Shown in pieces: positions 1-64,000 of a DNA stretch of 64,000 nt. How positions within the stretch are numbered: position 1 is the first letter of the stretch; every line of letters begins with the position of its first letter. The DNA comes from Vulcanimicrobiales bacterium (GTDB lineage Bacteria > Vulcanimicrobiota > Vulcanimicrobiia > Vulcanimicrobiales > Vulcanimicrobiaceae), in assembly GCA_038215615.1 (NCBI GenBank), contig JBBQQR010000003.1, positions 64,001 through 128,000 of the forward strand. The letters are read 5' to 3'. A program made the position numbers and the translations under genes. The notes beneath the pieces are model-generated. The model searched no databases and was not told where the DNA came from. It saw nothing but the letters and a program-made list of their open reading frames with translations.

Positions 1-30
1 AATTCCTCCCGTGTTTGCAACTCCGTGATA

Positions 31-114
31 TGGGACGGCCGGGACTCGAACCCGGACGGCCTTACGGCCAGCAAATTTTAAGTCTGCTGTGTCTACCGAT
101 TCCACCACCATCCC
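31..114 (-). tRNA. tRNA-Leu (anticodon TAA), CCA not encoded
   Basis: Reverse complement folds as a cloverleaf: acceptor GGGATGG/CCGTCCC-A, D-arm with GGTAGAC, anticodon loop CT-TAA-AA, long variable arm GGCC-GTAA-GGCC, T-loop TTCGAGT. Confidence 0.96.
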
Positions 115-157
115 AAAAAGAAGGGGCGGTCGACTCTTATCGAATCGGCCGCCCCTT
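115..157 (-). terminator. Intrinsic terminator-like hairpin downstream of the 179..613 gene
   Basis: 13-nt arms aaggggcggtcga (121-133) / tcggccgcccctt (145-157) with one imperfect pair, followed on the minus strand by TTCTTTTT. Confidence 0.6.
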
Positions 158-178
158 TACTGCCTGGAAAGCAGTTCT

Positions 179-613
179 TTAGGTCATCGAAGACGCGTCG
201 TCGGGCATCATTTCCGCGGTTTGCAAACGGATGGAAGCCGTGGCGGCTTCTTTCGTGGCCTCGATGGTGTCCTTGATGACTTCGCCGCCGCGGCGCACGA
301 TTTCACCGCCGGCTTCGCGCATTTTGTCTTTCATCTGATCGGTCATCGGTCCGATCCGTTCGGACTCGAAACGGGTGACCGGCAGCATCATACCAACCAG
401 AAAACCGACCGCCATTCCGGCAAGCAGCATCCCGATCGGGTTCTCCACCGTCACGTCCCGCACGCGCATGCCTGCGCTGCCGATCGCATCCTTTGCGCCC
501 TGGACGCGATCCATGACGGCTCCCTTCGCATCCTCGATTTTGTTCTGAGCCGCTTCTTTGCCGCGCTCGCGCACGTCTTCTACTTCGCGGGATTCGTACC
601 GCTCTTGATCCAT
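179..613 (-). CDS. Membrane-anchored stress protein, YqjD/ElaB/DUF883-like
   Basis: Charged helical N-terminus, ENPIGMLLAGMAVGFLVGMML hydrophobic segment; SD AAGGAGG 7 nt before the ATG. Confidence 0.6.
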   Translation of the reverse strand: MDQERYESREVEDVRERGKEAAQNKIEDAKGAVMDRVQGAKDAIGSAGMRVRDVTVENPIGMLLAGMAVGFLVGMMLPVTRFESERIGPMTDQMKDKMREAGGEIVRRGGEVIKDTIEATKEAATASIRLQTAEMMPDDASSMT

Positions 614-678
614 GCCATGTCCTCCTTCACGCTACGCGCAGTTTTGATCAAAATCCAGTGGTGTTGCGTCCCGAAATT

Positions 679-1131
679 TTATAGCCGCTCGTCGTGCCGG
701 CCGCCATTCAGCGACGATTCGCCAAACGTGGGCTGTGATTGCGCGTAACTCTCGACATAATCGGGCTGCGCCCAATCACGCGGGCGGTTCGCACTACGGA
801 CAGCGCGTGCGGCTGCCATGCCGCCGACCAAGCCAATGCCAGCCAAGAGCCACGTGCGTCCGCGTGCGAAGTCTTGCGCATCGCTCCAAAGCGACGTGCC
901 GTCGCGCGACCGTAAGTAGCTCGCGGCATCGCTTACGCCGCCGGCCAACATATCCACAAGATCGGCCGCCTGGGGCTCGCCCTTTTCGCGCAAGACTTCG
1001 CCGACGTCACTCGCCACCGTGCCGTAATGCTCGACCCGGTCGGCCAGCATTTCAGCGCCGCGACCGACGGCCTGATTGATCACGCCCTGCGAGCGTTGCC
1101 ATAAATCACTGGGGTCCATACGTATCGCCAT
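679..1131 (-). CDS. Hypothetical stress-type protein with a C-terminal hydrophobic helix
   Basis: Start moved to MAIRM at 1131 (SD GGAGG upstream); QDFARGRTWLLAGIGLVGGMAAAR is typical of DUF883-neighbour proteins. Confidence 0.6.
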   Translation of the reverse strand: MAIRMDPSDLWQRSQGVINQAVGRGAEMLADRVEHYGTVASDVGEVLREKGEPQAADLVDMLAGGVSDAASYLRSRDGTSLWSDAQDFARGRTWLLAGIGLVGGMAAARAVRSANRPRDWAQPDYVESYAQSQPTFGESSLNGGRHDERL

Positions 1132-1240
1132 CTTGCTACCTCCATTATGGTGAGTCGTCCAGTACATACCCAAGCAAAAGACCAAAGGGCGGGCAGGCAA
1201 CCGTTTCCAACCCTACTACCTTGGAGAAACAACCGCTGCG

Positions 1241-1891
1241 ATGATCTTCCGAGATCGCGCCGATGCAGGCAAAGAGTTGGCTAGAAAACTGGCTCCTCAC
1301 AAAGGTAGCGGCGCGCAGGTGCTGGCGCTGCCGCGCGGCGGAGTGCCGGTGGCTTTCGAAGTTGCACGTGCGCTGCGCGCGCCGCTCGACGTTTTCGTGG
1401 TACGTAAACTGGGTGTTCCGGGGCATGTGGAGCTCGCCATGGGAGCAATCGCGTCGGGCGGCGTGCGCGTCCTGAACGAAGAGACGCTCGCAGAACTGCG
1501 CATCAACGACGCGACGCTAAACGCGGTCACGCAAGCGGAACTGGCAGAACTGCAGCGCCGCGAAAACGCTTACCGCGGCGGCTTACCCCCGCCGCAGGTT
1601 TCTGCGAGACCCGTGATTCTCATCGACGACGGACTCGCCACGGGCGCAAGCATGTATGCGGCCGTGCTTGCACTGCGCGCACTGTCCCCGAGCAAGATCG
1701 TCGTCGCGGTGCCGGTGGCGCCTGCCGATGCGTGCGCGAATATCGCGCGGTACGTCGACGAAATGGTCTGCGCCGCAACGCCGGAGCCGTTTCGCGGGGT
1801 TGGTGCTTGGTACGGCGACTTCCGGCAAGTGAGCGATGACGAAGTGCGTGCTATGCTGCGCAGCGCCAGGGATTGGCCGGGTACCGAATGA
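1241..1891 (+). CDS. Type I phosphoribosyltransferase-family protein
   Basis: FRDRADAG start, LALPRGGVPVA, PRPP-binding loop VILIDDGLATGASM. Confidence 0.9.
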   Translation: MIFRDRADAGKELARKLAPHKGSGAQVLALPRGGVPVAFEVARALRAPLDVFVVRKLGVPGHVELAMGAIASGGVRVLNEETLAELRINDATLNAVTQAELAELQRRENAYRGGLPPPQVSARPVILIDDGLATGASMYAAVLALRALSPSKIVVAVPVAPADACANIARYVDEMVCAATPEPFRGVGAWYGDFRQVSDDEVRAMLRSARDWPGTE

Positions 1892-2877
1892 GCGAACGCG
1901 AGATCGCATTGCGCGCGGATGGCAAGGTTTGCCGCACATCTGCCGGAAAGCCGCGCGCCGTGGGCCTGATTCCGAAGAATGTGGAAACTGCGACGATCAA
2001 GGTCGCGGGCAAGTCGCTTCCTCTGACAAACCTCAACAAGGTTTTCTGGCCGAAACTCGGCTTGCGCAAACGCGATCTGCTGGAATACTACGAGGGTATC
2101 GCCTCGGCGCTTTTACCGCACCTACGAGACCGCGCGATCGTCATGAAGCGTTATCCCAACGGTATCGGCGGCGAATTCTTCTTCATGAAGCGGACGCCGG
2201 CGTCGCGGCCGGCGTGGATCAAAACGTGTCCGGTCCAGCACGGTAAAGGCGTGATCGATTTTCCGCTCGCCAACGATGTCGCGTCGCTCCTCTGGCTCAT
2301 CAATCTGGGGTGCATCGATCTCAATCCCTGGTATGGTTTTTGCGATGCGCCGGATCAGCCGGATGTTCTTCACTTTGATCTCGACCCCGAGAAAGAGGCG
2401 CCCTTCGCGCTTGTGCGCGAAGCGGCGCTTATCGTGCGCGACGCGCTCGAAGTGCTCGGCATGACCGTTTTTGCCAAGACGTCTGGCGGCCGCGGCATGC
2501 ACATCTACACCGGAATCAAGCGCGGGCCGGCGCAGCACGAAGTCTGGGCGTTCTCAAAACAACTCGGACACGAACTCGCGCGCGCGCACCGCGACGTTTT
2601 CACGGTCGAATACAAAGTTGCAAACCGGCCGACCGGCAAAGTGCATCTCGACTACAATCAGAATCGCTCCGGGGCCACCCTCGCCTCCATCTATTCAGTG
2701 CGCCCCAATCAGTTTGCGGGCGTCTCCATGCCGGTGACGTGGAAAGAAGTCGAGGACGGGATCGAGCCGCACGACTTTACGATGCTGAATGCGGTTAAGC
2801 GCGTGAAAAACGTGGGCGATTTGTGGAAGCCGCTCACGCAGTCGCGCGGCCGCTTCGACCTGCGTTCCCTCCTTTAG
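1888..2877 (+). CDS. Stand-alone LigD primase-polymerase domain (NHEJ polymerase / PrimPol-like)
   Basis: LTNLNKVFWP, RYPNGI, FDLDP, KTSGGRGMHIY, DYNQN, YSVRP, SMPVTW motifs; ATGA overlap with the upstream gene. Confidence 0.9.
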   Translation: MSEREIALRADGKVCRTSAGKPRAVGLIPKNVETATIKVAGKSLPLTNLNKVFWPKLGLRKRDLLEYYEGIASALLPHLRDRAIVMKRYPNGIGGEFFFMKRTPASRPAWIKTCPVQHGKGVIDFPLANDVASLLWLINLGCIDLNPWYGFCDAPDQPDVLHFDLDPEKEAPFALVREAALIVRDALEVLGMTVFAKTSGGRGMHIYTGIKRGPAQHEVWAFSKQLGHELARAHRDVFTVEYKVANRPTGKVHLDYNQNRSGATLASIYSVRPNQFAGVSMPVTWKEVEDGIEPHDFTMLNAVKRVKNVGDLWKPLTQSRGRFDLRSLL

Positions 2878-2923
2878 GAGTCTTCCGCTCGCGCCACCCA
2901 CGGCGTCGCCGGATTCCGCGCCT

Positions 2924-3448
2924 CTAGTCGCTGGTCAAACGCGGCGGGGAAATTTGCAGCAAGCCCAGGACGTGCGAGAGTTTTTCAGCGAGCTTGCTTT
3001 GACCGCCGCGTAGCGCTTCTTCGCGCAGCGCGCGCAGCTCTTCGACCGCGCGGCTCACGTTAGGGCGGTTCATTTCGCGAAAAACCTCACGCGCGCGATT
3101 GAAACGCGTCTCCTCATCTTCTTCGCGGGAGCGGCGCTCGAACGAAGGCAACTCGTCGGAGTGTCCGAGCACGATGTCGCCCGCGATCTCGATAATCGCG
3201 TCGGCGTGCACGCGTGCGCCCGTCGCGGCCAGATCGACATAGCGATCCTCGCGATCGTGCGCGGAGATCGCGATCAGGTTCGCCTCTACGCAGAGTTCGA
3301 TCAAGCCGCCGACATAAGGAATCGCCTCGGTGGCCGTCTCCAAATACGCCTCGTAAAGCTCTTCTTCGTCCTCTTCGGTCGCATCTAAGTAGTAGCTCCA
3401 CGCGCGCCGCGCGTCGAGCACGGCCCTGAAAACCTCGCTATCGCTCAT
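2924..3448 (-). CDS. Hypothetical acidic helical protein
   Basis: Fills the gap co-directionally after ppx with GC3-rich codons; no recognisable motif. Confidence 0.6.
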   Translation of the reverse strand: MSDSEVFRAVLDARRAWSYYLDATEEDEEELYEAYLETATEAIPYVGGLIELCVEANLIAISAHDREDRYVDLAATGARVHADAIIEIAGDIVLGHSDELPSFERRSREEDEETRFNRAREVFREMNRPNVSRAVEELRALREEALRGGQSKLAEKLSHVLGLLQISPPRLTSD

Positions 3449-3481
3449 CGTGCGCACTTCTACGCACGGCCCTCCGGTCCG

Positions 3482-4351
3482 CTAGTGCCGCAGCAAATAG
3501 CCTAAGAGCAGATCGTTGGTTGTGACGAGCGCTTGCGAATGGCCCACCAAAATGTAGGCCTCGTCGAGAATCAGCGCGCCCGAGAGCAAAATGTCCGCGC
3601 GCTGAGCGACCATACCGGAAAGATCTTTGCGTTGTTCTACTGTAAGCAGCGACAACCGTTCGATAACGCTCGCCAGTTCGGCGCGCGCAAGCGCCTCGTA
3701 TGGCTCCGTCATTCGGCGGCCGGCCACAACCGCGCGCGATGTGGTTGCGCTTCCCCCTACCATTACCAAGCAATCGATTTTCGCGAAATCATGCAGCGGC
3801 CGGAGCATAATTTGTGCTTCCGCTCGGGCCTGTTTCATGTCACCGGCGGTAGCAACTTCGCGAAGTGATGGGAACCGCTCGGTCAAACGCACGGCGCCCA
3901 TCTCGAACGAAACGGAGGCGTCACGCGTCGCGTACTCCGAGCTGCCGCCGCCCACGTCGAGCACGCCGTAAGTCTGTTCGACAGGCAATCCCGAGATCGC
4001 ACCTTCATAGGAATACCGCGCTTCTTCTTCGCCGGTTATGATCTCCAGCGGCACGCCCGCAAGATCTTCGACGGCGCGTGCAAACTCTTCCGCATTGCCG
4101 GCGCGCCGCAGCGCGCTTGTAGCGATTGCTTTAAGCTCCGGATGAAACTCATGGATCGCGGCGACGTGCTCCTGCACAGCTTCCAACGTCCGGCGCATCG
4201 CGTCCTCGCGTAAGCGCCCGCTTTCGCGCAGGCCCTCGCCCAAGCGCGTTCCAGTCGAACGGTGAAGCAGTATCTTCGTCGCAGGATCGACCTCAACGGC
4301 GAGCGCTCTCGTCGAGTTCGTTCCGATGGAGATGACGGCTTTAACTGTCAG
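3482..4351 (-). CDS. ppx: Ppx/GppA family exopolyphosphatase (probable CTG start)
   Basis: The frame extends upstream of the ORF-track start as LTVKAVISIGTNSTR...TRLGEGL; ATSALR, EEARY, DVGGGSSE, RADIL motifs. Confidence 0.88.
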   Translation of the reverse strand: MTVKAVISIGTNSTRALAVEVDPATKILLHRSTGTRLGEGLRESGRLREDAMRRTLEAVQEHVAAIHEFHPELKAIATSALRRAGNAEEFARAVEDLAGVPLEIITGEEEARYSYEGAISGLPVEQTYGVLDVGGGSSEYATRDASVSFEMGAVRLTERFPSLREVATAGDMKQARAEAQIMLRPLHDFAKIDCLVMVGGSATTSRAVVAGRRMTEPYEALARAELASVIERLSLLTVEQRKDLSGMVAQRADILLSGALILDEAYILVGHSQALVTTNDLLLGYLLRH

Positions 4352-4706
4352 GGCTGTGGCGGGATTCGAAAAGTGCGGCGCGGCGTTTCTTGCGCAAAAA
4401 ATGACGCTCGTGCGCCGGCGCGGCGTCGGGCTTCTCCCACTCCTGCGTCATTTTGAGGTACTGCGCAATCTGCTCTTCGAGATCGGCGTCGTGGATTTGC
4501 GGCGCGAGCATGGCCAGCGGATGGCGCTCCTCGCCGGTCACGATGAACTCGGCAGGCTTGCGGCGCGCGAGCGCGCGGTCGTAGGCAGCGCGGTTCCGGG
4601 AGAGATCGGCGGCGGGAACCGTCGCTAAGCGGCCATCGTCTAGGCGGACGACCGCTCCAAATGCGTGGATGTTGATGACGACGCCTGGCTGCGTCTGGGC
4701 GTTCAT
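4341..4706 (-). CDS. Divergent S1-domain RNA-binding protein (YabR/YugI-like)
   Basis: GVVINIHAFGAVVRL resembles S1 strand 1-2; C-terminal LEEQIAQYLK helix; lies next to divIC/ftsB as yabR does. Confidence 0.6.
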   Translation of the reverse strand: MNAQTQPGVVINIHAFGAVVRLDDGRLATVPAADLSRNRAAYDRALARRKPAEFIVTGEERHPLAMLAPQIHDADLEEQIAQYLKMTQEWEKPDAAPAHERHFLRKKRRAALFESRHSPDS

Positions 4707-5047
4707 TGCCGAGGCGGTTTTACGTAAATGATCGTTTCGTTGGGACCGACCAAATGTAGCCGGTCGTGGATCTCGGGGACGGCGCCTTGCGGATCCATCA
4801 GACGCCGGATCTCACGCTGCTCGCTGCGCTTGCGGTGCGCGAGCGCGCCGATATCTTTTTGAACCGACGAAAGCGAGTGAGCCATCGCCACGTTTTCGTT
4901 GACGATGTGCGCGAACTGGATCGAGACGAGGGTGGCGGCTACAAGGACCATGGCGGCGACGGCAATGCGGCTCAGGAGACGGAAAACCTGGCCCGAGCGC
5001 TTTTTCACGGGCCGGTTCTTACTGTTTCCAGGCGCTCGGTTTGCCAT
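4703..5047 (-). CDS. ftsB: Septum formation initiator FtsB/DivIC family
   Basis: Basic N-tail, one TM helix, coiled coil, C-terminal RLHLVGPNETIIY. Confidence 0.75.
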   Translation of the reverse strand: MANRAPGNSKNRPVKKRSGQVFRLLSRIAVAAMVLVAATLVSIQFAHIVNENVAMAHSLSSVQKDIGALAHRKRSEQREIRRLMDPQGAVPEIHDRLHLVGPNETIIYVKPPRQ

Positions 5048-5985
5048 GCGCCTATTCGCCGGTACTTCTGATAGCGCGCCTCTTTCAGCTGCGCCGCCGG
5101 CAAGCTCGCGAGCTCATCGAGGGCGTCACCAATATTCTTCAACACGCGCGAGATCGTCCCCGCTGGATCGCGGTGCGCTCCGCCCGTCGGTTCGGGGACG
5201 ATTTCGTCGGCGATACCGAACTGCAGCAGATCTTGCGCGGTCAGCTTGAGCCGTGTCGCAGCTTCTTCAGCTTTCGACGCGTCGCTCCAGAGAATGGCCG
5301 CGCAACCCTCAGGGCTCGCCACCGAATAATAGCTGTGTTCGAGCATGATGATGCGGTCTGCGATGCTCATCGCGAGCGCGCCGCCGCTGCCGCCTTCGCC
5401 GATGACGGTTGCAACGATCGGGACGCGAGTGATCGTGAACTCGTACAGGCACGCCGCGATCGCCTCCGATTGGGCGCGTTCTTCCGAGCCTATGCCCGGA
5501 TCCGCTCCCTTGGTGTCGACGAAGGTCACAATCGGCAAGCCCAGATGCGAAGCCAAATGCGCCAAACGCTGAACCTTACGATAGCCTTCGGGCGAGGGCA
5601 TGCCGAAGTTGCGCCGCAGATTTTCCTTGGTATCGCGTCCACGCTGCTGCGCGATGGCCATCACGGAGCGCTCGCCGATTTTTGCGAATCCGCCGACGAT
5701 CGCATGATCGTCGCGGAAGTGCCGGTCGCCATGCAGTTCATCGAACTGCGCAAATTCCGCGATGTAATCCGCCGCGGTCGGACGATTGGGGTGGCGCGCC
5801 ATGTGCACTTTTTGCCACGGCGTCATCGAGCCGAATATCTCGCGCTGAATCTGCGAGTATTTCTCTTCGAGCGCGAGAATTTCGGGCGAAAGGTCGAGCG
5901 ACTGTTGGGCGTTGGCCGCGCGCAGCTCGGCAATGCGCTTTTCGAGTTCGAGCAGCCCTCTCTCGCGTTCCACGATCAAATTCAC
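5005..5985 (-). CDS. accA: Acetyl-CoA carboxylase carboxyltransferase alpha subunit
   Basis: ARHPNRP, ELHGDR, NFGMPSPEGYRK, IGEGGSGGAL, SPEGCAAILW. Confidence 0.97.
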   Translation of the reverse strand: MNLIVERERGLLELEKRIAELRAANAQQSLDLSPEILALEEKYSQIQREIFGSMTPWQKVHMARHPNRPTAADYIAEFAQFDELHGDRHFRDDHAIVGGFAKIGERSVMAIAQQRGRDTKENLRRNFGMPSPEGYRKVQRLAHLASHLGLPIVTFVDTKGADPGIGSEERAQSEAIAACLYEFTITRVPIVATVIGEGGSGGALAMSIADRIIMLEHSYYSVASPEGCAAILWSDASKAEEAATRLKLTAQDLLQFGIADEIVPEPTGGAHRDPAGTISRVLKNIGDALDELASLPAAQLKEARYQKYRRIGAWQTERLETVRTGP

Positions 5986-6836
5986 GAGGCCGCGGTCCGC
6001 GCACGGTGGCCGGCAGCCGCGTAATCGAGCAGCCGCGTTAGCGTCGCTTTGAGATCGGCGCGCGAAACGACCATATCTATATGGCCCTTCTCCAACAGAA
6101 ACTCGGCGGTCTGGAATTGATCCGGGAGCTTTTGCCGGATGGTCTGTTCGATGACTCGCCGTCCGGCGAAGCCGATCATTGCCTTAGGTTCGGCTGCGAT
6201 CACGTCGGCCTGGAACGCAAACGAAGCCGAGACGCCGCCGGTCGTGGGATCGGTCAACACGGTCACCAAGAAATTTCCATCTTCGCGATAGCGCGCCACC
6301 GCCGCCGTCGTCTTCGCGAGCTGCATCAGCGCGAGCATGCCTTCTTCCATTCGTGCGCCGCCGCTCGCGGTGAAGATCACACACGGCAAACGAAGCTCGC
6401 GCGCCCGTTCGAGTAGCATGGTGATCCGTTCGCCGACGACCGTTCCCATTGTGCCGCCGCGGAAGTGAAAATCCATCACGCCGATCGCCGCTTCGAAACC
6501 GCCGATTTTTCCGGTTCCGCAGATCACGGCTTCGCTCAATTGCGATTTCTCGCGATCGCCGGCAAGCTTTGCGGCATACTTCCTTTTATCGACCCACTCC
6601 AGCGGATCGCCCGGCAAAACGTCTGCGCCGATTTCTCTGAAGTCGCCGTCTACGGTGATGTTGATCCGGTCAACCGCGCTCATGCGAAAGTGGTGGCCGC
6701 AGCGCGGGCAAACCCAGAGATTGGCCGCCAGATCGCGCCGGTACAATACCTCGGAACACTTCGGACACTTGCTCCACGTCGCTGCGTCTTCGGATTGTTC
6801 GTTTTTCGCGCGGCGGCGCGGCAGCCAATCAGGCAT
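5982..6836 (-). CDS. accD: Acetyl-CoA carboxylase carboxyltransferase beta subunit
   Basis: WSKCPKC...CPRC zinc finger, SGGARMEEG, DPTTGGVSASFA, GFAGRRVIEQT. Confidence 0.97.
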   Translation of the reverse strand: MPDWLPRRRAKNEQSEDAATWSKCPKCSEVLYRRDLAANLWVCPRCGHHFRMSAVDRINITVDGDFREIGADVLPGDPLEWVDKRKYAAKLAGDREKSQLSEAVICGTGKIGGFEAAIGVMDFHFRGGTMGTVVGERITMLLERARELRLPCVIFTASGGARMEEGMLALMQLAKTTAAVARYREDGNFLVTVLTDPTTGGVSASFAFQADVIAAEPKAMIGFAGRRVIEQTIRQKLPDQFQTAEFLLEKGHIDMVVSRADLKATLTRLLDYAAAGHRARTAAS

Positions 6837-7547
6837 CTACGAGCTCGAAAATATCCGGCCGGCGTAAAGTTTACGCAGCTGCTTCAAGTAGTTGAGAATT
6901 TCTTTGTTGTTGAGCTTCGATTCGCCCAAAACGCGATCGGTAAACACATACGGCACTTCCAGCGCTTTGCCGTAATGTCCCTTAGCGATCACTTCGAGCC
7001 CGATCTTGAATCCGATCGGATCGAGTTCGACGCCCTCGATCGCTGAACGCCGCACCAAGAAGTATCCGCTGGTAATATCCTTGATGCGCGTCAGCGGCTG
7101 CGCCAATGCGCACGCGACCTTGGAGGTAACGATGCGCCTCCACGGCCAGTTGGTAATTCCGCCGCCGCGCACGTACCGGCTGCCGACCGCTAAACCGTAA
7201 CCATCTTCGAGCGCGCGCACGAGCTTTGGAAGAATCGCGATGTCGTGACTGAAGTCGGCGTCCATGGCGCCCAGCGCCTCGGATTCCGGCCGCGCGGCGC
7301 GCCACCCATCGATGACGCCGCTCGAAAGTCCGAGCTTGCCGGGGCGGTGCAAACAGCGGACCGGAAGCTCCAATGCGAGGCGGTCGGCGATCGCGCCGGT
7401 ACCGTCGGGTGAATTGTCATCAACGACGACGATCTCACCGTCGAGCGCGTTTTTCGTGAAGATGTCGTTCAGCTCGCGAATCAGGCGTTCGATGCCGCCC
7501 GCTTCGTTGTACGTCGGAATGACGATGGAAAATTTTAAGCTGGACAT
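6837..7547 (-). CDS. GT2 polyprenol monophosphomannose synthase-like glycosyltransferase
   Basis: SIVIPTYNE, VVDDNSPDGT, MDADFSH, GSRYVRGG, DRVLGESK. Confidence 0.9.
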   Translation of the reverse strand: MSSLKFSIVIPTYNEAGGIERLIRELNDIFTKNALDGEIVVVDDNSPDGTGAIADRLALELPVRCLHRPGKLGLSSGVIDGWRAARPESEALGAMDADFSHDIAILPKLVRALEDGYGLAVGSRYVRGGGITNWPWRRIVTSKVACALAQPLTRIKDITSGYFLVRRSAIEGVELDPIGFKIGLEVIAKGHYGKALEVPYVFTDRVLGESKLNNKEILNYLKQLRKLYAGRIFSSS

Positions 7548-7599
7548 GCCGTTCCCACAGGATACGACGCTGGAGCGTCCTGTCCCGGTCCGGGTCGTT

Positions 7600-7881
7600 C
7601 TAGGAGAGTCGTTTCAGCAGCGGGTTGGTCTGCGGGTCGTAGCCCGGCAGCACTTTATACATCTCGCGCGCGCTGCGCAGCATCACGCCCTCCTCGGAGA
7701 TCGAGAGCACCTCGTCCGCATCGAGGAGCGTCTCTTCTTTGGTGTCGTTCCAAAAAATGAGCAAACACTCCGGAACGCGCGTTTCTCCGATCGCAAAGAC
7801 GCCGCGAACCTCACCCAGCGCGCCTTCCGTCGAGTTGAGCACGGGCGTTCCATAAGCAAGATTTTCGAGCAGTTTAGGCAT
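7600..7881 (-). CDS. Hypothetical small protein, PRC-barrel-like
   Basis: GTPVLNSTEGALGEV resembles a PRC-barrel start; in the operon after rsmE. Confidence 0.55.
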   Translation of the reverse strand: MPKLLENLAYGTPVLNSTEGALGEVRGVFAIGETRVPECLLIFWNDTKEETLLDADEVLSISEEGVMLRSAREMYKVLPGYDPQTNPLLKRLS

Positions 7882-7887
7882 GCCTTA

Positions 7888-8619
7888 TTATACCCCCGCC
7901 AGGTAATTCAGCAACGCAACGACCACCAACGCCGCAGTTTCGGTGCGTAAAATGCGGGTTCCCAAACCGATTACGCGTGCTCCGCGCAGCTTCGCCGCCT
8001 CAGCCTCGGAATGCGCGAAACCACCTTCCGGTCCGATCACCACCAAAATGCCGCGCGCACCCGCAATCATCGAGGGAAGCTCATCACGCAACGGCGCATC
8101 GCCGGCAAGCTCCCACGGAAAAAGCACGCAATCGTAGATTGAAAACGTCTCGAGCAGCGCTGCGAACTCGACCGGTTCGCGCACTTCCGGAATCTCGTCG
8201 CGGCCGCATTGCTCGGCAGCAGTTTTTGCCAAACGCCGCCAGCGATCGAGCTTCCCCTTACCGCTTTCGACGACAACCGAGCGCTCGGAATAAAATGGTA
8301 CGATCGCAGCAACACCGAGCTCGGTCAGCTTCTCTACCACAAAGTCCATTTTTTGGCCCTTCGGTACGCCTTGCGCAACGGTTACCTGCAGGCGCGTCGT
8401 CACCCGCGGTGCGACGGGCACGCTGAGCTGCGCGCGCACAGCACCGTTCTCTACTTCAAGTATGGCGTTGAATCGATTGGCCGTTGAATCGATGATCTGA
8501 ACTACATCACCCGATCGCTTTCGCAGAACGTGAACGATCTTGTGCGCGTCATCTCCGGCCAGCGTCACGGTTTGGCCCGCGCCGTAAACGCCTTCGACGA
8601 AAAATCGCGGCGCCGCCAT
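7888..8619 (-). CDS. rsmE: 16S rRNA m3U1498 methyltransferase
   Basis: PKGQKMDFVVEKLTELGV, AAEQCGR, IGPEGGF, LGTRILRTETA. Confidence 0.96.
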   Translation of the reverse strand: MAAPRFFVEGVYGAGQTVTLAGDDAHKIVHVLRKRSGDVVQIIDSTANRFNAILEVENGAVRAQLSVPVAPRVTTRLQVTVAQGVPKGQKMDFVVEKLTELGVAAIVPFYSERSVVVESGKGKLDRWRRLAKTAAEQCGRDEIPEVREPVEFAALLETFSIYDCVLFPWELAGDAPLRDELPSMIAGARGILVVIGPEGGFAHSEAEAAKLRGARVIGLGTRILRTETAALVVVALLNYLAGV

Positions 8620-8621
8620 CG

Positions 8622-9761
8622 TTACTCCGGCCGGAACGCGTCTTTGACTTTGTCGAAGAACGACCGCTCTTGAACCCGATCTCCGCCCAGCCGCGCATAC
8701 TCTTCAAGCAGCTCCCGCTGGGCGTGCGTCAATTTTCCGGGGATTTCAACATGCACCGTTACGATGTGATCGCCCCGTTGCGTGCCGCGGACGGTCGGCA
8801 TGCCGCGTCCGCGCATTCTGATACTGACGCCGGATTGGGTGCCCGCGCCGATGCCGAGTTCGAGCTGCCCTTCGAGCGAAGGAACGCCGATCGCTCCGCC
8901 AAGCGCCGCCTGTGGAAAACTGATCGGCACCTCGACGTACGTGTCGAGTCCGTTGCGTCTGAAAACCTTGTGCGGCGCTATTGTAATGTAGACGTACAAA
9001 TCGCCGGCGCTGCCGCCGTGAGTTCCGGATGCGCCCGCTCCGCTGATGCGTATGCGGCTGCCCTCGTCGACGCCGGCCGGAATTTTTACGCTTAACGAAC
9101 GTTCGACTTCGCGCCGGCCGCGGCCGCCGCAATCGGGGCACGGATGCTCCACGACTTGGCCCTCGCCTCCGCACTTCGAGCATGCAGATTGCGTGACGAA
9201 TTGCCCGAGCGGCGTTTGGCGCACCGTCCGCATGACCCCGGTTCCGGAACAACGGTCGCAGGACGTTATCAGCGTGCCCACGGCCGCGCCCGACCCGCGG
9301 CACGTCTCGCAGGCCGCCAAATGCGAGAACTGGATCTCACGGGTGATGCCCGAGAACGCTTCTTCAAGTGAAATCTGCAGGTCGTAACGCAGGTCTTCAC
9401 CACGCGAGGGCCCATTGCGCCGCATCGTTTGCTGCGCGCCGCCGCGCTCGCCGAAGAACATATCGAAGATGTCGCCGAAGCCGCTCGAGCCGAAGCCCTG
9501 GCCGAAACCAAAGTCGCTGAAGCCCGCTCCCGAGCCCGCGCCGTTTCCAATCGTGCCGTATCGATCGTATTGCGCGCGTTTTTGCGGATCCGAAAGTACC
9601 TCGTAGGCTTGATTGATCTCTTTGAACCGGTGCTCGGCATCGGATTTGTCGGCCGCAACATCGGGATGATGCTTGCGGGCGAGCTTGCGGTACGCGCGGC
9701 GCACCTCGTCGGCATCCGCTGCCCGGCCTACGCCAAGCACTTCGTAGAAGTCGCGCGACAT
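8622..9761 (-). CDS. dnaJ: Chaperone DnaJ
   Basis: J-domain HPD, G/F region, four CxxCxGxG repeats. Confidence 0.98.
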   Translation of the reverse strand: MSRDFYEVLGVGRAADADEVRRAYRKLARKHHPDVAADKSDAEHRFKEINQAYEVLSDPQKRAQYDRYGTIGNGAGSGAGFSDFGFGQGFGSSGFGDIFDMFFGERGGAQQTMRRNGPSRGEDLRYDLQISLEEAFSGITREIQFSHLAACETCRGSGAAVGTLITSCDRCSGTGVMRTVRQTPLGQFVTQSACSKCGGEGQVVEHPCPDCGGRGRREVERSLSVKIPAGVDEGSRIRISGAGASGTHGGSAGDLYVYITIAPHKVFRRNGLDTYVEVPISFPQAALGGAIGVPSLEGQLELGIGAGTQSGVSIRMRGRGMPTVRGTQRGDHIVTVHVEIPGKLTHAQRELLEEYARLGGDRVQERSFFDKVKDAFRPE

Positions 9762-9764
9762 CGG

Positions 9765-10817
9765 TTACTTGATCTCGGCGTCGGAGAGACGCGAGGACAA
9801 CGTTTCCGCGGTGCCCGATGCGAGCGCCATCAAACGGGCGTACGGCATACGGCGCGGGCCCAGGACCGAGAGCATGCCGATCGCGCTTTCGCCGAAACGG
9901 TACGGTACGGTGACGATGCTGAAGTCGTTCATCTCGTCGACGCCCAGCTCGTGGCCAATCTTCACTTCGGGCGCTTCGGCCATCATCGAGTCGGCGACCA
10001 GATCGTAGAGCGTTTTCTGTTCTTCGACGATGTTGAGTATCGAACGCAGTTTGCGCGCGTCTTGAAACTCCGGCTGATCGAGCAAATTTTGCGCACCTGA
10101 CGCAGCGAGCGTAGATTGCTCCCCGGAGCGCGCGCTGCGTAGTGCGGTCATAATAACGGTTTTGAATTCCGCGGCCAAACCGAGTTCATCGACCGCCGCC
10201 GCAACGTCGCTTTCACGAATGTCGCGCAGCATCTTATTGCCGAGCCGCGAGTTGAGCGCGTTGGAAAGACACGTGAGTTCATCCGGGCCGATGTCAGCGG
10301 CGAGCTCGAAAAGACTTTGCGACGCTGCTCCCATGGAGGTCACAACGATCCCCATACCCGTTCGCGCGGAGAGCCAAATGAGCTGCAGATGGCGGAACAT
10401 CTGCGCATCGTTCGAAGGCTTGGTCGCAAACGCGAGATTTTTGGAAAGTCTGCCGAGTAAGCGCGTAGCGCTTTCGATCACTTCGTCGAGTTCACGGCTC
10501 GCGTCGCGCAGTTCGTCGCGGATGCGGCGGCGGTCGGCGGCCTGCAGCGTCTCCGGCTGCATCAGTTGATCGACGAACGTGCGGTAGCCGGCATCCGATG
10601 GAATGCGGCCGGCCGACGTGTGCGGTTGAACCAGGTACCCGCCCGCTTCCAGGTCCGCCAATTCGTTGCGGACCGTCGCCGAGCTTACGCCCAGGCTGTA
10701 TTTTTGGGTGAGCGTCTGCGACGCCACCGGCTCGGCCGTAGCGATATATTCGTAGACGACCGTCGCCAGGATATACGCTTTGCGCTTATCTAGGCCGCCG
10801 GGGCTCCCGGGGTTCAT
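9765..10817 (-). CDS. hrcA: Heat-inducible transcription repressor HrcA
   Basis: YIATAEPVAS, SSATVRNELADLE, QPHTSAGRIPSDAGYR, LGPRRMPY. Confidence 0.97.
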   Translation of the reverse strand: MNPGSPGGLDKRKAYILATVVYEYIATAEPVASQTLTQKYSLGVSSATVRNELADLEAGGYLVQPHTSAGRIPSDAGYRTFVDQLMQPETLQAADRRRIRDELRDASRELDEVIESATRLLGRLSKNLAFATKPSNDAQMFRHLQLIWLSARTGMGIVVTSMGAASQSLFELAADIGPDELTCLSNALNSRLGNKMLRDIRESDVAAAVDELGLAAEFKTVIMTALRSARSGEQSTLAASGAQNLLDQPEFQDARKLRSILNIVEEQKTLYDLVADSMMAEAPEVKIGHELGVDEMNDFSIVTVPYRFGESAIGMLSVLGPRRMPYARLMALASGTAETLSSRLSDAEIK

Positions 10818-10826
10818 GGCTCTATC

Positions 10827-10853
10827 TTAGCAATCGCTGGCTAGGAGTGCTAG
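10827..10853. promoter_or_regulatory. CIRCE element (HrcA operator)
   Basis: TTAGCAATC-N9-GAGTGCTAG versus consensus TTAGCACTC-N9-GAGTGCTAA (2 mismatches), directly upstream of hrcA. Confidence 0.9.
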
Positions 10854-10910
10854 GTCCTCGCACGGATTTTTTCGGCAGGCGCCGCACCCGGCTCCCGGTA
10901 AACTCGCGGC

Positions 10911-12872
10911 ATGAAGTCCGCCGAATCGATCGAGGCCCTCTCCCAAGAGAGCCGGCGCTTTCCGCCGTCCGCCGAATTTTCCGCCCAGGCCAACGCTCAG
11001 CCGGACATCTATAAGGAAGCCGAGCGCGACTACTTGGCATTTTGGGAGTCTTGGGCGCGCAAATTAGAGTGGTCGAAGCCCTTCAGTAAGATCCTTGAGT
11101 GGAACGAGCCGTTCGCGCGCTGGTTCAGCGACGGCGAGCTCAACGCGTCGGTCAATTGCCTCGACCGTCACGTTCGCGCCGGCAAGGGCGAGAAGGTCGC
11201 CTATTACTATGAAGGCGAGCCCGGCGACCGCCGGACGATCAGCTACCAACAATTACTCGACGACGTCTGCCGTTTTGCCAACGGCTTGCGCAAACTTGGC
11301 GTAAAGAAAGGCGACCGCGTCGCCATCTACATGCCGATGATTCCCGAACTTCCCGTTGCGATGTTGGCCTGCGCGCGCATCGGCGCCGCGCATTCCGTTA
11401 TCTTCGGCGGTTTCTCACCCGATTCCATCGTAGATCGCGTCAACGATGCCGAGTGCGTCGCGCTCATTACCGCCGACCAGGGCTGGCGGCGCGGTAACAA
11501 AGTTCCGCTTAAAAATAACTGCGATACGGCGATGGCGGGCACGCCGTCAATCAAGCACTGCATCGTCGCCAAACGCGTAGGCGATCCGGTCGAGATGCAG
11601 GCCGGGCGCGACGTGTGGTGGGAGGACGTCGTCAAGGACCAGCCTGCCGAGTGCGCGCCCGAAGCGATGAACGCGGAAGATTTGCTCTATCTTCTCTATA
11701 CCAGCGGAACCACAGCAAAGCCGAAAGGCATCAAACACACGACCGGCGGATATCTCACGCACGTTACGATGACACACAAGTTGGTCTTCGATTTAAAAGA
11801 AAATACCGACGTCTACTGGTGTGCGGCCGACATCGGCTGGGTCACGGGCCATTCATACATCGTCTACGGACCACTTGCCAATCAAGCGACGAGCGTCATT
11901 TATGAGGGCACACCGGATTTTCCCGACAAGGATCGCCTGTGGGAAATTGTGGAGCGTTATAAGGTCAACATTTTGTACACCGCGCCGACCGCCATTCGCA
12001 CGTTCATGAAGTGGGGCGACGAGTATCCCGGCAAGCACGATCTTTCGACGTTGCGGCTCCTAGGCTCAGTCGGCGAGCCGATCAATCCCGAAGCGTGGAT
12101 GTGGTACCGCGAGCACATCGGCGGCAACCGCTGCCCGGTCGTGGACACGTGGTGGCAAACGGAGACGGGCGGCATCATGATCTCGCCACTGCCGGGTGTC
12201 ACTGCGACACCGCCCGGCAGCGCAACCTATCCAATTCCCGGCATTGCGGCCGACATCGTCAACGATCAAGGCGAATCGGTACCGCTCGGAGGCGGTGGGT
12301 ACGCTGTGCTCACGCGTCCGTGGCCCGGGATGCTGCGCGGTATCTGGGGAGACGACGAACGCTATAAGCAAACGTACTGGTCGAAGTTTTCGCACAAGTA
12401 TCTCGCCGGCGACGGCGCGCGGCGCGATCTCGACGGCAATTTCTGGTTCATGGGCCGCATCGATGACGTGATGAACGTCAGCGGTCACCGTATCTCGACG
12501 ACCGAGGTTGAGAGCGCATTTGTGGAACATCCGAAGGTTGCGGAAACCGCCGTATGCGGGAAACTCGACGATGTCACGGGTCAAGCCATCTACGCCTTCG
12601 TTTCACTGCGCGGCGGCGAACTCGGCAGCATGGAACTAGCCGACGAACTGCGCCAGTATGTGGGAAACAAACTCGGCAAATTCACGCGCCCGAAGTACAT
12701 CACGTTCACGCAAGAGTTGCCGAAGACGCGCAGCGGCAAGATCATGCGCCGTCTGTTGCGCGACGTCGCCGAAGGCCGCACGCTCGGCGACACGACGACG
12801 CTTGCCGACGCTACGATTGTTAAAGACCTACAAGATCGCGCAAAATCCGAGGCCAGCTCCGCCGAGGAGTAA
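10911..12872 (+). CDS. acs: Acetyl-CoA synthetase
   Basis: LYTSGTTAKPKG, ADIGWVTGHSY, DTWWQTETGG, LPKTRSGKIMRR. Confidence 0.98.
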   Translation: MKSAESIEALSQESRRFPPSAEFSAQANAQPDIYKEAERDYLAFWESWARKLEWSKPFSKILEWNEPFARWFSDGELNASVNCLDRHVRAGKGEKVAYYYEGEPGDRRTISYQQLLDDVCRFANGLRKLGVKKGDRVAIYMPMIPELPVAMLACARIGAAHSVIFGGFSPDSIVDRVNDAECVALITADQGWRRGNKVPLKNNCDTAMAGTPSIKHCIVAKRVGDPVEMQAGRDVWWEDVVKDQPAECAPEAMNAEDLLYLLYTSGTTAKPKGIKHTTGGYLTHVTMTHKLVFDLKENTDVYWCAADIGWVTGHSYIVYGPLANQATSVIYEGTPDFPDKDRLWEIVERYKVNILYTAPTAIRTFMKWGDEYPGKHDLSTLRLLGSVGEPINPEAWMWYREHIGGNRCPVVDTWWQTETGGIMISPLPGVTATPPGSATYPIPGIAADIVNDQGESVPLGGGGYAVLTRPWPGMLRGIWGDDERYKQTYWSKFSHKYLAGDGARRDLDGNFWFMGRIDDVMNVSGHRISTTEVESAFVEHPKVAETAVCGKLDDVTGQAIYAFVSLRGGELGSMELADELRQYVGNKLGKFTRPKYITFTQELPKTRSGKIMRRLLRDVAEGRTLGDTTTLADATIVKDLQDRAKSEASSAEE

Positions 12873-12897
12873 CGCCGTCGCGCCGCGCTTCCCCGGT

Positions 12898-12978
12898 GTC
12901 ATGGTGAGCCAGCCTGCCCTGAGCCGCGTCGAAGGGAACCACCCTGAGCAGCGCGCAACAGCGCGCTAGCCGAAGGGC
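12898..12978. repeat. Nested REP-like palindromic units
   Basis: Two CCCTGAGC...CGAAGGG units (12917-12936, 12942-12977) plus an outer GTCATGGTGAGC...GAACCA, in the gap between convergent genes. Confidence 0.7.
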
Positions 12979-13072
12979 ACCGTTACTACGGCTGTGGGTT
13001 TTACCTTGACTTCAGCTGCCCGCGTCACACGCGACTGCGTTCGGACAACAACTTTTGCGCTTCACGCCCGCA

Positions 13073-14095
13073 CTAGTTGCTGCTGCCCTTTGGCGGTGGC
13101 GCTCCCTTCAGAATGTCGCGGACGCTCTGATACGGATAGCCGACTTGGGCGTTGAGGCTGTCGTACCATGCCAAGGTGATGAGATCGCGCAGTTCCTCCA
13201 CGCCGCGCGCGAGCTGCGTCGCCGTGAACTTAACGGCAGCCGGCGAGCCATTCGTGAAACCGCCCGCTTTCTCGATATCATAGAGCGGCCCGACACTTTG
13301 CAGTGAACCCTGAATGTAGCCGGCGATGAGCGTTGCTATTTGATCTTGCGTTAGAAGCTTATCCGGCGCCATCATCATCGAAGGAACCATAAGCTGCTTG
13401 ACTGCTCCGGGTGAAATGTAGCGATCGACAAACGTGCTCTCGAAAAACGAGTGCGTGTTTCGCGCATTCGTATAGCCGTTCGGATTGGGATAGTTCCCCC
13501 AACCGTTAAAATGAATAGTGACGTGCAGCGGCTGGCACGCGTCCTCGACAAAATGCCCCCAAACGCCGGCGTCGCGAAGAATCAGCGCCTGGTCGATGGC
13601 GCGATTCGTGGCCGCCTCGGCGCGAGCGCCCGAGCTCGATGCATGACTCGCGCGATAGTTGTCAACGCGCCAGTACGCAAAATCGTACCGTAGCTGTTCC
13701 CAACCCTCGATGATCGCGTAGGGTGAGTACCCTTGCCGGTACTGATCGGTACCCGCCGCACGTAGCGCTGTGTCGTAATCCTCGCGGCTCGCGGGCAATT
13801 TTCCGAGCGAGACAACCCCGGCCACCATGCCGTTATCGTCCAAATCGATATAATGTCCCGGATCGTTTTCCGCATCCCAAGCCGTGCCGGAACCCTTGAG
13901 GCGATCCAACTCCGGCCCCAGATACATGATTTCATATTGAGCCGGCATCGTCCGCATGAAGGCCGGCAGCGTCGACGGGAGCGACGAACCCGCCAGCTGG
14001 CCGATAATTTCGTGTCCCTTGGAGCCCCATGCGAACGCCGGCTCGGTGCAAGCAAAGATCAGCGCAAACAAACCGGCGATACTTTTACGAAGCAT
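13073..14095 (-). CDS. Secreted S1/P1 nuclease family protein
   Basis: Signal peptide ending AFA, mature N-terminus WGSKGH, HYIDLD, HFVEDACQPLH, HSFFE zinc ligands. Confidence 0.88.
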   Translation of the reverse strand: MLRKSIAGLFALIFACTEPAFAWGSKGHEIIGQLAGSSLPSTLPAFMRTMPAQYEIMYLGPELDRLKGSGTAWDAENDPGHYIDLDDNGMVAGVVSLGKLPASREDYDTALRAAGTDQYRQGYSPYAIIEGWEQLRYDFAYWRVDNYRASHASSSGARAEAATNRAIDQALILRDAGVWGHFVEDACQPLHVTIHFNGWGNYPNPNGYTNARNTHSFFESTFVDRYISPGAVKQLMVPSMMMAPDKLLTQDQIATLIAGYIQGSLQSVGPLYDIEKAGGFTNGSPAAVKFTATQLARGVEELRDLITLAWYDSLNAQVGYPYQSVRDILKGAPPPKGSSN

Positions 14096-14660
14096 TTCTC
14101 CCCTTTTCGGAAAATGGTTGGAAGGCATACCCGTGCTCGCGCGACCACGCCACGGTGCCGTTATATAAGAACTCAAAATTCTCGGCCTTGAGTTCGCTGA
14201 CTGTTTTTCGCTGGATGGCGAGCACGTCGGAAAGAGCCTCCCACGTCGAGAGTATCGTCGTCGGCACCACTGTGTAGATCAAAGCCCCGTCCAACAGGCC
14301 CTCTTTCACATAAGCACCCACACGTTCGAAAAACCTCATCACGATGTTCTCTTTGTGAACTGCGTCCGGCGCAGCTTCTGGGAACGCCACGCCCTCGCGA
14401 AATGCCGGATCCTGCATCTGAGCTTTAAGGTCGTGCACGACGAAGCGCACCGCTTCACGAAACTCGGCCTTGTCCATCTCGTCGAAGATGCGCATCGCGC
14501 CTTCGAGCTGCGTCGAGCGCCGCAGATGATTGAGTTGATCGTTGGTGAGCTGCGCTTGGCGCGCTCCCACCTTCACCTGGCGCGAAGCAAAGATCACCGT
14601 GACGGCAATAACCGTAGCCGACAACACCGAGCCGAGCGCCGCCACGGCCTCCCAGCTCAT
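14085..14660 (-). CDS. DUF4760-like membrane-anchored protein
   Basis: N-terminal TM helix, QLNHLRRSTQLE, FFERVGAYVKEGLL, ENFEFL; paralog at 52171..52773. Confidence 0.65.
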   Translation of the reverse strand: MSWEAVAALGSVLSATVIAVTVIFASRQVKVGARQAQLTNDQLNHLRRSTQLEGAMRIFDEMDKAEFREAVRFVVHDLKAQMQDPAFREGVAFPEAAPDAVHKENIVMRFFERVGAYVKEGLLDGALIYTVVPTTILSTWEALSDVLAIQRKTVSELKAENFEFLYNGTVAWSREHGYAFQPFSEKGRNAS

Positions 14661-16564
14661 TAAGCGAAGAACCCCGTGAGTTCGTCCAGATGCGTGATCC
14701 GCGTGGCCGGCGGAAGCGCGCGCAGTATGAGCTCACCGTAGCGCGATGAAGCGGCACGCCCGTCGAGCAACGCCACCATGCCGCGATCGTTTTTGCTGCG
14801 CACGAGCCGCCCAAAGCCTTGTTTGAGCCGCACGATCGCCGATGGAATCATATAATTGTCGAAACCGTTCAAACCGCGCGCTTCCAAAGATTCGATACGC
14901 GCTTGCACGAGCGGATCGCCGGGCGAGGGAAATGGCAGCCTATCGATGATCACGCATGATAACTGCTCGCCGACCACGTCGATGCCTTCCCAAAACGTCG
15001 CCGTGGCGAAGAGCACGGCGTTGGGTGTCGTGCGGAACCATTCCAGCAGATGCATGCGCGGAAGTTCGCCTTGCAGACGGACCGGAAACGGGATCCGCTC
15101 CCGCAACAGCGCATAGACCTCGCGCAAGCGAGCGTGCGATGTGAAGAGCACGAACGCGCGGCCGCGGCTGCGGTCCAGGCACTCCTCGACCAACGGCGCG
15201 GCGAGCTTCGCGAAATGCGGCATCTTCGGATTGAGTTCGGGCGGCGCGACGTAGAGGCGCGCTTGCGACGGATAATCGAACGGCGAAGGCGCGACCAGCT
15301 CCTGCGCCTCGTTCACGCCTAGCGAACGTTTGAGAAACTCGAATGCGCCGTCTTGTGAGCCGGTGTCGGCGATGGTGGCGCTGGTGAGCACTACGCTCTG
15401 CGTCCGCTCGAAAAGCATTGTGCGCAGATACTCCGACACATCGTACGGCGCACTGTTGAGCTGATAGGAGCTGTCGGCTTCGGAGCGCTCGACCCAAGCT
15501 ATGGCGGTATCGCTCGGCGATTGCGCGCGCTCGATGGTAGCCTGATGCGCCAAAATCGCGCGCATGGCGAGATCGCGCCGGCGCTCGGCTTCCGCATCAT
15601 TCTGTGGCTTGCGTTTGAGTGCATCGTGCCAACTCGCGTACAGCCAGTTCTCTAACTTATACAGCGAATCACGCAGTGTCTCGAGCGCAGGCCAGGCCGA
15701 TTCGTTGGCCTGCAGCGGATACCGGTCGCCCGGCACGCTTGCCAGCGCCGATTCAAAGCCGCGCATGCCGCGATCGAACTCGGCGTCGAAATGTCCGGGA
15801 ACGGTATAGGAGCGGTGCAACTTGCGCATCATGCGCCCGATCGAGCCGCGCGAGAGCGTGGCCGTCAGCGCTGCCGTCGCCCAGCGTTCGCACTGATGCG
15901 CTTCGTCGAGTATCACATAGTCGTACGGCGGCAAGAGTCCGCCCCCCATCGCGAGATCCAGAAAAAACAACGCGTGGTTGACGATCACGATGTCCGCAAA
16001 CTTCGCCTCGTCGCGCTTCTTGAAAAAGAAACACTCGCGGAAGTGTTCGCAGTACTCGCCGACGCAGTCGTCCGCGTCCGCATCGAGTTGCTCCCATTCG
16101 TCGTATGCCGGCAAGAACAGCAACTCGGCGCGGTCGCCCGTCTGCGTGCGCGCGCCCCATTCCCACATCTGCTGCATCTTGCGCGAGGGCGCCAACAAGC
16201 GGTCCGCCCGCATGTTCTCGAGCTTCTGCTTGCAGAGGTAGTGATTGCGGCCTTTGAGCAGTGTCACTCGCGCGGGAATGTCGAGCGCCTGCGTCACGAG
16301 CGGAATATCTTTGTTGTAGAGCTGCTCTTGCAGCGCGATCGTGCCGGTCGAAATGACGATTTTCTTCCCACTGCGAAGCGCCGGCACGAGATACGCAAGC
16401 GATTTGCCGACGCCCGTCCCGGCTTCGACTATCGTGTGCATGCCTTCAAGAAAACCGCGTTCGATGAGCTGCGCCATCTGCAGCTGCCCAGGACGCGCTT
16501 CAAAGCCGGCGAGCGATTTTTCGATCGGGCCGCCGGGCGCGAAGACTTCGTCGATGGCCGTCAC
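14660..16564 (-). CDS. DinG/YoaA family ATP-dependent helicase (Fe-S)
   Basis: GTG start overlapping the rhomboid stop; RPGQ Q-motif, EAGTGVGKS, Fe-S Cys cluster, DEAH, FWEGIDV, QGFGRLVR. Confidence 0.93.
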   Translation of the reverse strand: MTAIDEVFAPGGPIEKSLAGFEARPGQLQMAQLIERGFLEGMHTIVEAGTGVGKSLAYLVPALRSGKKIVISTGTIALQEQLYNKDIPLVTQALDIPARVTLLKGRNHYLCKQKLENMRADRLLAPSRKMQQMWEWGARTQTGDRAELLFLPAYDEWEQLDADADDCVGEYCEHFRECFFFKKRDEAKFADIVIVNHALFFLDLAMGGGLLPPYDYVILDEAHQCERWATAALTATLSRGSIGRMMRKLHRSYTVPGHFDAEFDRGMRGFESALASVPGDRYPLQANESAWPALETLRDSLYKLENWLYASWHDALKRKPQNDAEAERRRDLAMRAILAHQATIERAQSPSDTAIAWVERSEADSSYQLNSAPYDVSEYLRTMLFERTQSVVLTSATIADTGSQDGAFEFLKRSLGVNEAQELVAPSPFDYPSQARLYVAPPELNPKMPHFAKLAAPLVEECLDRSRGRAFVLFTSHARLREVYALLRERIPFPVRLQGELPRMHLLEWFRTTPNAVLFATATFWEGIDVVGEQLSCVIIDRLPFPSPGDPLVQARIESLEARGLNGFDNYMIPSAIVRLKQGFGRLVRSKNDRGMVALLDGRAASSRYGELILRALPPATRITHLDELTGFFA

Positions 16565-17193
16565 GACTCGAGTTGGGACTCGTACACGGCGCCGGTGCTC
16601 GGATCGTAGGCGCGCGTACGCACCGGTTTCGGCGGCCAGAAAAGTACGAGCGTTAAGAGAAAACCGGTAACGAGACCGCCGATGTGGGCTTGCCAGGAAA
16701 TGCCGGGAAACGAGAACGAGTAAATTAGATTCAGGATGAGGATTCCGATGTTGGAGCGCACCAGGTCGAAGCCCCGTTCGCCAAATTTTAGACCAATCGC
16801 AAACAACGCACCGAACAAGCCGAAGATCGCCCCGCTTGCGCCGAGCGTGGCAACATCGGGCGGCGAGAAATAGACGATCGCCACACCGGCACCGATCAGC
16901 GAACCAACATAGATGGCCAGCATACGCGGCGAGCCCAGCACGAGCTCGATGAACCGCCCAAGCATGTAGAGCGAAAACATATTGACGCCGATATGAATGA
17001 TGCTGCCGTGTAGGAACGCGGAGGTAAATATGCGGTAATACTGATGATCGTGAGTGATGGTAACCGGCGCCAGCATGCCGTCGTACACGCGCGAATTCGC
17101 GGCAATATTCCCGCCAAATACACCCGGGCCACCGGCGTACATTTCCCAAAGAAAACCGATGACGTTCAGCGCGATCAGCAGGCGAGTGATCAA
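16561..17193 (-). CDS. Rhomboid family intramembrane serine protease
   Basis: YRIFTSAFLHG, HIGVNM, GASGAIFG, AHIGGLVTG. Confidence 0.95.
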   Translation of the reverse strand: MITRLLIALNVIGFLWEMYAGGPGVFGGNIAANSRVYDGMLAPVTITHDHQYYRIFTSAFLHGSIIHIGVNMFSLYMLGRFIELVLGSPRMLAIYVGSLIGAGVAIVYFSPPDVATLGASGAIFGLFGALFAIGLKFGERGFDLVRSNIGILILNLIYSFSFPGISWQAHIGGLVTGFLLTLVLFWPPKPVRTRAYDPSTGAVYESQLES

Positions 17194-17855
17194 GCGGTCA
17201 CCATCACCATGCGCGCAAGTTCGAGTGAGATGGCGTGGCGGCGCTTCTCGACTTCAACGGTCATCGGTCCGCCGAGCGGAGCTTTTTCGTGCACGGTGAC
17301 GTGCGCCCCCGGGCGCAAGCCGACGTCGCCCAAGTAGCGCAAGATCTCCGGAACTTCTTCGGTGACGCCTTGCACGACCGCGTCGCTGCCGACATCGATC
17401 TGCGCGAGCGGAATCCCGGCGCGCTGCGGCGCGCTCAAGTCTTTGGGGGGAATCGGCAAGCCATGCGGACAGACTTTGGGATCGCCCAAGATGTCGATTA
17501 AGCGCGCTTCCATTTTTTCGGTGATCGCGTGTTCGAGCATACACGCTTCGGATTGCACTTCATCCCACGGCATGCCCAAAATGTTGGTGAGCAAGCACTC
17601 CGCCAGCCGGTGCCGGCGCAAGACGCGGACGGCAACTTCCAATCCCGTTTGCGTAAGTTTTACGTCCCCGCGCGCGACGTATTCGAGATAGCCTTCAGAC
17701 GAGAGCTTCTTGAGCATGCCCGAAACCGAAGCCGGCGCGACGCCCAATTCCGACGCCAGGCCCGACGTCGTGACGCCCGGCCCCTCGCGTTCTAGCCTAT
17801 AGACGGCCTCGAGATACTCCTCGGTCGATTCCGCGAAGTGGCTGTGCCCCGACAT
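17190..17855 (-). CDS. DtxR/MntR family metal-dependent repressor with FeoA domain
   Basis: EEYLEAVY, wHTH, RRHRLAE, EACMLEH, CPHGLPIP, C-terminal FeoA/SH3-like domain. Confidence 0.93.
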   Translation of the reverse strand: MSGHSHFAESTEEYLEAVYRLEREGPGVTTSGLASELGVAPASVSGMLKKLSSEGYLEYVARGDVKLTQTGLEVAVRVLRRHRLAECLLTNILGMPWDEVQSEACMLEHAITEKMEARLIDILGDPKVCPHGLPIPPKDLSAPQRAGIPLAQIDVGSDAVVQGVTEEVPEILRYLGDVGLRPGAHVTVHEKAPLGGPMTVEVEKRRHAISLELARMVMVTA

Positions 17856-17878
17856 GAACGGACCCTTCGACGCCCGGC

Positions 17879-18925
17879 TTAGGCTTCCAGGCTAAAGGAG
17901 CCGACGCGCTCGCGCAGCCGCGTTTTCGTTTGCGGCGACGCGAAGGCGGCTTCGATCGCATTGCGCATAAATCGGAGCGGCGCATCTTCGCCGGCAATTT
18001 CGGCCGCGTATGCAAGTTCGTCTGTCAGCGTCGCCTTAAAAATAGCGGGATCGTCCACATCGATTGTCACGATACACCCGGCGTCGTCGAGATCGACCAG
18101 CGGGTGCGGAGCTTCGCCTAGCGCTACGCCGGTCAGAAAATTCGAGGTCGGACAAATTTCGAGCGGTACCTTCTTCTCAACCAATAGCCGCACGACATCG
18201 GGATCTTCAAGCGCCCGAATACCGTGACCGATCCGTTCGGCGCGAAGCACCTCGACGGCCGCGCGCACGCTGGAGGCGCCGGCGCTCTCGCCGGCATGGG
18301 CGACGCAATGCAAACCGTTGGCGCGCGCGAAATCGAAGCACGCTTCGAATATCTCGGCCGGATAGTGGGCTTCGTCGCCGCCTAAGCCGACGCCAATCAC
18401 GCCCAAGTCTTGCATGCGGACGGCGAGTCTAGCCGTTTGCATCGCGCTCTCGACGCCGAAGTTGCGCGTCAAATCGACGATGAGCGCGATTTCGATGCCG
18501 TTCGATTTTAGCGCGCCGTCGCAAGCATCGCGAATGGCGGCCATGCACGCCCGCACGTCGATGCTTTTGTGAAAGAACCGCCAGACCGACGGCGAGACGA
18601 ACAGCTCGGCGTACATGACGTTCTGCGCGACTGCGTCCTGAATATATTGCGATGCGAGCAGCCGGTAATCGGCAGGTTCTGCGAGCGAGCGGCTCACGGC
18701 CGCGAAGGTCAGCAAGAAACCTTCGAAATCTTTAAAAGCGTACGGATCGGCCGGATTGGCGGGCGGCTCGTCGGCGGGGAACGGCCCGGCATCACGGGGG
18801 CGATAGGTCAGTGCAACCCCATGCTTGTTCGCAAGGTCTATGAACGTGGCCGCGCGCAGCGTGCCCTCCAGGTGACAGTGTAACTGGACCTTGGGCATGG
18901 TCCGCAGGAGTTCAGGCGTCATCAT
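17879..18925 (-). CDS. add: Adenosine/adenine deaminase
   Basis: MPKVQLHCHLEG, AHAGE, ERIGHG, ICPTSN, DVDDP; start moved to MMTPE. Confidence 0.9.
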   Translation of the reverse strand: MMTPELLRTMPKVQLHCHLEGTLRAATFIDLANKHGVALTYRPRDAGPFPADEPPANPADPYAFKDFEGFLLTFAAVSRSLAEPADYRLLASQYIQDAVAQNVMYAELFVSPSVWRFFHKSIDVRACMAAIRDACDGALKSNGIEIALIVDLTRNFGVESAMQTARLAVRMQDLGVIGVGLGGDEAHYPAEIFEACFDFARANGLHCVAHAGESAGASSVRAAVEVLRAERIGHGIRALEDPDVVRLLVEKKVPLEICPTSNFLTGVALGEAPHPLVDLDDAGCIVTIDVDDPAIFKATLTDELAYAAEIAGEDAPLRFMRNAIEAAFASPQTKTRLRERVGSFSLEA

Positions 18926-18945
18926 ACCGTATAAGAGTCTTCCGC

Positions 18946-19021
<76 letters not shown>

Positions 19022-19022
<1 letters not shown>

Positions 19023-19057
19023 AAAGAAGCCCCTCGTCTTCGAGGGGCTTCTATTTT
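19022..19057. terminator. Bidirectional intrinsic terminator
   Basis: GAAGCCCCTCG-TCTT-CGAGGGGCTTC 11-bp stem flanked by AAAA and TATTTT, between convergent genes. Confidence 0.85.
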
Positions 19058-19066
19058 CGTCAGCCG

Positions 19067-20149
19067 CTAACGCGTCACCCGATACCGGGCGACCATACCG
19101 CCCTGCAAATGGAAATTGACGTGGCAATGAAAAAGCCATATGCCCGGATTGTCGGGCACCATGTCCGCAACCGCCATGCCCGCGGGCAGCACTTGGACGG
19201 CGTCGGTGCGCATGCCGTTGCTCGAGGCATCGTTTCCGTGCCAGTGAATCACGTGAATGTCAAACGCGTCGCTGGCGTCGGCCATCAGATACCAGCGCAC
19301 GTGCTGGCCTACGCGCAGCTCCGGCATCGGCATCGTGCCGTAGACAAAGCCGTTGATGCTCGGGATCTCATTGGTCGGATAATACGGGCCGAACGGATTG
19401 AATTGATCCTGCGGAGATATCTGTGAGGGGTTTTTAACGCGTTTGAAATTTTGCGGCATATACGGACTTTGATTTTCGTCGTCGAGCGCAAACATCGCAA
19501 AGACTTCGCGATCGACATCCTTAGGCGAGCCGTCCGCGCGCGCCATGCCCTTGCGTGTAATGACCATCGGCCCGATGAGTCCGGCGCTGATGCCGGCGAC
19601 TTCATCCACGTGCGCGTGATACATCCACAAGACTGAACTCTGATCCATGCGGTCGGGCCCGGCGCGTGCGGGTACTCGCCACACGTAGCGGAACGTCGCG
19701 CCCGGCGCGACTGAGTCGCCGCCCTTTTTTGCCGCGCTCACGCCATCTTGGTATGGCGCGCCTTCGGAGGCCTTATCGTAGAAGACGCCGTGCGCATGGA
19801 TACTCTGCGGGAAGTGCGTGTCGTTCTTGAAGTACACGAGGATCGTATCGCCGACTTCGGCGCGAATCACCGGCCCAAGGATGCCGAAGTACGACGGCTT
19901 GGCTACCGGCTTCGTGAACGCGCGGTCGGCGTACTGAAAGTACAGCGCCTTCGTGTACGTCCAGCCGACGGGATCGTTGGGGAACGGTTTTACGGCGGGG
20001 CGGCCGGTAAGCTTATTGATGCCGCCGGGCGCGTAATTCCACTGCACTTCCTGCGCCGCAATGTAATAAGTGCGGGTCCGCGCAGCGGCGGGAGCGACCG
20101 CCAAACAAAAGACCGCGGCCGTACATACGGCCAGACCGACGTATTTCAA
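19067..20149 (-). CDS. Secreted two-domain multicopper oxidase, ceruloplasmin/hephaestin-like
   Basis: TTG start after SD AGGAGG; signal peptide; YYIAAQEVQWNYAP, ILGPVIRAEVGD, HAH, WMYHAH, HVIHWH, HCHVNFHLQGGM. Confidence 0.88.
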   Translation of the reverse strand: MKYVGLAVCTAAVFCLAVAPAAARTRTYYIAAQEVQWNYAPGGINKLTGRPAVKPFPNDPVGWTYTKALYFQYADRAFTKPVAKPSYFGILGPVIRAEVGDTILVYFKNDTHFPQSIHAHGVFYDKASEGAPYQDGVSAAKKGGDSVAPGATFRYVWRVPARAGPDRMDQSSVLWMYHAHVDEVAGISAGLIGPMVITRKGMARADGSPKDVDREVFAMFALDDENQSPYMPQNFKRVKNPSQISPQDQFNPFGPYYPTNEIPSINGFVYGTMPMPELRVGQHVRWYLMADASDAFDIHVIHWHGNDASSNGMRTDAVQVLPAGMAVADMVPDNPGIWLFHCHVNFHLQGGMVARYRVTR

Positions 20150-20254
20150 GGTTCCCTCCTGCGAAGCGAGCAACGGTTCGATAGACTTGTCCATCGAAGG
20201 CGCGCTCGCCTTGAGTACCCTTAACGGGCGAGAGGATTCTCGCTTGCGCGGCTT

Positions 20255-21220
20255 CTAGGGAAAGGGCAGAGGCGTCGACGACGGCGAGGGCAACGGTGCG
20301 CCGCCGCAGAGCGTACGCATGGATTGCTGCGCTCCCGTATCGGTGTAGCTCGACGGATGCAGATACGAGAGTACGAACGTGCCGTCCATGCCTTGCGCGG
20401 CCGCCACGGTATATGTCATGCCGAAGCCCGGCGGAACGGTGAACTGCGCCGTGGCCAGTAAACCAGGCGTTCCACAAAACTTCAGTTTTTGAACCGCCGC
20501 GCGATATTTCACTGAATGCTGCGTGCCGGACGTCGTCGTCGGCGCCATCTGCTCGGCCGACATAAGATCGGGAATTCCGCGTGCTTTCAGCATCGTCATG
20601 ATCTGCAATGGCGCGTTTCCGAGCCAAATGCCGCCCAGTTCGAAGTCTAAACCCTTCTGCACGGCGTTCCACCCGGACGGCGGAGTCGCGTCGGGTAGCC
20701 CGCCGGTGGGCAATGGACACGCGGAACGCAGCGCCGATTCGATTCCGGGTTCGGGTTTGCCCGTTGTGCGCACGTAAATCGTCGCATACGTCAAACCGCG
20801 CTGCGAGAGCGTCGTCGTCTCGATGATCGCCGGCCTCTTGCCGCCAAGATTCACCGTCGAAACGCTGGCCGTTGCCCCGCAGATCTTCGCGGGAGCTGTC
20901 GCCGTCTTGATTTTGGTCTTCGAATTCGCGAGCGCGCTTCGCAGCTGAACCAAGAGAGCGCCGACGATGCCCGATGGAATCGGAAGCACGGCTTGCCCGA
21001 AAATTCCCCCGCTGCCCTTGCCTTTTTTCGGACCTTGCCAGAGATTTTTGATCTCCGTGAGCGTAAATCCGCGCGGCATTTGCACCCAATCGGACGGCGC
21101 GGTAAAAGGCGCCGGCGCAGAGGTGGGGGCCGGTGAGGGTGCGGGCGTGGACTGCGCAGACGACGGAAGTGCGTTGCTCAGCATCAATGCGCCGATTAAG
21201 AGTGCGTATAAGCTCCTCAT
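20255..21220 (-). CDS. Secreted hypothetical protein with two tandem Cys-containing domains
   Basis: Signal peptide, Pro-rich linker, internal duplication (APSDW..LWQG..KICG..LRSAC / PPSGW..IWLG..KFCG..MRTLC). Confidence 0.7.
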   Translation of the reverse strand: MRSLYALLIGALMLSNALPSSAQSTPAPSPAPTSAPAPFTAPSDWVQMPRGFTLTEIKNLWQGPKKGKGSGGIFGQAVLPIPSGIVGALLVQLRSALANSKTKIKTATAPAKICGATASVSTVNLGGKRPAIIETTTLSQRGLTYATIYVRTTGKPEPGIESALRSACPLPTGGLPDATPPSGWNAVQKGLDFELGGIWLGNAPLQIMTMLKARGIPDLMSAEQMAPTTTSGTQHSVKYRAAVQKLKFCGTPGLLATAQFTVPPGFGMTYTVAAAQGMDGTFVLSYLHPSSYTDTGAQQSMRTLCGGAPLPSPSSTPLPFP

Positions 21221-21239
21221 GCTGAAGTGGCTCCCTCTC

Positions 21240-22430
21240 TTAGATTAAGCCGACCTCATTCCCGACGCCGGCAAATGCCGCCAAGGCGCGATCCATCTCG
21301 TCCTTGGTAAGCTTGGCGCTGATTTGCACGCGAATGCGGGCCGTGCCTTCGGGCACGATGGGGAAGCCGAATCCCGTCACAAAGACGCCCCGCTTCAATA
21401 GCCGGTCGCTCATCGCGATCGCGAAGGCGGTCTCCCCGACGATGATCGGAACGATCGCGCTCTCACCTTCGAGCGGCTTGAACCCAAGCGTCATCAGGCG
21501 CTCGCGAAAATACCGCGTATTATCGCGCAGTCGATCGACCAATTCGGGATGCGCGTCGAGATAATCGATGGCCTCAAGCGAGCTGCACGCTACGGTCGCC
21601 GGCAACGCATTTGAAAAAAGTTGCGGCCGCGACTTCTGAATCAGCATATCGACGAGCGCCGCGCTGCCTGCAACAAATCCGCCTGCGGCCCCGCCCAACG
21701 CTTTGCCGAGCGTACCCGTGATGATGTCGACTTGGCCATCCAAACCGAAATGCTCGATCGTGCCGCGTCCGGTCTTTCCCATGACGCCGGTGCCGTGCGA
21801 ATCGTCAACCACGGTGACCGCGCCATATTTCTTTGCGAGCTCTACGATCTGCGGGAGCTTTGCGAGGCTGCCTTCCATCGAAAACACCCCGTCCGTAACA
21901 ACGAGGACGGGCGCCGAGCCCTGCACGACTTTGAGTTTCTCTTCCAGATCGCCCATGTCGCTGTGTTTGTAGCGCTCGCGCCGCGATTTGGAAGCAAGCC
22001 GGCAGCCGTCGATGATCGACGCGTGGTTCAACTCATCGGAAATGATCGCCGAGCCGGTATCGCAGATCGTCGGAAAGAGTCCGGTATTAGCGTTCCAGCA
22101 TGAAACATACGTAAGCGATGCTTCCGTCCGCAGAAACTCCGCGATGCGATCTTCGATCTGCCGGTGGATATCGAAAGTGCCGCAAATAAAACGCACCGAC
22201 GCCGTGCCGGCGCCATACTTGTCTAAGCCGCGTTTGCCCGCTTCAATTACCGCGGCTTCGTCGGATAAGCCGAGGTAGTTGTTGCTGGAAAGAACGATGA
22301 CGTCGCCCGCTTCTTCCATGTGCACTTCGGGAGCCATCGGCGTGGTCAGGTGGCGCAGCGTCTTATACGTGCCGGCGGCCTTCAGTTTTTCAAGCTCACT
22401 TTGAAGACTCTGTTCGAATGCCGCGTTCAC
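21240..22430 (-). CDS. kbl: Glycine C-acetyltransferase (2-amino-3-ketobutyrate CoA ligase)
   Basis: SSNNYLGL, SVRFICGT, DELNHASIIDG, TLGKALGG, ARIRVQIS; coupled to tdh. Confidence 0.93.
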   Translation of the reverse strand: MNAAFEQSLQSELEKLKAAGTYKTLRHLTTPMAPEVHMEEAGDVIVLSSNNYLGLSDEAAVIEAGKRGLDKYGAGTASVRFICGTFDIHRQIEDRIAEFLRTEASLTYVSCWNANTGLFPTICDTGSAIISDELNHASIIDGCRLASKSRRERYKHSDMGDLEEKLKVVQGSAPVLVVTDGVFSMEGSLAKLPQIVELAKKYGAVTVVDDSHGTGVMGKTGRGTIEHFGLDGQVDIITGTLGKALGGAAGGFVAGSAALVDMLIQKSRPQLFSNALPATVACSSLEAIDYLDAHPELVDRLRDNTRYFRERLMTLGFKPLEGESAIVPIIVGETAFAIAMSDRLLKRGVFVTGFGFPIVPEGTARIRVQISAKLTKDEMDRALAAFAGVGNEVGLI

Positions 22431-23467
22431 GCGATTCCTTTCAGATCAAGGACGATCTTCGCAGCCTCGCCGCTGCGCATCAAATCAAATCCGCGTTCGA
22501 ATTCTTCAAACGGCAGCACGTGCGTAATGATCGGCTTGAGATCCACCCGGCCGCTGCGCACAAGCTCCTCGGTTTGATACCACGTTTCGAACATGCGCCG
22601 CCCGTTGATGCCCAGCAGCGTCAGGCCTTTGAAAATCACGCGGTTCGCCAGGTCGATAGTAATGGGGTCCGATGGAAGACCCAGGAGCGCGACGCATCCG
22701 GCCTTCCGCACGGCTTGCAGCCCCATATCGAGGGCCTGCGCGCTGCCGGACATCTCCAGCAGCACGTCGGCGCCGTCGCCGCGCGTGCGCGCACGAATTT
22801 TTTCTACGATCTCCGGATCCTTCGCGTCGAACGTTTCGTCCGCGCCTAATTTCTTTGCCAGCGCGAGCTTGGCCGGATTGACGTCGACGGCAAATACCGC
22901 CGACGCGCCCGCCGCGCGCGCGACCGGAATCGCCATGAGCCCGATCGACCCCACGCCGGTAATCAGCACCGATTTCACGCTAACGCCGGCCGCCATAACC
23001 GTATGCACGGCATTGCCGAGCGGATCGAAGACGGCGGCAAATTCGTCCGGAATTGCCGGATCGAGTTTCCAGACGTTGCTTTCGGGCATCGCGATATATT
23101 CAGCGAACGCACCGTCGCGATCGACGCCGATAATCTTCAAGTTTTCGCAGAGATGCGCTTGCCCGGTGCGGCACAAAAAACAGGTGCCGTCGGCAATGTG
23201 TCCCTCGGCCGACACGCGGTCGCCTTTTGAAACCATCCGCACCGCGCTGCCGGCATCCGCGACGCGCCCCATAAACTCGTGGCCCATCACCAGTGGCGGT
23301 TTTATCCGGCTCTGCGCCCATTTGTCCCAAGAAAAAATGTGGAAGTCGCTGCCGCAAATCCCGGCCTTCTCTACCCGGATGAGGACGTCGGAAGGCCCCA
23401 GCACGGGAACCGGAACGTCACGAATTTCAAACCCCGGCTTGGGCGCCGTCTTGCAGAGCGCGCGCAT
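22427..23467 (-). CDS. tdh: L-threonine 3-dehydrogenase
   Basis: GICGSDFHI, GHEF, SAEGH, DPLGNAVHT, INGRRMFETW; start moved to MRALCK. Confidence 0.93.
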   Translation of the reverse strand: MRALCKTAPKPGFEIRDVPVPVLGPSDVLIRVEKAGICGSDFHIFSWDKWAQSRIKPPLVMGHEFMGRVADAGSAVRMVSKGDRVSAEGHIADGTCFLCRTGQAHLCENLKIIGVDRDGAFAEYIAMPESNVWKLDPAIPDEFAAVFDPLGNAVHTVMAAGVSVKSVLITGVGSIGLMAIPVARAAGASAVFAVDVNPAKLALAKKLGADETFDAKDPEIVEKIRARTRGDGADVLLEMSGSAQALDMGLQAVRKAGCVALLGLPSDPITIDLANRVIFKGLTLLGINGRRMFETWYQTEELVRSGRVDLKPIITHVLPFEEFERGFDLMRSGEAAKIVLDLKGIA

Positions 23468-23554
23468 GAAGGCCATCCTATTCGCAAGCGCGATAGGATT
23501 ACATCCCTTGCTTACCCAAGCGCCCTTCGAGCAAGCGCTGCCTGTCGCGAACCG

Positions 23555-23848
23555 ATGGACGATACAGAAAAAACCAATAAAATCGAAGCGATTTACGATT
23601 TGCGAGAAGCCGTAGAGCATAAGGTCAACGCCGAGAACGAGCTCGAGGCACGACCTTCGGCGGAAAATCGCGACGCGTTGCTCGATGCCCAGCTCGCGGT
23701 CGAAGCGAAGACGCAAGACGCAATCGAGTCCTGCCTTGAATGCGGAACCTGTCATGCTGCTCAAGAGCCGCACCGCGGGGTCGTCGAGCGCGACGGAAAC
23801 GTCCTAGGCGTAAATTTTAACGACGCGCCGCAGAAGAACGGCGACTAA
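23555..23848 (+). CDS. Hypothetical small protein with a CxxCxxCH motif
   Basis: MDDTEK start fills the gap between tdh and the anti-sigma gene; helical hairpin followed by CLECGTCH. Confidence 0.6.
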   Translation: MDDTEKTNKIEAIYDLREAVEHKVNAENELEARPSAENRDALLDAQLAVEAKTQDAIESCLECGTCHAAQEPHRGVVERDGNVLGVNFNDAPQKNGD

Positions 23849-24267
23849 GCGCGTCTGCGCTCTCCACACGAGCTGCCGGCCGGCAGGCGCTTGCACAGCC
23901 GTAAGCGTGTCCCATGCTCGCTGTACTCCATTTCGTCCATGAGTTCTCGCATGATGAACGTGCCGTACCCGCGCGCGGCACTTGACATCGGCTGAACGTA
24001 ATCGGATGCGTTCCACCGCGCGAAACCGGCCCCGCTGTCTTTGACCTCAACGACCAGTTCCCGGCCATCGCACTTGCAGTAAATTTCGATCGCCGTGCCG
24101 TTCGTGTGCCCGTGTTCGGCGGAATTCGAGAGCGCTTCGCCGACAGCATACTCGATGTCGCCCAAATCCTCGCCCGAAAACCACCGCTGGGCAAAATCCA
24201 CCACGGCGCGCCGGGCCGGCCCGACGCACTCGTACGCGCTGGGAAAATGCTTCCGGTACTCCGCCAT
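23845..24267 (-). CDS. RsbW/SpoIIAB-like anti-sigma factor (HATPase_c)
   Basis: VGEALSNSAEHG, VKDSGAGF, RGYGTFIMRELMD. Confidence 0.88.
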   Translation of the reverse strand: MAEYRKHFPSAYECVGPARRAVVDFAQRWFSGEDLGDIEYAVGEALSNSAEHGHTNGTAIEIYCKCDGRELVVEVKDSGAGFARWNASDYVQPMSSAARGYGTFIMRELMDEMEYSEHGTRLRLCKRLPAGSSCGERRRA

Positions 24268-24339
24268 GCCGGGTAAAGAATTCCCGGGGGACCCGCCCAC
24301 CTAAACCTGCGAAGCCCGGGAATCTTGGGGGATAGCGCC

Positions 24340-25149
24340 CTAGCGGTTTGTCTCTTTCACCTTCATGTGCGTGATTGGAATGTAACCGAGTTTTTCGAGC
24401 ACGGCTTGGTTCGAGGCGATAAAGCGAATGAAGTTCTCGATCTCGGCCGTCGGCTTGCCTTTGGTAAAAATGTGCTCGTACGACCAGATGGGATACTTGC
24501 CGTTTACAATGGCCGCTTCGTTCGGCGCAACGCCGTTGATCTTCAGCACCGTGATCGGGTGATTGCATGTGTAGCCCACGGCCACGTAGGAAACGGAACC
24601 CGGCGTCGCACCGACGGTCGTGACCACGGTCCCCGAACTGTCCACCGTTAAGCCCGATTCGTTGATCTTCGAGACGCCCATGATCGTCGCGTTGAAGACC
24701 GCCCGCGTCCCCGACGCATGCGGCCGGTTGATGAGCACTATCCCTTGATTGGCGCCACCCACATCCTTCCAATTCGTGACGCGACCGGAAAAAATACCGC
24801 GTATTTGGCTGGCCGTCAGATTCGTAACGTGCGCGGACGGATTAGCGATGACGGCGAATCCGACGACGGCGACTCTGTGATCGGTCAAGCCCGAATTCCC
24901 CGGTGCGATGACGTCGGAATCGCCAAGCGATGCGATGCCCGACTGGGCTTGCGCGATCCCCTGATAAGATCCGCCTCCTGAAACGGAGATGCGCACGTCG
25001 CCGTGCTGCTCCTGATACTGCGTCGCAGATTCCTTGACGAGCGGCAGCAGCGCGGTCGAACCGACCGCCGTGATTTGCGTTTCAGCAAACGCGCTCGCCG
25101 GAAAGGCCACGACAATCAGAGCGATCGCCGTCAGCAGCCGTTTGAACAT
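24340..25149 (-). CDS. pstS: Phosphate ABC transporter substrate-binding protein
   Basis: Signal peptide (AFA), GSTALLPLV, GGGS, SGTRAVF, YPIWSYEH. Confidence 0.93.
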   Translation of the reverse strand: MFKRLLTAIALIVVAFPASAFAETQITAVGSTALLPLVKESATQYQEQHGDVRISVSGGGSYQGIAQAQSGIASLGDSDVIAPGNSGLTDHRVAVVGFAVIANPSAHVTNLTASQIRGIFSGRVTNWKDVGGANQGIVLINRPHASGTRAVFNATIMGVSKINESGLTVDSSGTVVTTVGATPGSVSYVAVGYTCNHPITVLKINGVAPNEAAIVNGKYPIWSYEHIFTKGKPTAEIENFIRFIASNQAVLEKLGYIPITHMKVKETNR

Positions 25150-25168
25150 GTTGCGCTTCTCCTTTCAT

Positions 25169-26698
25169 TTAGAAGTCGTATTCGAGTTGGGTGCGGTTGT
25201 ATTTGAACAGCGGCGTGCCGCCGAACAATTGTGTGTTGCTCTGCGTGCGTTCCGCATAGCGGTGGCGCAGTGAGAATCCATGGTACGCGCCGATCCCGGG
25301 CTTGCGGAAAAACCACGTGCCGTCGAGATCGGTCTCTTGCGTCGGCGAGAGACCCGCGCTCGCCAATCCGTAGCTGTAAAACCCGCGGCTGGCAATAAAC
25401 TTGAAACGCTTGTCGTTGGTCTGCCACGTCGCGCTGAGCTTCCAAGCCGATCCCGGGCTGCGGCGGTCCGCCATGCCTTGGCTGATGCTCGTCGTGAAGA
25501 GCGGATCGGTGGCGTACGAATCCGTGTACGGGCTCGCCCAGCCGCCGTAGTACACCGTCGCGCTGCCGTCGGCGTTGGCGATACAGTTCGTCGTGCCGCC
25601 CGAGGGCAAGAAGTAAGGAAACGTAACGCCGGCGCCGGTCTTGATCTGGTTGTTGGAGCCGCAGCTGACACCTGCGGGAAGCGTCAGCGTATCGCTGCGC
25701 TGCGGTGCGGCGTCGTAGGAGACGGCAAGGTCGAGGTTGCGCAGGGGCGTGATGCCGGCTTGGATGCCGAAGATCCGGCTGCGAATTTTGCCGATGACGG
25801 CTCGGCCCGAATCATTTTCCGATCCGGCCTGAATCGCAACGAACGGCTTGTGCGGATTGGCCCAGGCGTATTTCGCATCGAACCACAGTGCACTGGCGAT
25901 ATCGGCAAAGCCGTAAAAGTGCACATTCGCGCTGAGGTTGCCGGCCGCAAAACCAAGGTGCGCATATCCGAATCCGGACGTCGCGATCGACGTGCCGCGG
26001 GGCGTAAAGATATTGGCCGCGACTCCGGGTGCATCCGCCGGATGGCTCGTGAGTAACGTCGCGTTATCGAAAGCCGAGCTGGCGCGGCCTTCGAAGCGCG
26101 GCATGAAAAGCGCCTCAGCGGTCCACCGCGCGCTGAATTTGTAAGCGCCGTACAATCCCTGAAACGCGACCGGTTTCAGCCGCGAATCCGAGGGGTTGGC
26201 CCAAGGCGTAACGATCACTTGGTTGCCCAACCGCAGCGTGGCGCGGGGATCCTTATACTGAAGGTATGCCTCGTACAGCGTGCTCATCGCGAAACCGGGA
26301 AGCGTATCGTCGGGATTGACCGGTTCGCTGCCGTCGGCGATAAACGTATGTCGGCCGCATGGCGTCGAGAGATGCGACGCAGCTTGTATGCAGGCTCCGG
26401 GGTTTGCGTATAAATACATGGCCGCGAACGAGAGCGGACCGTTGTTAAAACGGTAGGCACCGCGCAAACTCACGGCCGTATTGACCGAGGCCTGATTCAT
26501 CGCTTTAAACGTTTGCGCGAACCCACTGGCGTTCTGGCGCGTAAAATCATAGGAGCGAACAAAACCGCCGAAAGTAAACGGCGGCGGTTTGGGAGAGGGT
26601 TTGATTTTCGGCGGGCTATCTGCCGATGCGCTCGCAAGGGCGGTCGCGGCCAGCGCCAAGGTCGAGCCGGCTAGAAGCATGCATCTGGAAAATCGCAT
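25169..26698 (-). CDS. Outer-membrane beta-barrel porin, OprD-like, probably phosphate-regulated
   Basis: Signal peptide, LYEAYLQY..LRLGNQVIVTPW..DSR, amphipathic strands, C-terminal TQLEYDF aromatic signature. Confidence 0.75.
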   Translation of the reverse strand: MRFSRCMLLAGSTLALAATALASASADSPPKIKPSPKPPPFTFGGFVRSYDFTRQNASGFAQTFKAMNQASVNTAVSLRGAYRFNNGPLSFAAMYLYANPGACIQAASHLSTPCGRHTFIADGSEPVNPDDTLPGFAMSTLYEAYLQYKDPRATLRLGNQVIVTPWANPSDSRLKPVAFQGLYGAYKFSARWTAEALFMPRFEGRASSAFDNATLLTSHPADAPGVAANIFTPRGTSIATSGFGYAHLGFAAGNLSANVHFYGFADIASALWFDAKYAWANPHKPFVAIQAGSENDSGRAVIGKIRSRIFGIQAGITPLRNLDLAVSYDAAPQRSDTLTLPAGVSCGSNNQIKTGAGVTFPYFLPSGGTTNCIANADGSATVYYGGWASPYTDSYATDPLFTTSISQGMADRRSPGSAWKLSATWQTNDKRFKFIASRGFYSYGLASAGLSPTQETDLDGTWFFRKPGIGAYHGFSLRHRYAERTQSNTQLFGGTPLFKYNRTQLEYDF

Positions 26699-26704
26699 GT
26701 TTCC

Positions 26705-26760
26705 ATCGTAGCGGCGCTGTATTAAGGCGCCTTTATATTTATCTTAAGGTTGGATTTAAC
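26705..26760 (-). promoter_or_regulatory. Candidate Pho-box array plus -10 (TACGAT) for porin-pstS
   Basis: ttaagg/ttatat/ttaagg/tttaac at 26722, 26733, 26744, 26755 (11-bp period). Confidence 0.7.
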
Positions 26761-27565
26761 CGTATCGGCCCGTTATATAATCCTCAGTCCGTTTGTCGGT
26801 GGGCTTGAAGAAAATGTCGCGGGTTTTGCCCGTTTCGATCAGCTGCCCCATGAGAAAGAACGCCGTGTAGTCGGAGATGCGCGCCGCCTGCTGCATAGAG
26901 TGCGTAACGATGACGACGGTATAATCTTTCTTCAAATCGCCGATGAGGTCTTCGATTTTGCTGGTCGCAATCGGGTCGAGAGCGGATGCCGGCTCGTCCA
27001 TCACGATGACCTCGGGTTCCACCGCGAGCACGCGTGCGATGCAGAGGCGCTGCTGCTGTCCACCCGAGAGTGCAAGGGCTGAGAGGTTGAGGCGATCCTT
27101 CACCTCGTCCCAAAGCGCCGCGTGGCGCAGGCTGCGTTCGGCCAACTCCATCAGCCGTTTCCGCCCGCGGATACCATGGATGCGCAAGCCGTAGACGACG
27201 TTTTCGAAAATCGATTTCGGAAACGGATTCGGGCGTTGGAACACCATGCCTATGCGATGGCGGATAGAAACGGGATCGATGTCCTTAGCGTAGATGTTCT
27301 CGCCGTCAAGAATCACCGCGCCCTCGACGCGCACGCCCGGCGTTAGGTCGTGCATCCGGTTGAGCGCGCGCACGAACGTCGACTTCCCGCACCCCGACGG
27401 CCCGATCAGCGCCGTAACACGATTTTCGCGCACGTTGAGTGACGCGTGGTTGATCGCTTGGACGGACCCGTAATAGACACTCAAGTCTTCCACGCGCAGT
27501 TTGGGCGCGGTTTCGGGAAGCGTTTCTCCCCCTGTCCCGGGGCGCATGCTTATCATCGCATTCAC
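26756..27565 (-). CDS. pstB: Phosphate ABC transporter ATP-binding protein
   Basis: [50 protein letters not shown]. Confidence 0.97.
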
Positions 27566-28467
27566 TTTCCCATGAACCGTTTGCTCAGGCCAAATCCAAT
27601 CAGACGCGCGCTCATATTGAAGAGAAGCACCATTACGAGCAAGACGAGCGCCGATCCGTTTCCGACGCGGGCAGCATCAGGCACCAAGCTTTCAGAATGC
27701 GTGTACCAGAGGTGCACCGAGAGAGTCTCCGCCTGGTGAAATAAGCCGAGGTCATAGGCCGATCGTCCGGCCGAGACGCTGACACCAGCTGTGAAAATCA
27801 GGGCGGCGGTCTCGCCGAAGATGCGCCCGGCAATGAGAACGATTCCCGTCGTGAGCGGCGCGATCGCGCTGGGCAGCACGACTTTCCTAATCGTTTGCCA
27901 CTTGGTGGCGCCCAGCGACATCGACGCTTCGCGTAGCGCTCCGGGCACCGAAGCCAGCGCCTCTTGCGTCACGCGCATGAGCGCCGGCAGATTCAGCAGC
28001 GTCAGCGTCAGTGCGCCGCCGATCGCCGTAAACTTCCAGTGGAACATGGTCACGAAGACGAGCAGTCCGAAGAGGCCCATGACGATCGAGGGAACAGTCG
28101 CCAGCGATTCGGCGCAGAACTGCACGAGCGACGTAAAAAGACCGGGCCGCGCGTACTCTTGGAGATAAATTCCGCCCGCCATCGCGATCGGTGTCGTAAA
28201 GACCAGCGTCAGAATCAAGATGTAGAACGAATTGAAGATTTCGGGTCCGATGCCGCCACCGGCTGAAACTTCGCTCGGCGGCGAGGTAAGGAAGTGCCAC
28301 GAGATCACCGGTAGCCCCAAATAAAAGATGTAGCCGACGAAAAACGCCAGCAGCACGATGATCGAAAGCGCAGCTGCCCAAAGTACGCCTGTCATGAAGG
28401 CATTGGCCGCGCGACGTCGCGCCGTCGTGCTCGCCCGTGCCTGGAAGGTCGTCGCCACGGTTGCCAT
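27562..28467 (-). CDS. pstA: Phosphate ABC transporter permease
   Basis: [42 protein letters not shown]. Confidence 0.95.
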
Positions 28468-29351
28468 CAGACGCTCCGCCTTAACGCCAGACGTACGGCG
28501 ACTATCAGCACCATCGCGATGAGCAGCAGTAAGAGCGCCATCGAAAAGAGCGAGTGATAGAGAATCGTGCCTTCCTGCGCACTGCCCATGTCCGTCACGA
28601 TCTCCGTCGTCAGCGCCGCGGTCGGTGCGAGCAAACCTTTAGGAAGCACGGCGCTGTTGCCAATGACCATTTGCACCGCGAGCGCCTCGCCAATCGCGCG
28701 GGCGATACCGAGAATCACCGCGACGGTCAGTCCGCTGCGCGCCGCGGGCAGCAGCACGTTCCAAATCGTTTGCCATCGCGTCGCACCTAGCGACATCGAG
28801 CCTTCCTGAATCGCAACCGGAACCGCGCGCAGCGCGTCTTCGGAAAGTGAAATAACCGTCGGCAAGATCATGATCGACAACACGATGCCCGCAGTCAGCA
28901 ACCCAAAGCCGGTTTGGCTGCCCACATGTTCGCGGACGAGAGGCACGAGCAGCGTCAGCCCCAGCCAGCCGTAAACAACCGACGGGATGCCGACCAAAAT
29001 TTCGATCGCCGGTTTCATCGCGTTTGCCAGGCGCTGAGGTGCTAACAGCGACAAGAAAATCCCGACTGCCACGCCGAGCGGCCCGCCTACGCCGATCGCA
29101 AACAGCGTGATGCTCACAGAACCTATAATAAAGACGAGCGCGCCCGGGTGCTTCTCATCTGGCGCAAAGTTCGGAGAAAAGAGAAATGTAAGCGGCGAGA
29201 CGTGGTCCACCAGGAACAGCTGCAGCCCCATGTACGCCAAATAGACGATCAGCGCGCCCATGGCGACGATCACAAAAGCGCTCGCCGAAAAAAGAGTCCC
29301 TGACGCGATCCGCTCTTCAGCGTGCGCGTATGCGGCCCGGCGCGAGATCAA
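28467..29351 (-). CDS. pstC: Phosphate ABC transporter permease
   Basis: GIPSVVYG, MILPTVISLSED, LGATRWQT, RAIGEALAVQMVIGN; SD AAGGAGG. Confidence 0.95.
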   Translation of the reverse strand: MISRRAAYAHAEERIASGTLFSASAFVIVAMGALIVYLAYMGLQLFLVDHVSPLTFLFSPNFAPDEKHPGALVFIIGSVSITLFAIGVGGPLGVAVGIFLSLLAPQRLANAMKPAIEILVGIPSVVYGWLGLTLLVPLVREHVGSQTGFGLLTAGIVLSIMILPTVISLSEDALRAVPVAIQEGSMSLGATRWQTIWNVLLPAARSGLTVAVILGIARAIGEALAVQMVIGNSAVLPKGLLAPTAALTTEIVTDMGSAQEGTILYHSLFSMALLLLLIAMVLIVAVRLALRRSV

Positions 29352-29360
29352 AGCCTCCTT

Positions 29361-29416
29361 ATGGTACGTAAAGGAAGTCTAAGGTTATCTTAAGGCTATC
29401 TTAAGAAGTATTAAGA
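29361..29416 (-). promoter_or_regulatory. Candidate Pho-box array plus -10 (TACCAT) for pstCAB
   Basis: ctaagg/ttaagg/ttaaga at 29379, 29390, 29401 (11-bp period), another at 29411; shares the TATCTTAAG core with the 26740 site. Confidence 0.75.
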
Positions 29417-30538
29417 AACGCGCGCTATCATGGGAATCCGGATCGTGAATTGCGTGCCCGCGTCGAGTACCGACTGCACATCAATCGTTCCTCCGTGCGT
29501 TTCGACGATCTGTTTTACGATGGAAAGGCCTAAACCGGCGCCGCTAATTCCGCGCGCCCGCGAGCGGTCCGCCACGAAAAATCGCTCGAAGATAAACGGC
29601 AGATCTTTGTACGGAATGCCGATGCCCGTATCGGAAAGAACGATACGCGCATAGCCGTCCTCGACGCCGAGATCTACCGTCACAGCCCCGCCTTCGGGCG
29701 TGAATCGCAGGCCGTTGTCAATCAGGTTCACGAGAATCTGGGAGAGCTGCTGTTCGTCGGCTTCCACGACGACCGGGCGATGCGCGCGCAATTCGAGCGA
29801 TATCTCCTTCGCGGCCGCCTGTTGCTCGAACGAGCGCAGCGCCGAACGCGCCACCCCCTCGAGATCGACCTCCTGGATGCGCAGCGCCGGAGTGCCCGAC
29901 TCCGCACGCGCCTGTTCCAAAAAGCGCTGCACGAGCGATGAGAGCCGATCGATCTCCGCAAGCGCCTGCGGAAGAAAATACGCGCTCGCGTCGTCATCAC
30001 CGCCTGCGACGAGCGTTTCGAGCATGAGTTTTACTGATGAAAGCGGAGTGCGCAGTTCGTGCGAAACGTTTGAAAGAAACTCTTGACGCGTTCGCTCTAA
30101 AGCCAATCGCTCGGTTTGATCTTCCGCGATGACGAGCGCGCCGGATATCTCGCCACTCTGCTCGTCGTCGCCGCGCAGCCCCGTTCGCAGGGGGTAGATC
30201 GAGACCGCATAACTGCGGTCGGTGCGTTTCCCGGAGACGATCAGCGGAGCCGCCGCCAAGGCTTCGCCGCCCAGCACGCCGTCGACGCGCCGCTCGAGTT
30301 CTATCGACGGAATGACTTCGATCAGATGCAGACCCTTTGCACGCGAACGGTCGAACCCGAAGATCGCTGCCGCCGCTCGATTGGCAAACCGCAAACGCTT
30401 AGTGCGCCGTAGCATCATGACCCCGAGCGGCAACGCCCGCACGAGCGCGTCGAAGCGATCGTCGAGGCGCGCTTCGTTACGTTCGGCGTCCTCCGGCTGC
30501 GGTTCGGGCGACGCGCGCGATCGTCTGAACCAGCGGAT
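29411..30538 (-). CDS. phoR: PhoR-like PAS sensor histidine kinase without TM segments (start uncertain: ATC 30538 or GTG 30442)
   Basis: [12 protein letters not shown]-box, NLIDNG, DTGIGI, FERFF, GAGLGL; adjacent to the pst genes. Confidence 0.85.
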   Translation of the reverse strand: MRWFRRSRASPEPQPEDAERNEARLDDRFDALVRALPLGVMMLRRTKRLRFANRAAAAIFGFDRSRAKGLHLIEVIPSIELERRVDGVLGGEALAAAPLIVSGKRTDRSYAVSIYPLRTGLRGDDEQSGEISGALVIAEDQTERLALERTRQEFLSNVSHELRTPLSSVKLMLETLVAGGDDDASAYFLPQALAEIDRLSSLVQRFLEQARAESGTPALRIQEVDLEGVARSALRSFEQQAAAKEISLELRAHRPVVVEADEQQLSQILVNLIDNGLRFTPEGGAVTVDLGVEDGYARIVLSDTGIGIPYKDLPFIFERFFVADRSRARGISGAGLGLSIVKQIVETHGGTIDVQSVLDAGTQFTIRIPMIARVS

Positions 30539-30542
30539 GCTC

Positions 30543-31277
30543 TTACTCCTTGAAGATGTAGCCGCGGCTGCGCACGGTCACGATATGGCGCGGACTGCGC
30601 GCGTCTTCTTCAATTTTTTCGCGCAGCCAGCGGACGTGGACGCTGACGGTTTGCTGCTCGCCTTCGAAGTCGTAGCCCCATACCTTATCGAGCAATATCT
30701 GGCGCGTGACGACGCGGCCGTGATTTTCCATCAGCGCACGGAGCAGCGCAAACTCCTTCGGTGCCAGCGCGACTTCTTTGCCGCGCACCGTCACGTGCTG
30801 GCGCGACGGATCCAGCACGATGCCGCCCAGCACGATTGCCTGATCGCGATCCGGTTTCGGCGGAGTAGGGCGCCGCAGCCGCGCTTTAACCCGCGCGAGA
30901 AATTCGTGCAGCGCAAATGGCTTGGTGACGTAATCGTCCGCCCCGAGCTCCAAGGCCAGCACCTTGTCGATTTCCTGATCCTTTGCGGTCAGCATGATAA
31001 TGGGAACGGAACTCGTCTTGCGGATTTCCTTGCAGGCTTCCATGCCGTCGAGAACCGGCAGCATGATATCCAAGACAATAAGGTCCGGCTCTTCGTTTTG
31101 CGCCATCGCGATCGCGGTGCGACCGTCGCTTGCGGTCAAAACTTCGTAGCCGCTGCGCTCGAGATTGTACCGCAGCGTTTGCAATATCGCAGCCTCATCG
31201 TCAACGACGAGGATTTTTTTGTTGAAGTCGGGATGCTTGTTGAAGCTTCCCCGTTTGGTCGGCAGAGTAGTGCTCAT
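30543..31277 (-). CDS. phoB: OmpR/PhoB family response regulator
   Basis: ILVVDDE, LDIMLP, GADDYVTKPF, wHTH VSVHVRWLREKIE, TVRSRGY; start at MSTTL after GGAG. Confidence 0.85.
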   Translation of the reverse strand: MSTTLPTKRGSFNKHPDFNKKILVVDDEAAILQTLRYNLERSGYEVLTASDGRTAIAMAQNEEPDLIVLDIMLPVLDGMEACKEIRKTSSVPIIMLTAKDQEIDKVLALELGADDYVTKPFALHEFLARVKARLRRPTPPKPDRDQAIVLGGIVLDPSRQHVTVRGKEVALAPKEFALLRALMENHGRVVTRQILLDKVWGYDFEGEQQTVSVHVRWLREKIEEDARSPRHIVTVRSRGYIFKE

Positions 31278-31341
31278 CCTAGTCTCCGGCATGATTTGGC
31301 GGCCCTCAATCCAATCTTCCTTTAGGCAAGGGGGAGCGAGC

Positions 31342-32250
31342 ATGCTAGCACCGGTCCGCCGACCGACATTTGACGAACTGAACCTTTCGACCGGAAAGCG
31401 CGTGCGGCTGCATCGTTTTATGTACGAGCACGGTCCGGCCAACGGCACGCTGATGCTTCTGCCGATCGATCAGGGACTCGAACACGGCCCGATTGACTTC
31501 TTCAGCAACCCGGAATCCATCGATACCGACTGGATCTACCGCCTGGCGGTCGCGGGCAATTTCTCGGGTATCGCGCTGCATGTCGGGCTGGCCGAGAAGT
31601 ACCACAAGCCGTATGCCGGCAAAGTTCCGCTGATCCTCAAGATCAACGGCAAAACGAACGTTCCCAGCGACGACGAAGCCTTCAGTTCGCTGACGGCATC
31701 GGTCGAAGACGCGGTGCGCCTGGGTGCGGATGGGGTCGGGTACACGCTCTACGTCGGAAGTCCGGCGCAAGACGTGGATATCGCGCAGTGCGGCGAAGTG
31801 CGCCGCGACTGCGAGCGTTACGGTATGCCGCTGGTCATTTGGGCCTATCCGCGCGGTTCGGGGATCAAAGCCAAGGGCGGTATCGATTCGCTCTACGCCG
31901 TCGACTATGCGGCGCGCGTAGCATGCGAAATGGGCGCCGACGTCATCAAACTCAACGTGCCGAAGTGGGATGCCGCCACGGCCAAAGCGGAGCCGAAACC
32001 CTACGACACGCTGGAGTTGTCAGAGCTCGATGGACTGCGCAAAGTCGTGAAGTCGGCCGGACGCTCTCTCGTATTGGTTTCAGGCGGAAGCAAAATGGGC
32101 GACGAGGATACTATTCACAAAGCGCAGATCGCGATGGAAGCCGGCTGCGTGGGTTTGATCTTCGGACGCAACATGTGGCAGAGGGATTGGGACGATGCGC
32201 TGTTGGTTGCCGGGAAAATGCACGGACTGATGAAAGGTTATGGCCAGTAA
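31342..32250 (+). CDS. fbaB: Class I fructose-bisphosphate aldolase (FbaB/DhnA type)
   Basis: LPIDQGLEHGP, LKING, GYTLYVGS, WAYPRG, GADVIK, IFGRNMWQR. Confidence 0.9.
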   Translation: MLAPVRRPTFDELNLSTGKRVRLHRFMYEHGPANGTLMLLPIDQGLEHGPIDFFSNPESIDTDWIYRLAVAGNFSGIALHVGLAEKYHKPYAGKVPLILKINGKTNVPSDDEAFSSLTASVEDAVRLGADGVGYTLYVGSPAQDVDIAQCGEVRRDCERYGMPLVIWAYPRGSGIKAKGGIDSLYAVDYAARVACEMGADVIKLNVPKWDAATAKAEPKPYDTLELSELDGLRKVVKSAGRSLVLVSGGSKMGDEDTIHKAQIAMEAGCVGLIFGRNMWQRDWDDALLVAGKMHGLMKGYGQ

Positions 32251-32473
32251 CAGCCTCGAGGAGCGCGTCAACATCGCGCTCGACAAAGTCCGCCCCGGCA
32301 TACATATGGACGGCGGCGAAGTCTGGCTCATCAAAGTCGAAAACGAAACCGCATTCGTGCAAATGCTCGGCGCGTGCGGGGGATGTCCCGCGTCAAACAT
32401 GACGTTAAAGGGCGCGATCGAACAGGTCGTTTGCGCCGACGTTCCGGAGATAAAGGAAGTCGTCCAGGTCTAG
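32240..32473 (+). CDS. NifU/NfuA C-terminal domain Fe-S scaffold protein
   Basis: VRPGIHMDGG, GACGGCPAS, TLKGAIE. Confidence 0.92.
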   Translation: MASNSLEERVNIALDKVRPGIHMDGGEVWLIKVENETAFVQMLGACGGCPASNMTLKGAIEQVVCADVPEIKEVVQV

Positions 32474-32727
32474 GCGGCGTGCCCAAAGGCTCCGGCGAGC
32501 CCTAAATTGTGCTCGTTCGCAAAGCGCGTTGCGAGCGCAACCGACTCGTCGTCGACGTCTATGATTTCGATGCCGACGATTTCACCCTGAGCATCGTAAT
32601 CCACGTTTACCGAACCTTCGTCGTCCAGGCTAGTCGTTGGCCGAACTATGTTTCCATAACTGTAGCGGAGGTATAGGCAGACAACCCCGCTGTCAGAACT
32701 ACGCTCGACGTCGACAACCGACCTCAT
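32470..32727 (-). CDS. DUF2283 family protein (predicted antitoxin-like partner)
   Basis: LYLRY...VNVDYDAQGEIVGIEII; ATGA-coupled to the DUF4258 gene. Confidence 0.75.
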   Translation of the reverse strand: MRSVVDVERSSDSGVVCLYLRYSYGNIVRPTTSLDDEGSVNVDYDAQGEIVGIEIIDVDDESVALATRFANEHNLGLAGAFGHAA

Positions 32728-32954
32728 CTGTGTTCACTCCGCCAGGCCACAGTAAAAACGATGATTTTCCCGTTCCGGAGCCGCTCAACGGTTACTCGGA
32801 TAGCCGCGGCCCCTTGTCCTCCCCAGAGATTACGTCGTCCGTTCTTCCCCGGCAACTCGAGGCTCCAGTTTCGAACCACGTCGTAAACTTCTTGAGGCGA
32901 TATTCCCCGTTCCCTCATTTGCCGGCGCGCATGAGGAGTAAAGATAATTCGCAT
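32724..32954 (-). CDS. DUF4258 family protein (RelE-like predicted toxin)
   Basis: IFTPHARRQMRERGIS...IRV...IIVFTV. Confidence 0.8.
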   Translation of the reverse strand: MRIIFTPHARRQMRERGISPQEVYDVVRNWSLELPGKNGRRNLWGGQGAAAIRVTVERLRNGKIIVFTVAWRSEHR

Positions 32955-33034
32955 GCATATCGATCACGCGATCGCAGCTGGCTGGAAAGGGTGGCAAAAT
33001 CATCAAATCTGTCCGGCTCTCTCTGTCCGGCTTT

Positions 33035-33964
33035 CTAGGATGGTGCCCAGAACCGCGGCCACTCGAGAGAGATTGCCGCTTCGTATAGCCGTTCGATATC
33101 CTCAGCGCCGAAAAGCATGCTAGCCTTGCCGTGCACTTTCGCGCGCAAAACGGCCTGATTGCGGCGGAGCAGCCGGTCGATAAACATCCCTTCCGGCAGC
33201 CAATCCGATTTAGCGCTGTTGCATTCGGCACAACTCAGCACTAAGTCCCAGATGGGATCTTCGAGCAGGAAACTCCACGGGATAACATGATCGACAACTG
33301 CGCCGCGAGCGTCTTCGAGGCCCTCGCCGCAGTAGAAACACGCCTGTGGACTATCCTCGGTTAGAATTCTGAGATATGGAACGAGTGAGCCGCGCCGGGC
33401 CCCATCTCGAGAAACTTTTTGAATGATTTTTGGAGCAAGCCGATTACAGCCTTCAAGAAACGTCGCCCAATGATAGTTAGCTATGAGCTCTAACACGCCA
33501 CTATTTTCGCGCAGAAACTTGTGAGCTTCCGCGCTGAGGGCGATCCGCGCTTCGCCTTTGCTCCAATCGAAAAGTCGCGGCATACCGGCCGGCTTGCTCG
33601 CATGGAAAGCCGCCAACACATTGATTGTCAGAATCCCGGCCATTCTTGCGCGGATTTTACTCCTGCCGGCCTCCGGCAGATCGGGAAAACTTCTCATTCC
33701 ATAATCACTTGCGATTCGGGAAATGAGTCGAATGACTTCGGCCTCACGACTAACCGATGCAGCTTGACGCAGGTGATAGACGACCACCTGGTTCCAATAC
33801 ATCCTCGCAAATTCTTCGCCGAGATCTTCGAGCGAAATCGCTAAATTGTCGGACCGTTTGGCGATTCGCGCCAAAGCCTTTAACAGTGCCGGTTTGTAAG
33901 TTGCGGACATGACGGCATGCCGCATCAGCGCGACTATGTCTGAAACAAGAAAGATCGCAGTCAC
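33035..33964 (-). CDS. HNH endonuclease with N-terminal helical domain (McrA/type IV restriction-like)
   Basis: TYKPALLKAL N-terminal motif; CFYC...DHVIPWS...LVLSCAECNSAKSD; codons richer in A/T than the flanks. Confidence 0.8.
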   Translation of the reverse strand: MTAIFLVSDIVALMRHAVMSATYKPALLKALARIAKRSDNLAISLEDLGEEFARMYWNQVVVYHLRQAASVSREAEVIRLISRIASDYGMRSFPDLPEAGRSKIRARMAGILTINVLAAFHASKPAGMPRLFDWSKGEARIALSAEAHKFLRENSGVLELIANYHWATFLEGCNRLAPKIIQKVSRDGARRGSLVPYLRILTEDSPQACFYCGEGLEDARGAVVDHVIPWSFLLEDPIWDLVLSCAECNSAKSDWLPEGMFIDRLLRRNQAVLRAKVHGKASMLFGAEDIERLYEAAISLEWPRFWAPS

Positions 33965-33965
33965 T

Positions 33966-34805
33966 TCAGAGTGGCGGAATCGACCGAAGCCACGCTTCGT
34001 TTTTTTGTTCTGCGGCGACGCGCGCGCGAACGGCTGGAATGAGCGGCGTACCTAGCGCCATTCGCAACGAACGAATTTCTTGCGCTTTCCGCGTGTCCCG
34101 TTCTCTCCACGCCTGCGACGCGAGCTCCGGCCACAAGCACACGCTGCCGGAGATGCAGCCGGCAAAGCCTTCGGAAATAACCTCCGGCAGCAGTTCTTCC
34201 GAGCCCGGCAGAATGGCGAATTCCGGGTAGCGCGTATGCAGCTCGCGTTCGAGCGCAAGATCGTTCGAGCTGTCCTTCATGCCGCCGATAATTCCGGGGA
34301 ATTGCGCCAGCAGCCGACCCACGAGGCCGGCATGAAACGTAATGCCGCTCATTCGCGGAAAGTTATACAAGAAGACCGCGCCCGCGGGCGGTTCCGTGCG
34401 TTGAAATAGCGCGTCAAAGAATTGCACGACGCCGTCTTCCGAAATATCCCGATAATAGAACGGCGGGATGATCAGCGCTGCGTTGAAGCCGAACCGGAAT
34501 GCGGCGCGCGTGAGCGATACGGCATCATGCAGTGCCGTCGCTCCGGTCCCCACCATGAGCCGTTCGCGCGGCAGATCGCGCGCAACCGTTTCCATGAACT
34601 GCAGCCGGTGCGAAACGGATAACGACATCGCCTCGCCGGTCGTACCTAAAATGTTGAGCCCGTCGCACCCACGAGCCAGCAGCGAGCGATAATAAGGGAG
34701 CGCGAGCACCACATCGGGTTTGTGATCCCGACCGAAAGGCGTTAGTGTGGCTGAATAGATGCCGTGAATGCGACGATCTCGTGTTTTTCGCGGTGGTTTG
34801 TCCAA
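33966..34805 (-). CDS. Dihydrodipicolinate synthase/NAL family aldolase (start uncertain)
   Basis: GIYSATLTPF, GTTGEA, PPFYY, LYNFP, GMKDSS Schiff-base Lys. Confidence 0.85.
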   Translation of the reverse strand: MDKPPRKTRDRRIHGIYSATLTPFGRDHKPDVVLALPYYRSLLARGCDGLNILGTTGEAMSLSVSHRLQFMETVARDLPRERLMVGTGATALHDAVSLTRAAFRFGFNAALIIPPFYYRDISEDGVVQFFDALFQRTEPPAGAVFLYNFPRMSGITFHAGLVGRLLAQFPGIIGGMKDSSNDLALERELHTRYPEFAILPGSEELLPEVISEGFAGCISGSVCLWPELASQAWRERDTRKAQEIRSLRMALGTPLIPAVRARVAAEQKNEAWLRSIPPL

Positions 34806-35401
34806 AAGCGGCGCCCGTCCCAGGCCAGCCCGCGCGCCTTGAACGGCACGCGCGCGACGTCCTCCGCAACGGCGTGGCCGTTGCGCGCGTCGATGCGTGT
34901 CAAGAAATAGTCGTCCTGCTCTTCGTCGTCGGTCGTCATCAAGTAGAAGCAGCCTTCAACGATCACCAGTCCGCAGATATCATGCGGCGTCGGGATCGTC
35001 GTGCCTGGATGGCCGGCATCGTCGAGCGAGATGATCTTGCGGTTGTAAAACTGGCTGACATAAAGCAGGTCGCCGTCATAGCCCAAAAACGAACCGGTGT
35101 CGCCGGGGCACGGGATCGCGCCTTCTTTCTTAAAGCCATGGCCCGGCACAAACTTGCGAATGATACGGTGATCCTCGTCGGTTTCACCGCATACGACGCG
35201 CAATTCGTCGCCGAGCGCCGTCATGCCATACGGTTTCCCCGGCGCTTGACTCTCCTCGCGCACGCTCCACGTGCGCGAATCGATCGCGTAGATCCGTTGG
35301 GTTTCGCGCGATCCCACCCACAGCAACTCGCCGTCGAACGCGATCCCATGTGGCGCGGGAGCCGGGGAGGGCCTCCGCGAGACTTCTTCTATTGTTTCCA
35401 C
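34742..35401 (-). CDS. Beta-propeller protein (YncE/glutaminyl cyclase-like repeats)
   Basis: Repeated GIAFDGELLWV / LGYDGDLLYV / GLAWDGRRFW blades; GTG start right after the gdh stop. Confidence 0.7.
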   Translation of the reverse strand: METIEEVSRRPSPAPAPHGIAFDGELLWVGSRETQRIYAIDSRTWSVREESQAPGKPYGMTALGDELRVVCGETDEDHRIIRKFVPGHGFKKEGAIPCPGDTGSFLGYDGDLLYVSQFYNRKIISLDDAGHPGTTIPTPHDICGLVIVEGCFYLMTTDDEEQDDYFLTRIDARNGHAVAEDVARVPFKARGLAWDGRRFWTNHREKHEIVAFTASIQPH

Positions 35402-35402
35402 G

Positions 35403-36674
35403 CTACGGGTAGAGTCCGCGAAGTTTGGTTGCTTCGGCCACGCGCGCGACGGCAACAGCATAGGCGCCGCGGCGCATATCGATTCCGTGGCGCTGCGACT
35501 GATCGTGCGTTTCATTGAACGCGCGCACCATCTTGCGCTTGAGGCGCTCGTTGATTTCGTCTTCTTCCCAGAAGTTTTCTTGGAGATCTTGAACCCATTC
35601 GAAATACGAAACACTGACGCCGCCGGCGTTGGCCAGAATGTCGGGCAGTACCATGATGCCGCGTTCGAAGAGAATCGCGTCCGCGTCGGGCATCGTCGGA
35701 CCGTTAGCCGCTTCAGCCACAATTTTGGCCCGAATGCGCGCCGCGTTATCCTTGGTGATTACTTTTTCGAGCGCGGCCGGAACGAGCACGTCGCAATCGT
35801 ATTCGAGCACTTCTTTATTGTTGATCCGCTCGCCGCCGGTGAACCCGACGACTGAGCCCGTTTCAGCTTTGTGAGCCATGATGCCGGCTACGTCGAGGCC
35901 CTTCGGATTGGCGACTCCGCCTTTCGAATCCGTCACGGCGACAATGGAATATCCGCGCTGCGACATGAGCTCGGCGGCGTACATGCCGGCGTTTCCAAAA
36001 CCTTGTACGGCAACGCGCGCGCCTTCGATGGCCAAGCCGAGCGTCCGCATGGCTTCGTCGACCACGAAGAGGCAACCGCGCGCGGTTGCTTTGTCGCGCC
36101 CGAGCGATCCCCCGATCGCGATTGGTTTGCCGGTGACGACGCCGGGCACGGAGTAGCCTTTCTGCATCGAAAAGGTGTCCATGATCCACGCCATGATCTG
36201 GGGCGTCGTGTAGACGTCGGGCGCGGGAATATCTTTTTCGGGGCCGATGATGATAGAAATCTCGCTCGTAAAGCGCCGCGTGAGATTCTCTAATTCTTGC
36301 ATCGACATCGTACGCGGGTCGCAGATGACGCCGCCCTTGGCTCCGCCGAATGGAATATTGACGAGCGCGCACTTCCAGGTCATCCACATCGCCAGCGCTT
36401 TGACTTCGTCCAGCGTCACATCCGGGTGGAAGCGAATGCCGCCCTTGGTCGGCCCGCGCGACATGTTGTGCTGCACGCGAAAGCCTTTGAAAATCTTGGT
36501 CGGGCCGGTATCCATACGTACCGGCACGGATACTTCTAGAATCCGTTTGGGCTCGCGCAAAAATCCGTGCATCGATTCGTTCAGCCCGATCAACCGCGCC
36601 ACGTCGTCGAGCTGGTGCTGAGCCATCTGCCACACATTTTCGGATGACGAAACGGCAGAGAGATCCAAGGTCAT
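35403..36674 (-). CDS. gdhA: Glu/Leu/Phe/Val dehydrogenase, probably glutamate dehydrogenase
   Basis: GPTKGGIRF, MTWKCA, GGAKGG, DIPAPD, QGFGNAG, EAANGP, ANAGGVSVSYFEW. Confidence 0.93.
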   Translation of the reverse strand: MTLDLSAVSSSENVWQMAQHQLDDVARLIGLNESMHGFLREPKRILEVSVPVRMDTGPTKIFKGFRVQHNMSRGPTKGGIRFHPDVTLDEVKALAMWMTWKCALVNIPFGGAKGGVICDPRTMSMQELENLTRRFTSEISIIIGPEKDIPAPDVYTTPQIMAWIMDTFSMQKGYSVPGVVTGKPIAIGGSLGRDKATARGCLFVVDEAMRTLGLAIEGARVAVQGFGNAGMYAAELMSQRGYSIVAVTDSKGGVANPKGLDVAGIMAHKAETGSVVGFTGGERINNKEVLEYDCDVLVPAALEKVITKDNAARIRAKIVAEAANGPTMPDADAILFERGIMVLPDILANAGGVSVSYFEWVQDLQENFWEEDEINERLKRKMVRAFNETHDQSQRHGIDMRRGAYAVAVARVAEATKLRGLYP

Positions 36675-36693
36675 GCTTTTAGAGCCTCCAGAA

Positions 36694-36930
36694 TTAGTGC
36701 GCGTGCGCGCAGCGCCCGCAATACCAAACGACCGCGCCTTCGACCGTGACCGGGACCATGTGCTCGCGCACTCCGCGGCGTCCGCATCGCGCGCATGAGT
36801 ACGTTTTACCGATGGGCGCTGCCACATGCTTCTCGCCGCGGGTCCATACGTACGCGACCACGAGAATCGCGCCTAGAACCACGAACGGCGTCCACGCGAA
36901 AAACTCGGCGATTACCTGCGACGAAATCAT
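36694..36930 (-). CDS. Small membrane protein with a C-terminal zinc ribbon
   Basis: One TM helix, then CARC...CGRC. Confidence 0.65.
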   Translation of the reverse strand: MISSQVIAEFFAWTPFVVLGAILVVAYVWTRGEKHVAAPIGKTYSCARCGRRGVREHMVPVTVEGAVVWYCGRCAHAH

Positions 36931-36977
36931 GCGACTCAGGGGTTTCGCTCTGTTGTCTTCGCTTTTCCTTGAAAGCG

Positions 36978-37910
36978 CTAACCGCCGGCGGGATGCCTAG
37001 GCCCGCCCCGGCATCCCGCCGGCGGTGCGCGCATGCGGCGGGAGATTGGGAAGACGTCGTCGACCTTTTTGAAGGCGCCTTCATGGGGCGTGGAGTGCAG
37101 CGATTCGGCCGAGCTCAAGCAGATGAAACCGAAGCGCGAAAGGCTTTGCAAAAATAGATTGTGGACGCGGTACTGCAGCGTCTTGTTGAATTGCGGTAAG
37201 ACGCCACGCGCGACGATCACGTGGAATTCATTGAGGGAAGCGTCGGTGGCCAAGCTGTGCGTCGCGAAAATCAGGTTGCACTTGAGCGCCTCGTTGAATG
37301 TCACTTGACCGTCGGCATATTCGCAGAAGTCCGAAACGGATTTCCGGCCGCCGCTTAACAGGTAGTCGTTCGAAAACTGTTCGTACGAAGGGATATCGAA
37401 GATGCCTTCGCGCGCTTGCGCGAGCGCGAGGTCGCTGAGATCGGTGGCATACAGCATGCACCGGTCGAGGAGCTCTTCTTCAAAGAGGATCGCAAGCACG
37501 GTGTAGACGTCTTCGCCGGTCCAACACGCCGGAAACCACAGCCGCGCGAAGGAGTACGTTCGAAGAAATGTCACCACGCGCTGCCGGATTGCGCGAAAGT
37601 ATTCCGGCGCGCGAAATAGCTGGTTACTATTGGTGGACATTGCGCACACGAAACGGCGAAGGGCCTCTTCGTCGTGCAGAAAGCGTTCTTGGAGGCCCGA
37701 AATCGTTTGAACTTTTTCGGCGCGCATGCGCTCGGCGACGCGGCGCTTGAGCGTGGCGGCGCTGTAGTCGCGAAAGTCATAGCCGCGCCAGCGCAGCATC
37801 GCATCGAGCAGTAGGGAGAGCTCGATGCTCGCTAGCTCGTCCGCATGATTGCGACCGGCGGGCGGCGGGGGTGCCGCCAGCCGCTCGTCGATAATCACCG
37901 GTTGAGCCAT
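36978..37910 (-). CDS. CheR-family protein-glutamate methyltransferase (divergent motifs)
   Basis: [39 protein letters not shown]; overlaps the kinase 3' end. Confidence 0.85.
36981..37026. repeat. Perfect 17-bp inverted repeat within the last codons of cheR
   Basis: accgccggcgggatgcc / ggcatcccgccggcggt with a 12-nt loop. Confidence 0.85.
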
Positions 37911-40900
37911 ACCCTCAGCAGCGAAATGAGCTGATCCATGTCGACGGGCTTGCTGATGTACTCGGAAGCGCCGGCGGCGATGGAACTCTCGCGGTCGCCT
38001 TTCATCGCTTTTGCCGTCAGCGCGATGATGGGCAGGTTTTCAAAGCGTGAGTTCGAGCGGATGCGGCGGATGGTTTCGTACCCGTCCATCTCCGGCATCA
38101 TGATATCCATCAGCACGACGTCAATTGACGGATCTTGCATCAGTTTATCGATGCCTTCCTGACCGCTTTCGGCGCTGATGGGCTTCAAGTGGTGCGTTTC
38201 GAGCGCCGAGCTCAGCGCGTAGATATTGCGCGCATCGTCGTCGACAATCAGCACCTTCTTGTTTTCGAGCGTCGCCGTTCCGAGCGGCCGTATATCGCTG
38301 GAACGTTTTGCAGCCGGAAGACGCGACTCCACTTGATGCAAGAAGAACCGCGTTTCGTCGAGCAGCCGTTCGGGAGACATGGCGTCTTTCACGATCACCG
38401 CTTCGCTCAGTTTGCTGAGTTTGGCTTCTTCCTGGCGCGAAAGGTCGCGGCCGGTGTAGACCACGATCGGCGTGCGAGCGTGTTCGGCTTGCATGCGGAT
38501 GCGTTCGATCAACTGTTCACCGGGGATGTCCGGCAGCCCCAGATCCAGGACGATGCAGTCGAACTTGCCCGCGTTGAGCGCTTCGATCGCTTCGTCGCCT
38601 GACCGGACCGCCGTAACGGCGACTTCGCCGCTTCCGATGAGATTGACCATGGCGTTCAGCTGCGTGATGTCGTCTTCGATCACCAACAGATTCTTGGTGC
38701 GCCGATCCGCGAAGCCGAGCAAGTTATCGAACGTTTCGGTCAAGGCTTCTTCGGTAACCGGCTTGCGCAAGTGGGCAATCGCGCCTGCGTCGAGCGCGCG
38801 CTGCCATTGTTCTTCGCCGGAGATCACATGCACGGGAATGTTCGCGGTCGACGAATCGTGCTTCAAATCCGCCAGCAGCTTCCAGCCGTCGACGTCGGGC
38901 AAGCCGATGTCGAGTGTAATAGCGTCCGGCAAGTATTTTCTCGCAAACGAGACGCCCTCTACTCCGCTGAGGGCAACGACGGCTTTGAAGCCGCGGTCGC
39001 GCGCCAGCCCGAGCAGAATCCGTGCGAAGATCGCGTCGTCTTCGATGATCAGCAGCACCCTGTCGGTGCTCTCGATTTTGTTGCGATCGTCGGCGATCGC
39101 ATCGAGCGAAGGCGACATCTCGAGCGTGCGCGCCGGCGTGACGTCGCGCGGCTCCGGCCCTCGGTGAAGCGGATGCGCCTCGCCAATCATGCCGAAAGGC
39201 CTCGCGTTGAACGGGCCGGCGATGCGTTCCGCCGGATGATAGAACGTGAAGGTGCTCCCTTCGCCGATCGTACTTTCAACGCCGATTTCACCGCCGAGCA
39301 GCCCGGCGATTTCACGGCTGATTGCCAGTCCAAGACCGGTTCCGCCGAACTTGCGCGACGTTCCCATGTCAGCTTGCTGGAATGCTTCGAAAATCACGTT
39401 GAACTTGTCGGGCGGAATGCCGATGCCTGTATCCGTCACAGAGAACGCGACCGCCGGACCTTTGATCGAACCGAGGCGATGCTCCTTGAGCAGCGAGATT
39501 TCGAGCGTCACGCCGCCTTCGGTCGTGAACTTGAACGCGTTGGAAAGCAGGTTCTTGAGAATCTGCTGCAGCCGCGTTGCGTCGGTGACGAGATTGTCGG
39601 TTACGTCTTCGTGACGTTTGATCGTGAACTTGAGCGCCTTGTCGGCCGCCACCTGACTGAACGTGCGGGCGATGTCGTCCTCGATCGCTTGGAACGGAAC
39701 ATCCTGCAGCTCGATGGAGGTCGTGCCCGATTCGATCTTCGACAGATCGAGAATGTCGTTGATGAGCGTCAGCAAGTCGGTTCCCGCAGCCCGAATCGTC
39801 TGCGCGAACTCGATCTGCTTGTTCGTCATGTTGCCTTCGGGGTTGTCCGCCAATTGCTTGGAAAGAATCAGCAGCGAGTTCAGCGGCGTGCGCAGCTCGT
39901 GAGACATGTTTGCCAGGAACTGGGATTTGTATTTCGAGATAAGCGCCAGCTGTTCGGCTTTCTTTTCGAGCTCCTGACGCGCTTCGTCGATCTCGCGCGT
40001 GCGGCGTTCGATTTCCTCGTTTCGCTCCTGCAGAAGGCGCGAGCGCTCTTCCAACTCGTCGTTGGTCTGCTGCAGTTCCATCTGCTGGCTCTGCAGTTCG
40101 TTGGTCAGCGCTTGCGATTGTTTGAGCAGCTCTTCGGTGCGCATCGTCGCGCCGATCGTGTTCAGAATAACGCCGACCGATTCGGTCAATTGGCCGAAGA
40201 ATTGCAGCTGCGTCTCGTTGAACCGCTCGGTCGAAGCCAGCTCGATGACCGCTTTGACCTCGCCTTCGAACAGCACGGGCAGGACGATAAGCGAGAGCGG
40301 CTTCGTTTCGCCCAAGCCCGAGCCGATTGCCATATAGTCCGGCGGCACGTCGCTCAACAAAATGCGCTGACGCTCGACCAGACACTGTCCGACGAGTCCT
40401 TCGCCTTCGCGGATCGATCGCTGCGCGGCTTTCTTCTTGCTGATCGCGTAGCTCGCCATCAGGCGCAGCACCTGTTCGTCGCCGATCGGTTCGTTCACGT
40501 AAAACGCGCCCGAATAAGCGTTGACCAGCGGAGCGATCTCCGAAATGATCATGCGGCTCACGGTCTTGGTGTCGCGCTGGCCCTGCAGCATCGCCGTGAA
40601 CCGCGCGACGTTGGTCTTGAGCCAGTCCTGATCGGTGTTCTTGCGCGTCGTGTCGCGCAAGTTTTGAATCATCTCGTTTACGTTACGCGTCAGTTCGGCG
40701 ACTTCGCCGCGCGCTTCAACTTGCACCGCTCGCGAGAGATCGCCCTTGGTAACCGCGGTCGCGACTTCGCCGATGGCGCGAATCTGTGACGTTAACTGCG
40801 CTGCCAGCTGGTTCACGGAGTCGGTGAGGTCGCGCCATAAACCGGCGGCGCCCGGGACCTGCGCTTGTCCCCCGAGCTTTCCTTCGAATCCGACTTCGCG

Positions 40901-43651
40901 CGCGACTGTCGTCACCTGATCGGCGAACGTCGCAAGCGTGTCGATCATGAAATTGATCGTGTCGGCGAGGCGGGCGATTTCGCCCTTGGCTTCTAGTGTC
41001 AGTTTGCGTTTGAGGTCGCCGTTGGCGACCGACGTCACGACTTGCGCGATGCCGCGCACCTGGTTGGTTAAGTTGGCCGCCATGAAGTTCACGTTGTCGG
41101 TGAGATCTTTCCAGGTGCCGCTGACGCCGGGAACCTGCGCCTGAGCGCCGAGCTTCCCTTCGGAGCCGACTTCGCGCGCCACGCGCGTGACTTCCGATGC
41201 GAACGCGTTGAGCTGGTCGACCATCGTGTTGATTGTGTCTTTGAGTTCGAGGATTTCACCACGCACATCGACCGTGATTTTCTTCGAGAGGTCGCCGAGC
41301 GCAACGGCAGTCGTCACCTTGGCGATGTTACGCACTTGCGAGGTGAGGTTCGACGCCATCGTGTTCACCGAGTCGGTCAAATCTTTCCACGTACCGGCGA
41401 CGCCGCGCACGAAGGCTTGTCCGCCCAAGCGCCCTTCGGAGCCGACTTCGCGCGCGACGCGCGTCACTTCCGACGCGAACGCGTTGAGCTGGTCGACCAT
41501 CGTGTTGATCGTGTTTTTCAGTTCGAGAATTTCGCCGCGCACGTCGACCGTGATCTTCTTTGAAAGGTCGCCGTTCGCAACGGCGGTCGTGACTTCGGCG
41601 ATGTTACGGACTTGGTTCGTCAGGTTCGACGCCATGGAGTTCACCGAAAGCGTCAAGTCTTTCCACGTGCCGCTGACGCCGGCCACCTCAGCCTGACCGC
41701 CGAGTTTACCTTCGGAACCGACTTCGCGCGCCACGCGCGTGACTTCCGACGCGAACGCATTGAGCTGGTCGACCATCGTGTTGATCGTGTTTTTCAACTC
41801 GAGGATTTCGCCGCGTACGTCGACGGTGATCTTCTTCGACAGGTCACCTTTGGCGACGGCGGTCGTGACTTCGGCGATATTACGCACTTGCGACGTAAGG
41901 TTTGAAGCCATGAAGTTCACGGACTCGGTCAAGTCGCGCCACGTGCCGCTGACGCCGGCAACCTGCGCTTGGCCGCCCAGTTTACCTTCAGAACCGACTT
42001 CGCGCGCGACGCGCGTCACCTCGCCGGCGAACGCATTGAGCTGGTCGACCATCGTATTGATCGTGTTCTTCAGTTCGAGAATTTCGCCGCGCACGTCGAC
42101 CGTGATCTTGCGCGACAAGTCGCCCTTGGCGACGGCGGTCGTCACGTCGGCAATGTTGCGCACTTGAGACGTGAGGTTCGACGCCATCCGGTTCACGGAG
42201 TCGGTCAAATCTTTCCAGGTACCGCTGACGCCCTTGACGTCGGCCTGGCCGCCCAGCTTGCCTTCGGAACCGACCTCGCGCGCAACGCGCGTCACTTCGC
42301 CCGCAAACGCATTGAGCTGGTCGACCATCGTGTTGATCGTGTTTTTTAGTTCGAGGATTTCTCCGCGAACGCTAACCGTAATCTTACGCGAAAGATCGCC
42401 TTTCGCCACGGCCGTCGTCACGTCGGCAATGTTACGCACTTGAGACGTCAGGTTCGCCGCCATGAAGTTCACCGACTCGGTGAGATCTTTCCACGTGCCG
42501 CTGACGCCCGCAACCTGCGCCTGGCCGCCCAGAATGCCTTCCGATCCGACTTCGCGCGCAACGCGCGTGACTTCCGACGCGAAGGCGTTGAGCTGGTCGA
42601 CCATCGTGTTGATCGTGTTTTTGAGTTCGAGGATTTCACCGCGCACGTCGACGGTGATCTTTTTCGAAAGGTCGCCCTTGGCGACGGCGGTTGTGACTTC
42701 GGCGATGTTACGAACTTGCGACGTGAGGTTCGAGGCCATGAAGTTCACGGACTCGGTGAGGTCCTTCCAGGTGCCGCTGACGCCTTGCACCTCGGCTTGG
42801 CCGCCGAGTTTGCCTTCGGAGCCGACTTCGCGCGCGACGCGCGTCACTTCCGACGCGAACGCGTTCAGCTGGTCGACCATGGTGTTGATCGTGTTCTTGA
42901 GTTCGAGAATTTCGCCGGCGGCTTCAACCGCGATCTTGCGCGAGAGGTCACCCTTGGCAACTGCCGTCGTCACGTCGGCGATGTTACGCACCTGCGATGT
43001 TAAGTTACCAGCCATCGTGTTAACCGAGTCGGTTAAGTCTTTCCAAGTGCCCGCGACGCCTTTCACGCTGGCTTGGCCGCCGAGCTTGCCTTCGGAACCA
43101 ACTTCGCGCGCAACGCGCGTCACTTCGGAAGCGAACGCGTTCAACTGATCCACCATTGTGTTGATCAACCGGGCGGATCGGAGAAACTCCCCGCGGAGCG
43201 GACGGCCGTCGATGTCGACGGGGATCCGTTGCCCGAGGTCGCCTTGCGCGACCGACCCGAGCACGCGATTCGTTTCGGCCATCGGGGCGGTCAGGTCATC
43301 GATCAGATGATTATACGCTTCGACTTGAATTTTCCAACCGCCGACCGCTTCGGGGAGCGACGCCCGCTCGTTTACGCGCCCTTCGCGTCCGACCACACGG
43401 CTAACCCGCAAGATCTCGCGCAGCATGTGCTGTTTGATCTGCGCGCAAGCGTTGAACGCTTCAGCGAGTTCGGCTTCCGGGCCGGCACCGCGCACCGGCA
43501 GCCGGACCGCAAAATTCCCGTCGCGGAAGGAACGCAATGCAAGCAGCAGCTTGCGGTCGAGAGCGGTGCCGTTGCCAGAATGCGAACTCGCGGCACCGTT
43601 TGAACGCGTTTTGCCGTTACGCGCGGGCTTCGAACGAGAGACAGTCGCCAT
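37895..43651 (-). CDS. Soluble poly-HAMP hybrid histidine kinase (HAMP array-GAF-HisKA-HATPase-3xREC; OsaA/fungal group III-like)
   Basis: 92-aa repeats; [30 protein letters not shown]; three receiver domains; start at MATVS (43651) or 43693. Confidence 0.93.
40682..43165 (-). repeat. Intragenic tandem repeat, about nine 276-bp units (HAMP array)
   Basis: [26 protein letters not shown]...GEILELKNT occurs 8 times plus one divergent unit. Confidence 0.95.
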
Positions 43652-43779
43652 AAATGAAAGGTGCTCCGTAGTGGATGCGGCTGATTTCTTCATTGCCCGA
43701 TTCGCCCTATGCCAAACTTGGGCTTGCCCAGGTTTAGCAAGCGGGGACCCCGGGGAGAACCCAGGCATGCCGGCCACGT

Positions 43780-45303
43780 ATGCTTGAGCGCGGCGACCTT
43801 CGCCATTCCCAGGCACTTGAGCTCCTGGCGGATGCGAGCCGCCTCCTAGCCTCATCGCTTGAGTTATCGGCGACTTTGCCCCGCGTGGCGCAGCTCTGCG
43901 TCGAGCGACTGGCCGACTATTGCGTCATAGCCGGAAATGACCGCAACGACGAGCAGTTCTTCCACGAGGCAGGCCAGGGCAAGAAGCTGCGCCTGCGCCG
44001 CGGCGACCAGGTCCAAATCGAAGCCGGCCTGCGTTCCCTGGGCTACCAGCGCGTTCTCGTCATCCCGTTGCCCGGGCGGCAGTCAGGGGCCGGCGTCTTC
44101 GCGCTTGCCACCAAGGCGGCGGACCGCTTCGACACCGGTACCGAGAAGATCGCGGAGATTCTCGGCCTTCAGCTGACCAACGCGCTCGACCAGGCGACAC
44201 TGCTGGAAAGAACCCACCACGTTGCCGACCGCCTGCAACGGGCGCTGCTGCCTGCAAGCTTCCCGCGGGTGGCGGGACGGCAGTTGGATGGCGCATACCG
44301 CCCCGCCAGCGAGGAAGCTGAGGTCGGCGGCGACTGGTACGACGCCTTCGAGCTTCCCGATCACCGCTTGGCGATTTCGATGGGTGACGTCGCGGGGCAC
44401 GGACTTGAGGCGGCTACGATCATGGGCGAGGTGCGCATCGCATTACGCGCTGCCGCCGTCGGCGAGCGATCTCCGGCTGCCGTCCTTGAACAGATCAACA
44501 GCGTGACGAATTTGCGAAGCGGCATCGGCATGGTCACCGCGATATTCGGTTATTACGACGCGGTCAGCCGCGAGCTGACCTACGCGGTGGCCGGTCACCC
44601 GCCGCCTGCGCTGGTAATACAAGACGCTTTCGCCGGATATCTTCCGGGCGGCGGCGTCCCGCTGGGCATCGGCGATAATGTCGGCGCTCGCGACTGGGTG
44701 ATCACGCTGCCGCCGCGCAGCTGGGTGATGTTTTACACCGATGGCATGACCGAGTACGACCGCGATGTGATCGCCGGCGAGGAACGTCTGCTCGAAGCAA
44801 GTGTGCGCTCGTGCGAATCGGATTCGGAGAACCCGGCGATTGCATTGCAAGAGCGCATCTTCAGCACGTCGGTCAACCGCGACGATGCCGCCACGCTGGT
44901 GCTCTCGTGCTTCGACGGACCGGTTCCCAAACGAATGGAGTACTCAGCGATCCCGATGACGGCGCCGATCGTGCGCGCGATGATCAACCGGTTCTGCGAT
45001 CAGAACGGTGTCTCACCCGATCAGCGTTTTGCTCTGACGTCGGCCATCGGTGAAGCGGTGGCAAATGCCGTCGAACATGCGTACCAAGGCGAAGTTCCCG
45101 GCAAATTCGAGCTGCGGCTGGAAGCGCAGGGCGACTGCGTGACCGTCGATGTGGAAGATCGCGGGCACTGGCGCCCGTTTCAAAAACGTGACGATCGGGG
45201 CCGCGGCATGGTATTGATGCACGAACTGATGGATCGCGTTCGCATCAACTCGGCGCAGCACGGAACCTGTTTGAGCATGGTGCTCAATCGCGAGCCCGCC
45301 TAA
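43780..45303 (+). CDS. GAF + SpoIIE/PP2C phosphatase + RsbW-like HATPase partner-switching regulator (OsaC-like)
   Basis: LQRALLP, VGGDWYD, GDVAGHG, AGHPPP, YTDGMTE, DDA; C-terminal [19 protein letters not shown]. Confidence 0.9.
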
Positions 45304-46542
45304 CTACTGCGCCGCGCGCAACACCAAGGCGGCGTTGATGCCGCCGAACCCGGACGAATTCGATAGAACGACGCGTGCATTCGAGGCGACCGTCTCGCGC
45401 ACGCAGCGCACCTGGCACTCCTCGTCGCGGTTTTCCAAATTCACGGCTCCCGGGATCACACGGTCGCGCATGCCCATGGCCGCGATCGCCACTTCCCACG
45501 CGCCGGTCGCTCCGAGCGCGTGACCGTGCTGACCTTTTGTCGCCGAAACCGGAATCTCCGAGAGCCGTTCGCCGAAAATTCGCCCGAATGCGACCGCTTC
45601 CGCACGATCGCCCAAACGCGTCGACGAACCGTGCGCGTTGATCGCCTCAACTTCACTAGGCAAGACGCGCGCTTCATCGAGTGCGCGCTGGAGCGCGCCG
45701 GCGGTTTGCGAACCGTCGGCCAACGGCGCGGACATGTGATACGCGTCGTTCGATGTGCCGAAACCCGCGATCTCCGCGTAGATGTGCGCGCCGTGCCCGA
45801 TCGCATCTTCGTAGCGCTCGAGCACGAACATGCCGGCGCCTTCCGCCATCACAAACCCGTCACGCCCCGCGTCGAAGGGACGGCTCGCGGCCGCCGGATC
45901 GTCGTTGCGTGTCGACATCGCCCGCGCGACGGTGAACGCTCCAAACGTCAGCGGCGCCAGCGGCGCTTCGATCCCGCCGGCTAAGGCAGCGCGCACGTCG
46001 CCCCGCTTGATGGCGCGGTACGCTTCCCCGATCGCGATCGCGCCGGCGGCGCACGAATCCGAGTTGGCCATCGTCGGTCCGGTTATTCCGAATTCGATCG
46101 CGACGTTGCTGGCGGCAGCGCCGCCAAACACCGAAATCGTCAGCAGCGGACGCACCGAGCGCAAGCCTTCGCGCCGGAAGACTTCGATCTGCTCCTCTGC
46201 AAACGCCAAGCCGCCCAGCGCCGATCCCGTGTAGACGCCGATCTCCGAGCGGTTGCCGTCGACGGAAAATTTCGCGTCTTCGACCGCAAGCTTGGCCGAA
46301 GCGACCGCGAGCTGCGAGAAGCGGTCGGTCCACTGCAGCCGGCGTTTCGTCAAGTAGTCCGACGGATCGAAGTCGTCGATCTGAGCGGCCACACGCGAAG
46401 GAAAACCTTCACATTCAAAGCGCGTCAGCGGAGCGACCGCCACTTTGCCGGCCAAAAGGTTGTCCCAAAATGCGCGCGCGCCCGTGCCCAGCGGCGTGAT
46501 CATGCCCATTCCAGTGATGACGACGCGATGCGTGTCAGCCAT
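45304..46542 (-). CDS. Beta-ketoacyl synthase (FabF/KAS II or type II PKS KS-alpha-like)
   Basis: VVITGMG, active-site SCAAG, RPFD..RDGFV, NAHGSST, KGQHGHALGA, GFGGIN. Confidence 0.92.
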   Translation of the reverse strand: MADTHRVVITGMGMITPLGTGARAFWDNLLAGKVAVAPLTRFECEGFPSRVAAQIDDFDPSDYLTKRRLQWTDRFSQLAVASAKLAVEDAKFSVDGNRSEIGVYTGSALGGLAFAEEQIEVFRREGLRSVRPLLTISVFGGAAASNVAIEFGITGPTMANSDSCAAGAIAIGEAYRAIKRGDVRAALAGGIEAPLAPLTFGAFTVARAMSTRNDDPAAASRPFDAGRDGFVMAEGAGMFVLERYEDAIGHGAHIYAEIAGFGTSNDAYHMSAPLADGSQTAGALQRALDEARVLPSEVEAINAHGSSTRLGDRAEAVAFGRIFGERLSEIPVSATKGQHGHALGATGAWEVAIAAMGMRDRVIPGAVNLENRDEECQVRCVRETVASNARVVLSNSSGFGGINAALVLRAAQ

Positions 46543-46963
46543 CGCCCGCCTCGGCTAACTCTTTGATGCGGCGCAGCGTTCGCGTCGCGACGTGATCGAT
46601 GAAAAACTTCCCGACGATCCAATTCATCGGAAAACCCAGTGCAGCGCGATGATCGATCGAAACGCGCGTTCCGCCGTCAGCCGGTTCGAAGTTCCACACG
46701 ACGTCCATCCCTTTGGTCCAGCCGCCCAAATGCCGGAATGCGATCGAGGGCGTGAGCGGGTCGTTCGTCTGTTCGGCGCGCCAGCGAACGGGTATTCCGC
46801 TGCGCCGCGCCGCCATCTCCACGACGCGCCGGTCGCCTGCGCGCTGCAGCACCCGTACATAACGGTAATGCGGAAGATATTCGGGCCAGCGCTCGGTGTC
46901 CGATGCGTAACGGTACACTCGCGCGGGCGAGGCGTGAACGAAGATTTGATTGCGGGCGAACAT
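46535..46963 (-). CDS. SRPBCC/START polyketide cyclase-dehydrase family protein
   Basis: DTERWPEYLPHY, MDVVWNFEP..GGTRV, TLRRIKELAE. Confidence 0.85.
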   Translation of the reverse strand: MFARNQIFVHASPARVYRYASDTERWPEYLPHYRYVRVLQRAGDRRVVEMAARRSGIPVRWRAEQTNDPLTPSIAFRHLGGWTKGMDVVWNFEPADGGTRVSIDHRAALGFPMNWIVGKFFIDHVATRTLRRIKELAEAGDG

Positions 46964-48132
46964 TAGGCGACGAGCCTCAATAAATTGCCCAGGGCCAGCG
47001 CCGGCCCCACCGGTCCGCAGCCCGCAATTGCGTCGATCAAAACCTGCGCGCGTTCCGGATCGCGTTCCACGTTACGGGCGGCGCGTTTTGAAAGCGCAGC
47101 CGATCCGGTGAACGATCGGACGATGCGGGCGAGTTTGCCTCGGCGCCGCATTTCGGCGGCAAGCTCGGTAGCGTAATTTTTGATGGCCGACCGGCCCGAT
47201 GCAGGCGCGGCCACAGCGGCGGCGATGGCCCCAGCGGCCGCAATGCCGCCGCGCAAAGCCAAGTAGACGCCCTGGCCCGTGAAGGGATCGATGAAGCCCG
47301 CTGCATCGCCCACGAGCAAAACGTTTCCGGCCGTTAGGGCTCGAGTCGAATGAGCGAGCGGTCCCACGGCGACACGCTTTCCTTCGAGTTGGACGCCGGC
47401 AAAACGCGCGGCGTCACCGCTCAACGCCCGGGCGCGTTCGCGAATAAATTGATCGACGTCATCTTTACGGGCACTGAGGTCTTTTTCGTGCACGATCACC
47501 ATAATATTTGCGTGCGCCGCATCAAACGGATTAACCGCAAAATAACTGCTGCCCTCTACGAACATCTCGACGAAACGATCGAGATCGCGCAAGCCGCGGT
47601 AATGGCCGCCCAGAGCGAACCGCTGTTCGCCGCGCGGAGCGGCGCTCAAACCGCATTTTCTGGCCACGATCGATTGCGCGCCGTCGGCGCCAATCACAAA
47701 ACGCGCTCGCACGCCCCGCGTTTCCCCGCTTGGTTCTCTTACCGTCAGCAAACTACCTGACTCTTCTTCACGCACATCCTCGATGCGCGCGTGCATGAAG
47801 GTCGCGCCGCGCGAGAGCGCCGCTCGCAGCAGTTCGTCATCGAGCCGCAAGCGCGGAAGTGCCCATCCAGTTTTCGAGAACCGCAACTCGACGCGCACGC
47901 CGTTTCCGCTCAAACGAATCCCCTCAAGCGGCGCCGCTTGCGGCGCAAGCGCACCTTCCAAACCAAGCGTCCGCAGTTGCTCGACGGCACCGGCACTCAC
48001 ATATTCTCCGCAAGCTTTGTTCCGTGGAAATTGCGACTTGTCGACGATCAGGGCATGCAGCCCGGCTTCGGCAAGCGCGATAGCTGCGGCCGACCCGGCC
48101 GGACCGCCGCCGGCGATCGCGACGTCAAACAT
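46963..48132 (-). CDS. FAD-dependent oxidoreductase (geranylgeranyl reductase/monooxygenase family)
   Basis: GGGPAG, FPRNKACGE, VIGADG, VGDAAGFIDPFTGQG. Confidence 0.9.
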   Translation of the reverse strand: MFDVAIAGGGPAGSAAAIALAEAGLHALIVDKSQFPRNKACGEYVSAGAVEQLRTLGLEGALAPQAAPLEGIRLSGNGVRVELRFSKTGWALPRLRLDDELLRAALSRGATFMHARIEDVREEESGSLLTVREPSGETRGVRARFVIGADGAQSIVARKCGLSAAPRGEQRFALGGHYRGLRDLDRFVEMFVEGSSYFAVNPFDAAHANIMVIVHEKDLSARKDDVDQFIRERARALSGDAARFAGVQLEGKRVAVGPLAHSTRALTAGNVLLVGDAAGFIDPFTGQGVYLALRGGIAAAGAIAAAVAAPASGRSAIKNYATELAAEMRRRGKLARIVRSFTGSAALSKRAARNVERDPERAQVLIDAIAGCGPVGPALALGNLLRLVA

Positions 48133-48793
48133 CCCAGAGCGCCATTCGAAAAAACGGCATCCGCCGGACGCGCGGATTTTTCCATCCGGCTTCCCGCGCG
48201 AGAGCGAGCGCTTCGGCCGGCGTGTAAGCGCGCAGGACGGAAAGCGGCGCGTCGTGCCGCGTGAGGCGGTTGCGAGTAAAGATCGAAACCAGGAACACGG
48301 CCCCAGCCCAAGCGGTGCGCGAGCGGCGCAGATCCGTGACGACGGGAGCGACGCGCGCGACCCGGCGCAGCTCGCGCAGCAGCGTGACAGCCGCAGAGGG
48401 ATCGCAGTGGTGCAGCGTCAGATTGCACATTGCGACGTCGAAACTCGCGTCTTCAAAAGGGAGCGAGGCGCCATTGCCGATCACAAAACGCAGATCGGGA
48501 TCGCCGTGCCGCTTCTGTGCGATGGCCAATACGTCGGAACTCACGTCGAGACAGGTCGCGCGTAGGCTTCTGCCCGCTGCGCGGGCTTTGCGCGCCAAGA
48601 ACTCTGCGATATCGCCCGAGCCGCAGCCGACGTCTAGGATCGTTTGGGGAAGCAGCGCGCGAGTCGCACGTTCAATGGAAGAAAACCCGCCGAGCCAGCG
48701 GTTCGCTCTTTCGATATCGCGAAAATTTTCTTCGAGTTCGCCGATTGACTCGACGGTATCGTCGAGAAGTTCGCGTCCTGCTGCACGCAGCAC
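48125..48793 (-). CDS. Class I SAM-dependent methyltransferase
   Basis: ELLDD...NRWLGG, ILDVGCGSG, LHH, DLRR, RHDAPLSVLRAY. Confidence 0.9.
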   Translation of the reverse strand: MLRAAGRELLDDTVESIGELEENFRDIERANRWLGGFSSIERATRALLPQTILDVGCGSGDIAEFLARKARAAGRSLRATCLDVSSDVLAIAQKRHGDPDLRFVIGNGASLPFEDASFDVAMCNLTLHHCDPSAAVTLLRELRRVARVAPVVTDLRRSRTAWAGAVFLVSIFTRNRLTRHDAPLSVLRAYTPAEALALAREAGWKNPRVRRMPFFRMALWDV

Positions 48794-48806
48794 AGGACCC
48801 TACTTT

Positions 48807-49049
48807 CTACTTCTTAAAATATTCGGCGTTGACGGCGGTGTAGTTCTGCCATTTTTCCGGAACGTCCGAGTCGGCAAAGATCGCTTCGACGGGACATGCC
48901 GAAACGCACGCGCCGCAGTCGATGCAGACTTCGGGATCGATGTACAGCATCGTATCATCGTCTTTACCGTGAATGCAGTCGACCGGACAAACGTCCACAC
49001 AGGACTTGTCTTTGGTGCCTATGCACGGCTCGGTAATGATGTAGGCCAT
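48807..49049 (-). CDS. Ferredoxin (FdxA-like, 7Fe/8Fe)
   Basis: CIGTKDKSCVDVCPVDCI...CIDCGACVSACP. Confidence 0.95.
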   Translation of the reverse strand: MAYIITEPCIGTKDKSCVDVCPVDCIHGKDDDTMLYIDPEVCIDCGACVSACPVEAIFADSDVPEKWQNYTAVNAEYFKK

Positions 49050-49090
49050 CGTACGGTATTACGCAGACGAAAGGACCGGGGCCTCCCGGA

Positions 49091-49354
49091 TCAAACGGCC
49101 GGTCGGCGCCCGGAAAAAGCCCGCAGCAGCAACAAAAGCAACACCGCGCCGATCAGCGCATAGATGAAACTCCACAGCGGATCGAGGCCGCCGTGTCCTA
49201 ACCAGCGATAGATAAAACCGCCGATCAGCGCACCTACGATTCCGACCACGATGTCTGTTAGGACTCCGCCGCCGACTGCACCGGGCACGAGCCAGCGGGC
49301 CACCAGCCCCACAATGAGGCCGAAGATAATCCAAACGATAATTGTCCAAAGCAT
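49091..49354 (-). CDS. GlsB/YeaQ/YmgE family stress-response membrane protein
   Basis: WIIFGLIVGLVARWLVPG, GIVGALIGG, ALIGAVLLL. Confidence 0.92.
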   Translation of the reverse strand: MLWTIIVWIIFGLIVGLVARWLVPGAVGGGVLTDIVVGIVGALIGGFIYRWLGHGGLDPLWSFIYALIGAVLLLLLLRAFSGRRPAV

Positions 49355-49462
49355 GGGTCCTAGTTTACCACGCGCAGGTCAGCCGAAACGAGCCTAAGGT
49401 CGCTTTGGCGCCCCAGGGCCCTTCCAGTCACGCGGACTGCGCGCCGTAACGTTGAAGCCAGC

Positions 49463-50242
49463 ATGATGATAAAAACTCTAGCCGCTATAGCGTTTTTTGG
49501 CGTACTGGTGCTTCCGCTTGCGAGCATGGCTGCCGATTCGGGGCAGACGACTATTTATGCGTCAGGACAAGCGACGGTATCGGGCGCGCCCGATACAGCG
49601 GTTGTTTCGTTCGCGATTGCCAGTCATGCATCGACGGCCGAACAGGCCACGAGCATCGGCAACTCCGTTTACGCCCACCTTAACACCGGGATGCGCACCA
49701 TCGGCATCGCGAGCGCCGACATAAAAACGACCAGCTATAACCTCAATCACGTTCCGCCTCCGCCGCCCTGCCCGCCGTTGCCGATGCAAGCGCAGACGCG
49801 GGCGAGCGCTGAATATCCCCAAATCGCGCCGTGCGTTCGAGACCCGCAGACATATGGCTATTTCGTCAACCGGTCGGTCAGCGTTACGACCCATCACTTG
49901 GATATCGTCGGAAAAATTATCGACACCGCGGTCGCAGCGGGTGTCAACAACGTCCAAGGCGTCGAGTACAGCATCGCGGATACGAAGTCGCTTTACTTGC
50001 GTGCGCTCGCTCAAGCCGTCGCTGCAGCTCGAACTCAAGCCAATGTCCTTGCAAGTGCGGCGGGCTTGCACATCGTGGGAGTCCAATCGATAAACGGACC
50101 GAACGAAGCGCCCGTTCGCGGCATGGCTGTTTTCAGGGCCAACGTAGCCGCGGACACTTACCAGGTCCCGACCCAAATGTCGCCGCCGTCAAGCCTCGAC
50201 GTGAGCGCCGGCGTCAGCGTGATTTACCTCGCGCACCCCTAA
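49463..50242 (+). CDS. SIMPL (DUF541) domain periplasmic protein
   Basis: Signal peptide, SGQATVSGAPD, IKTTSYNL, IIDTAVAAGVN, ALAQAVAAARTQA. Confidence 0.88.
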   Translation: MMIKTLAAIAFFGVLVLPLASMAADSGQTTIYASGQATVSGAPDTAVVSFAIASHASTAEQATSIGNSVYAHLNTGMRTIGIASADIKTTSYNLNHVPPPPPCPPLPMQAQTRASAEYPQIAPCVRDPQTYGYFVNRSVSVTTHHLDIVGKIIDTAVAAGVNNVQGVEYSIADTKSLYLRALAQAVAAARTQANVLASAAGLHIVGVQSINGPNEAPVRGMAVFRANVAADTYQVPTQMSPPSSLDVSAGVSVIYLAHP

Positions 50243-50280
50243 GCGAAACTCCCCGCGCCGCGCAAGGGTAGCATGACCAG

Positions 50281-52224
50281 ATGAGCGGGACGTGTGAACT
50301 CTGCGGCCGGCGGCCGGCGACCGTGCGCGAAGGCAAGAGCGATCTCTGCCCTTCTTGCGCCATGCGACGCCGCGCAACCAAAGCCGCCATTCCGTTGGCC
50401 GGCGCTGCGCTGACTGCTGCCGCGCTCGTCGCGGGCGGAGCCTTCCTGATCGAAAACATGAGCCGGCGCGAGGGCGGCGCCGCCAAACCCAACCCGATCG
50501 AAGATTGGACGCGACGCTTACGCCCGGGAACGCCGACGCTGGCGGCCTTCTCGCGCGACCTGACGGAACTCGCACGGATTGAAAAACTCGATCCAGTCAT
50601 CGGGCGCGCCGACGAAGTCGAACGCGTCATTTCGATTCTCGCGCGACGCAGCAAGAATAATCCGGTTCTCGTAGGCGAACCCGGGGTCGGAAAAACCGCG
50701 ATCGTGGAAGGCTTGGCGCAGCGCATCGTTTCCGGCGACGTGCCCGAAGCGCTTCGTAACAAGCGCGTGCTCGCGTTGTCATTGGGGCCGCTGGTTGCCG
50801 GCACCAAGTACCGCGGTGAGTTCGAAGGCCGCGTCAAAAAGATTCTCGACGAAGTGCGCCGCGCGTCGCGCGACGTGATCCTGTTCATCGACGAGCTTCA
50901 CACGCTGGTCGGAGCCGGAGCGGCCGAAGGTTCGCTCGACTTGAGCTCGATGATCAAACCGGAGCTCGCGCGCGGGGATTTGCAGTGCATCGGCGCGACC
51001 ACGTTCGACGAATACCGGAAATACATCGAGTCGGATGCCGCACTCGAGCGGCGGTTCCAGCCGGTCATGGTGAACGAGCCGACCATCGAGCAAACCGAAC
51101 TCATTTTGCGCGGGTTGCGCGAACGCTACGCGAGCCACCACGGCGTCGAGATTACCGACGACGCAGTAAAAGCTGCTGCATCGCTTTCGGCGCGGTACAT
51201 CGCCGACCGGTTCTTGCCCGATAAGGCGATCGACTTAATGGACGAGGCCGCCGCGTCGGTTGCGCTAGGCACCAAAGATCGGATCGGGCGTTCCACGGTC
51301 CATGCGGACGACGTCGCGGCGATTGTTACCAAGTGGACGGGCATACCGCAGACAACGCTCACCGAATCGCAGATCAACAATTTGCTTTCGCTGGAGCCGG
51401 TGCTGACCAAGCGGGTCATCGGGCAGAGCGAGGCGATCGGCGCCGTCAGCGAAGCCATCCGTCGCGCCCGCGCCGGCCTGCACGATCCGCGCAAACCGCT
51501 GGGGAGCTTTCTCTTCATGGGAAGCAGCGGCGTCGGCAAGACCGAGCTGGCGAAGGCGCTCGCCGAAGCTCTGTTCGGCAGCGAAGCCGCGCTCGTGCGT
51601 ATCGATCTCTCCGAGTTTACCGAAGCGCACACGATGTCGCGGCTGCTCGGCGCACCGCCGGGATACCAGGGGCACGACGAGCCCGCGCAACTAACCGAAC
51701 CGGTGCGGCGCAGGCCCTACTGCGTCGTGCTGTTTGACGAACTTGAGAAAGCGCACCCCGACGTCGCGGCTATTCTCTTGCAGATCCTCGACGACGGCCG
51801 AGTGACCGACGCCAAAGGCCGCACGATCGATTTTCGTCACGCGCTGATCATCATGACCACGAACCTTTCCGACGAGGAACTTCCTATCGCGTTCCGTCCG
51901 GAGTTTCTCAACCGTATCGACGACGTCGTGCATTTCAACACGCTGGGACTTGAGCAGATAGAACAAATCGTCGCGATACACGTCGAATCGTTGGCCGGAC
52001 GGTTGGGAGCGCGAGACGTGACGCTGCAACTCTCACCCGACGCCCGAAGTTTTTTAGCGCGGGAGGCGATGAGCGCGGGCAGCGGGGCGCGCTACGTTCA
52101 CAGGATCGTGGCGCGGCACGTGAGCACGCCGCTCTCGTCCGCTATCCTGCGCGGCGAGCTTCCCAAGGGCTCAGCTGCGGACGTTACTTTCGAGGCCGGC
52201 GCGCTGGTTGTCCGCGCCGCTTAG
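50281..52224 (+). CDS. Atypical Hsp100/Clp ATPase (two AAA+ modules, N-terminal Zn finger and hydrophobic segment)
   Basis: [53 protein letters not shown]. Confidence 0.92.
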
Positions 52225-52773
52225 GTTACGATCTTCCGCCAGCCACGAGTCTTCGATCTCCACGCGGTCCATATGAAGCGGGTAGGTGCCGCTGGGATGA
52301 CGCCGATCGTACGCGCGCGAGCGCGCAATTAAGTATTCAAAGTTGTCATACACGACCGGGCCGCGGATGCGCCGCCGGATCGCGATCACTTGACTCAGGA
52401 GCTTCCAGTACATTTCCGGCGTGCTGTTGTCAAAGTAGAGATCTTCCGGTATCAGTCCGTTTTTTACGATCGAACCCAGTCGCTCGTAGTAGTCGCAGAC
52501 GAGCAATTCCTTATGAATTTTGCGATCGGGCTGCGGTTTTTCTAGTTCGCGCCTGAAGTTGGCGTCGCGCAATCGCGTTTCGAGTTCGTGGCTTACGAAG
52601 AGCAGAGCTTCGTTCAGTATTGGGTCGTACGGCAAACTTAAGATTGCCAGCAACGCCTCCAGCTGGTTGCTGACGCGCAGGTGCCGCAGTTGGACGAGCG
52701 CTGCAATCGCCGTCGCCGCAATGACCAGAAATGTTCCGACCGCCGCTGCCGTGCTGAGCGCTTCGAGGGTCAC
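52171..52773 (-). CDS. DUF4760-like membrane-anchored protein
   Basis: TM helix, [35 protein letters not shown] overlaps the tlpA stop. Confidence 0.65.
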
Positions 52774-53258
52774 AGAATGCCTTGCACGTTCTTCTGAATG
52801 TCGGCGTGCGACATTTCGCCGGCGACGATTTTCCGGATGACGCCGTCTCGGCCGATGAAGACGTGCACCGGCAATCCGTTGATCAAGTATTGCCCTTGAA
52901 GCGGGCCACTATCGACGACCGCCGGATAGCTCAAGTGGAATTGCGTGCGGAACGCTTGGGCTTGGCGCGCATTTTCTAATTCGTCGATGCCTACGACGTG
53001 CAATCCGCGAGCGGCATACTGCTGCTGCATCTGGTTGATGAACGGAGCCTCGTCCCTACAGGGCGGGCACCACGTCGCGAAAAAATTCAGGTAAACGGGC
53101 TTCCCGCGCATCGACGATAGCGTCAGCGTTGCCCCCGTCGACGTCGGCATCGTCCAATCCGGTGCTGGTTGGCCGGCTTGCGCGATGTGTTTTGAGTTTT
53201 GCGAACATGCCGCTGCAAAAAGCGCAACACACGCGAGGGCGACGCGATATTTTATCAT
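52770..53258 (-). CDS. TlpA/ResA-like thiol-disulfide oxidoreductase lipoprotein
   Basis: Lipobox AAAC, NFFATWCPPC, GLPVHVFI. Confidence 0.9.
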   Translation of the reverse strand: MIKYRVALACVALFAAACSQNSKHIAQAGQPAPDWTMPTSTGATLTLSSMRGKPVYLNFFATWCPPCRDEAPFINQMQQQYAARGLHVVGIDELENARQAQAFRTQFHLSYPAVVDSGPLQGQYLINGLPVHVFIGRDGVIRKIVAGEMSHADIQKNVQGIL

Positions 53259-53260
53259 CG

Positions 53261-54178
53261 CTAGCCGAACGCCGGGTAGGGAACAGCGCGAGCGTCATCT
53301 TCCATTTGCGCGAGCAGTTCGTCCGCGTTTGCGAATTTCCGCTGCTCGCGGACGAAAGAGAGATCGCGCAGCGCCAGCTCGTGGCCGTAAATCGTGTGGT
53401 GGAAATCGCGCAGCCACGCTTCCACCGTCCGGGCTTTCCCGTCGAACGTCGGGTTCGTTCCGATCGAAACGAGCGTTGCGTAATCGCGCCCTTCGTGGCG
53501 GGCTGTCCCGGCGTAGACCCCATCGCACGGCAGCAGTTTTCCCGGAACGGCAAGGTTGGCCGTGGGAAAGCCTAAGCCGTGGCCGCGACCCGCACCTGCG
53601 ATAACTTTTCCACGAAGTTCGTATGGGTGGCCGAGCAAGCGGTCCGCGTCGGGTATTGCACCGTCGGCGATCAGTTTCCGAATGCGCGTGCTGGAAATGC
53701 GCTCGCCGTTTTCGTCGGCTGCGATTTCGACCGGTGCAAACTCCACGCCGTTTTCGCGCAAAACGTGCTCCATCAGCGCGACGTCGCCTTCGCGAGCATG
53801 CCCAAAGCGAAAAGTACGCCCGACGGCAACCCCGCGCACACCTACATTTTCGATCAGCGTTTTCTTCAGAAACTCATCGGGTGTCTGATTCGCAACGGCG
53901 GAGTCGAACGGAACGAAAAAACACTCCTCGTAACCCGCGCGCGCCAAGAGGTCGACGCGTTCTTCCGGCGTCGTAATGAAAGGCGGCTCGGTACCGGGAC
54001 GCAAAAAAGCAGAGGGGTGATTCGAAAACGTGAGCACGCCCGAGCTCCAACCAGGTTTGCGAAGCTCGCGCGTTTTTCGCGCGATGTCGCGGTGGCCGCG
54101 ATGCATACCGTCAAAAAAACCGATCGCCAGCACGAGGGGTGTTTCATCCCGGCGCTCGAGCGAGTAGTGTATTTTCAA
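53261..54178 (-). CDS. ribF: Bifunctional riboflavin kinase/FAD synthetase
   Basis: IGFFDGMHRGH, ISSTRIR, GFPTAN, IGTNPTF. Confidence 0.96.
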   Translation of the reverse strand: MKIHYSLERRDETPLVLAIGFFDGMHRGHRDIARKTRELRKPGWSSGVLTFSNHPSAFLRPGTEPPFITTPEERVDLLARAGYEECFFVPFDSAVANQTPDEFLKKTLIENVGVRGVAVGRTFRFGHAREGDVALMEHVLRENGVEFAPVEIAADENGERISSTRIRKLIADGAIPDADRLLGHPYELRGKVIAGAGRGHGLGFPTANLAVPGKLLPCDGVYAGTARHEGRDYATLVSIGTNPTFDGKARTVEAWLRDFHHTIYGHELALRDLSFVREQRKFANADELLAQMEDDARAVPYPAFG

Positions 54179-55047
54179 AGAAACACTTTGCGTGGCGCTA
54201 ACAATGCGCCGTGCGTTTCGCCCACGCCGACGAGCGTTCGCGACGCGTCGCGAACGAAGACGTGCTTGGCAGGCGCGCCGGCGGGCAGCGGCACCATGCG
54301 GCCCGCGCGAAAATCCGCCGAATGACGCAAGTCGAGCACGATCGTCGGGAACGGAATGATCGCTTCGGGTGCGATGAGCGCATCATTCGGTGCGTCCGCG
54401 ATCTGCTCCAGTGTCCGGCTTTCCTGCAGTAAGAACGCGCCCGATCCCTCGCGCACCAGTGCCCCCATATGCGCGGGCAACCCGATCGCTTTCCCAAGGT
54501 CTTCGCACAGCGTCCGAACGTACGTGCCTTCGCTGCAGGCAACGCGCAAACGCGCAACCTGGTTTTCGGCTCCGAGAAACGTTAAGCCGTAGATCGTGAC
54601 CGGACGCGCTTTTCGTTCGACGATTTTGCCTTCGCGCGCAAGTTCGTACAAACGTTTGCCGTCGTGATGGACCGAACTGTACATCGGCGGGACTTGCTCG
54701 ATTCTTCCCAGGAACTCCGGCAACGCATCTTTCAGCCGTTCGATCCAGTTGACGGACAGCGGCGTTTCTTCCAGCGCTTCTCCGTGGGCGTCGGCTGTCG
54801 TGGTGCTCCGGCCCGGAACAAACGCGCACACGTAGGCTTTGCGCTGGTCGGTGAGCAGCGGAATGAGGCGCGTCGCTTTGCCGATTGCAACCGGCAGCAC
54901 GCCGGCGGCTTGGGGATCGAGCGTTCCTAGGTGGCCGGCGGCAATTCGTGTGTCGCGCCCGTACAGTCCGTAGATCCGGCGAATCCGCGCAACGACGTGC
55001 GCTGACGTCGGTCCGGCGGGCTTAAAGACGTTGACGAAACCGATCAG
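54175..55047 (-). CDS. truB: tRNA pseudouridine(55) synthase (probable CTG start)
   Basis: The frame extends upstream of the ORF-track start as LIGFVNVFKPAGPTSAHVV...GHLGTLDPQAAGVLP; QVPPMYS, GTYVRTL. Confidence 0.93.
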   Translation of the reverse strand: MIGFVNVFKPAGPTSAHVVARIRRIYGLYGRDTRIAAGHLGTLDPQAAGVLPVAIGKATRLIPLLTDQRKAYVCAFVPGRSTTTADAHGEALEETPLSVNWIERLKDALPEFLGRIEQVPPMYSSVHHDGKRLYELAREGKIVERKARPVTIYGLTFLGAENQVARLRVACSEGTYVRTLCEDLGKAIGLPAHMGALVREGSGAFLLQESRTLEQIADAPNDALIAPEAIIPFPTIVLDLRHSADFRAGRMVPLPAGAPAKHVFVRDASRTLVGVGETHGALLAPRKVFL

Positions 55048-55058
55048 GAGCGTGGCCC

Positions 55059-56039
55059 CTATAGGCCTTCTGCAACCAACGCCGCGTCGACCGCGGCGAT
55101 CGCGTCCGGCAGCGACCCCGTGTACGTGAGACCCGACGCGCGAAAATGTCCGCCGCCGCCCAATCTCGAGGCTGCGGCTTGCACGTTGATGCGTCCGCTG
55201 CTGCGCAGACTCACCCGAATCTCGCCGTCGTATGACTTGAAAAGCGCGGCCGCTTCAACGCCTTCGACCGACCGCAGATAACCGATGATTTCCTCAGTGT
55301 CTTCGCCGTCGGCGTGACATTCGGCCAGCATCGCGTCGTCGACGAAGGACCACATGTAGCGCCCTTCATGCGCCGTCTTCGCTTCATCGAGCGCGCGCCC
55401 TAACAATTTCAGGGCCGGAAAGCGCTTGTTGGCAAAAATTTCTTCGGTGATTTGCTCTTTGTTGGCGCCCGAGCCGATCAGTTCGGCCGAAAGCATGAGC
55501 ACTTCGGGCGTCGTGTTGCTATGCATGAAACCGCCCGTGTCGGTCATGATCGTCGTCAGCAAACAGGTTGCGATCTCCGGCGTAATCGGCACGTTCATCG
55601 CGCGCAGCAAATGCATGACGCACGTACCCGTGGAGCACTCGTGGGGCAGCACGTAATTCAGCGCGCCGAAATGGGCGTTCCCCAAATGATGATCGATGTC
55701 CAGAATATTCTCGCGCGAGAGTTGGGGCAGCGACTCGCCGGCGCGCGCGGTATCGCTCATATCGCAGAACACCCAGAGCGCGTCGGGCGGGAAGTCGGCC
55801 GGCACGACGCTGCTTACGAGCTCTGCATCTGCGAGAAATCGAAGATTGCGCGGGATCGTCTCCCCTTGGAAATAGTGGACGCGCTTGCCGAGGTGCTTTA
55901 GAGCTAAGCCGAGCGCCAAACCGGCGCCCAGCGTGTCGCCATCGGGCTTCACGTGACTGACCATCACGAACGCTTCGCGCTTACGAAGCTCGGCGACGAC
56001 TTCTTCGGTCGTCGCAGCCACCGGTTTCTCGCCGATCAC
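55059..56039 (-). CDS. nrnA: DHH/DHHA1 family oligoribonuclease / pAp phosphatase
   Basis: HVKPDGD, IDHH, TDTGGF, VSLRS, GGGGH. Confidence 0.9.
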   Translation of the reverse strand: MIGEKPVAATTEEVVAELRKREAFVMVSHVKPDGDTLGAGLALGLALKHLGKRVHYFQGETIPRNLRFLADAELVSSVVPADFPPDALWVFCDMSDTARAGESLPQLSRENILDIDHHLGNAHFGALNYVLPHECSTGTCVMHLLRAMNVPITPEIATCLLTTIMTDTGGFMHSNTTPEVLMLSAELIGSGANKEQITEEIFANKRFPALKLLGRALDEAKTAHEGRYMWSFVDDAMLAECHADGEDTEEIIGYLRSVEGVEAAALFKSYDGEIRVSLRSSGRINVQAAASRLGGGGHFRASGLTYTGSLPDAIAAVDAALVAEGL

Positions 56040-56389
56040 TGGTTCGCGCCCCGCGCGTCTTCGCGCAGCGTTTTAGCCAGCGCGATCGCGCGCTCGGTCG
56101 AGCGATCTTCGATGAACGTGAGCGCAGGCGTATGGCGCAACGCGATTTGATGGCCGAGCTCACCGCGTAAAAACCCCGTCGCGCCGGACAAGGCATCCAT
56201 CGTTTGGCGCGCGACGTGGCGGTCGCCGATGATCGAGACGAAGACTTTCGCGTGCTGCAGATCTTGAGATATCTCGACGCGCGTCACCGTCGTAAAGCCC
56301 AAGCGGGGATCTTTCAGTTCTTGCGTGATGAGCGTTCCCAGAACACGCTGAACTTCGTGGTCGATCCGCTGGAGCCGCTGCTTGTTCAT
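56036..56389 (-). CDS. rbfA: 30S ribosome-binding factor A
   Basis: LKDPRLG, DLQHAKVFVS, LRHTPALTF. Confidence 0.96.
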   Translation of the reverse strand: MNKQRLQRIDHEVQRVLGTLITQELKDPRLGFTTVTRVEISQDLQHAKVFVSIIGDRHVARQTMDALSGATGFLRGELGHQIALRHTPALTFIEDRSTERAIALAKTLREDARGANQ

Positions 56390-58848
56390 GCCGGCGCCAA
56401 TTCCGCCGCCACCGTTTCGATGGCGTAAGCCTCGATGATATCGCCCTGTTTAAGGTCTTGGTAGCGCGCAATTTGTATGCCGCACTCAAAGCCTTCGGCC
56501 ACTTCGCGCGCATCGTCTTTGAAGCGCCGCAGCGATTCGATCTCGCCGTCGAAGATCACGGCGCTGTCGCGCAGCACGCGCACTTTGGCGTTGCGCGCAA
56601 TCTTGCCGTCCTTCACGTAGCAGCCGGCGATGCTTCCCACTTTGCTGACCTTGAAGATTTCGCGTACTTCGGCGTGACCCAGGGTGACTTCGCGCTTCAC
56701 CGGCGCGAGCATACCGCGCATGGCTTTCTTCAGATCGTCTTCGACTTCGTAAATGACTTGATAGAAGCGCAAGTCGACGCCTTCGTTCTCGGCCAGCCGC
56801 TTTGCCGTCTCGTCGGGCCGCACGTTGAAACCTATGAGCACGCCGTTCGAGGCGCTCGCGAGGTTGACGTCGTTGGGCGTAACCGCTCCGACGGCTCCGT
56901 GAATAACGCGAATGTCGACTTCCCCGGTTGAGAGCGATTCCATACGCGTGCGCAACGCTTCGACCGAACCTTGCGCGTCGGCTTTGATGATGAGATTGAG
57001 CGTCTTCTTACCTTCGGCCGGCATCGACATAAACGTCTCGAGCGAAACCTTTTGTCCACCCGCGGCTTCAATGCGCACGTCGCGCCGCCGCGTCTTGCGC
57101 TTGTCGGCAGCTTCGCGCGCAACGCGTTCGTCGCTCACAACCATCAGGGCGTCACCCGCCGAAGGAACGTCTTGCAAGCCCATGACCTCGACCGGAATCG
57201 AAGGTCCGGCTTTCTTCACTTGCTTGCCGGTGTCGTCAACGAGCGCGCGGATTTTTCCGAACGTTCCGCCGGCGACGACGATGTCGCCCACGCGCAGCGT
57301 TCCGTTTTGTACGAGCACCGTGGCGACGGCTCCGCGACCGCGATCGAGGCGCGCTTCGATCACCGCGCCGGTGGCGCGGCGGTTCGAGTTCGCTCGAAGA
57401 TTGCGGATATCGGCCTCGAGCAGCACCGTTTCCAGCAGCTTGTCGATGCCGTCACCCGTGCGCGCCGAAACCGGAACCATTTCGATCGTGCCGCCCCAGT
57501 CGACGGCTTGCAAGCCCTCTTCGGAGAGTTGTTGTTTTACGCGTTCGGGCTGCGCTTCGGCCCGGTCCATTTTGTTCATGGCAACGACGATCGGCACGCC
57601 GGCGGCTTTGATATGCGCGATTGCCTCTTTGGTTTGCGGCATGACGCCGTCGTCGGCGGCTACCACCAGGACGGCGACATCGGTAACTTTCGCTCCGCGT
57701 GCGCGCATCTCGGTGAACGCCTCGTGACCGGGCGTGTCGATAAACGTGATCTTGCGATTATTGAGTTCGACCGTGTACGCACCGATGCGCTGCGTGATGC
57801 CGCCGGCTTCGCCGCCCGCGACGTTCGCGCTGCGAATCTTGTCGAGCAGCGAGGTCTTGCCGTGATCCACGTGCCCCAGCACCGTAACGACGGGCGGACG
57901 AGGCGTGAGCATCTCGGGCTTATCTTCCTCTTGCTCGACGGTAACTTCTTCCCCGGCTTCTTTTACAACCGCATTGAAGCCGAACTTCTTTGCGACCGAA
58001 ATGGCGACGTCGCTCGGAATGTTTTGATTGATGGTCGCCATCGTGCCCATCTTGATCAGTTCGCCGATAATATCTTTGGCCGGAACGATCATCGAAGTCG
58101 CCAGCTCTTGCACGGTGAGCAAATCGGGAATTTCAATCGTCTCGAGCTTGGCGGCCGGCGGCGGCGCAACGGCCTCGGGCCGTTTCTTCCGCGTGCGCTC
58201 TTTTTCGATCAGCAGCTCTTTCTCGCGATCTTTCTTGCTGAGCTTGTCCTCGTGCGCGCCGCGCACGCGATCGCCCGGGCGTCCACCGGAGCTGGGGGCG
58301 GGGCCGTCGGTAACCGCACCGATGGGACGGAACGGACGCGGCGGCGTGAGCGGGCGGAATGGTCCGTTGCCTTGCGGCCTGCGCACCGGCGCGGCTTGAA
58401 TCAGACGTCCGGGTTGAGGAACGCGCGGAGCGGGAGAAGCGGATACCGAGGTGGTCGGCGGAGGCGCGGCAGGACGCGCGGTTCCGTCGCCGGTGCGCGG
58501 CGTGACGGGCTTGACTGCCGGTCGGCGCGTCGCCGTGACGGGTTTGAGCGTCGGGATCGGTTCGGGTGCGGGCTCTTCGGCTTGGTCGGGTTCGGCCGCT
58601 TCGGGCTTGACGGCGCGCTTGGGCGCAGCTTTAGGCGGCCCCGCGGCTGCCGTAGCGGGCGCTTTGGGCGCCGGCGGCTTGGCCAAGACTTTTCGAACGA
58701 GGTCTGCGATTTGGTCGGGAACGACGCTGAGCTGATTTTTTGCTTCAAAGACGCCGGTCAAGCGCTCGTTGAAGAGCGCGATCAACTCTTTTGAAGTGAG
58801 TCCGACCTCTTTTGCGAGCTCGAATATCCGAACTTTTCCGGTAGCCAA
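56386..58848 (-). CDS. infB: Translation initiation factor IF-2 (TTG start)
   Basis: RIFELAKE, GHVDHGKT, GGITQ, DTPGH, NKMD, GFECG. Confidence 0.98.
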   Translation of the reverse strand: MATGKVRIFELAKEVGLTSKELIALFNERLTGVFEAKNQLSVVPDQIADLVRKVLAKPPAPKAPATAAAGPPKAAPKRAVKPEAAEPDQAEEPAPEPIPTLKPVTATRRPAVKPVTPRTGDGTARPAAPPPTTSVSASPAPRVPQPGRLIQAAPVRRPQGNGPFRPLTPPRPFRPIGAVTDGPAPSSGGRPGDRVRGAHEDKLSKKDREKELLIEKERTRKKRPEAVAPPPAAKLETIEIPDLLTVQELATSMIVPAKDIIGELIKMGTMATINQNIPSDVAISVAKKFGFNAVVKEAGEEVTVEQEEDKPEMLTPRPPVVTVLGHVDHGKTSLLDKIRSANVAGGEAGGITQRIGAYTVELNNRKITFIDTPGHEAFTEMRARGAKVTDVAVLVVAADDGVMPQTKEAIAHIKAAGVPIVVAMNKMDRAEAQPERVKQQLSEEGLQAVDWGGTIEMVPVSARTGDGIDKLLETVLLEADIRNLRANSNRRATGAVIEARLDRGRGAVATVLVQNGTLRVGDIVVAGGTFGKIRALVDDTGKQVKKAGPSIPVEVMGLQDVPSAGDALMVVSDERVAREAADKRKTRRRDVRIEAAGGQKVSLETFMSMPAEGKKTLNLIIKADAQGSVEALRTRMESLSTGEVDIRVIHGAVGAVTPNDVNLASASNGVLIGFNVRPDETAKRLAENEGVDLRFYQVIYEVEDDLKKAMRGMLAPVKREVTLGHAEVREIFKVSKVGSIAGCYVKDGKIARNAKVRVLRDSAVIFDGEIESLRRFKDDAREVAEGFECGIQIARYQDLKQGDIIEAYAIETVAAELAPA

Positions 58849-58990
58849 AGTTTGCCTTTCACGTTCGCAGGCGTGTAAGTGTACCTCGGAACGTAAGCCG
58901 AGAACGCCTGCGCCGTCCTCACCTCATGCTACGCTCCTTGGTGGCGCGCCCAGCGCGCCTAATCATAGTAGTTGTGCATCATCATTTCAC
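58849..58990 (-). promoter_or_regulatory. Candidate internal promoter and structured infB leader with a mini-ORF
   Basis: GTGAAA-N17-TATGAT; hairpin GGCGCGC/GCGCGCC; AAGGAG-N6-ATG AGG TGA; stem CGCAGGCGT/ACGCCTGCG. Confidence 0.55.
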
Positions 58991-59236
58991 AGAAGTCGAA
59001 CCTTGTTGAGACACATCTTCGGCAGCCGCAGATGCAAGCCCCGGATAGCGGCGGTTCTTCTGCGCCAGCTTGAGGCAATCCGGGGAGGCGCACAAGTAGG
59101 TTCCGCGCCCCGATAGGCGCTTTGCCGGGTCGGCACGCCACTCCCGCGGCCCCGTGCGGACGAACCGCCGGAGGACCGCCTGGGGCCGGCGCTCGCGGCA
59201 CCCGGCGCACTGGCGGGCCGGAACATGCCCGACCAC
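58982..59236 (-). CDS. ylxR: YlxR/DUF448 family RNA-binding protein
   Basis: PARQCAGCRERR, LRRFV, GRGTYLC; located between nusA and infB. Confidence 0.88.
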   Translation of the reverse strand: MVGHVPARQCAGCRERRPQAVLRRFVRTGPREWRADPAKRLSGRGTYLCASPDCLKLAQKNRRYPGLASAAAEDVSQQGSTSVK

Positions 59237-59241
59237 GGTGC

Positions 59242-60441
59242 CTACTCGCTCAGCCGCTCGCGTTTGAACTCCTCGAGCTTGCGGATAAGGTCTTCGTCGA
59301 TGGCGGGCAGCGCCTCGCTCTCCTCGGCCTCGCCGCCCTCCTCGGCCGCAGGCGCGGCTTGCCGCTCGGCCCGCTCGGCCAAATACCGTTCGCGCGCTTC
59401 GGCGGCCTCGGTTTCGCTCGTGATATCCAAACGCCAGCCCGTCATCTGCGCCGCCAGCCGCACGTTTTGGCCTTCCTTGCCGATGGCCAGCGAAAGTTGG
59501 TAATCGGGCACAATGACGAGCGCGACGCCGTCGTCTTCGAAGAGCTCGACGGTCAAGACTTTCGCCGGAGCGAGCGCGTTCATGATCAAATTCGTTTGAT
59601 CCGGATCCCACTTGATGACATCGATTTTCTCGCCGCGCAGTTCGTCGGAGACGTTTGCAATGCGGCTGGATTTGGGCCCCAAACAAGCGCCGATCGGATC
59701 GACTTCGGCACGGGCGCTGCGCACCGCGACTTTCGTGCGGCTGCCGGGTTCGCGCGCGATCGCCATAATTTCGACCGTGCCGTCCTCAACTTCAGGGACA
59801 TTGAACTCCAGCAAACGCTGCACCAGCCCGTCGGCAGAGCGCGACAAGATGACGCTCGGGCCTTTGGGAGATTTGCGCACATCCAACACGTAGGCGCGAA
59901 TGAAGTCGTTGATCCGGAAATTTTCCTGCGGCACTTGCTCCGAGAGCGGCAGCATCGCTTCGTCCTTGCCGTCGAGCAGTATGTACATGTTGCGCTGTTC
60001 GAAGCGCTGAACCGTGCCGGTGACGATGTCGTTGAGTTTCGCAGCGTACTTGTTGTAAACAGTGTCGCGTTCGGCTTCGCGGATGCGCTGAACGATGACT
60101 TGCTTGGCGGTCTGTGCGGCGATACGCCCAAAGTCTTTGGGTGTAACTTCTTCGTCGAAGTAATCGCCGGCCTGATACTGCGGCCCCGCCTCTTTGGGCG
60201 TAATTTCCAGCTTCGGATCGGTGATTTCTTCTGCCACGATCCGGCGGTGAAAGACTTTGTATTCGCCGGTTTGCCGGTCGACCGAGACGATCGCATTCGC
60301 TTCGCTTCCAAAGTGCCGTTTGTAGGCGGTCAAGAGCGCGGCTTCCAGCGCTTCGATCAACATCTCGAACGGAATGTTCCGCTCCCGCGAGATGTATTGC
60401 AGAACGTCTATCAGTTTTTCTTCGGTCATTTGTTCAGGCAT
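59242..60441 (-). CDS. nusA: Transcription termination/antitermination factor NusA
   Basis: FGRIAAQTAKQVI, AREPGSRTKVAV, LSLAIGKEGQNVRLA. Confidence 0.98.
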   Translation of the reverse strand: MPEQMTEEKLIDVLQYISRERNIPFEMLIEALEAALLTAYKRHFGSEANAIVSVDRQTGEYKVFHRRIVAEEITDPKLEITPKEAGPQYQAGDYFDEEVTPKDFGRIAAQTAKQVIVQRIREAERDTVYNKYAAKLNDIVTGTVQRFEQRNMYILLDGKDEAMLPLSEQVPQENFRINDFIRAYVLDVRKSPKGPSVILSRSADGLVQRLLEFNVPEVEDGTVEIMAIAREPGSRTKVAVRSARAEVDPIGACLGPKSSRIANVSDELRGEKIDVIKWDPDQTNLIMNALAPAKVLTVELFEDDGVALVIVPDYQLSLAIGKEGQNVRLAAQMTGWRLDITSETEAAEARERYLAERAERQAAPAAEEGGEAEESEALPAIDEDLIRKLEEFKRERLSE

Positions 60442-60940
60442 GTTGTTGTCTCTTCTGTTCCTTTGCACGCTTTAAGTCTGCGCGCACGTCGTATTCTAAG
60501 TTTGCGTTCTTTATCGTCTCGATCGGCAGCGGCAACTCGCCGCTTTCCGTTTGCAGAATCACCGCGGTGCCGCGAACCCCTTGCAAGACGCCGCGATGGG
60601 TTTTCGTTCCGCGTACGAGCAGCGACGTGACGATCTTCGCATCGCGGCCTGCAAAACGCGTGTAGTCTCCAGGCTTCGTCAGCGGCCGGTTCAAGCCGGC
60701 GGACTCCACCTCGAGTTGGTAGGCTTCTTCGAAATCCCCAAGCCGTTTGTTTATCGCAGATGCGATGCGCTCGCACGAGCGAACGTCGACGCCGCCTTCG
60801 CGATCGATCGTCACGCTCAGCACGCTCTTGTTTCCGGTACCGCGCGCGCTGTACTGTACGATCTCGACGCCGGCAAAACGATCGTCGCGCGCAATCTCCT
60901 GGACCGCGTGCTCGAATTCGCCTGCCAACGACCTTGCCAC
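60434..60940 (-). CDS. rimP: Ribosome maturation factor RimP
   Basis: IDREGGV..CERIA, YQLEVESAGLNRPL; GTG start. Confidence 0.93.
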   Translation of the reverse strand: MARSLAGEFEHAVQEIARDDRFAGVEIVQYSARGTGNKSVLSVTIDREGGVDVRSCERIASAINKRLGDFEEAYQLEVESAGLNRPLTKPGDYTRFAGRDAKIVTSLLVRGTKTHRGVLQGVRGTAVILQTESGELPLPIETIKNANLEYDVRADLKRAKEQKRQQHA

Positions 60941-60962
60941 AAAGACCCCCAAGGAACAACGA

Positions 60963-61007
60963 AGCGCGGGACCTGCCCACGCTATTGACCTACCACGGAC
61001 TAGCATA
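60963..61007 (-). promoter_or_regulatory. rimP leader hairpin with upstream -10 (TATGCT)
   Basis: AGCGTGGG-CAGGT-CCCGCGCT followed by U-rich TCGTTGTT, in the position of the known rimP leader attenuator. Confidence 0.65.
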
Positions 61008-61011
61008 CCTG

Positions 61012-61055
61012 AAAAATGCGACGGGCCGCAACCCCAGGTGGGGCGGGCCCCTCGC
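61012..61055 (-). terminator. Intrinsic terminator of the putative ncRNA
   Basis: GCGAGGGGCCCGCCCC-ACCT-GGGGTTGCGGCCCGTCGC then ATTTTT. Confidence 0.7.
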
Positions 61056-61226
61056 TCTTACCTACTTTGTGTCGGTTTACGCGTTACGAGCACGCTCTTC
61101 TTCCGGTCTACGTCCGGATGCCGCTGGGCGCTCGTCTGGCGCTCCTTAAATCGGGCGTGCTCCGCGGGCTCTACTGCCCGGTGGATCTTGCGGTTCCAAC
61201 CGCCCTCCTTACTTTGTCTCTGTGAC
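61012..61226 (-). ncRNA. Unannotated structured RNA of about 215 nt, family unresolved
   Basis: Bounded by its own promoter and terminator; several hairpins and long-range pairing; no convincing ORF. Confidence 0.7.
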
Positions 61227-61232
61227 ACCTCA

Positions 61233-61261
61233 ATTGTACGCCGACAAATGTCGGGTTTCAA
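61233..61261 (-). promoter_or_regulatory. Near-consensus sigma-70 promoter with a palindrome in the spacer
   Basis: TTGAAA-17 nt-TACAAT; spacer contains CCGACA-N2-TGTCGG (61241-61254). Confidence 0.8.
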
Positions 61262-61288
61262 GAACCTAGCGCATGAAAGGGTGGGAGG

Positions 61289-62545
61289 CTAGGGAGGCGA
61301 GGGCGTGGACGGCGTGTAGGGCACCAGATTGCCGCTGCACGGGAACGTCTGGTCGGGCTCGACGATCCATGGGTCCTTGCCGGCGATCGGCTGGCGGATC
61401 ACCCAGCCCGTGCACATCTGAACGCCGGCGACTCGCTTCACCGACGTGACGTACATTTTTATGCCGCGTTCCTCGGGTGTCGCGCCCAGCGGCCAAAGTT
61501 TCCACCGCTGGCTCGCAACATTTTCCGTGTAAATGAATTTCGTTATCGCTGCGATGGCAGGCGGCGGCGTCGGCTCCGCCGGCTTGATGTGGCTGATGTC
61601 ACCCTTATACATACGCGGCGTCGCGATCGCGTACGGTCCCGGCGTCGGTAAGATATTCCGGAGACGCTGATTGAGATTGCGCGACGTTTTGGATGCCGGC
61701 TTCCCTTGCGCGGCCGCCGGATGCGGTGTCGACTCGACTGTTTGTATCGGTTTCGCGACCGAGCTGGATTTGACGGGGGCGATGCCCTTGGGTCCGGGCG
61801 AGCCCAAGGTCTTTGGACCCGGACTCGCGGCGCCGCCGCGCGAGATCGTTGGCTGCGGCAAGCGCGTGGGGCCCGGACTCGGCACGCCCGGCGTGGGTTT
61901 GCGAATCTGCACTTGCGACGTCATGCCGGGCGTCACGACCGCTTGCGGCGTGGCCTGCGCGATCAGCGGAGCAAATGTCGCTTGCGGGGCCTTCGGCTGC
62001 TCGATCTTCGGAACGGGCCGCGCGGTTGGCGCGGCCGTCGGGGCTTGTGTCGGCGGAGCGGTGGGCGGCGCATGAATCGTAGCGGCCACGATGCGCGCGG
62101 GCACGCTCGTTGGGACAGCTGCCACAATCGGAAGCGGCGTCAGTGCGATTTCGGGTTGCGTGGGCTGCGGGTTGGGCGCAGCCGAGGCTTCCGGCGCGGG
62201 CGTCGGATTGGGCGGCGCGGTCGGCGCAAACTTTGAAAGCTCGTGATGAACGGGCGGGTGCGGCGGCGCCGAGCGCGGCTGCGCGGCCGCCTGCTGCGGC
62301 GCGGTCCGCGCGTGTGGAATCGGCGGAGCAGCGTGCGGCACCGCGACCGGAACGGTTTTGGGAACAGCTTGGCTCGTCACCGTGACGATCTGCGATCCTT
62401 GCACCGACTCCGAGGAGGCCTGCTCGGAGGACGAGGTCGCGATCGAAAAGAGCAATGCCGCCAAAAGGGCATGCAAAATGAGCGAGGCGACAAAGCTCGT
62501 CGTCAAACGCTGCGGATGACGGCGATCGTTGTCGTCGCGCGGCAC
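61289..62545 (-). CDS. TonB/TolA-like proline-rich single-pass membrane protein
   Basis: TM with SLILH (SxxxH) motif, long Pro/Ala/Thr linker, small C-terminal domain with two Cys. Confidence 0.65.
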   Translation of the reverse strand: MPRDDNDRRHPQRLTTSFVASLILHALLAALLFSIATSSSEQASSESVQGSQIVTVTSQAVPKTVPVAVPHAAPPIPHARTAPQQAAAQPRSAPPHPPVHHELSKFAPTAPPNPTPAPEASAAPNPQPTQPEIALTPLPIVAAVPTSVPARIVAATIHAPPTAPPTQAPTAAPTARPVPKIEQPKAPQATFAPLIAQATPQAVVTPGMTSQVQIRKPTPGVPSPGPTRLPQPTISRGGAASPGPKTLGSPGPKGIAPVKSSSVAKPIQTVESTPHPAAAQGKPASKTSRNLNQRLRNILPTPGPYAIATPRMYKGDISHIKPAEPTPPPAIAAITKFIYTENVASQRWKLWPLGATPEERGIKMYVTSVKRVAGVQMCTGWVIRQPIAGKDPWIVEPDQTFPCSGNLVPYTPSTPSPP

Positions 62546-62615
62546 GATTTGAAACTAATGCGCCCATCCCGGCGCAGGAGCCTCCAGAGCGGGCCTCGCA
62601 AGCGCGGTAGTCTCG

Positions 62616-64000
62616 ATGGAAACGATTCAAAAACGAACGAAAATCGTCGCAACGATTGGTCCGGCCTCCAGCGATCCGGAGATCATTCGCTCGCTCGTCC
62701 TGTCGGGCGCGAACGTCTTCCGCCTGAATTTTTCGCACGGCGAACCGGCCGCGCACGGAAAAATGATCGATGCGATCCGGAAAATCGCCGCCGAGTTGGA
62801 AACGCACATCGCGGTCTTGCAAGATTTGCCCGGGCCCAAGGTGCGAACAGGCAAACTCGGCGACGCGACTTCGGTGCATCTCGAGCGCGGCGCGCCGTTT
62901 GTGCTGACGACCGAGGCCGTGCCCGGAGATTCGCAGCGCGTTTGCGTGACGTACAAGCATTTGCCGGCCGACGTCGCGGTGGACAAACGCATCTATCTGC
63001 AAGACGGCGCGATCGTGCTGCGCATCGTCGACAAGAACGCGACGGAGATCCACACAACCGTCGAAGTGGGCGGCGAGCTTCGTCCGTCCCAGGGCATCAA
63101 CTATCCCGACGGTTCGCTGAATCTCTCAGCCGTCTCCGAGCGCGATCTCGAATATCTCGCTTTCGGACTGGATAAAGACGTCGATTACGTTGCAGTGTCG
63201 TTCGTCCGTACCGCGGAAGATATTGCGCGCGTGAAAACGTTCATCGCCGATCGCAAGAAGACAACGCGCGTTCTCGCCAAGATCGAGAAGCACGAAGCGC
63301 TCGAAGACATCGAAAACATCATCGCGCATGCCGATGGCATCATGGTGGCGCGCGGCGACTTGGGAATCGAGATTCCGCTCGAGCGCGTGCCGATGGTACA
63401 GAAAGATCTTATCGCGCGCTGTAATCGCGCCAGCAAGCCGGTCGTGACCGCCACGCAGATGCTCGAGTCGATGACGTCGAGCCCGCGTCCGACGCGCGCC
63501 GAAACCACCGATGTCGCCAATGCGATCCTCGACGGCACCGACGCGGTCATGCTTTCAGGCGAGACGGCCCTTGGCGCCTATCCCACCGAGGCGGTGCGCG
63601 TGATGGCCGAGATCGCGCGCGAGGTCGAGAAACAATACCCGCACGAGTTGTTGCAACTTCGGCGGCTGGAAGGCGTGACGCCCGATATTGCAACGTCGAT
63701 CGCGGAAGCCGCCACCCGGGCGAGCGCCGAGCTGAAACTGCCGTACATCGTGACCGGCACGACCACCGGCAACGCCGCGCACCATATTTCCGCATTCCGT
63801 CCGAAGGCGCGCATCATTGCGCTCACGCCGGTGCCGGAAGTGGCACGGCGCCTGGCGCTGGTGTGGGGCATCGAATCGCTGGTGATCGAGCGCTACTCGT
63901 CGATCGACGTATTGCTGCACATTATGGAGCAGCGCATGCTTTCCGAGGGGCTTGTCAGCAACGGCGATTGCGTCGCGTTTACCACCGGTATGCCGGTCGG
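62616..64000 (+). CDS. pyk: Pyruvate kinase (runs off the window end)
   Basis: Translated by hand from ATG 62616: RTKIVATIGPAS, RLNFSHG, DLPGPKVRTG, MVARGDLG, ATQMLESM, DAVMLSGET. Confidence 0.96.
   Translation, partial: METIQKRTKIVATIGPASSDPEIIRSLVLSGANVFRLNFSHGEPAAHGKMIDAIRKIAAELETHIAVLQDLPGPKVRTGKLGDATSVHLERGAPFVLTTEAVPGDSQRVCVTYKHLPADVAVDKRIYLQDGAIVLRIVDKNATEIHTTVEVGGELRPSQGINYPDGSLNLSAVSERDLEYLAFGLDKDVDYVAVSFVRTAEDIARVKTFIADRKKTTRVLAKIEKHEALEDIENIIAHADGIMVARGDLGIEIPLERVPMVQKDLIARCNRASKPVVTATQMLESMTSSPRPTRAETTDVANAILDGTDAVMLSGETALGAYPTEAVRVMAEIAREVEKQYPHELLQLRRLEGVTPDIATSIAEAATRASAELKLPYIVTGTTTGNAAHHISAFRPKARIIALTPVPEVARRLALVWGIESLVIERYSSIDVLLHIMEQRMLSEGLVSNGDCVAFTTGMPV

Follow-up and report, generated by a model that had tools for sequence, protein, structure and literature searches.

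Short ORFs programmed to stall or abort the ribosome are cis switches in mRNA leaders, and arrest peptides of the RAPP/RGPP type include SecM and ApdA/ApdP. The peptides of the dual-function small RNAs SgrS/SgrT, SR1/SR1P and RNAIII are functional products of 26–43 aa. In the parts of the sources consulted here, DPP, PPG, PPD and PPN are described as diprolyl arrest motifs relieved by EF-P (PMC6544042). MgtL, in the consulted parts likewise, aborts within its first six residues, MEPDPT, by intrinsic ribosome destabilization that acts near the N-terminus only (bioRxiv 10.1101/2021.02.02.429294; review PMC12856214), and in mgtQ Asp2 and Glu5 are the impeding residues (PMC8092293). Amongst non-coding RNAs, the bubble of the central Ms1 hairpin is needed for RNA polymerase binding, according to the consulted portions of PMC4191392 and PMC9130861. 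Upstream of rimP, Naville & Gautheret (2010; PMC2965389) described the rimP-leader; a larger conserved element is not reported in the consulted part of that paper.

The window, the whole 64 000 nt stretch of DNA that was analysed, contains an unannotated structured RNA of ~215 nt on the minus strand (61012–61226), between a 418-aa Pro/Ala-rich ORF and rimP–nusA. On comparative grounds this is a real, hitherto unannotated RNA family, with a strong signal for a putative stall-type mini-ORF.

The RNA unit and its neighbours

A first-pass annotation had placed here a promoter, several hairpins, a long-range helix, a terminator and six GGA motifs, and re-reading of the sequence located every one of them at the same positions (Table 1). 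The promoter matches the consensus at 10 of 12 positions, and a promoter scan returned one site (0.3 expected in shuffled sequence). A promoter-like pattern lies 5' of 121 of 127 homologous loci, a count that includes L022 and L023 from the unpublished genomes G028 and G030, as against one of 92 control windows. The terminator scan was at chance level (3 versus 2.3 expected) and picked up just a portion of the stem; the terminator has a short U tract, usually with 4–5 T in 8 nt (approximate). The 3' arm of this terminator doubles as the −35 box of a separate rimP promoter, and a rimP promoter pattern occurs in 23 of 26 rimP-upstream regions with the RNA and in 23 of 27 without it. Since rimP keeps a promoter of its own whether or not the RNA is present, the RNA is a unit of its own, which bears out the earlier description of it as self-contained and separate from the rimP promoter and leader.

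Table 1. Features of the RNA and adjoining elements (window coordinates)
Feature	Position	Strand	Remarks
Sigma70-type promoter of the RNA	61233–61261	−	TTGAAA 61261–61256, N17, TACAAT 61238–61233
Predicted ~215-nt transcript	61012–61226	−	5' end inferred from the −10 box
5'-terminal hairpin	61216–61226	−	Small, weak here; GUCUC-N-GAGAC or ACCUCGAGGU in many relatives
Shine–Dalgarno (SD) AAGGAGG	61204–61210	−	Its GGA is predicted to pair with UCC 61185–61183 (P1)
Hairpin P2	61190–61203	−	UUG start at stem end and loop; 3 of 5 pairs with two-sided change
Small ORF TTG...TAA, 17 aa	61146–61199	−	MEPQDPPGSRARGARPI; DPPG 61187–61176, stop 61148–61146
Hairpin P3	61165–61180	−	Within the ORF; from fold and alignment
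3' domain	61088–61162	−	P4 61162–61155/61095–61088, P5 about 61145–61126, P6 61118–61102 (CCGG-ACG..-CCGG)
Intrinsic terminator	61012–61055	−	−29.8 kcal/mol, short U tract
Separate rimP promoter, outside the RNA	61002–61031	−	TTGCGG 61031–61026, 18 nt, TATGCT 61007–61002
rimP-leader hairpin, known element distinct from the RNA	60963–60983	−	GCGUGGG...CCCGCGC with U-rich tail; fits the description in the consulted part of PMC2965389

The rimP-leader hairpin is kept across the family, with the RNA present or not. The 418-aa ORF (61289–62545, minus strand) is hydrophobic at its N-terminus and contains Cys in a C-terminal part that looks conserved; it stays 5' of rimP even in genomes that lack the RNA; neither this ORF nor the upstream ORFs of five relatives have a Pfam match. 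In two genomes (L220 and L191) the terminator and rimP promoter are retained and the RNA core is missing; in L191 unrelated DNA lies upstream, including the apparent end of a transposase gene. In sister family f3 (L240–L245) the best RimP match lacks the leader and promoter pattern and stands directly after another ORF, and three of nine RimP matches in that family have an internal TGA.

Contigs 80–99% alike within 61068–61210, at depths of 6.6 to 853, are present in four of four RNA libraries (four studies; 13 runs listed); they belong to relatives, the runs having been found with this stretch, and indicate presence only, with DNA carry-over possible. The absence of cover over rimP and most of the upstream gene is not evidence, because these runs were picked by this stretch and hold relatives, not this strain.

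Fold and covariation

The 215-nt RNA folds at −87.6 kcal/mol (z −3.86), and none of 200 shuffled sequences did as well. In the fold model a 5' hairpin is followed by a compact module, by hairpin P3, by a three-way junction that P4 closes around P5 and P6, and by an A-rich linker and the terminator. The module comprises a GGA/UCC helix (P1), a GG/AAGA loop and hairpin P2, and it folds alike across divergent copies; short paralogs of 125–140 nt (L138, L295) lack the 3' junction domain.

For covariation the structure was entered by hand, since RNAalifold put the 5' end of MAFFT alignment A1 out of register. A plain MAFFT alignment of 58 sequences gave pairing in 89.9% of cells and two-sided change at 9 of the 30 pairs, a figure that 4 of 500 shuffles reached. 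In a model-fitted alignment of 98 sequences, where the fitting itself favours the structure, 95.2% pair and 18 of 30 pairs show two-sided change (0 of 500 shuffles). P1 has no pair with two-sided change in the model-fitted alignment; it is thus unproven as a helix, its sequence being conserved for its own sake. Copies from unpublished genomes are excluded from both alignments, as they are from the 149-module set, the linker count and the terminator-state folding described below.

Covariation amongst relatives, the regions upstream of rimP included, had been proposed as a check in the first-pass annotation; the RNA is conserved there and its structure covaries. It is a self-contained, conserved and covarying RNA gene. 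The internal features first singled out, two GUAGA loops, CGCGGAGCAC and the six GGA motifs, are real in this copy and not conserved in the family. The GGA count per 140-nt core varies from 2 to 7, and the repeated GUAGA loop, like CGCGGAGCAC, is a genus-level feature and was discarded as a hallmark of the family.

Many copies (L247–L255, L046, L047, L089) begin at the predicted +1 with a self-complementary 10-mer (GUCUCGAGAC, ACCUCGAGGU or UCUGCAGA). This could provide 5'-end protection or mediate dimerization.

A mini-ORF in the conserved core

The core in this genome reads AAGGAGG, 4 nt, UUG and then E-P-Q-D-P-P-G (predicted peptide MEPQDPPG...), with the stop codon in the linker between P4 and P5. 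The best-conserved part of the RNA thus has the layout of an SD, a start, a short diprolyl ORF and an in-frame stop, which the initial, purely RNA view had overlooked; for this reason the RNA is probably not purely non-coding. GGAGG is present in all modules, but is part of the search definition. The SD duplex with an anti-SD motif has a predicted energy of −10.1 kcal/mol. The SD/start module folds at −11.0 kcal/mol, leaving the start partly sequestered. Amongst 290 GGAGG-plus-start sites in this genome, the single one with DPP or PPG in the first nine codons is this ORF.

In 149 modules an in-frame NUG occurs in 144, and an in-frame stop follows within 20 codons of the first Pro in 147, compared with 55 and 58 in the other frames; the script passed over second modules more than 150 nt away, and divergent covariance-model matches are included. 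Four second modules of this set have an out-of-frame NUG as well. Most loci came from a pattern that fixes NUG and QDPPG, and relatives are not independent, so that a binomial p of 1e-9 overstates the case; independent sets were therefore counted. The stop codon is in none of the search patterns. With one representative per 62%-identity cluster, the clusters not being fully independent, a stop is found in 35 of 35 versus 21 and 18 in the other frames. Modules picked by blastn have an in-frame NUG in 27 of 27 and none out of frame, and a stop within 20 codons in 27 versus 14 and 15. In the independent set of 13 second modules an in-frame NUG is present in all, with a stop in 13 versus 4 and 7. 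In rimP-upstream copies from pattern-negative genomes the figures are 26 of 26 for NUG and 26 versus 5 and 5 for the stop, and their motifs are QNPPG (20), QDPPG (3), QSPPG, EDPPG and QTPPG (one each). The P4–P5 linker holds 91 stop triplets in frame and four out of frame. The P4 landmark itself falls in all three frames (72, 20 and 6 sequences), and linker stops that stay in frame despite these shifts indicate that linker length compensates upstream indels. Copies L022 and L023 from the unpublished genomes are counted in the ORF, module (141), blastn-picked and residue tallies, and the conclusions are independent of them.

The distance from start to Pro changes by whole codons only (4, 5, 6, 7 or 10), and the SD gap is free, at 4 nt in most first modules and 11–14 nt in many second modules. 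Across copies the motif at codons 4–8 is (Q/E)-(D/N/S/T)-P-P-(G/K/N/D/E), and the third positions of CAR, CCN, CCN and GGN vary. DPP or PPG is retained in every module, across all 15 motif variants, D and G never being lost together. Peptide conservation ends at the motif, and in four modules the stop comes right after PPG. ORF length is 8 to 23 aa in nearly all copies; long ORFs occur in two of 141 (L128, L154).

Some features speak against translation of the ORF, amongst them the fold over SD and start and the SD–start spacings given above. NUG is missing in five of the 149 modules: L251 has ACG, L255 ATA and L267 ATC, and L262 and L269 have none in module 1, their second module keeping UUG. 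The later paralogs L292 and L293 lack NUG, with ATT only in frame. Starts are mostly non-AUG, with UUG at codon −5 in 119 of 141 modules, CUG and GUG in others and AUU, AUA, AUC or ACG in outliers; this could make initiation sensitive to IF3. There are also RNA-level constraints: CCU does not occur as first Pro codon in any of 141 modules, and CC is preceded by U almost without exception. Some of the codon wobble could stem from GG-A-GG/CC-N-CC pairing.

Distribution, loci and paralogs

The core pattern was found in 121 of 206 genomes of the family and in none of 94 from other families of the phylum, with none for a reversed-pattern control; by blastn the element is in 27 of 36 genomes of the family and in none of 24 outside it. 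Both tallies include unpublished genomes (G028 and G030; G261, G232 and G276). The 85 pattern-negative family genomes were followed up in part: 68 were searched for rimP and upstream DNA was obtained for 51 (one just 39 nt), of which 26 hold variant copies, and a covariance model run on 31 such genomes gave copies at other loci in 16, as judged by inspection. Pattern, rimP-upstream variants and covariance-model copies together place the element in at least 163 of 206 genomes of this family of uncultured soil bacteria (Vulcanimicrobiota/Eremiobacterota by record titles). The record titles among the matches listed are likewise Vulcanimicrobiota/Eremiobacterota, with a few full copies under other taxa. 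Before modules were counted, 54 of 120 contig-collection pattern matches were discarded on visual inspection as chance matches, having no hairpin and, for the most part, long ORFs.

Most copies lie just 5' of rimP on the same strand. Others adjoin DedA/VTT, NUDIX, pyruvate dehydrogenase E1, ammonium transporter, 3'-5' exonuclease, LepA or Ham1 genes, in some cases with the next gene on the opposite strand. Several genomes carry two copies, and some RNAs contain two modules in tandem. The tandem-module RNAs (L065, L119, L137, L259, L261–L265) measure 250–290 nt, and their second ORF is nearly always 11–14 aa with DPPK and has a fixed TCG-TAG at its end. In RNAs with one module, P6 (CGGA...UCCG) may be what is left of this second module. 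In the genome under study, the middle part of the RNA profile has a weak nhmmer match (E 0.004) at G000:C1:175645-175698 (+).

Pattern, blastn and covariance-model searches yielded no convincing copy outside the family; since the covariance model missed one known copy (G033), this means 'not found in those searched' and not absence. At E ≤ 0.5 the model gave matches in 11 of 45 non-family genomes, and the four inspected (L256, L268, L270, L275) lacked the module. In other phyla matches occurred in 0 of 5 genomes and, weakly, in 2 of 151 from the phylum used for the Ms1 comparison, where the match inspected (L277) was coding. Scans of viral sequences gave one and four matches, none with the layout of the element, and a loosened pattern, run on genomes across the class, matched no more often than its control.

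Comparison with described RNA classes

An Rfam scan, also proposed at the outset, gave no match to the RNA at E ≤ 10 and two irrelevant matches outside the element, and the stated lack of tRNA, tmRNA, SRP and RNase P hallmarks agrees with the absence of Rfam and ARAGORN matches at the RNA. A raiA motif model run on this genome found nothing at the locus. Assignment to tmRNA was rejected, the tmRNA of the genome being elsewhere (L299, G000:C7:80861-81214); that gene scores 116 bits with RF00023 and was missed by ARAGORN at default settings. A description of the element was not found in Rfam 15 or the literature searched; it could be present in RNA-motif catalogues or in the supplements of PMC9130861 and PMC2965389.

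The first-pass annotation had favoured an RNA-polymerase-binding RNA of the 6S or Ms1 class. Three results speak against 6S: there is no RF00013 match, the fold has several hairpins and a three-way junction in place of the long, centrally bubbled end-to-end hairpin of 6S RNA, and the genome carries a 6S-like gene at another locus. This gene, a probable divergent 6S RNA at G000:C5:71519-71698, was missed by RF00013 and found by blastn with the RF00013 matches that relatives carrying the RNA have at other loci, matches that are themselves below the gathering cut-off.

For Ms1 there is a model match in neither direction: RF02566 on this genome found nothing at the locus and two weak matches elsewhere (E 1.4–1.5), an Ms1 scan of L032 gave an unrelated weak match only, and nhmmer and covariance model R1 of the RNA found none on the Ms1 matches L184 and L185, which are below the gathering score. 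The long central hairpin with bubble and the two end hairpins of the ~300-nt Ms1 are absent from the fold, and Ms1 was rejected on these grounds. The resemblance to Ms1 named in the first-pass annotation has some basis: by eye and post hoc, L185 has a 5' hairpin followed by GAUCCACC and a similar promoter, without an in-frame start. Membership of the class does not follow; the RNA may still work like Ms1. Amongst the options first considered, 'a new class' comes closest.

Proposed mechanism and alternatives

The explanation we lean towards, by a modest degree and from comparison of sequences, is an independent mini-mRNA on which a ribosome would load and then be stalled or aborted. A strong sigma70 promoter would yield an RNA capped by the 5' hairpin and ended by the terminator, and the full SD would bring a 30S subunit to the weak, partly folded non-AUG start. 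After 5–7 codons the nascent N-terminus, acidic and proline-containing, would close with X-Pro-Pro-Z (DPP or PPG), and the stable helix P4 would stand just ahead of the ribosome. The ribosome might then pause at codons 5–8 until rescued by EF-P, which is encoded in this genome, or abort as on MgtL; Glu2, Pro3, Asp5, Pro6 and Pro7 of the predicted peptide fit both modes. With the ribosome held, the folded 3' domain would stay intact, to be unwound only when the ribosome runs to the stop just behind the 5' strand of P4. The state or lifetime of the RNA would, through this tie, follow elongation capacity (EF-P, Pro-tRNA, ribosome stability), and we infer that its translation, stalling and sensed signal serve an output in trans, by holding ribosomes, titrating EF-P, or gating or exposing the 3' domain.

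A bolder version seems possible, though doubtful: the RNA may represent a new class of abundant ribosome-parking RNAs, in which one or two SD–start–XPPZ modules hold 70S ribosomes in a form that EF-P can release, so storing ribosomes or titrating EF-P in slow-growing soil bacteria, with no control of neighbouring genes.

It is unlikely, but of the alternatives the least so, that the RNA is purely non-coding, its GGAGG/CCNCC and purine-rich bulge, of which each RNA has one or two, binding a protein (RNA polymerase, for example, as in Ms1) and the ORF being a by-product. The module folds alike in divergent copies, the invariant U and missing CCU fit pairing rules, the SD and start are sequestered, seven modules lack NUG, the high-depth RNA-library contigs suit an abundant non-coding RNA, and the Ms1 match L185 shares post hoc features with the 5' end. 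However, this reading leaves unexplained the in-frame stops at many positions, the whole-codon changes in start distance and the complementarity of DPP and PPG, and the pairing partner of the GG that follows CC lies upstream or downstream depending on the type. Nor is there an Ms1 or 6S model match or a long hairpin with a central bubble.

The proposal that the RNA is a cis leader or attenuator, translation of the ORF tuning read-through into rimP–nusA–infB as mgtL/mgtP do for Mg2+ transporter genes, is less probable still. It draws on the majority position just 5' of rimP on the same strand, the short U tract ahead of an operon that encodes translation functions, the MgtL-like N-terminus and, as a comparative signal, the short ORF with SD, start, Pro/acidic motif and stop. 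Position is not fixed, however: many copies stand beside other genes, some of these on the opposite strand, rimP has its promoter in most regions without the RNA, and L220 keeps terminator and promoter without the core. By equilibrium folding only, terminator pairing in 85 sequences is 0.93 without a ribosome, with one at PP and with one at the stop, and no antiterminator was found in these ribosome-state folds. Varying neighbours and a terminator that pairs alike in three states make cis attenuation unlikely and leave a role in trans; the RNA is independent of its neighbours.

We attach little probability to a dual-function small RNA whose released short peptide (fMet-x-x-Q-D-P-P-G...) is the effector, for instance on the ribosome tunnel or EF-P. 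SD, start, an 8-residue core and stop are conserved, but within the peptide just 3–5 residues are, its length varies as given above, its tail is set by RNA helices and its starts are weak. Least probable is a CsrA/RsmA sponge, as the first-pass annotation had also considered: csrA is in the genome (G000:C11) and GGA motifs are present in every core counted, but of the six here only that at 61197 is clearly unpaired (0.96; others 0.02–0.46), its loop is UUGAC, AUGAC or UUGAA in many homologues, two conserved GGAs lie in helices, and there is no Rfam CsrB/Rsm match.

The preferred reading, a mini-mRNA that holds or aborts its ribosome, places a putative stall-type ORF at the conserved centre of a gene that carries a promoter and a terminator of its own. 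This gene has changed locus, exists in duplicate in several genomes and in some RNAs has its module doubled in tandem. Should ribosomes load and stall on it, the cell would have an RNA-based means of parking them or of signalling EF-P/proline status in trans. Should they not, what remains is a covarying RNA family, hitherto unannotated, that most genomes of a widespread soil family carry.

Relation to known systems

The rimP-leader shares the operon with the RNA and is a separate hairpin. Like the RNA described here, Ms1 (RF02566) and 6S RNA (RF00013) are single-gene units of comparable size that start from a strong primary-sigma promoter and end at an intrinsic terminator; they differ in the bubbled hairpin and in the lack of a model match either way. 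SgrS/SgrT, SR1/SR1P and RNAIII are independent small RNAs with a small ORF, as here; they encode functional peptides, whereas in this family the putative stall-type core alone is conserved. EF-P-dependent diprolyl motifs and peptides of the RAPP/RGPP type, such as SecM and ApdA/ApdP, offer another parallel, in that conservation ends at the proline motif and later residues are free. The RNA differs from the RAPP/RGPP peptides in having no Arg, no long nascent chain and no downstream target gene.

A further likeness is to MgtL (the mgtA leader) and mgtQ/mgtP of Salmonella and E. coli, which also have a very short acidic/proline ORF overlapping RNA helices; MgtL starts MEPDPT and the ORF described here MEPQDPP, free-standing types having fewer acidic and Pro residues (TSQDPPG) than MgtL. 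Each of mgtL, mgtQ and mgtP belongs to a single regulated mRNA, as a cis leader or an intergenic ORF, and signals through stalling or abortion. The present RNA, by contrast, has no modelled terminator switch and is a promoter-to-terminator unit that occurs at several unrelated loci, sometimes with two SD–ORF modules.
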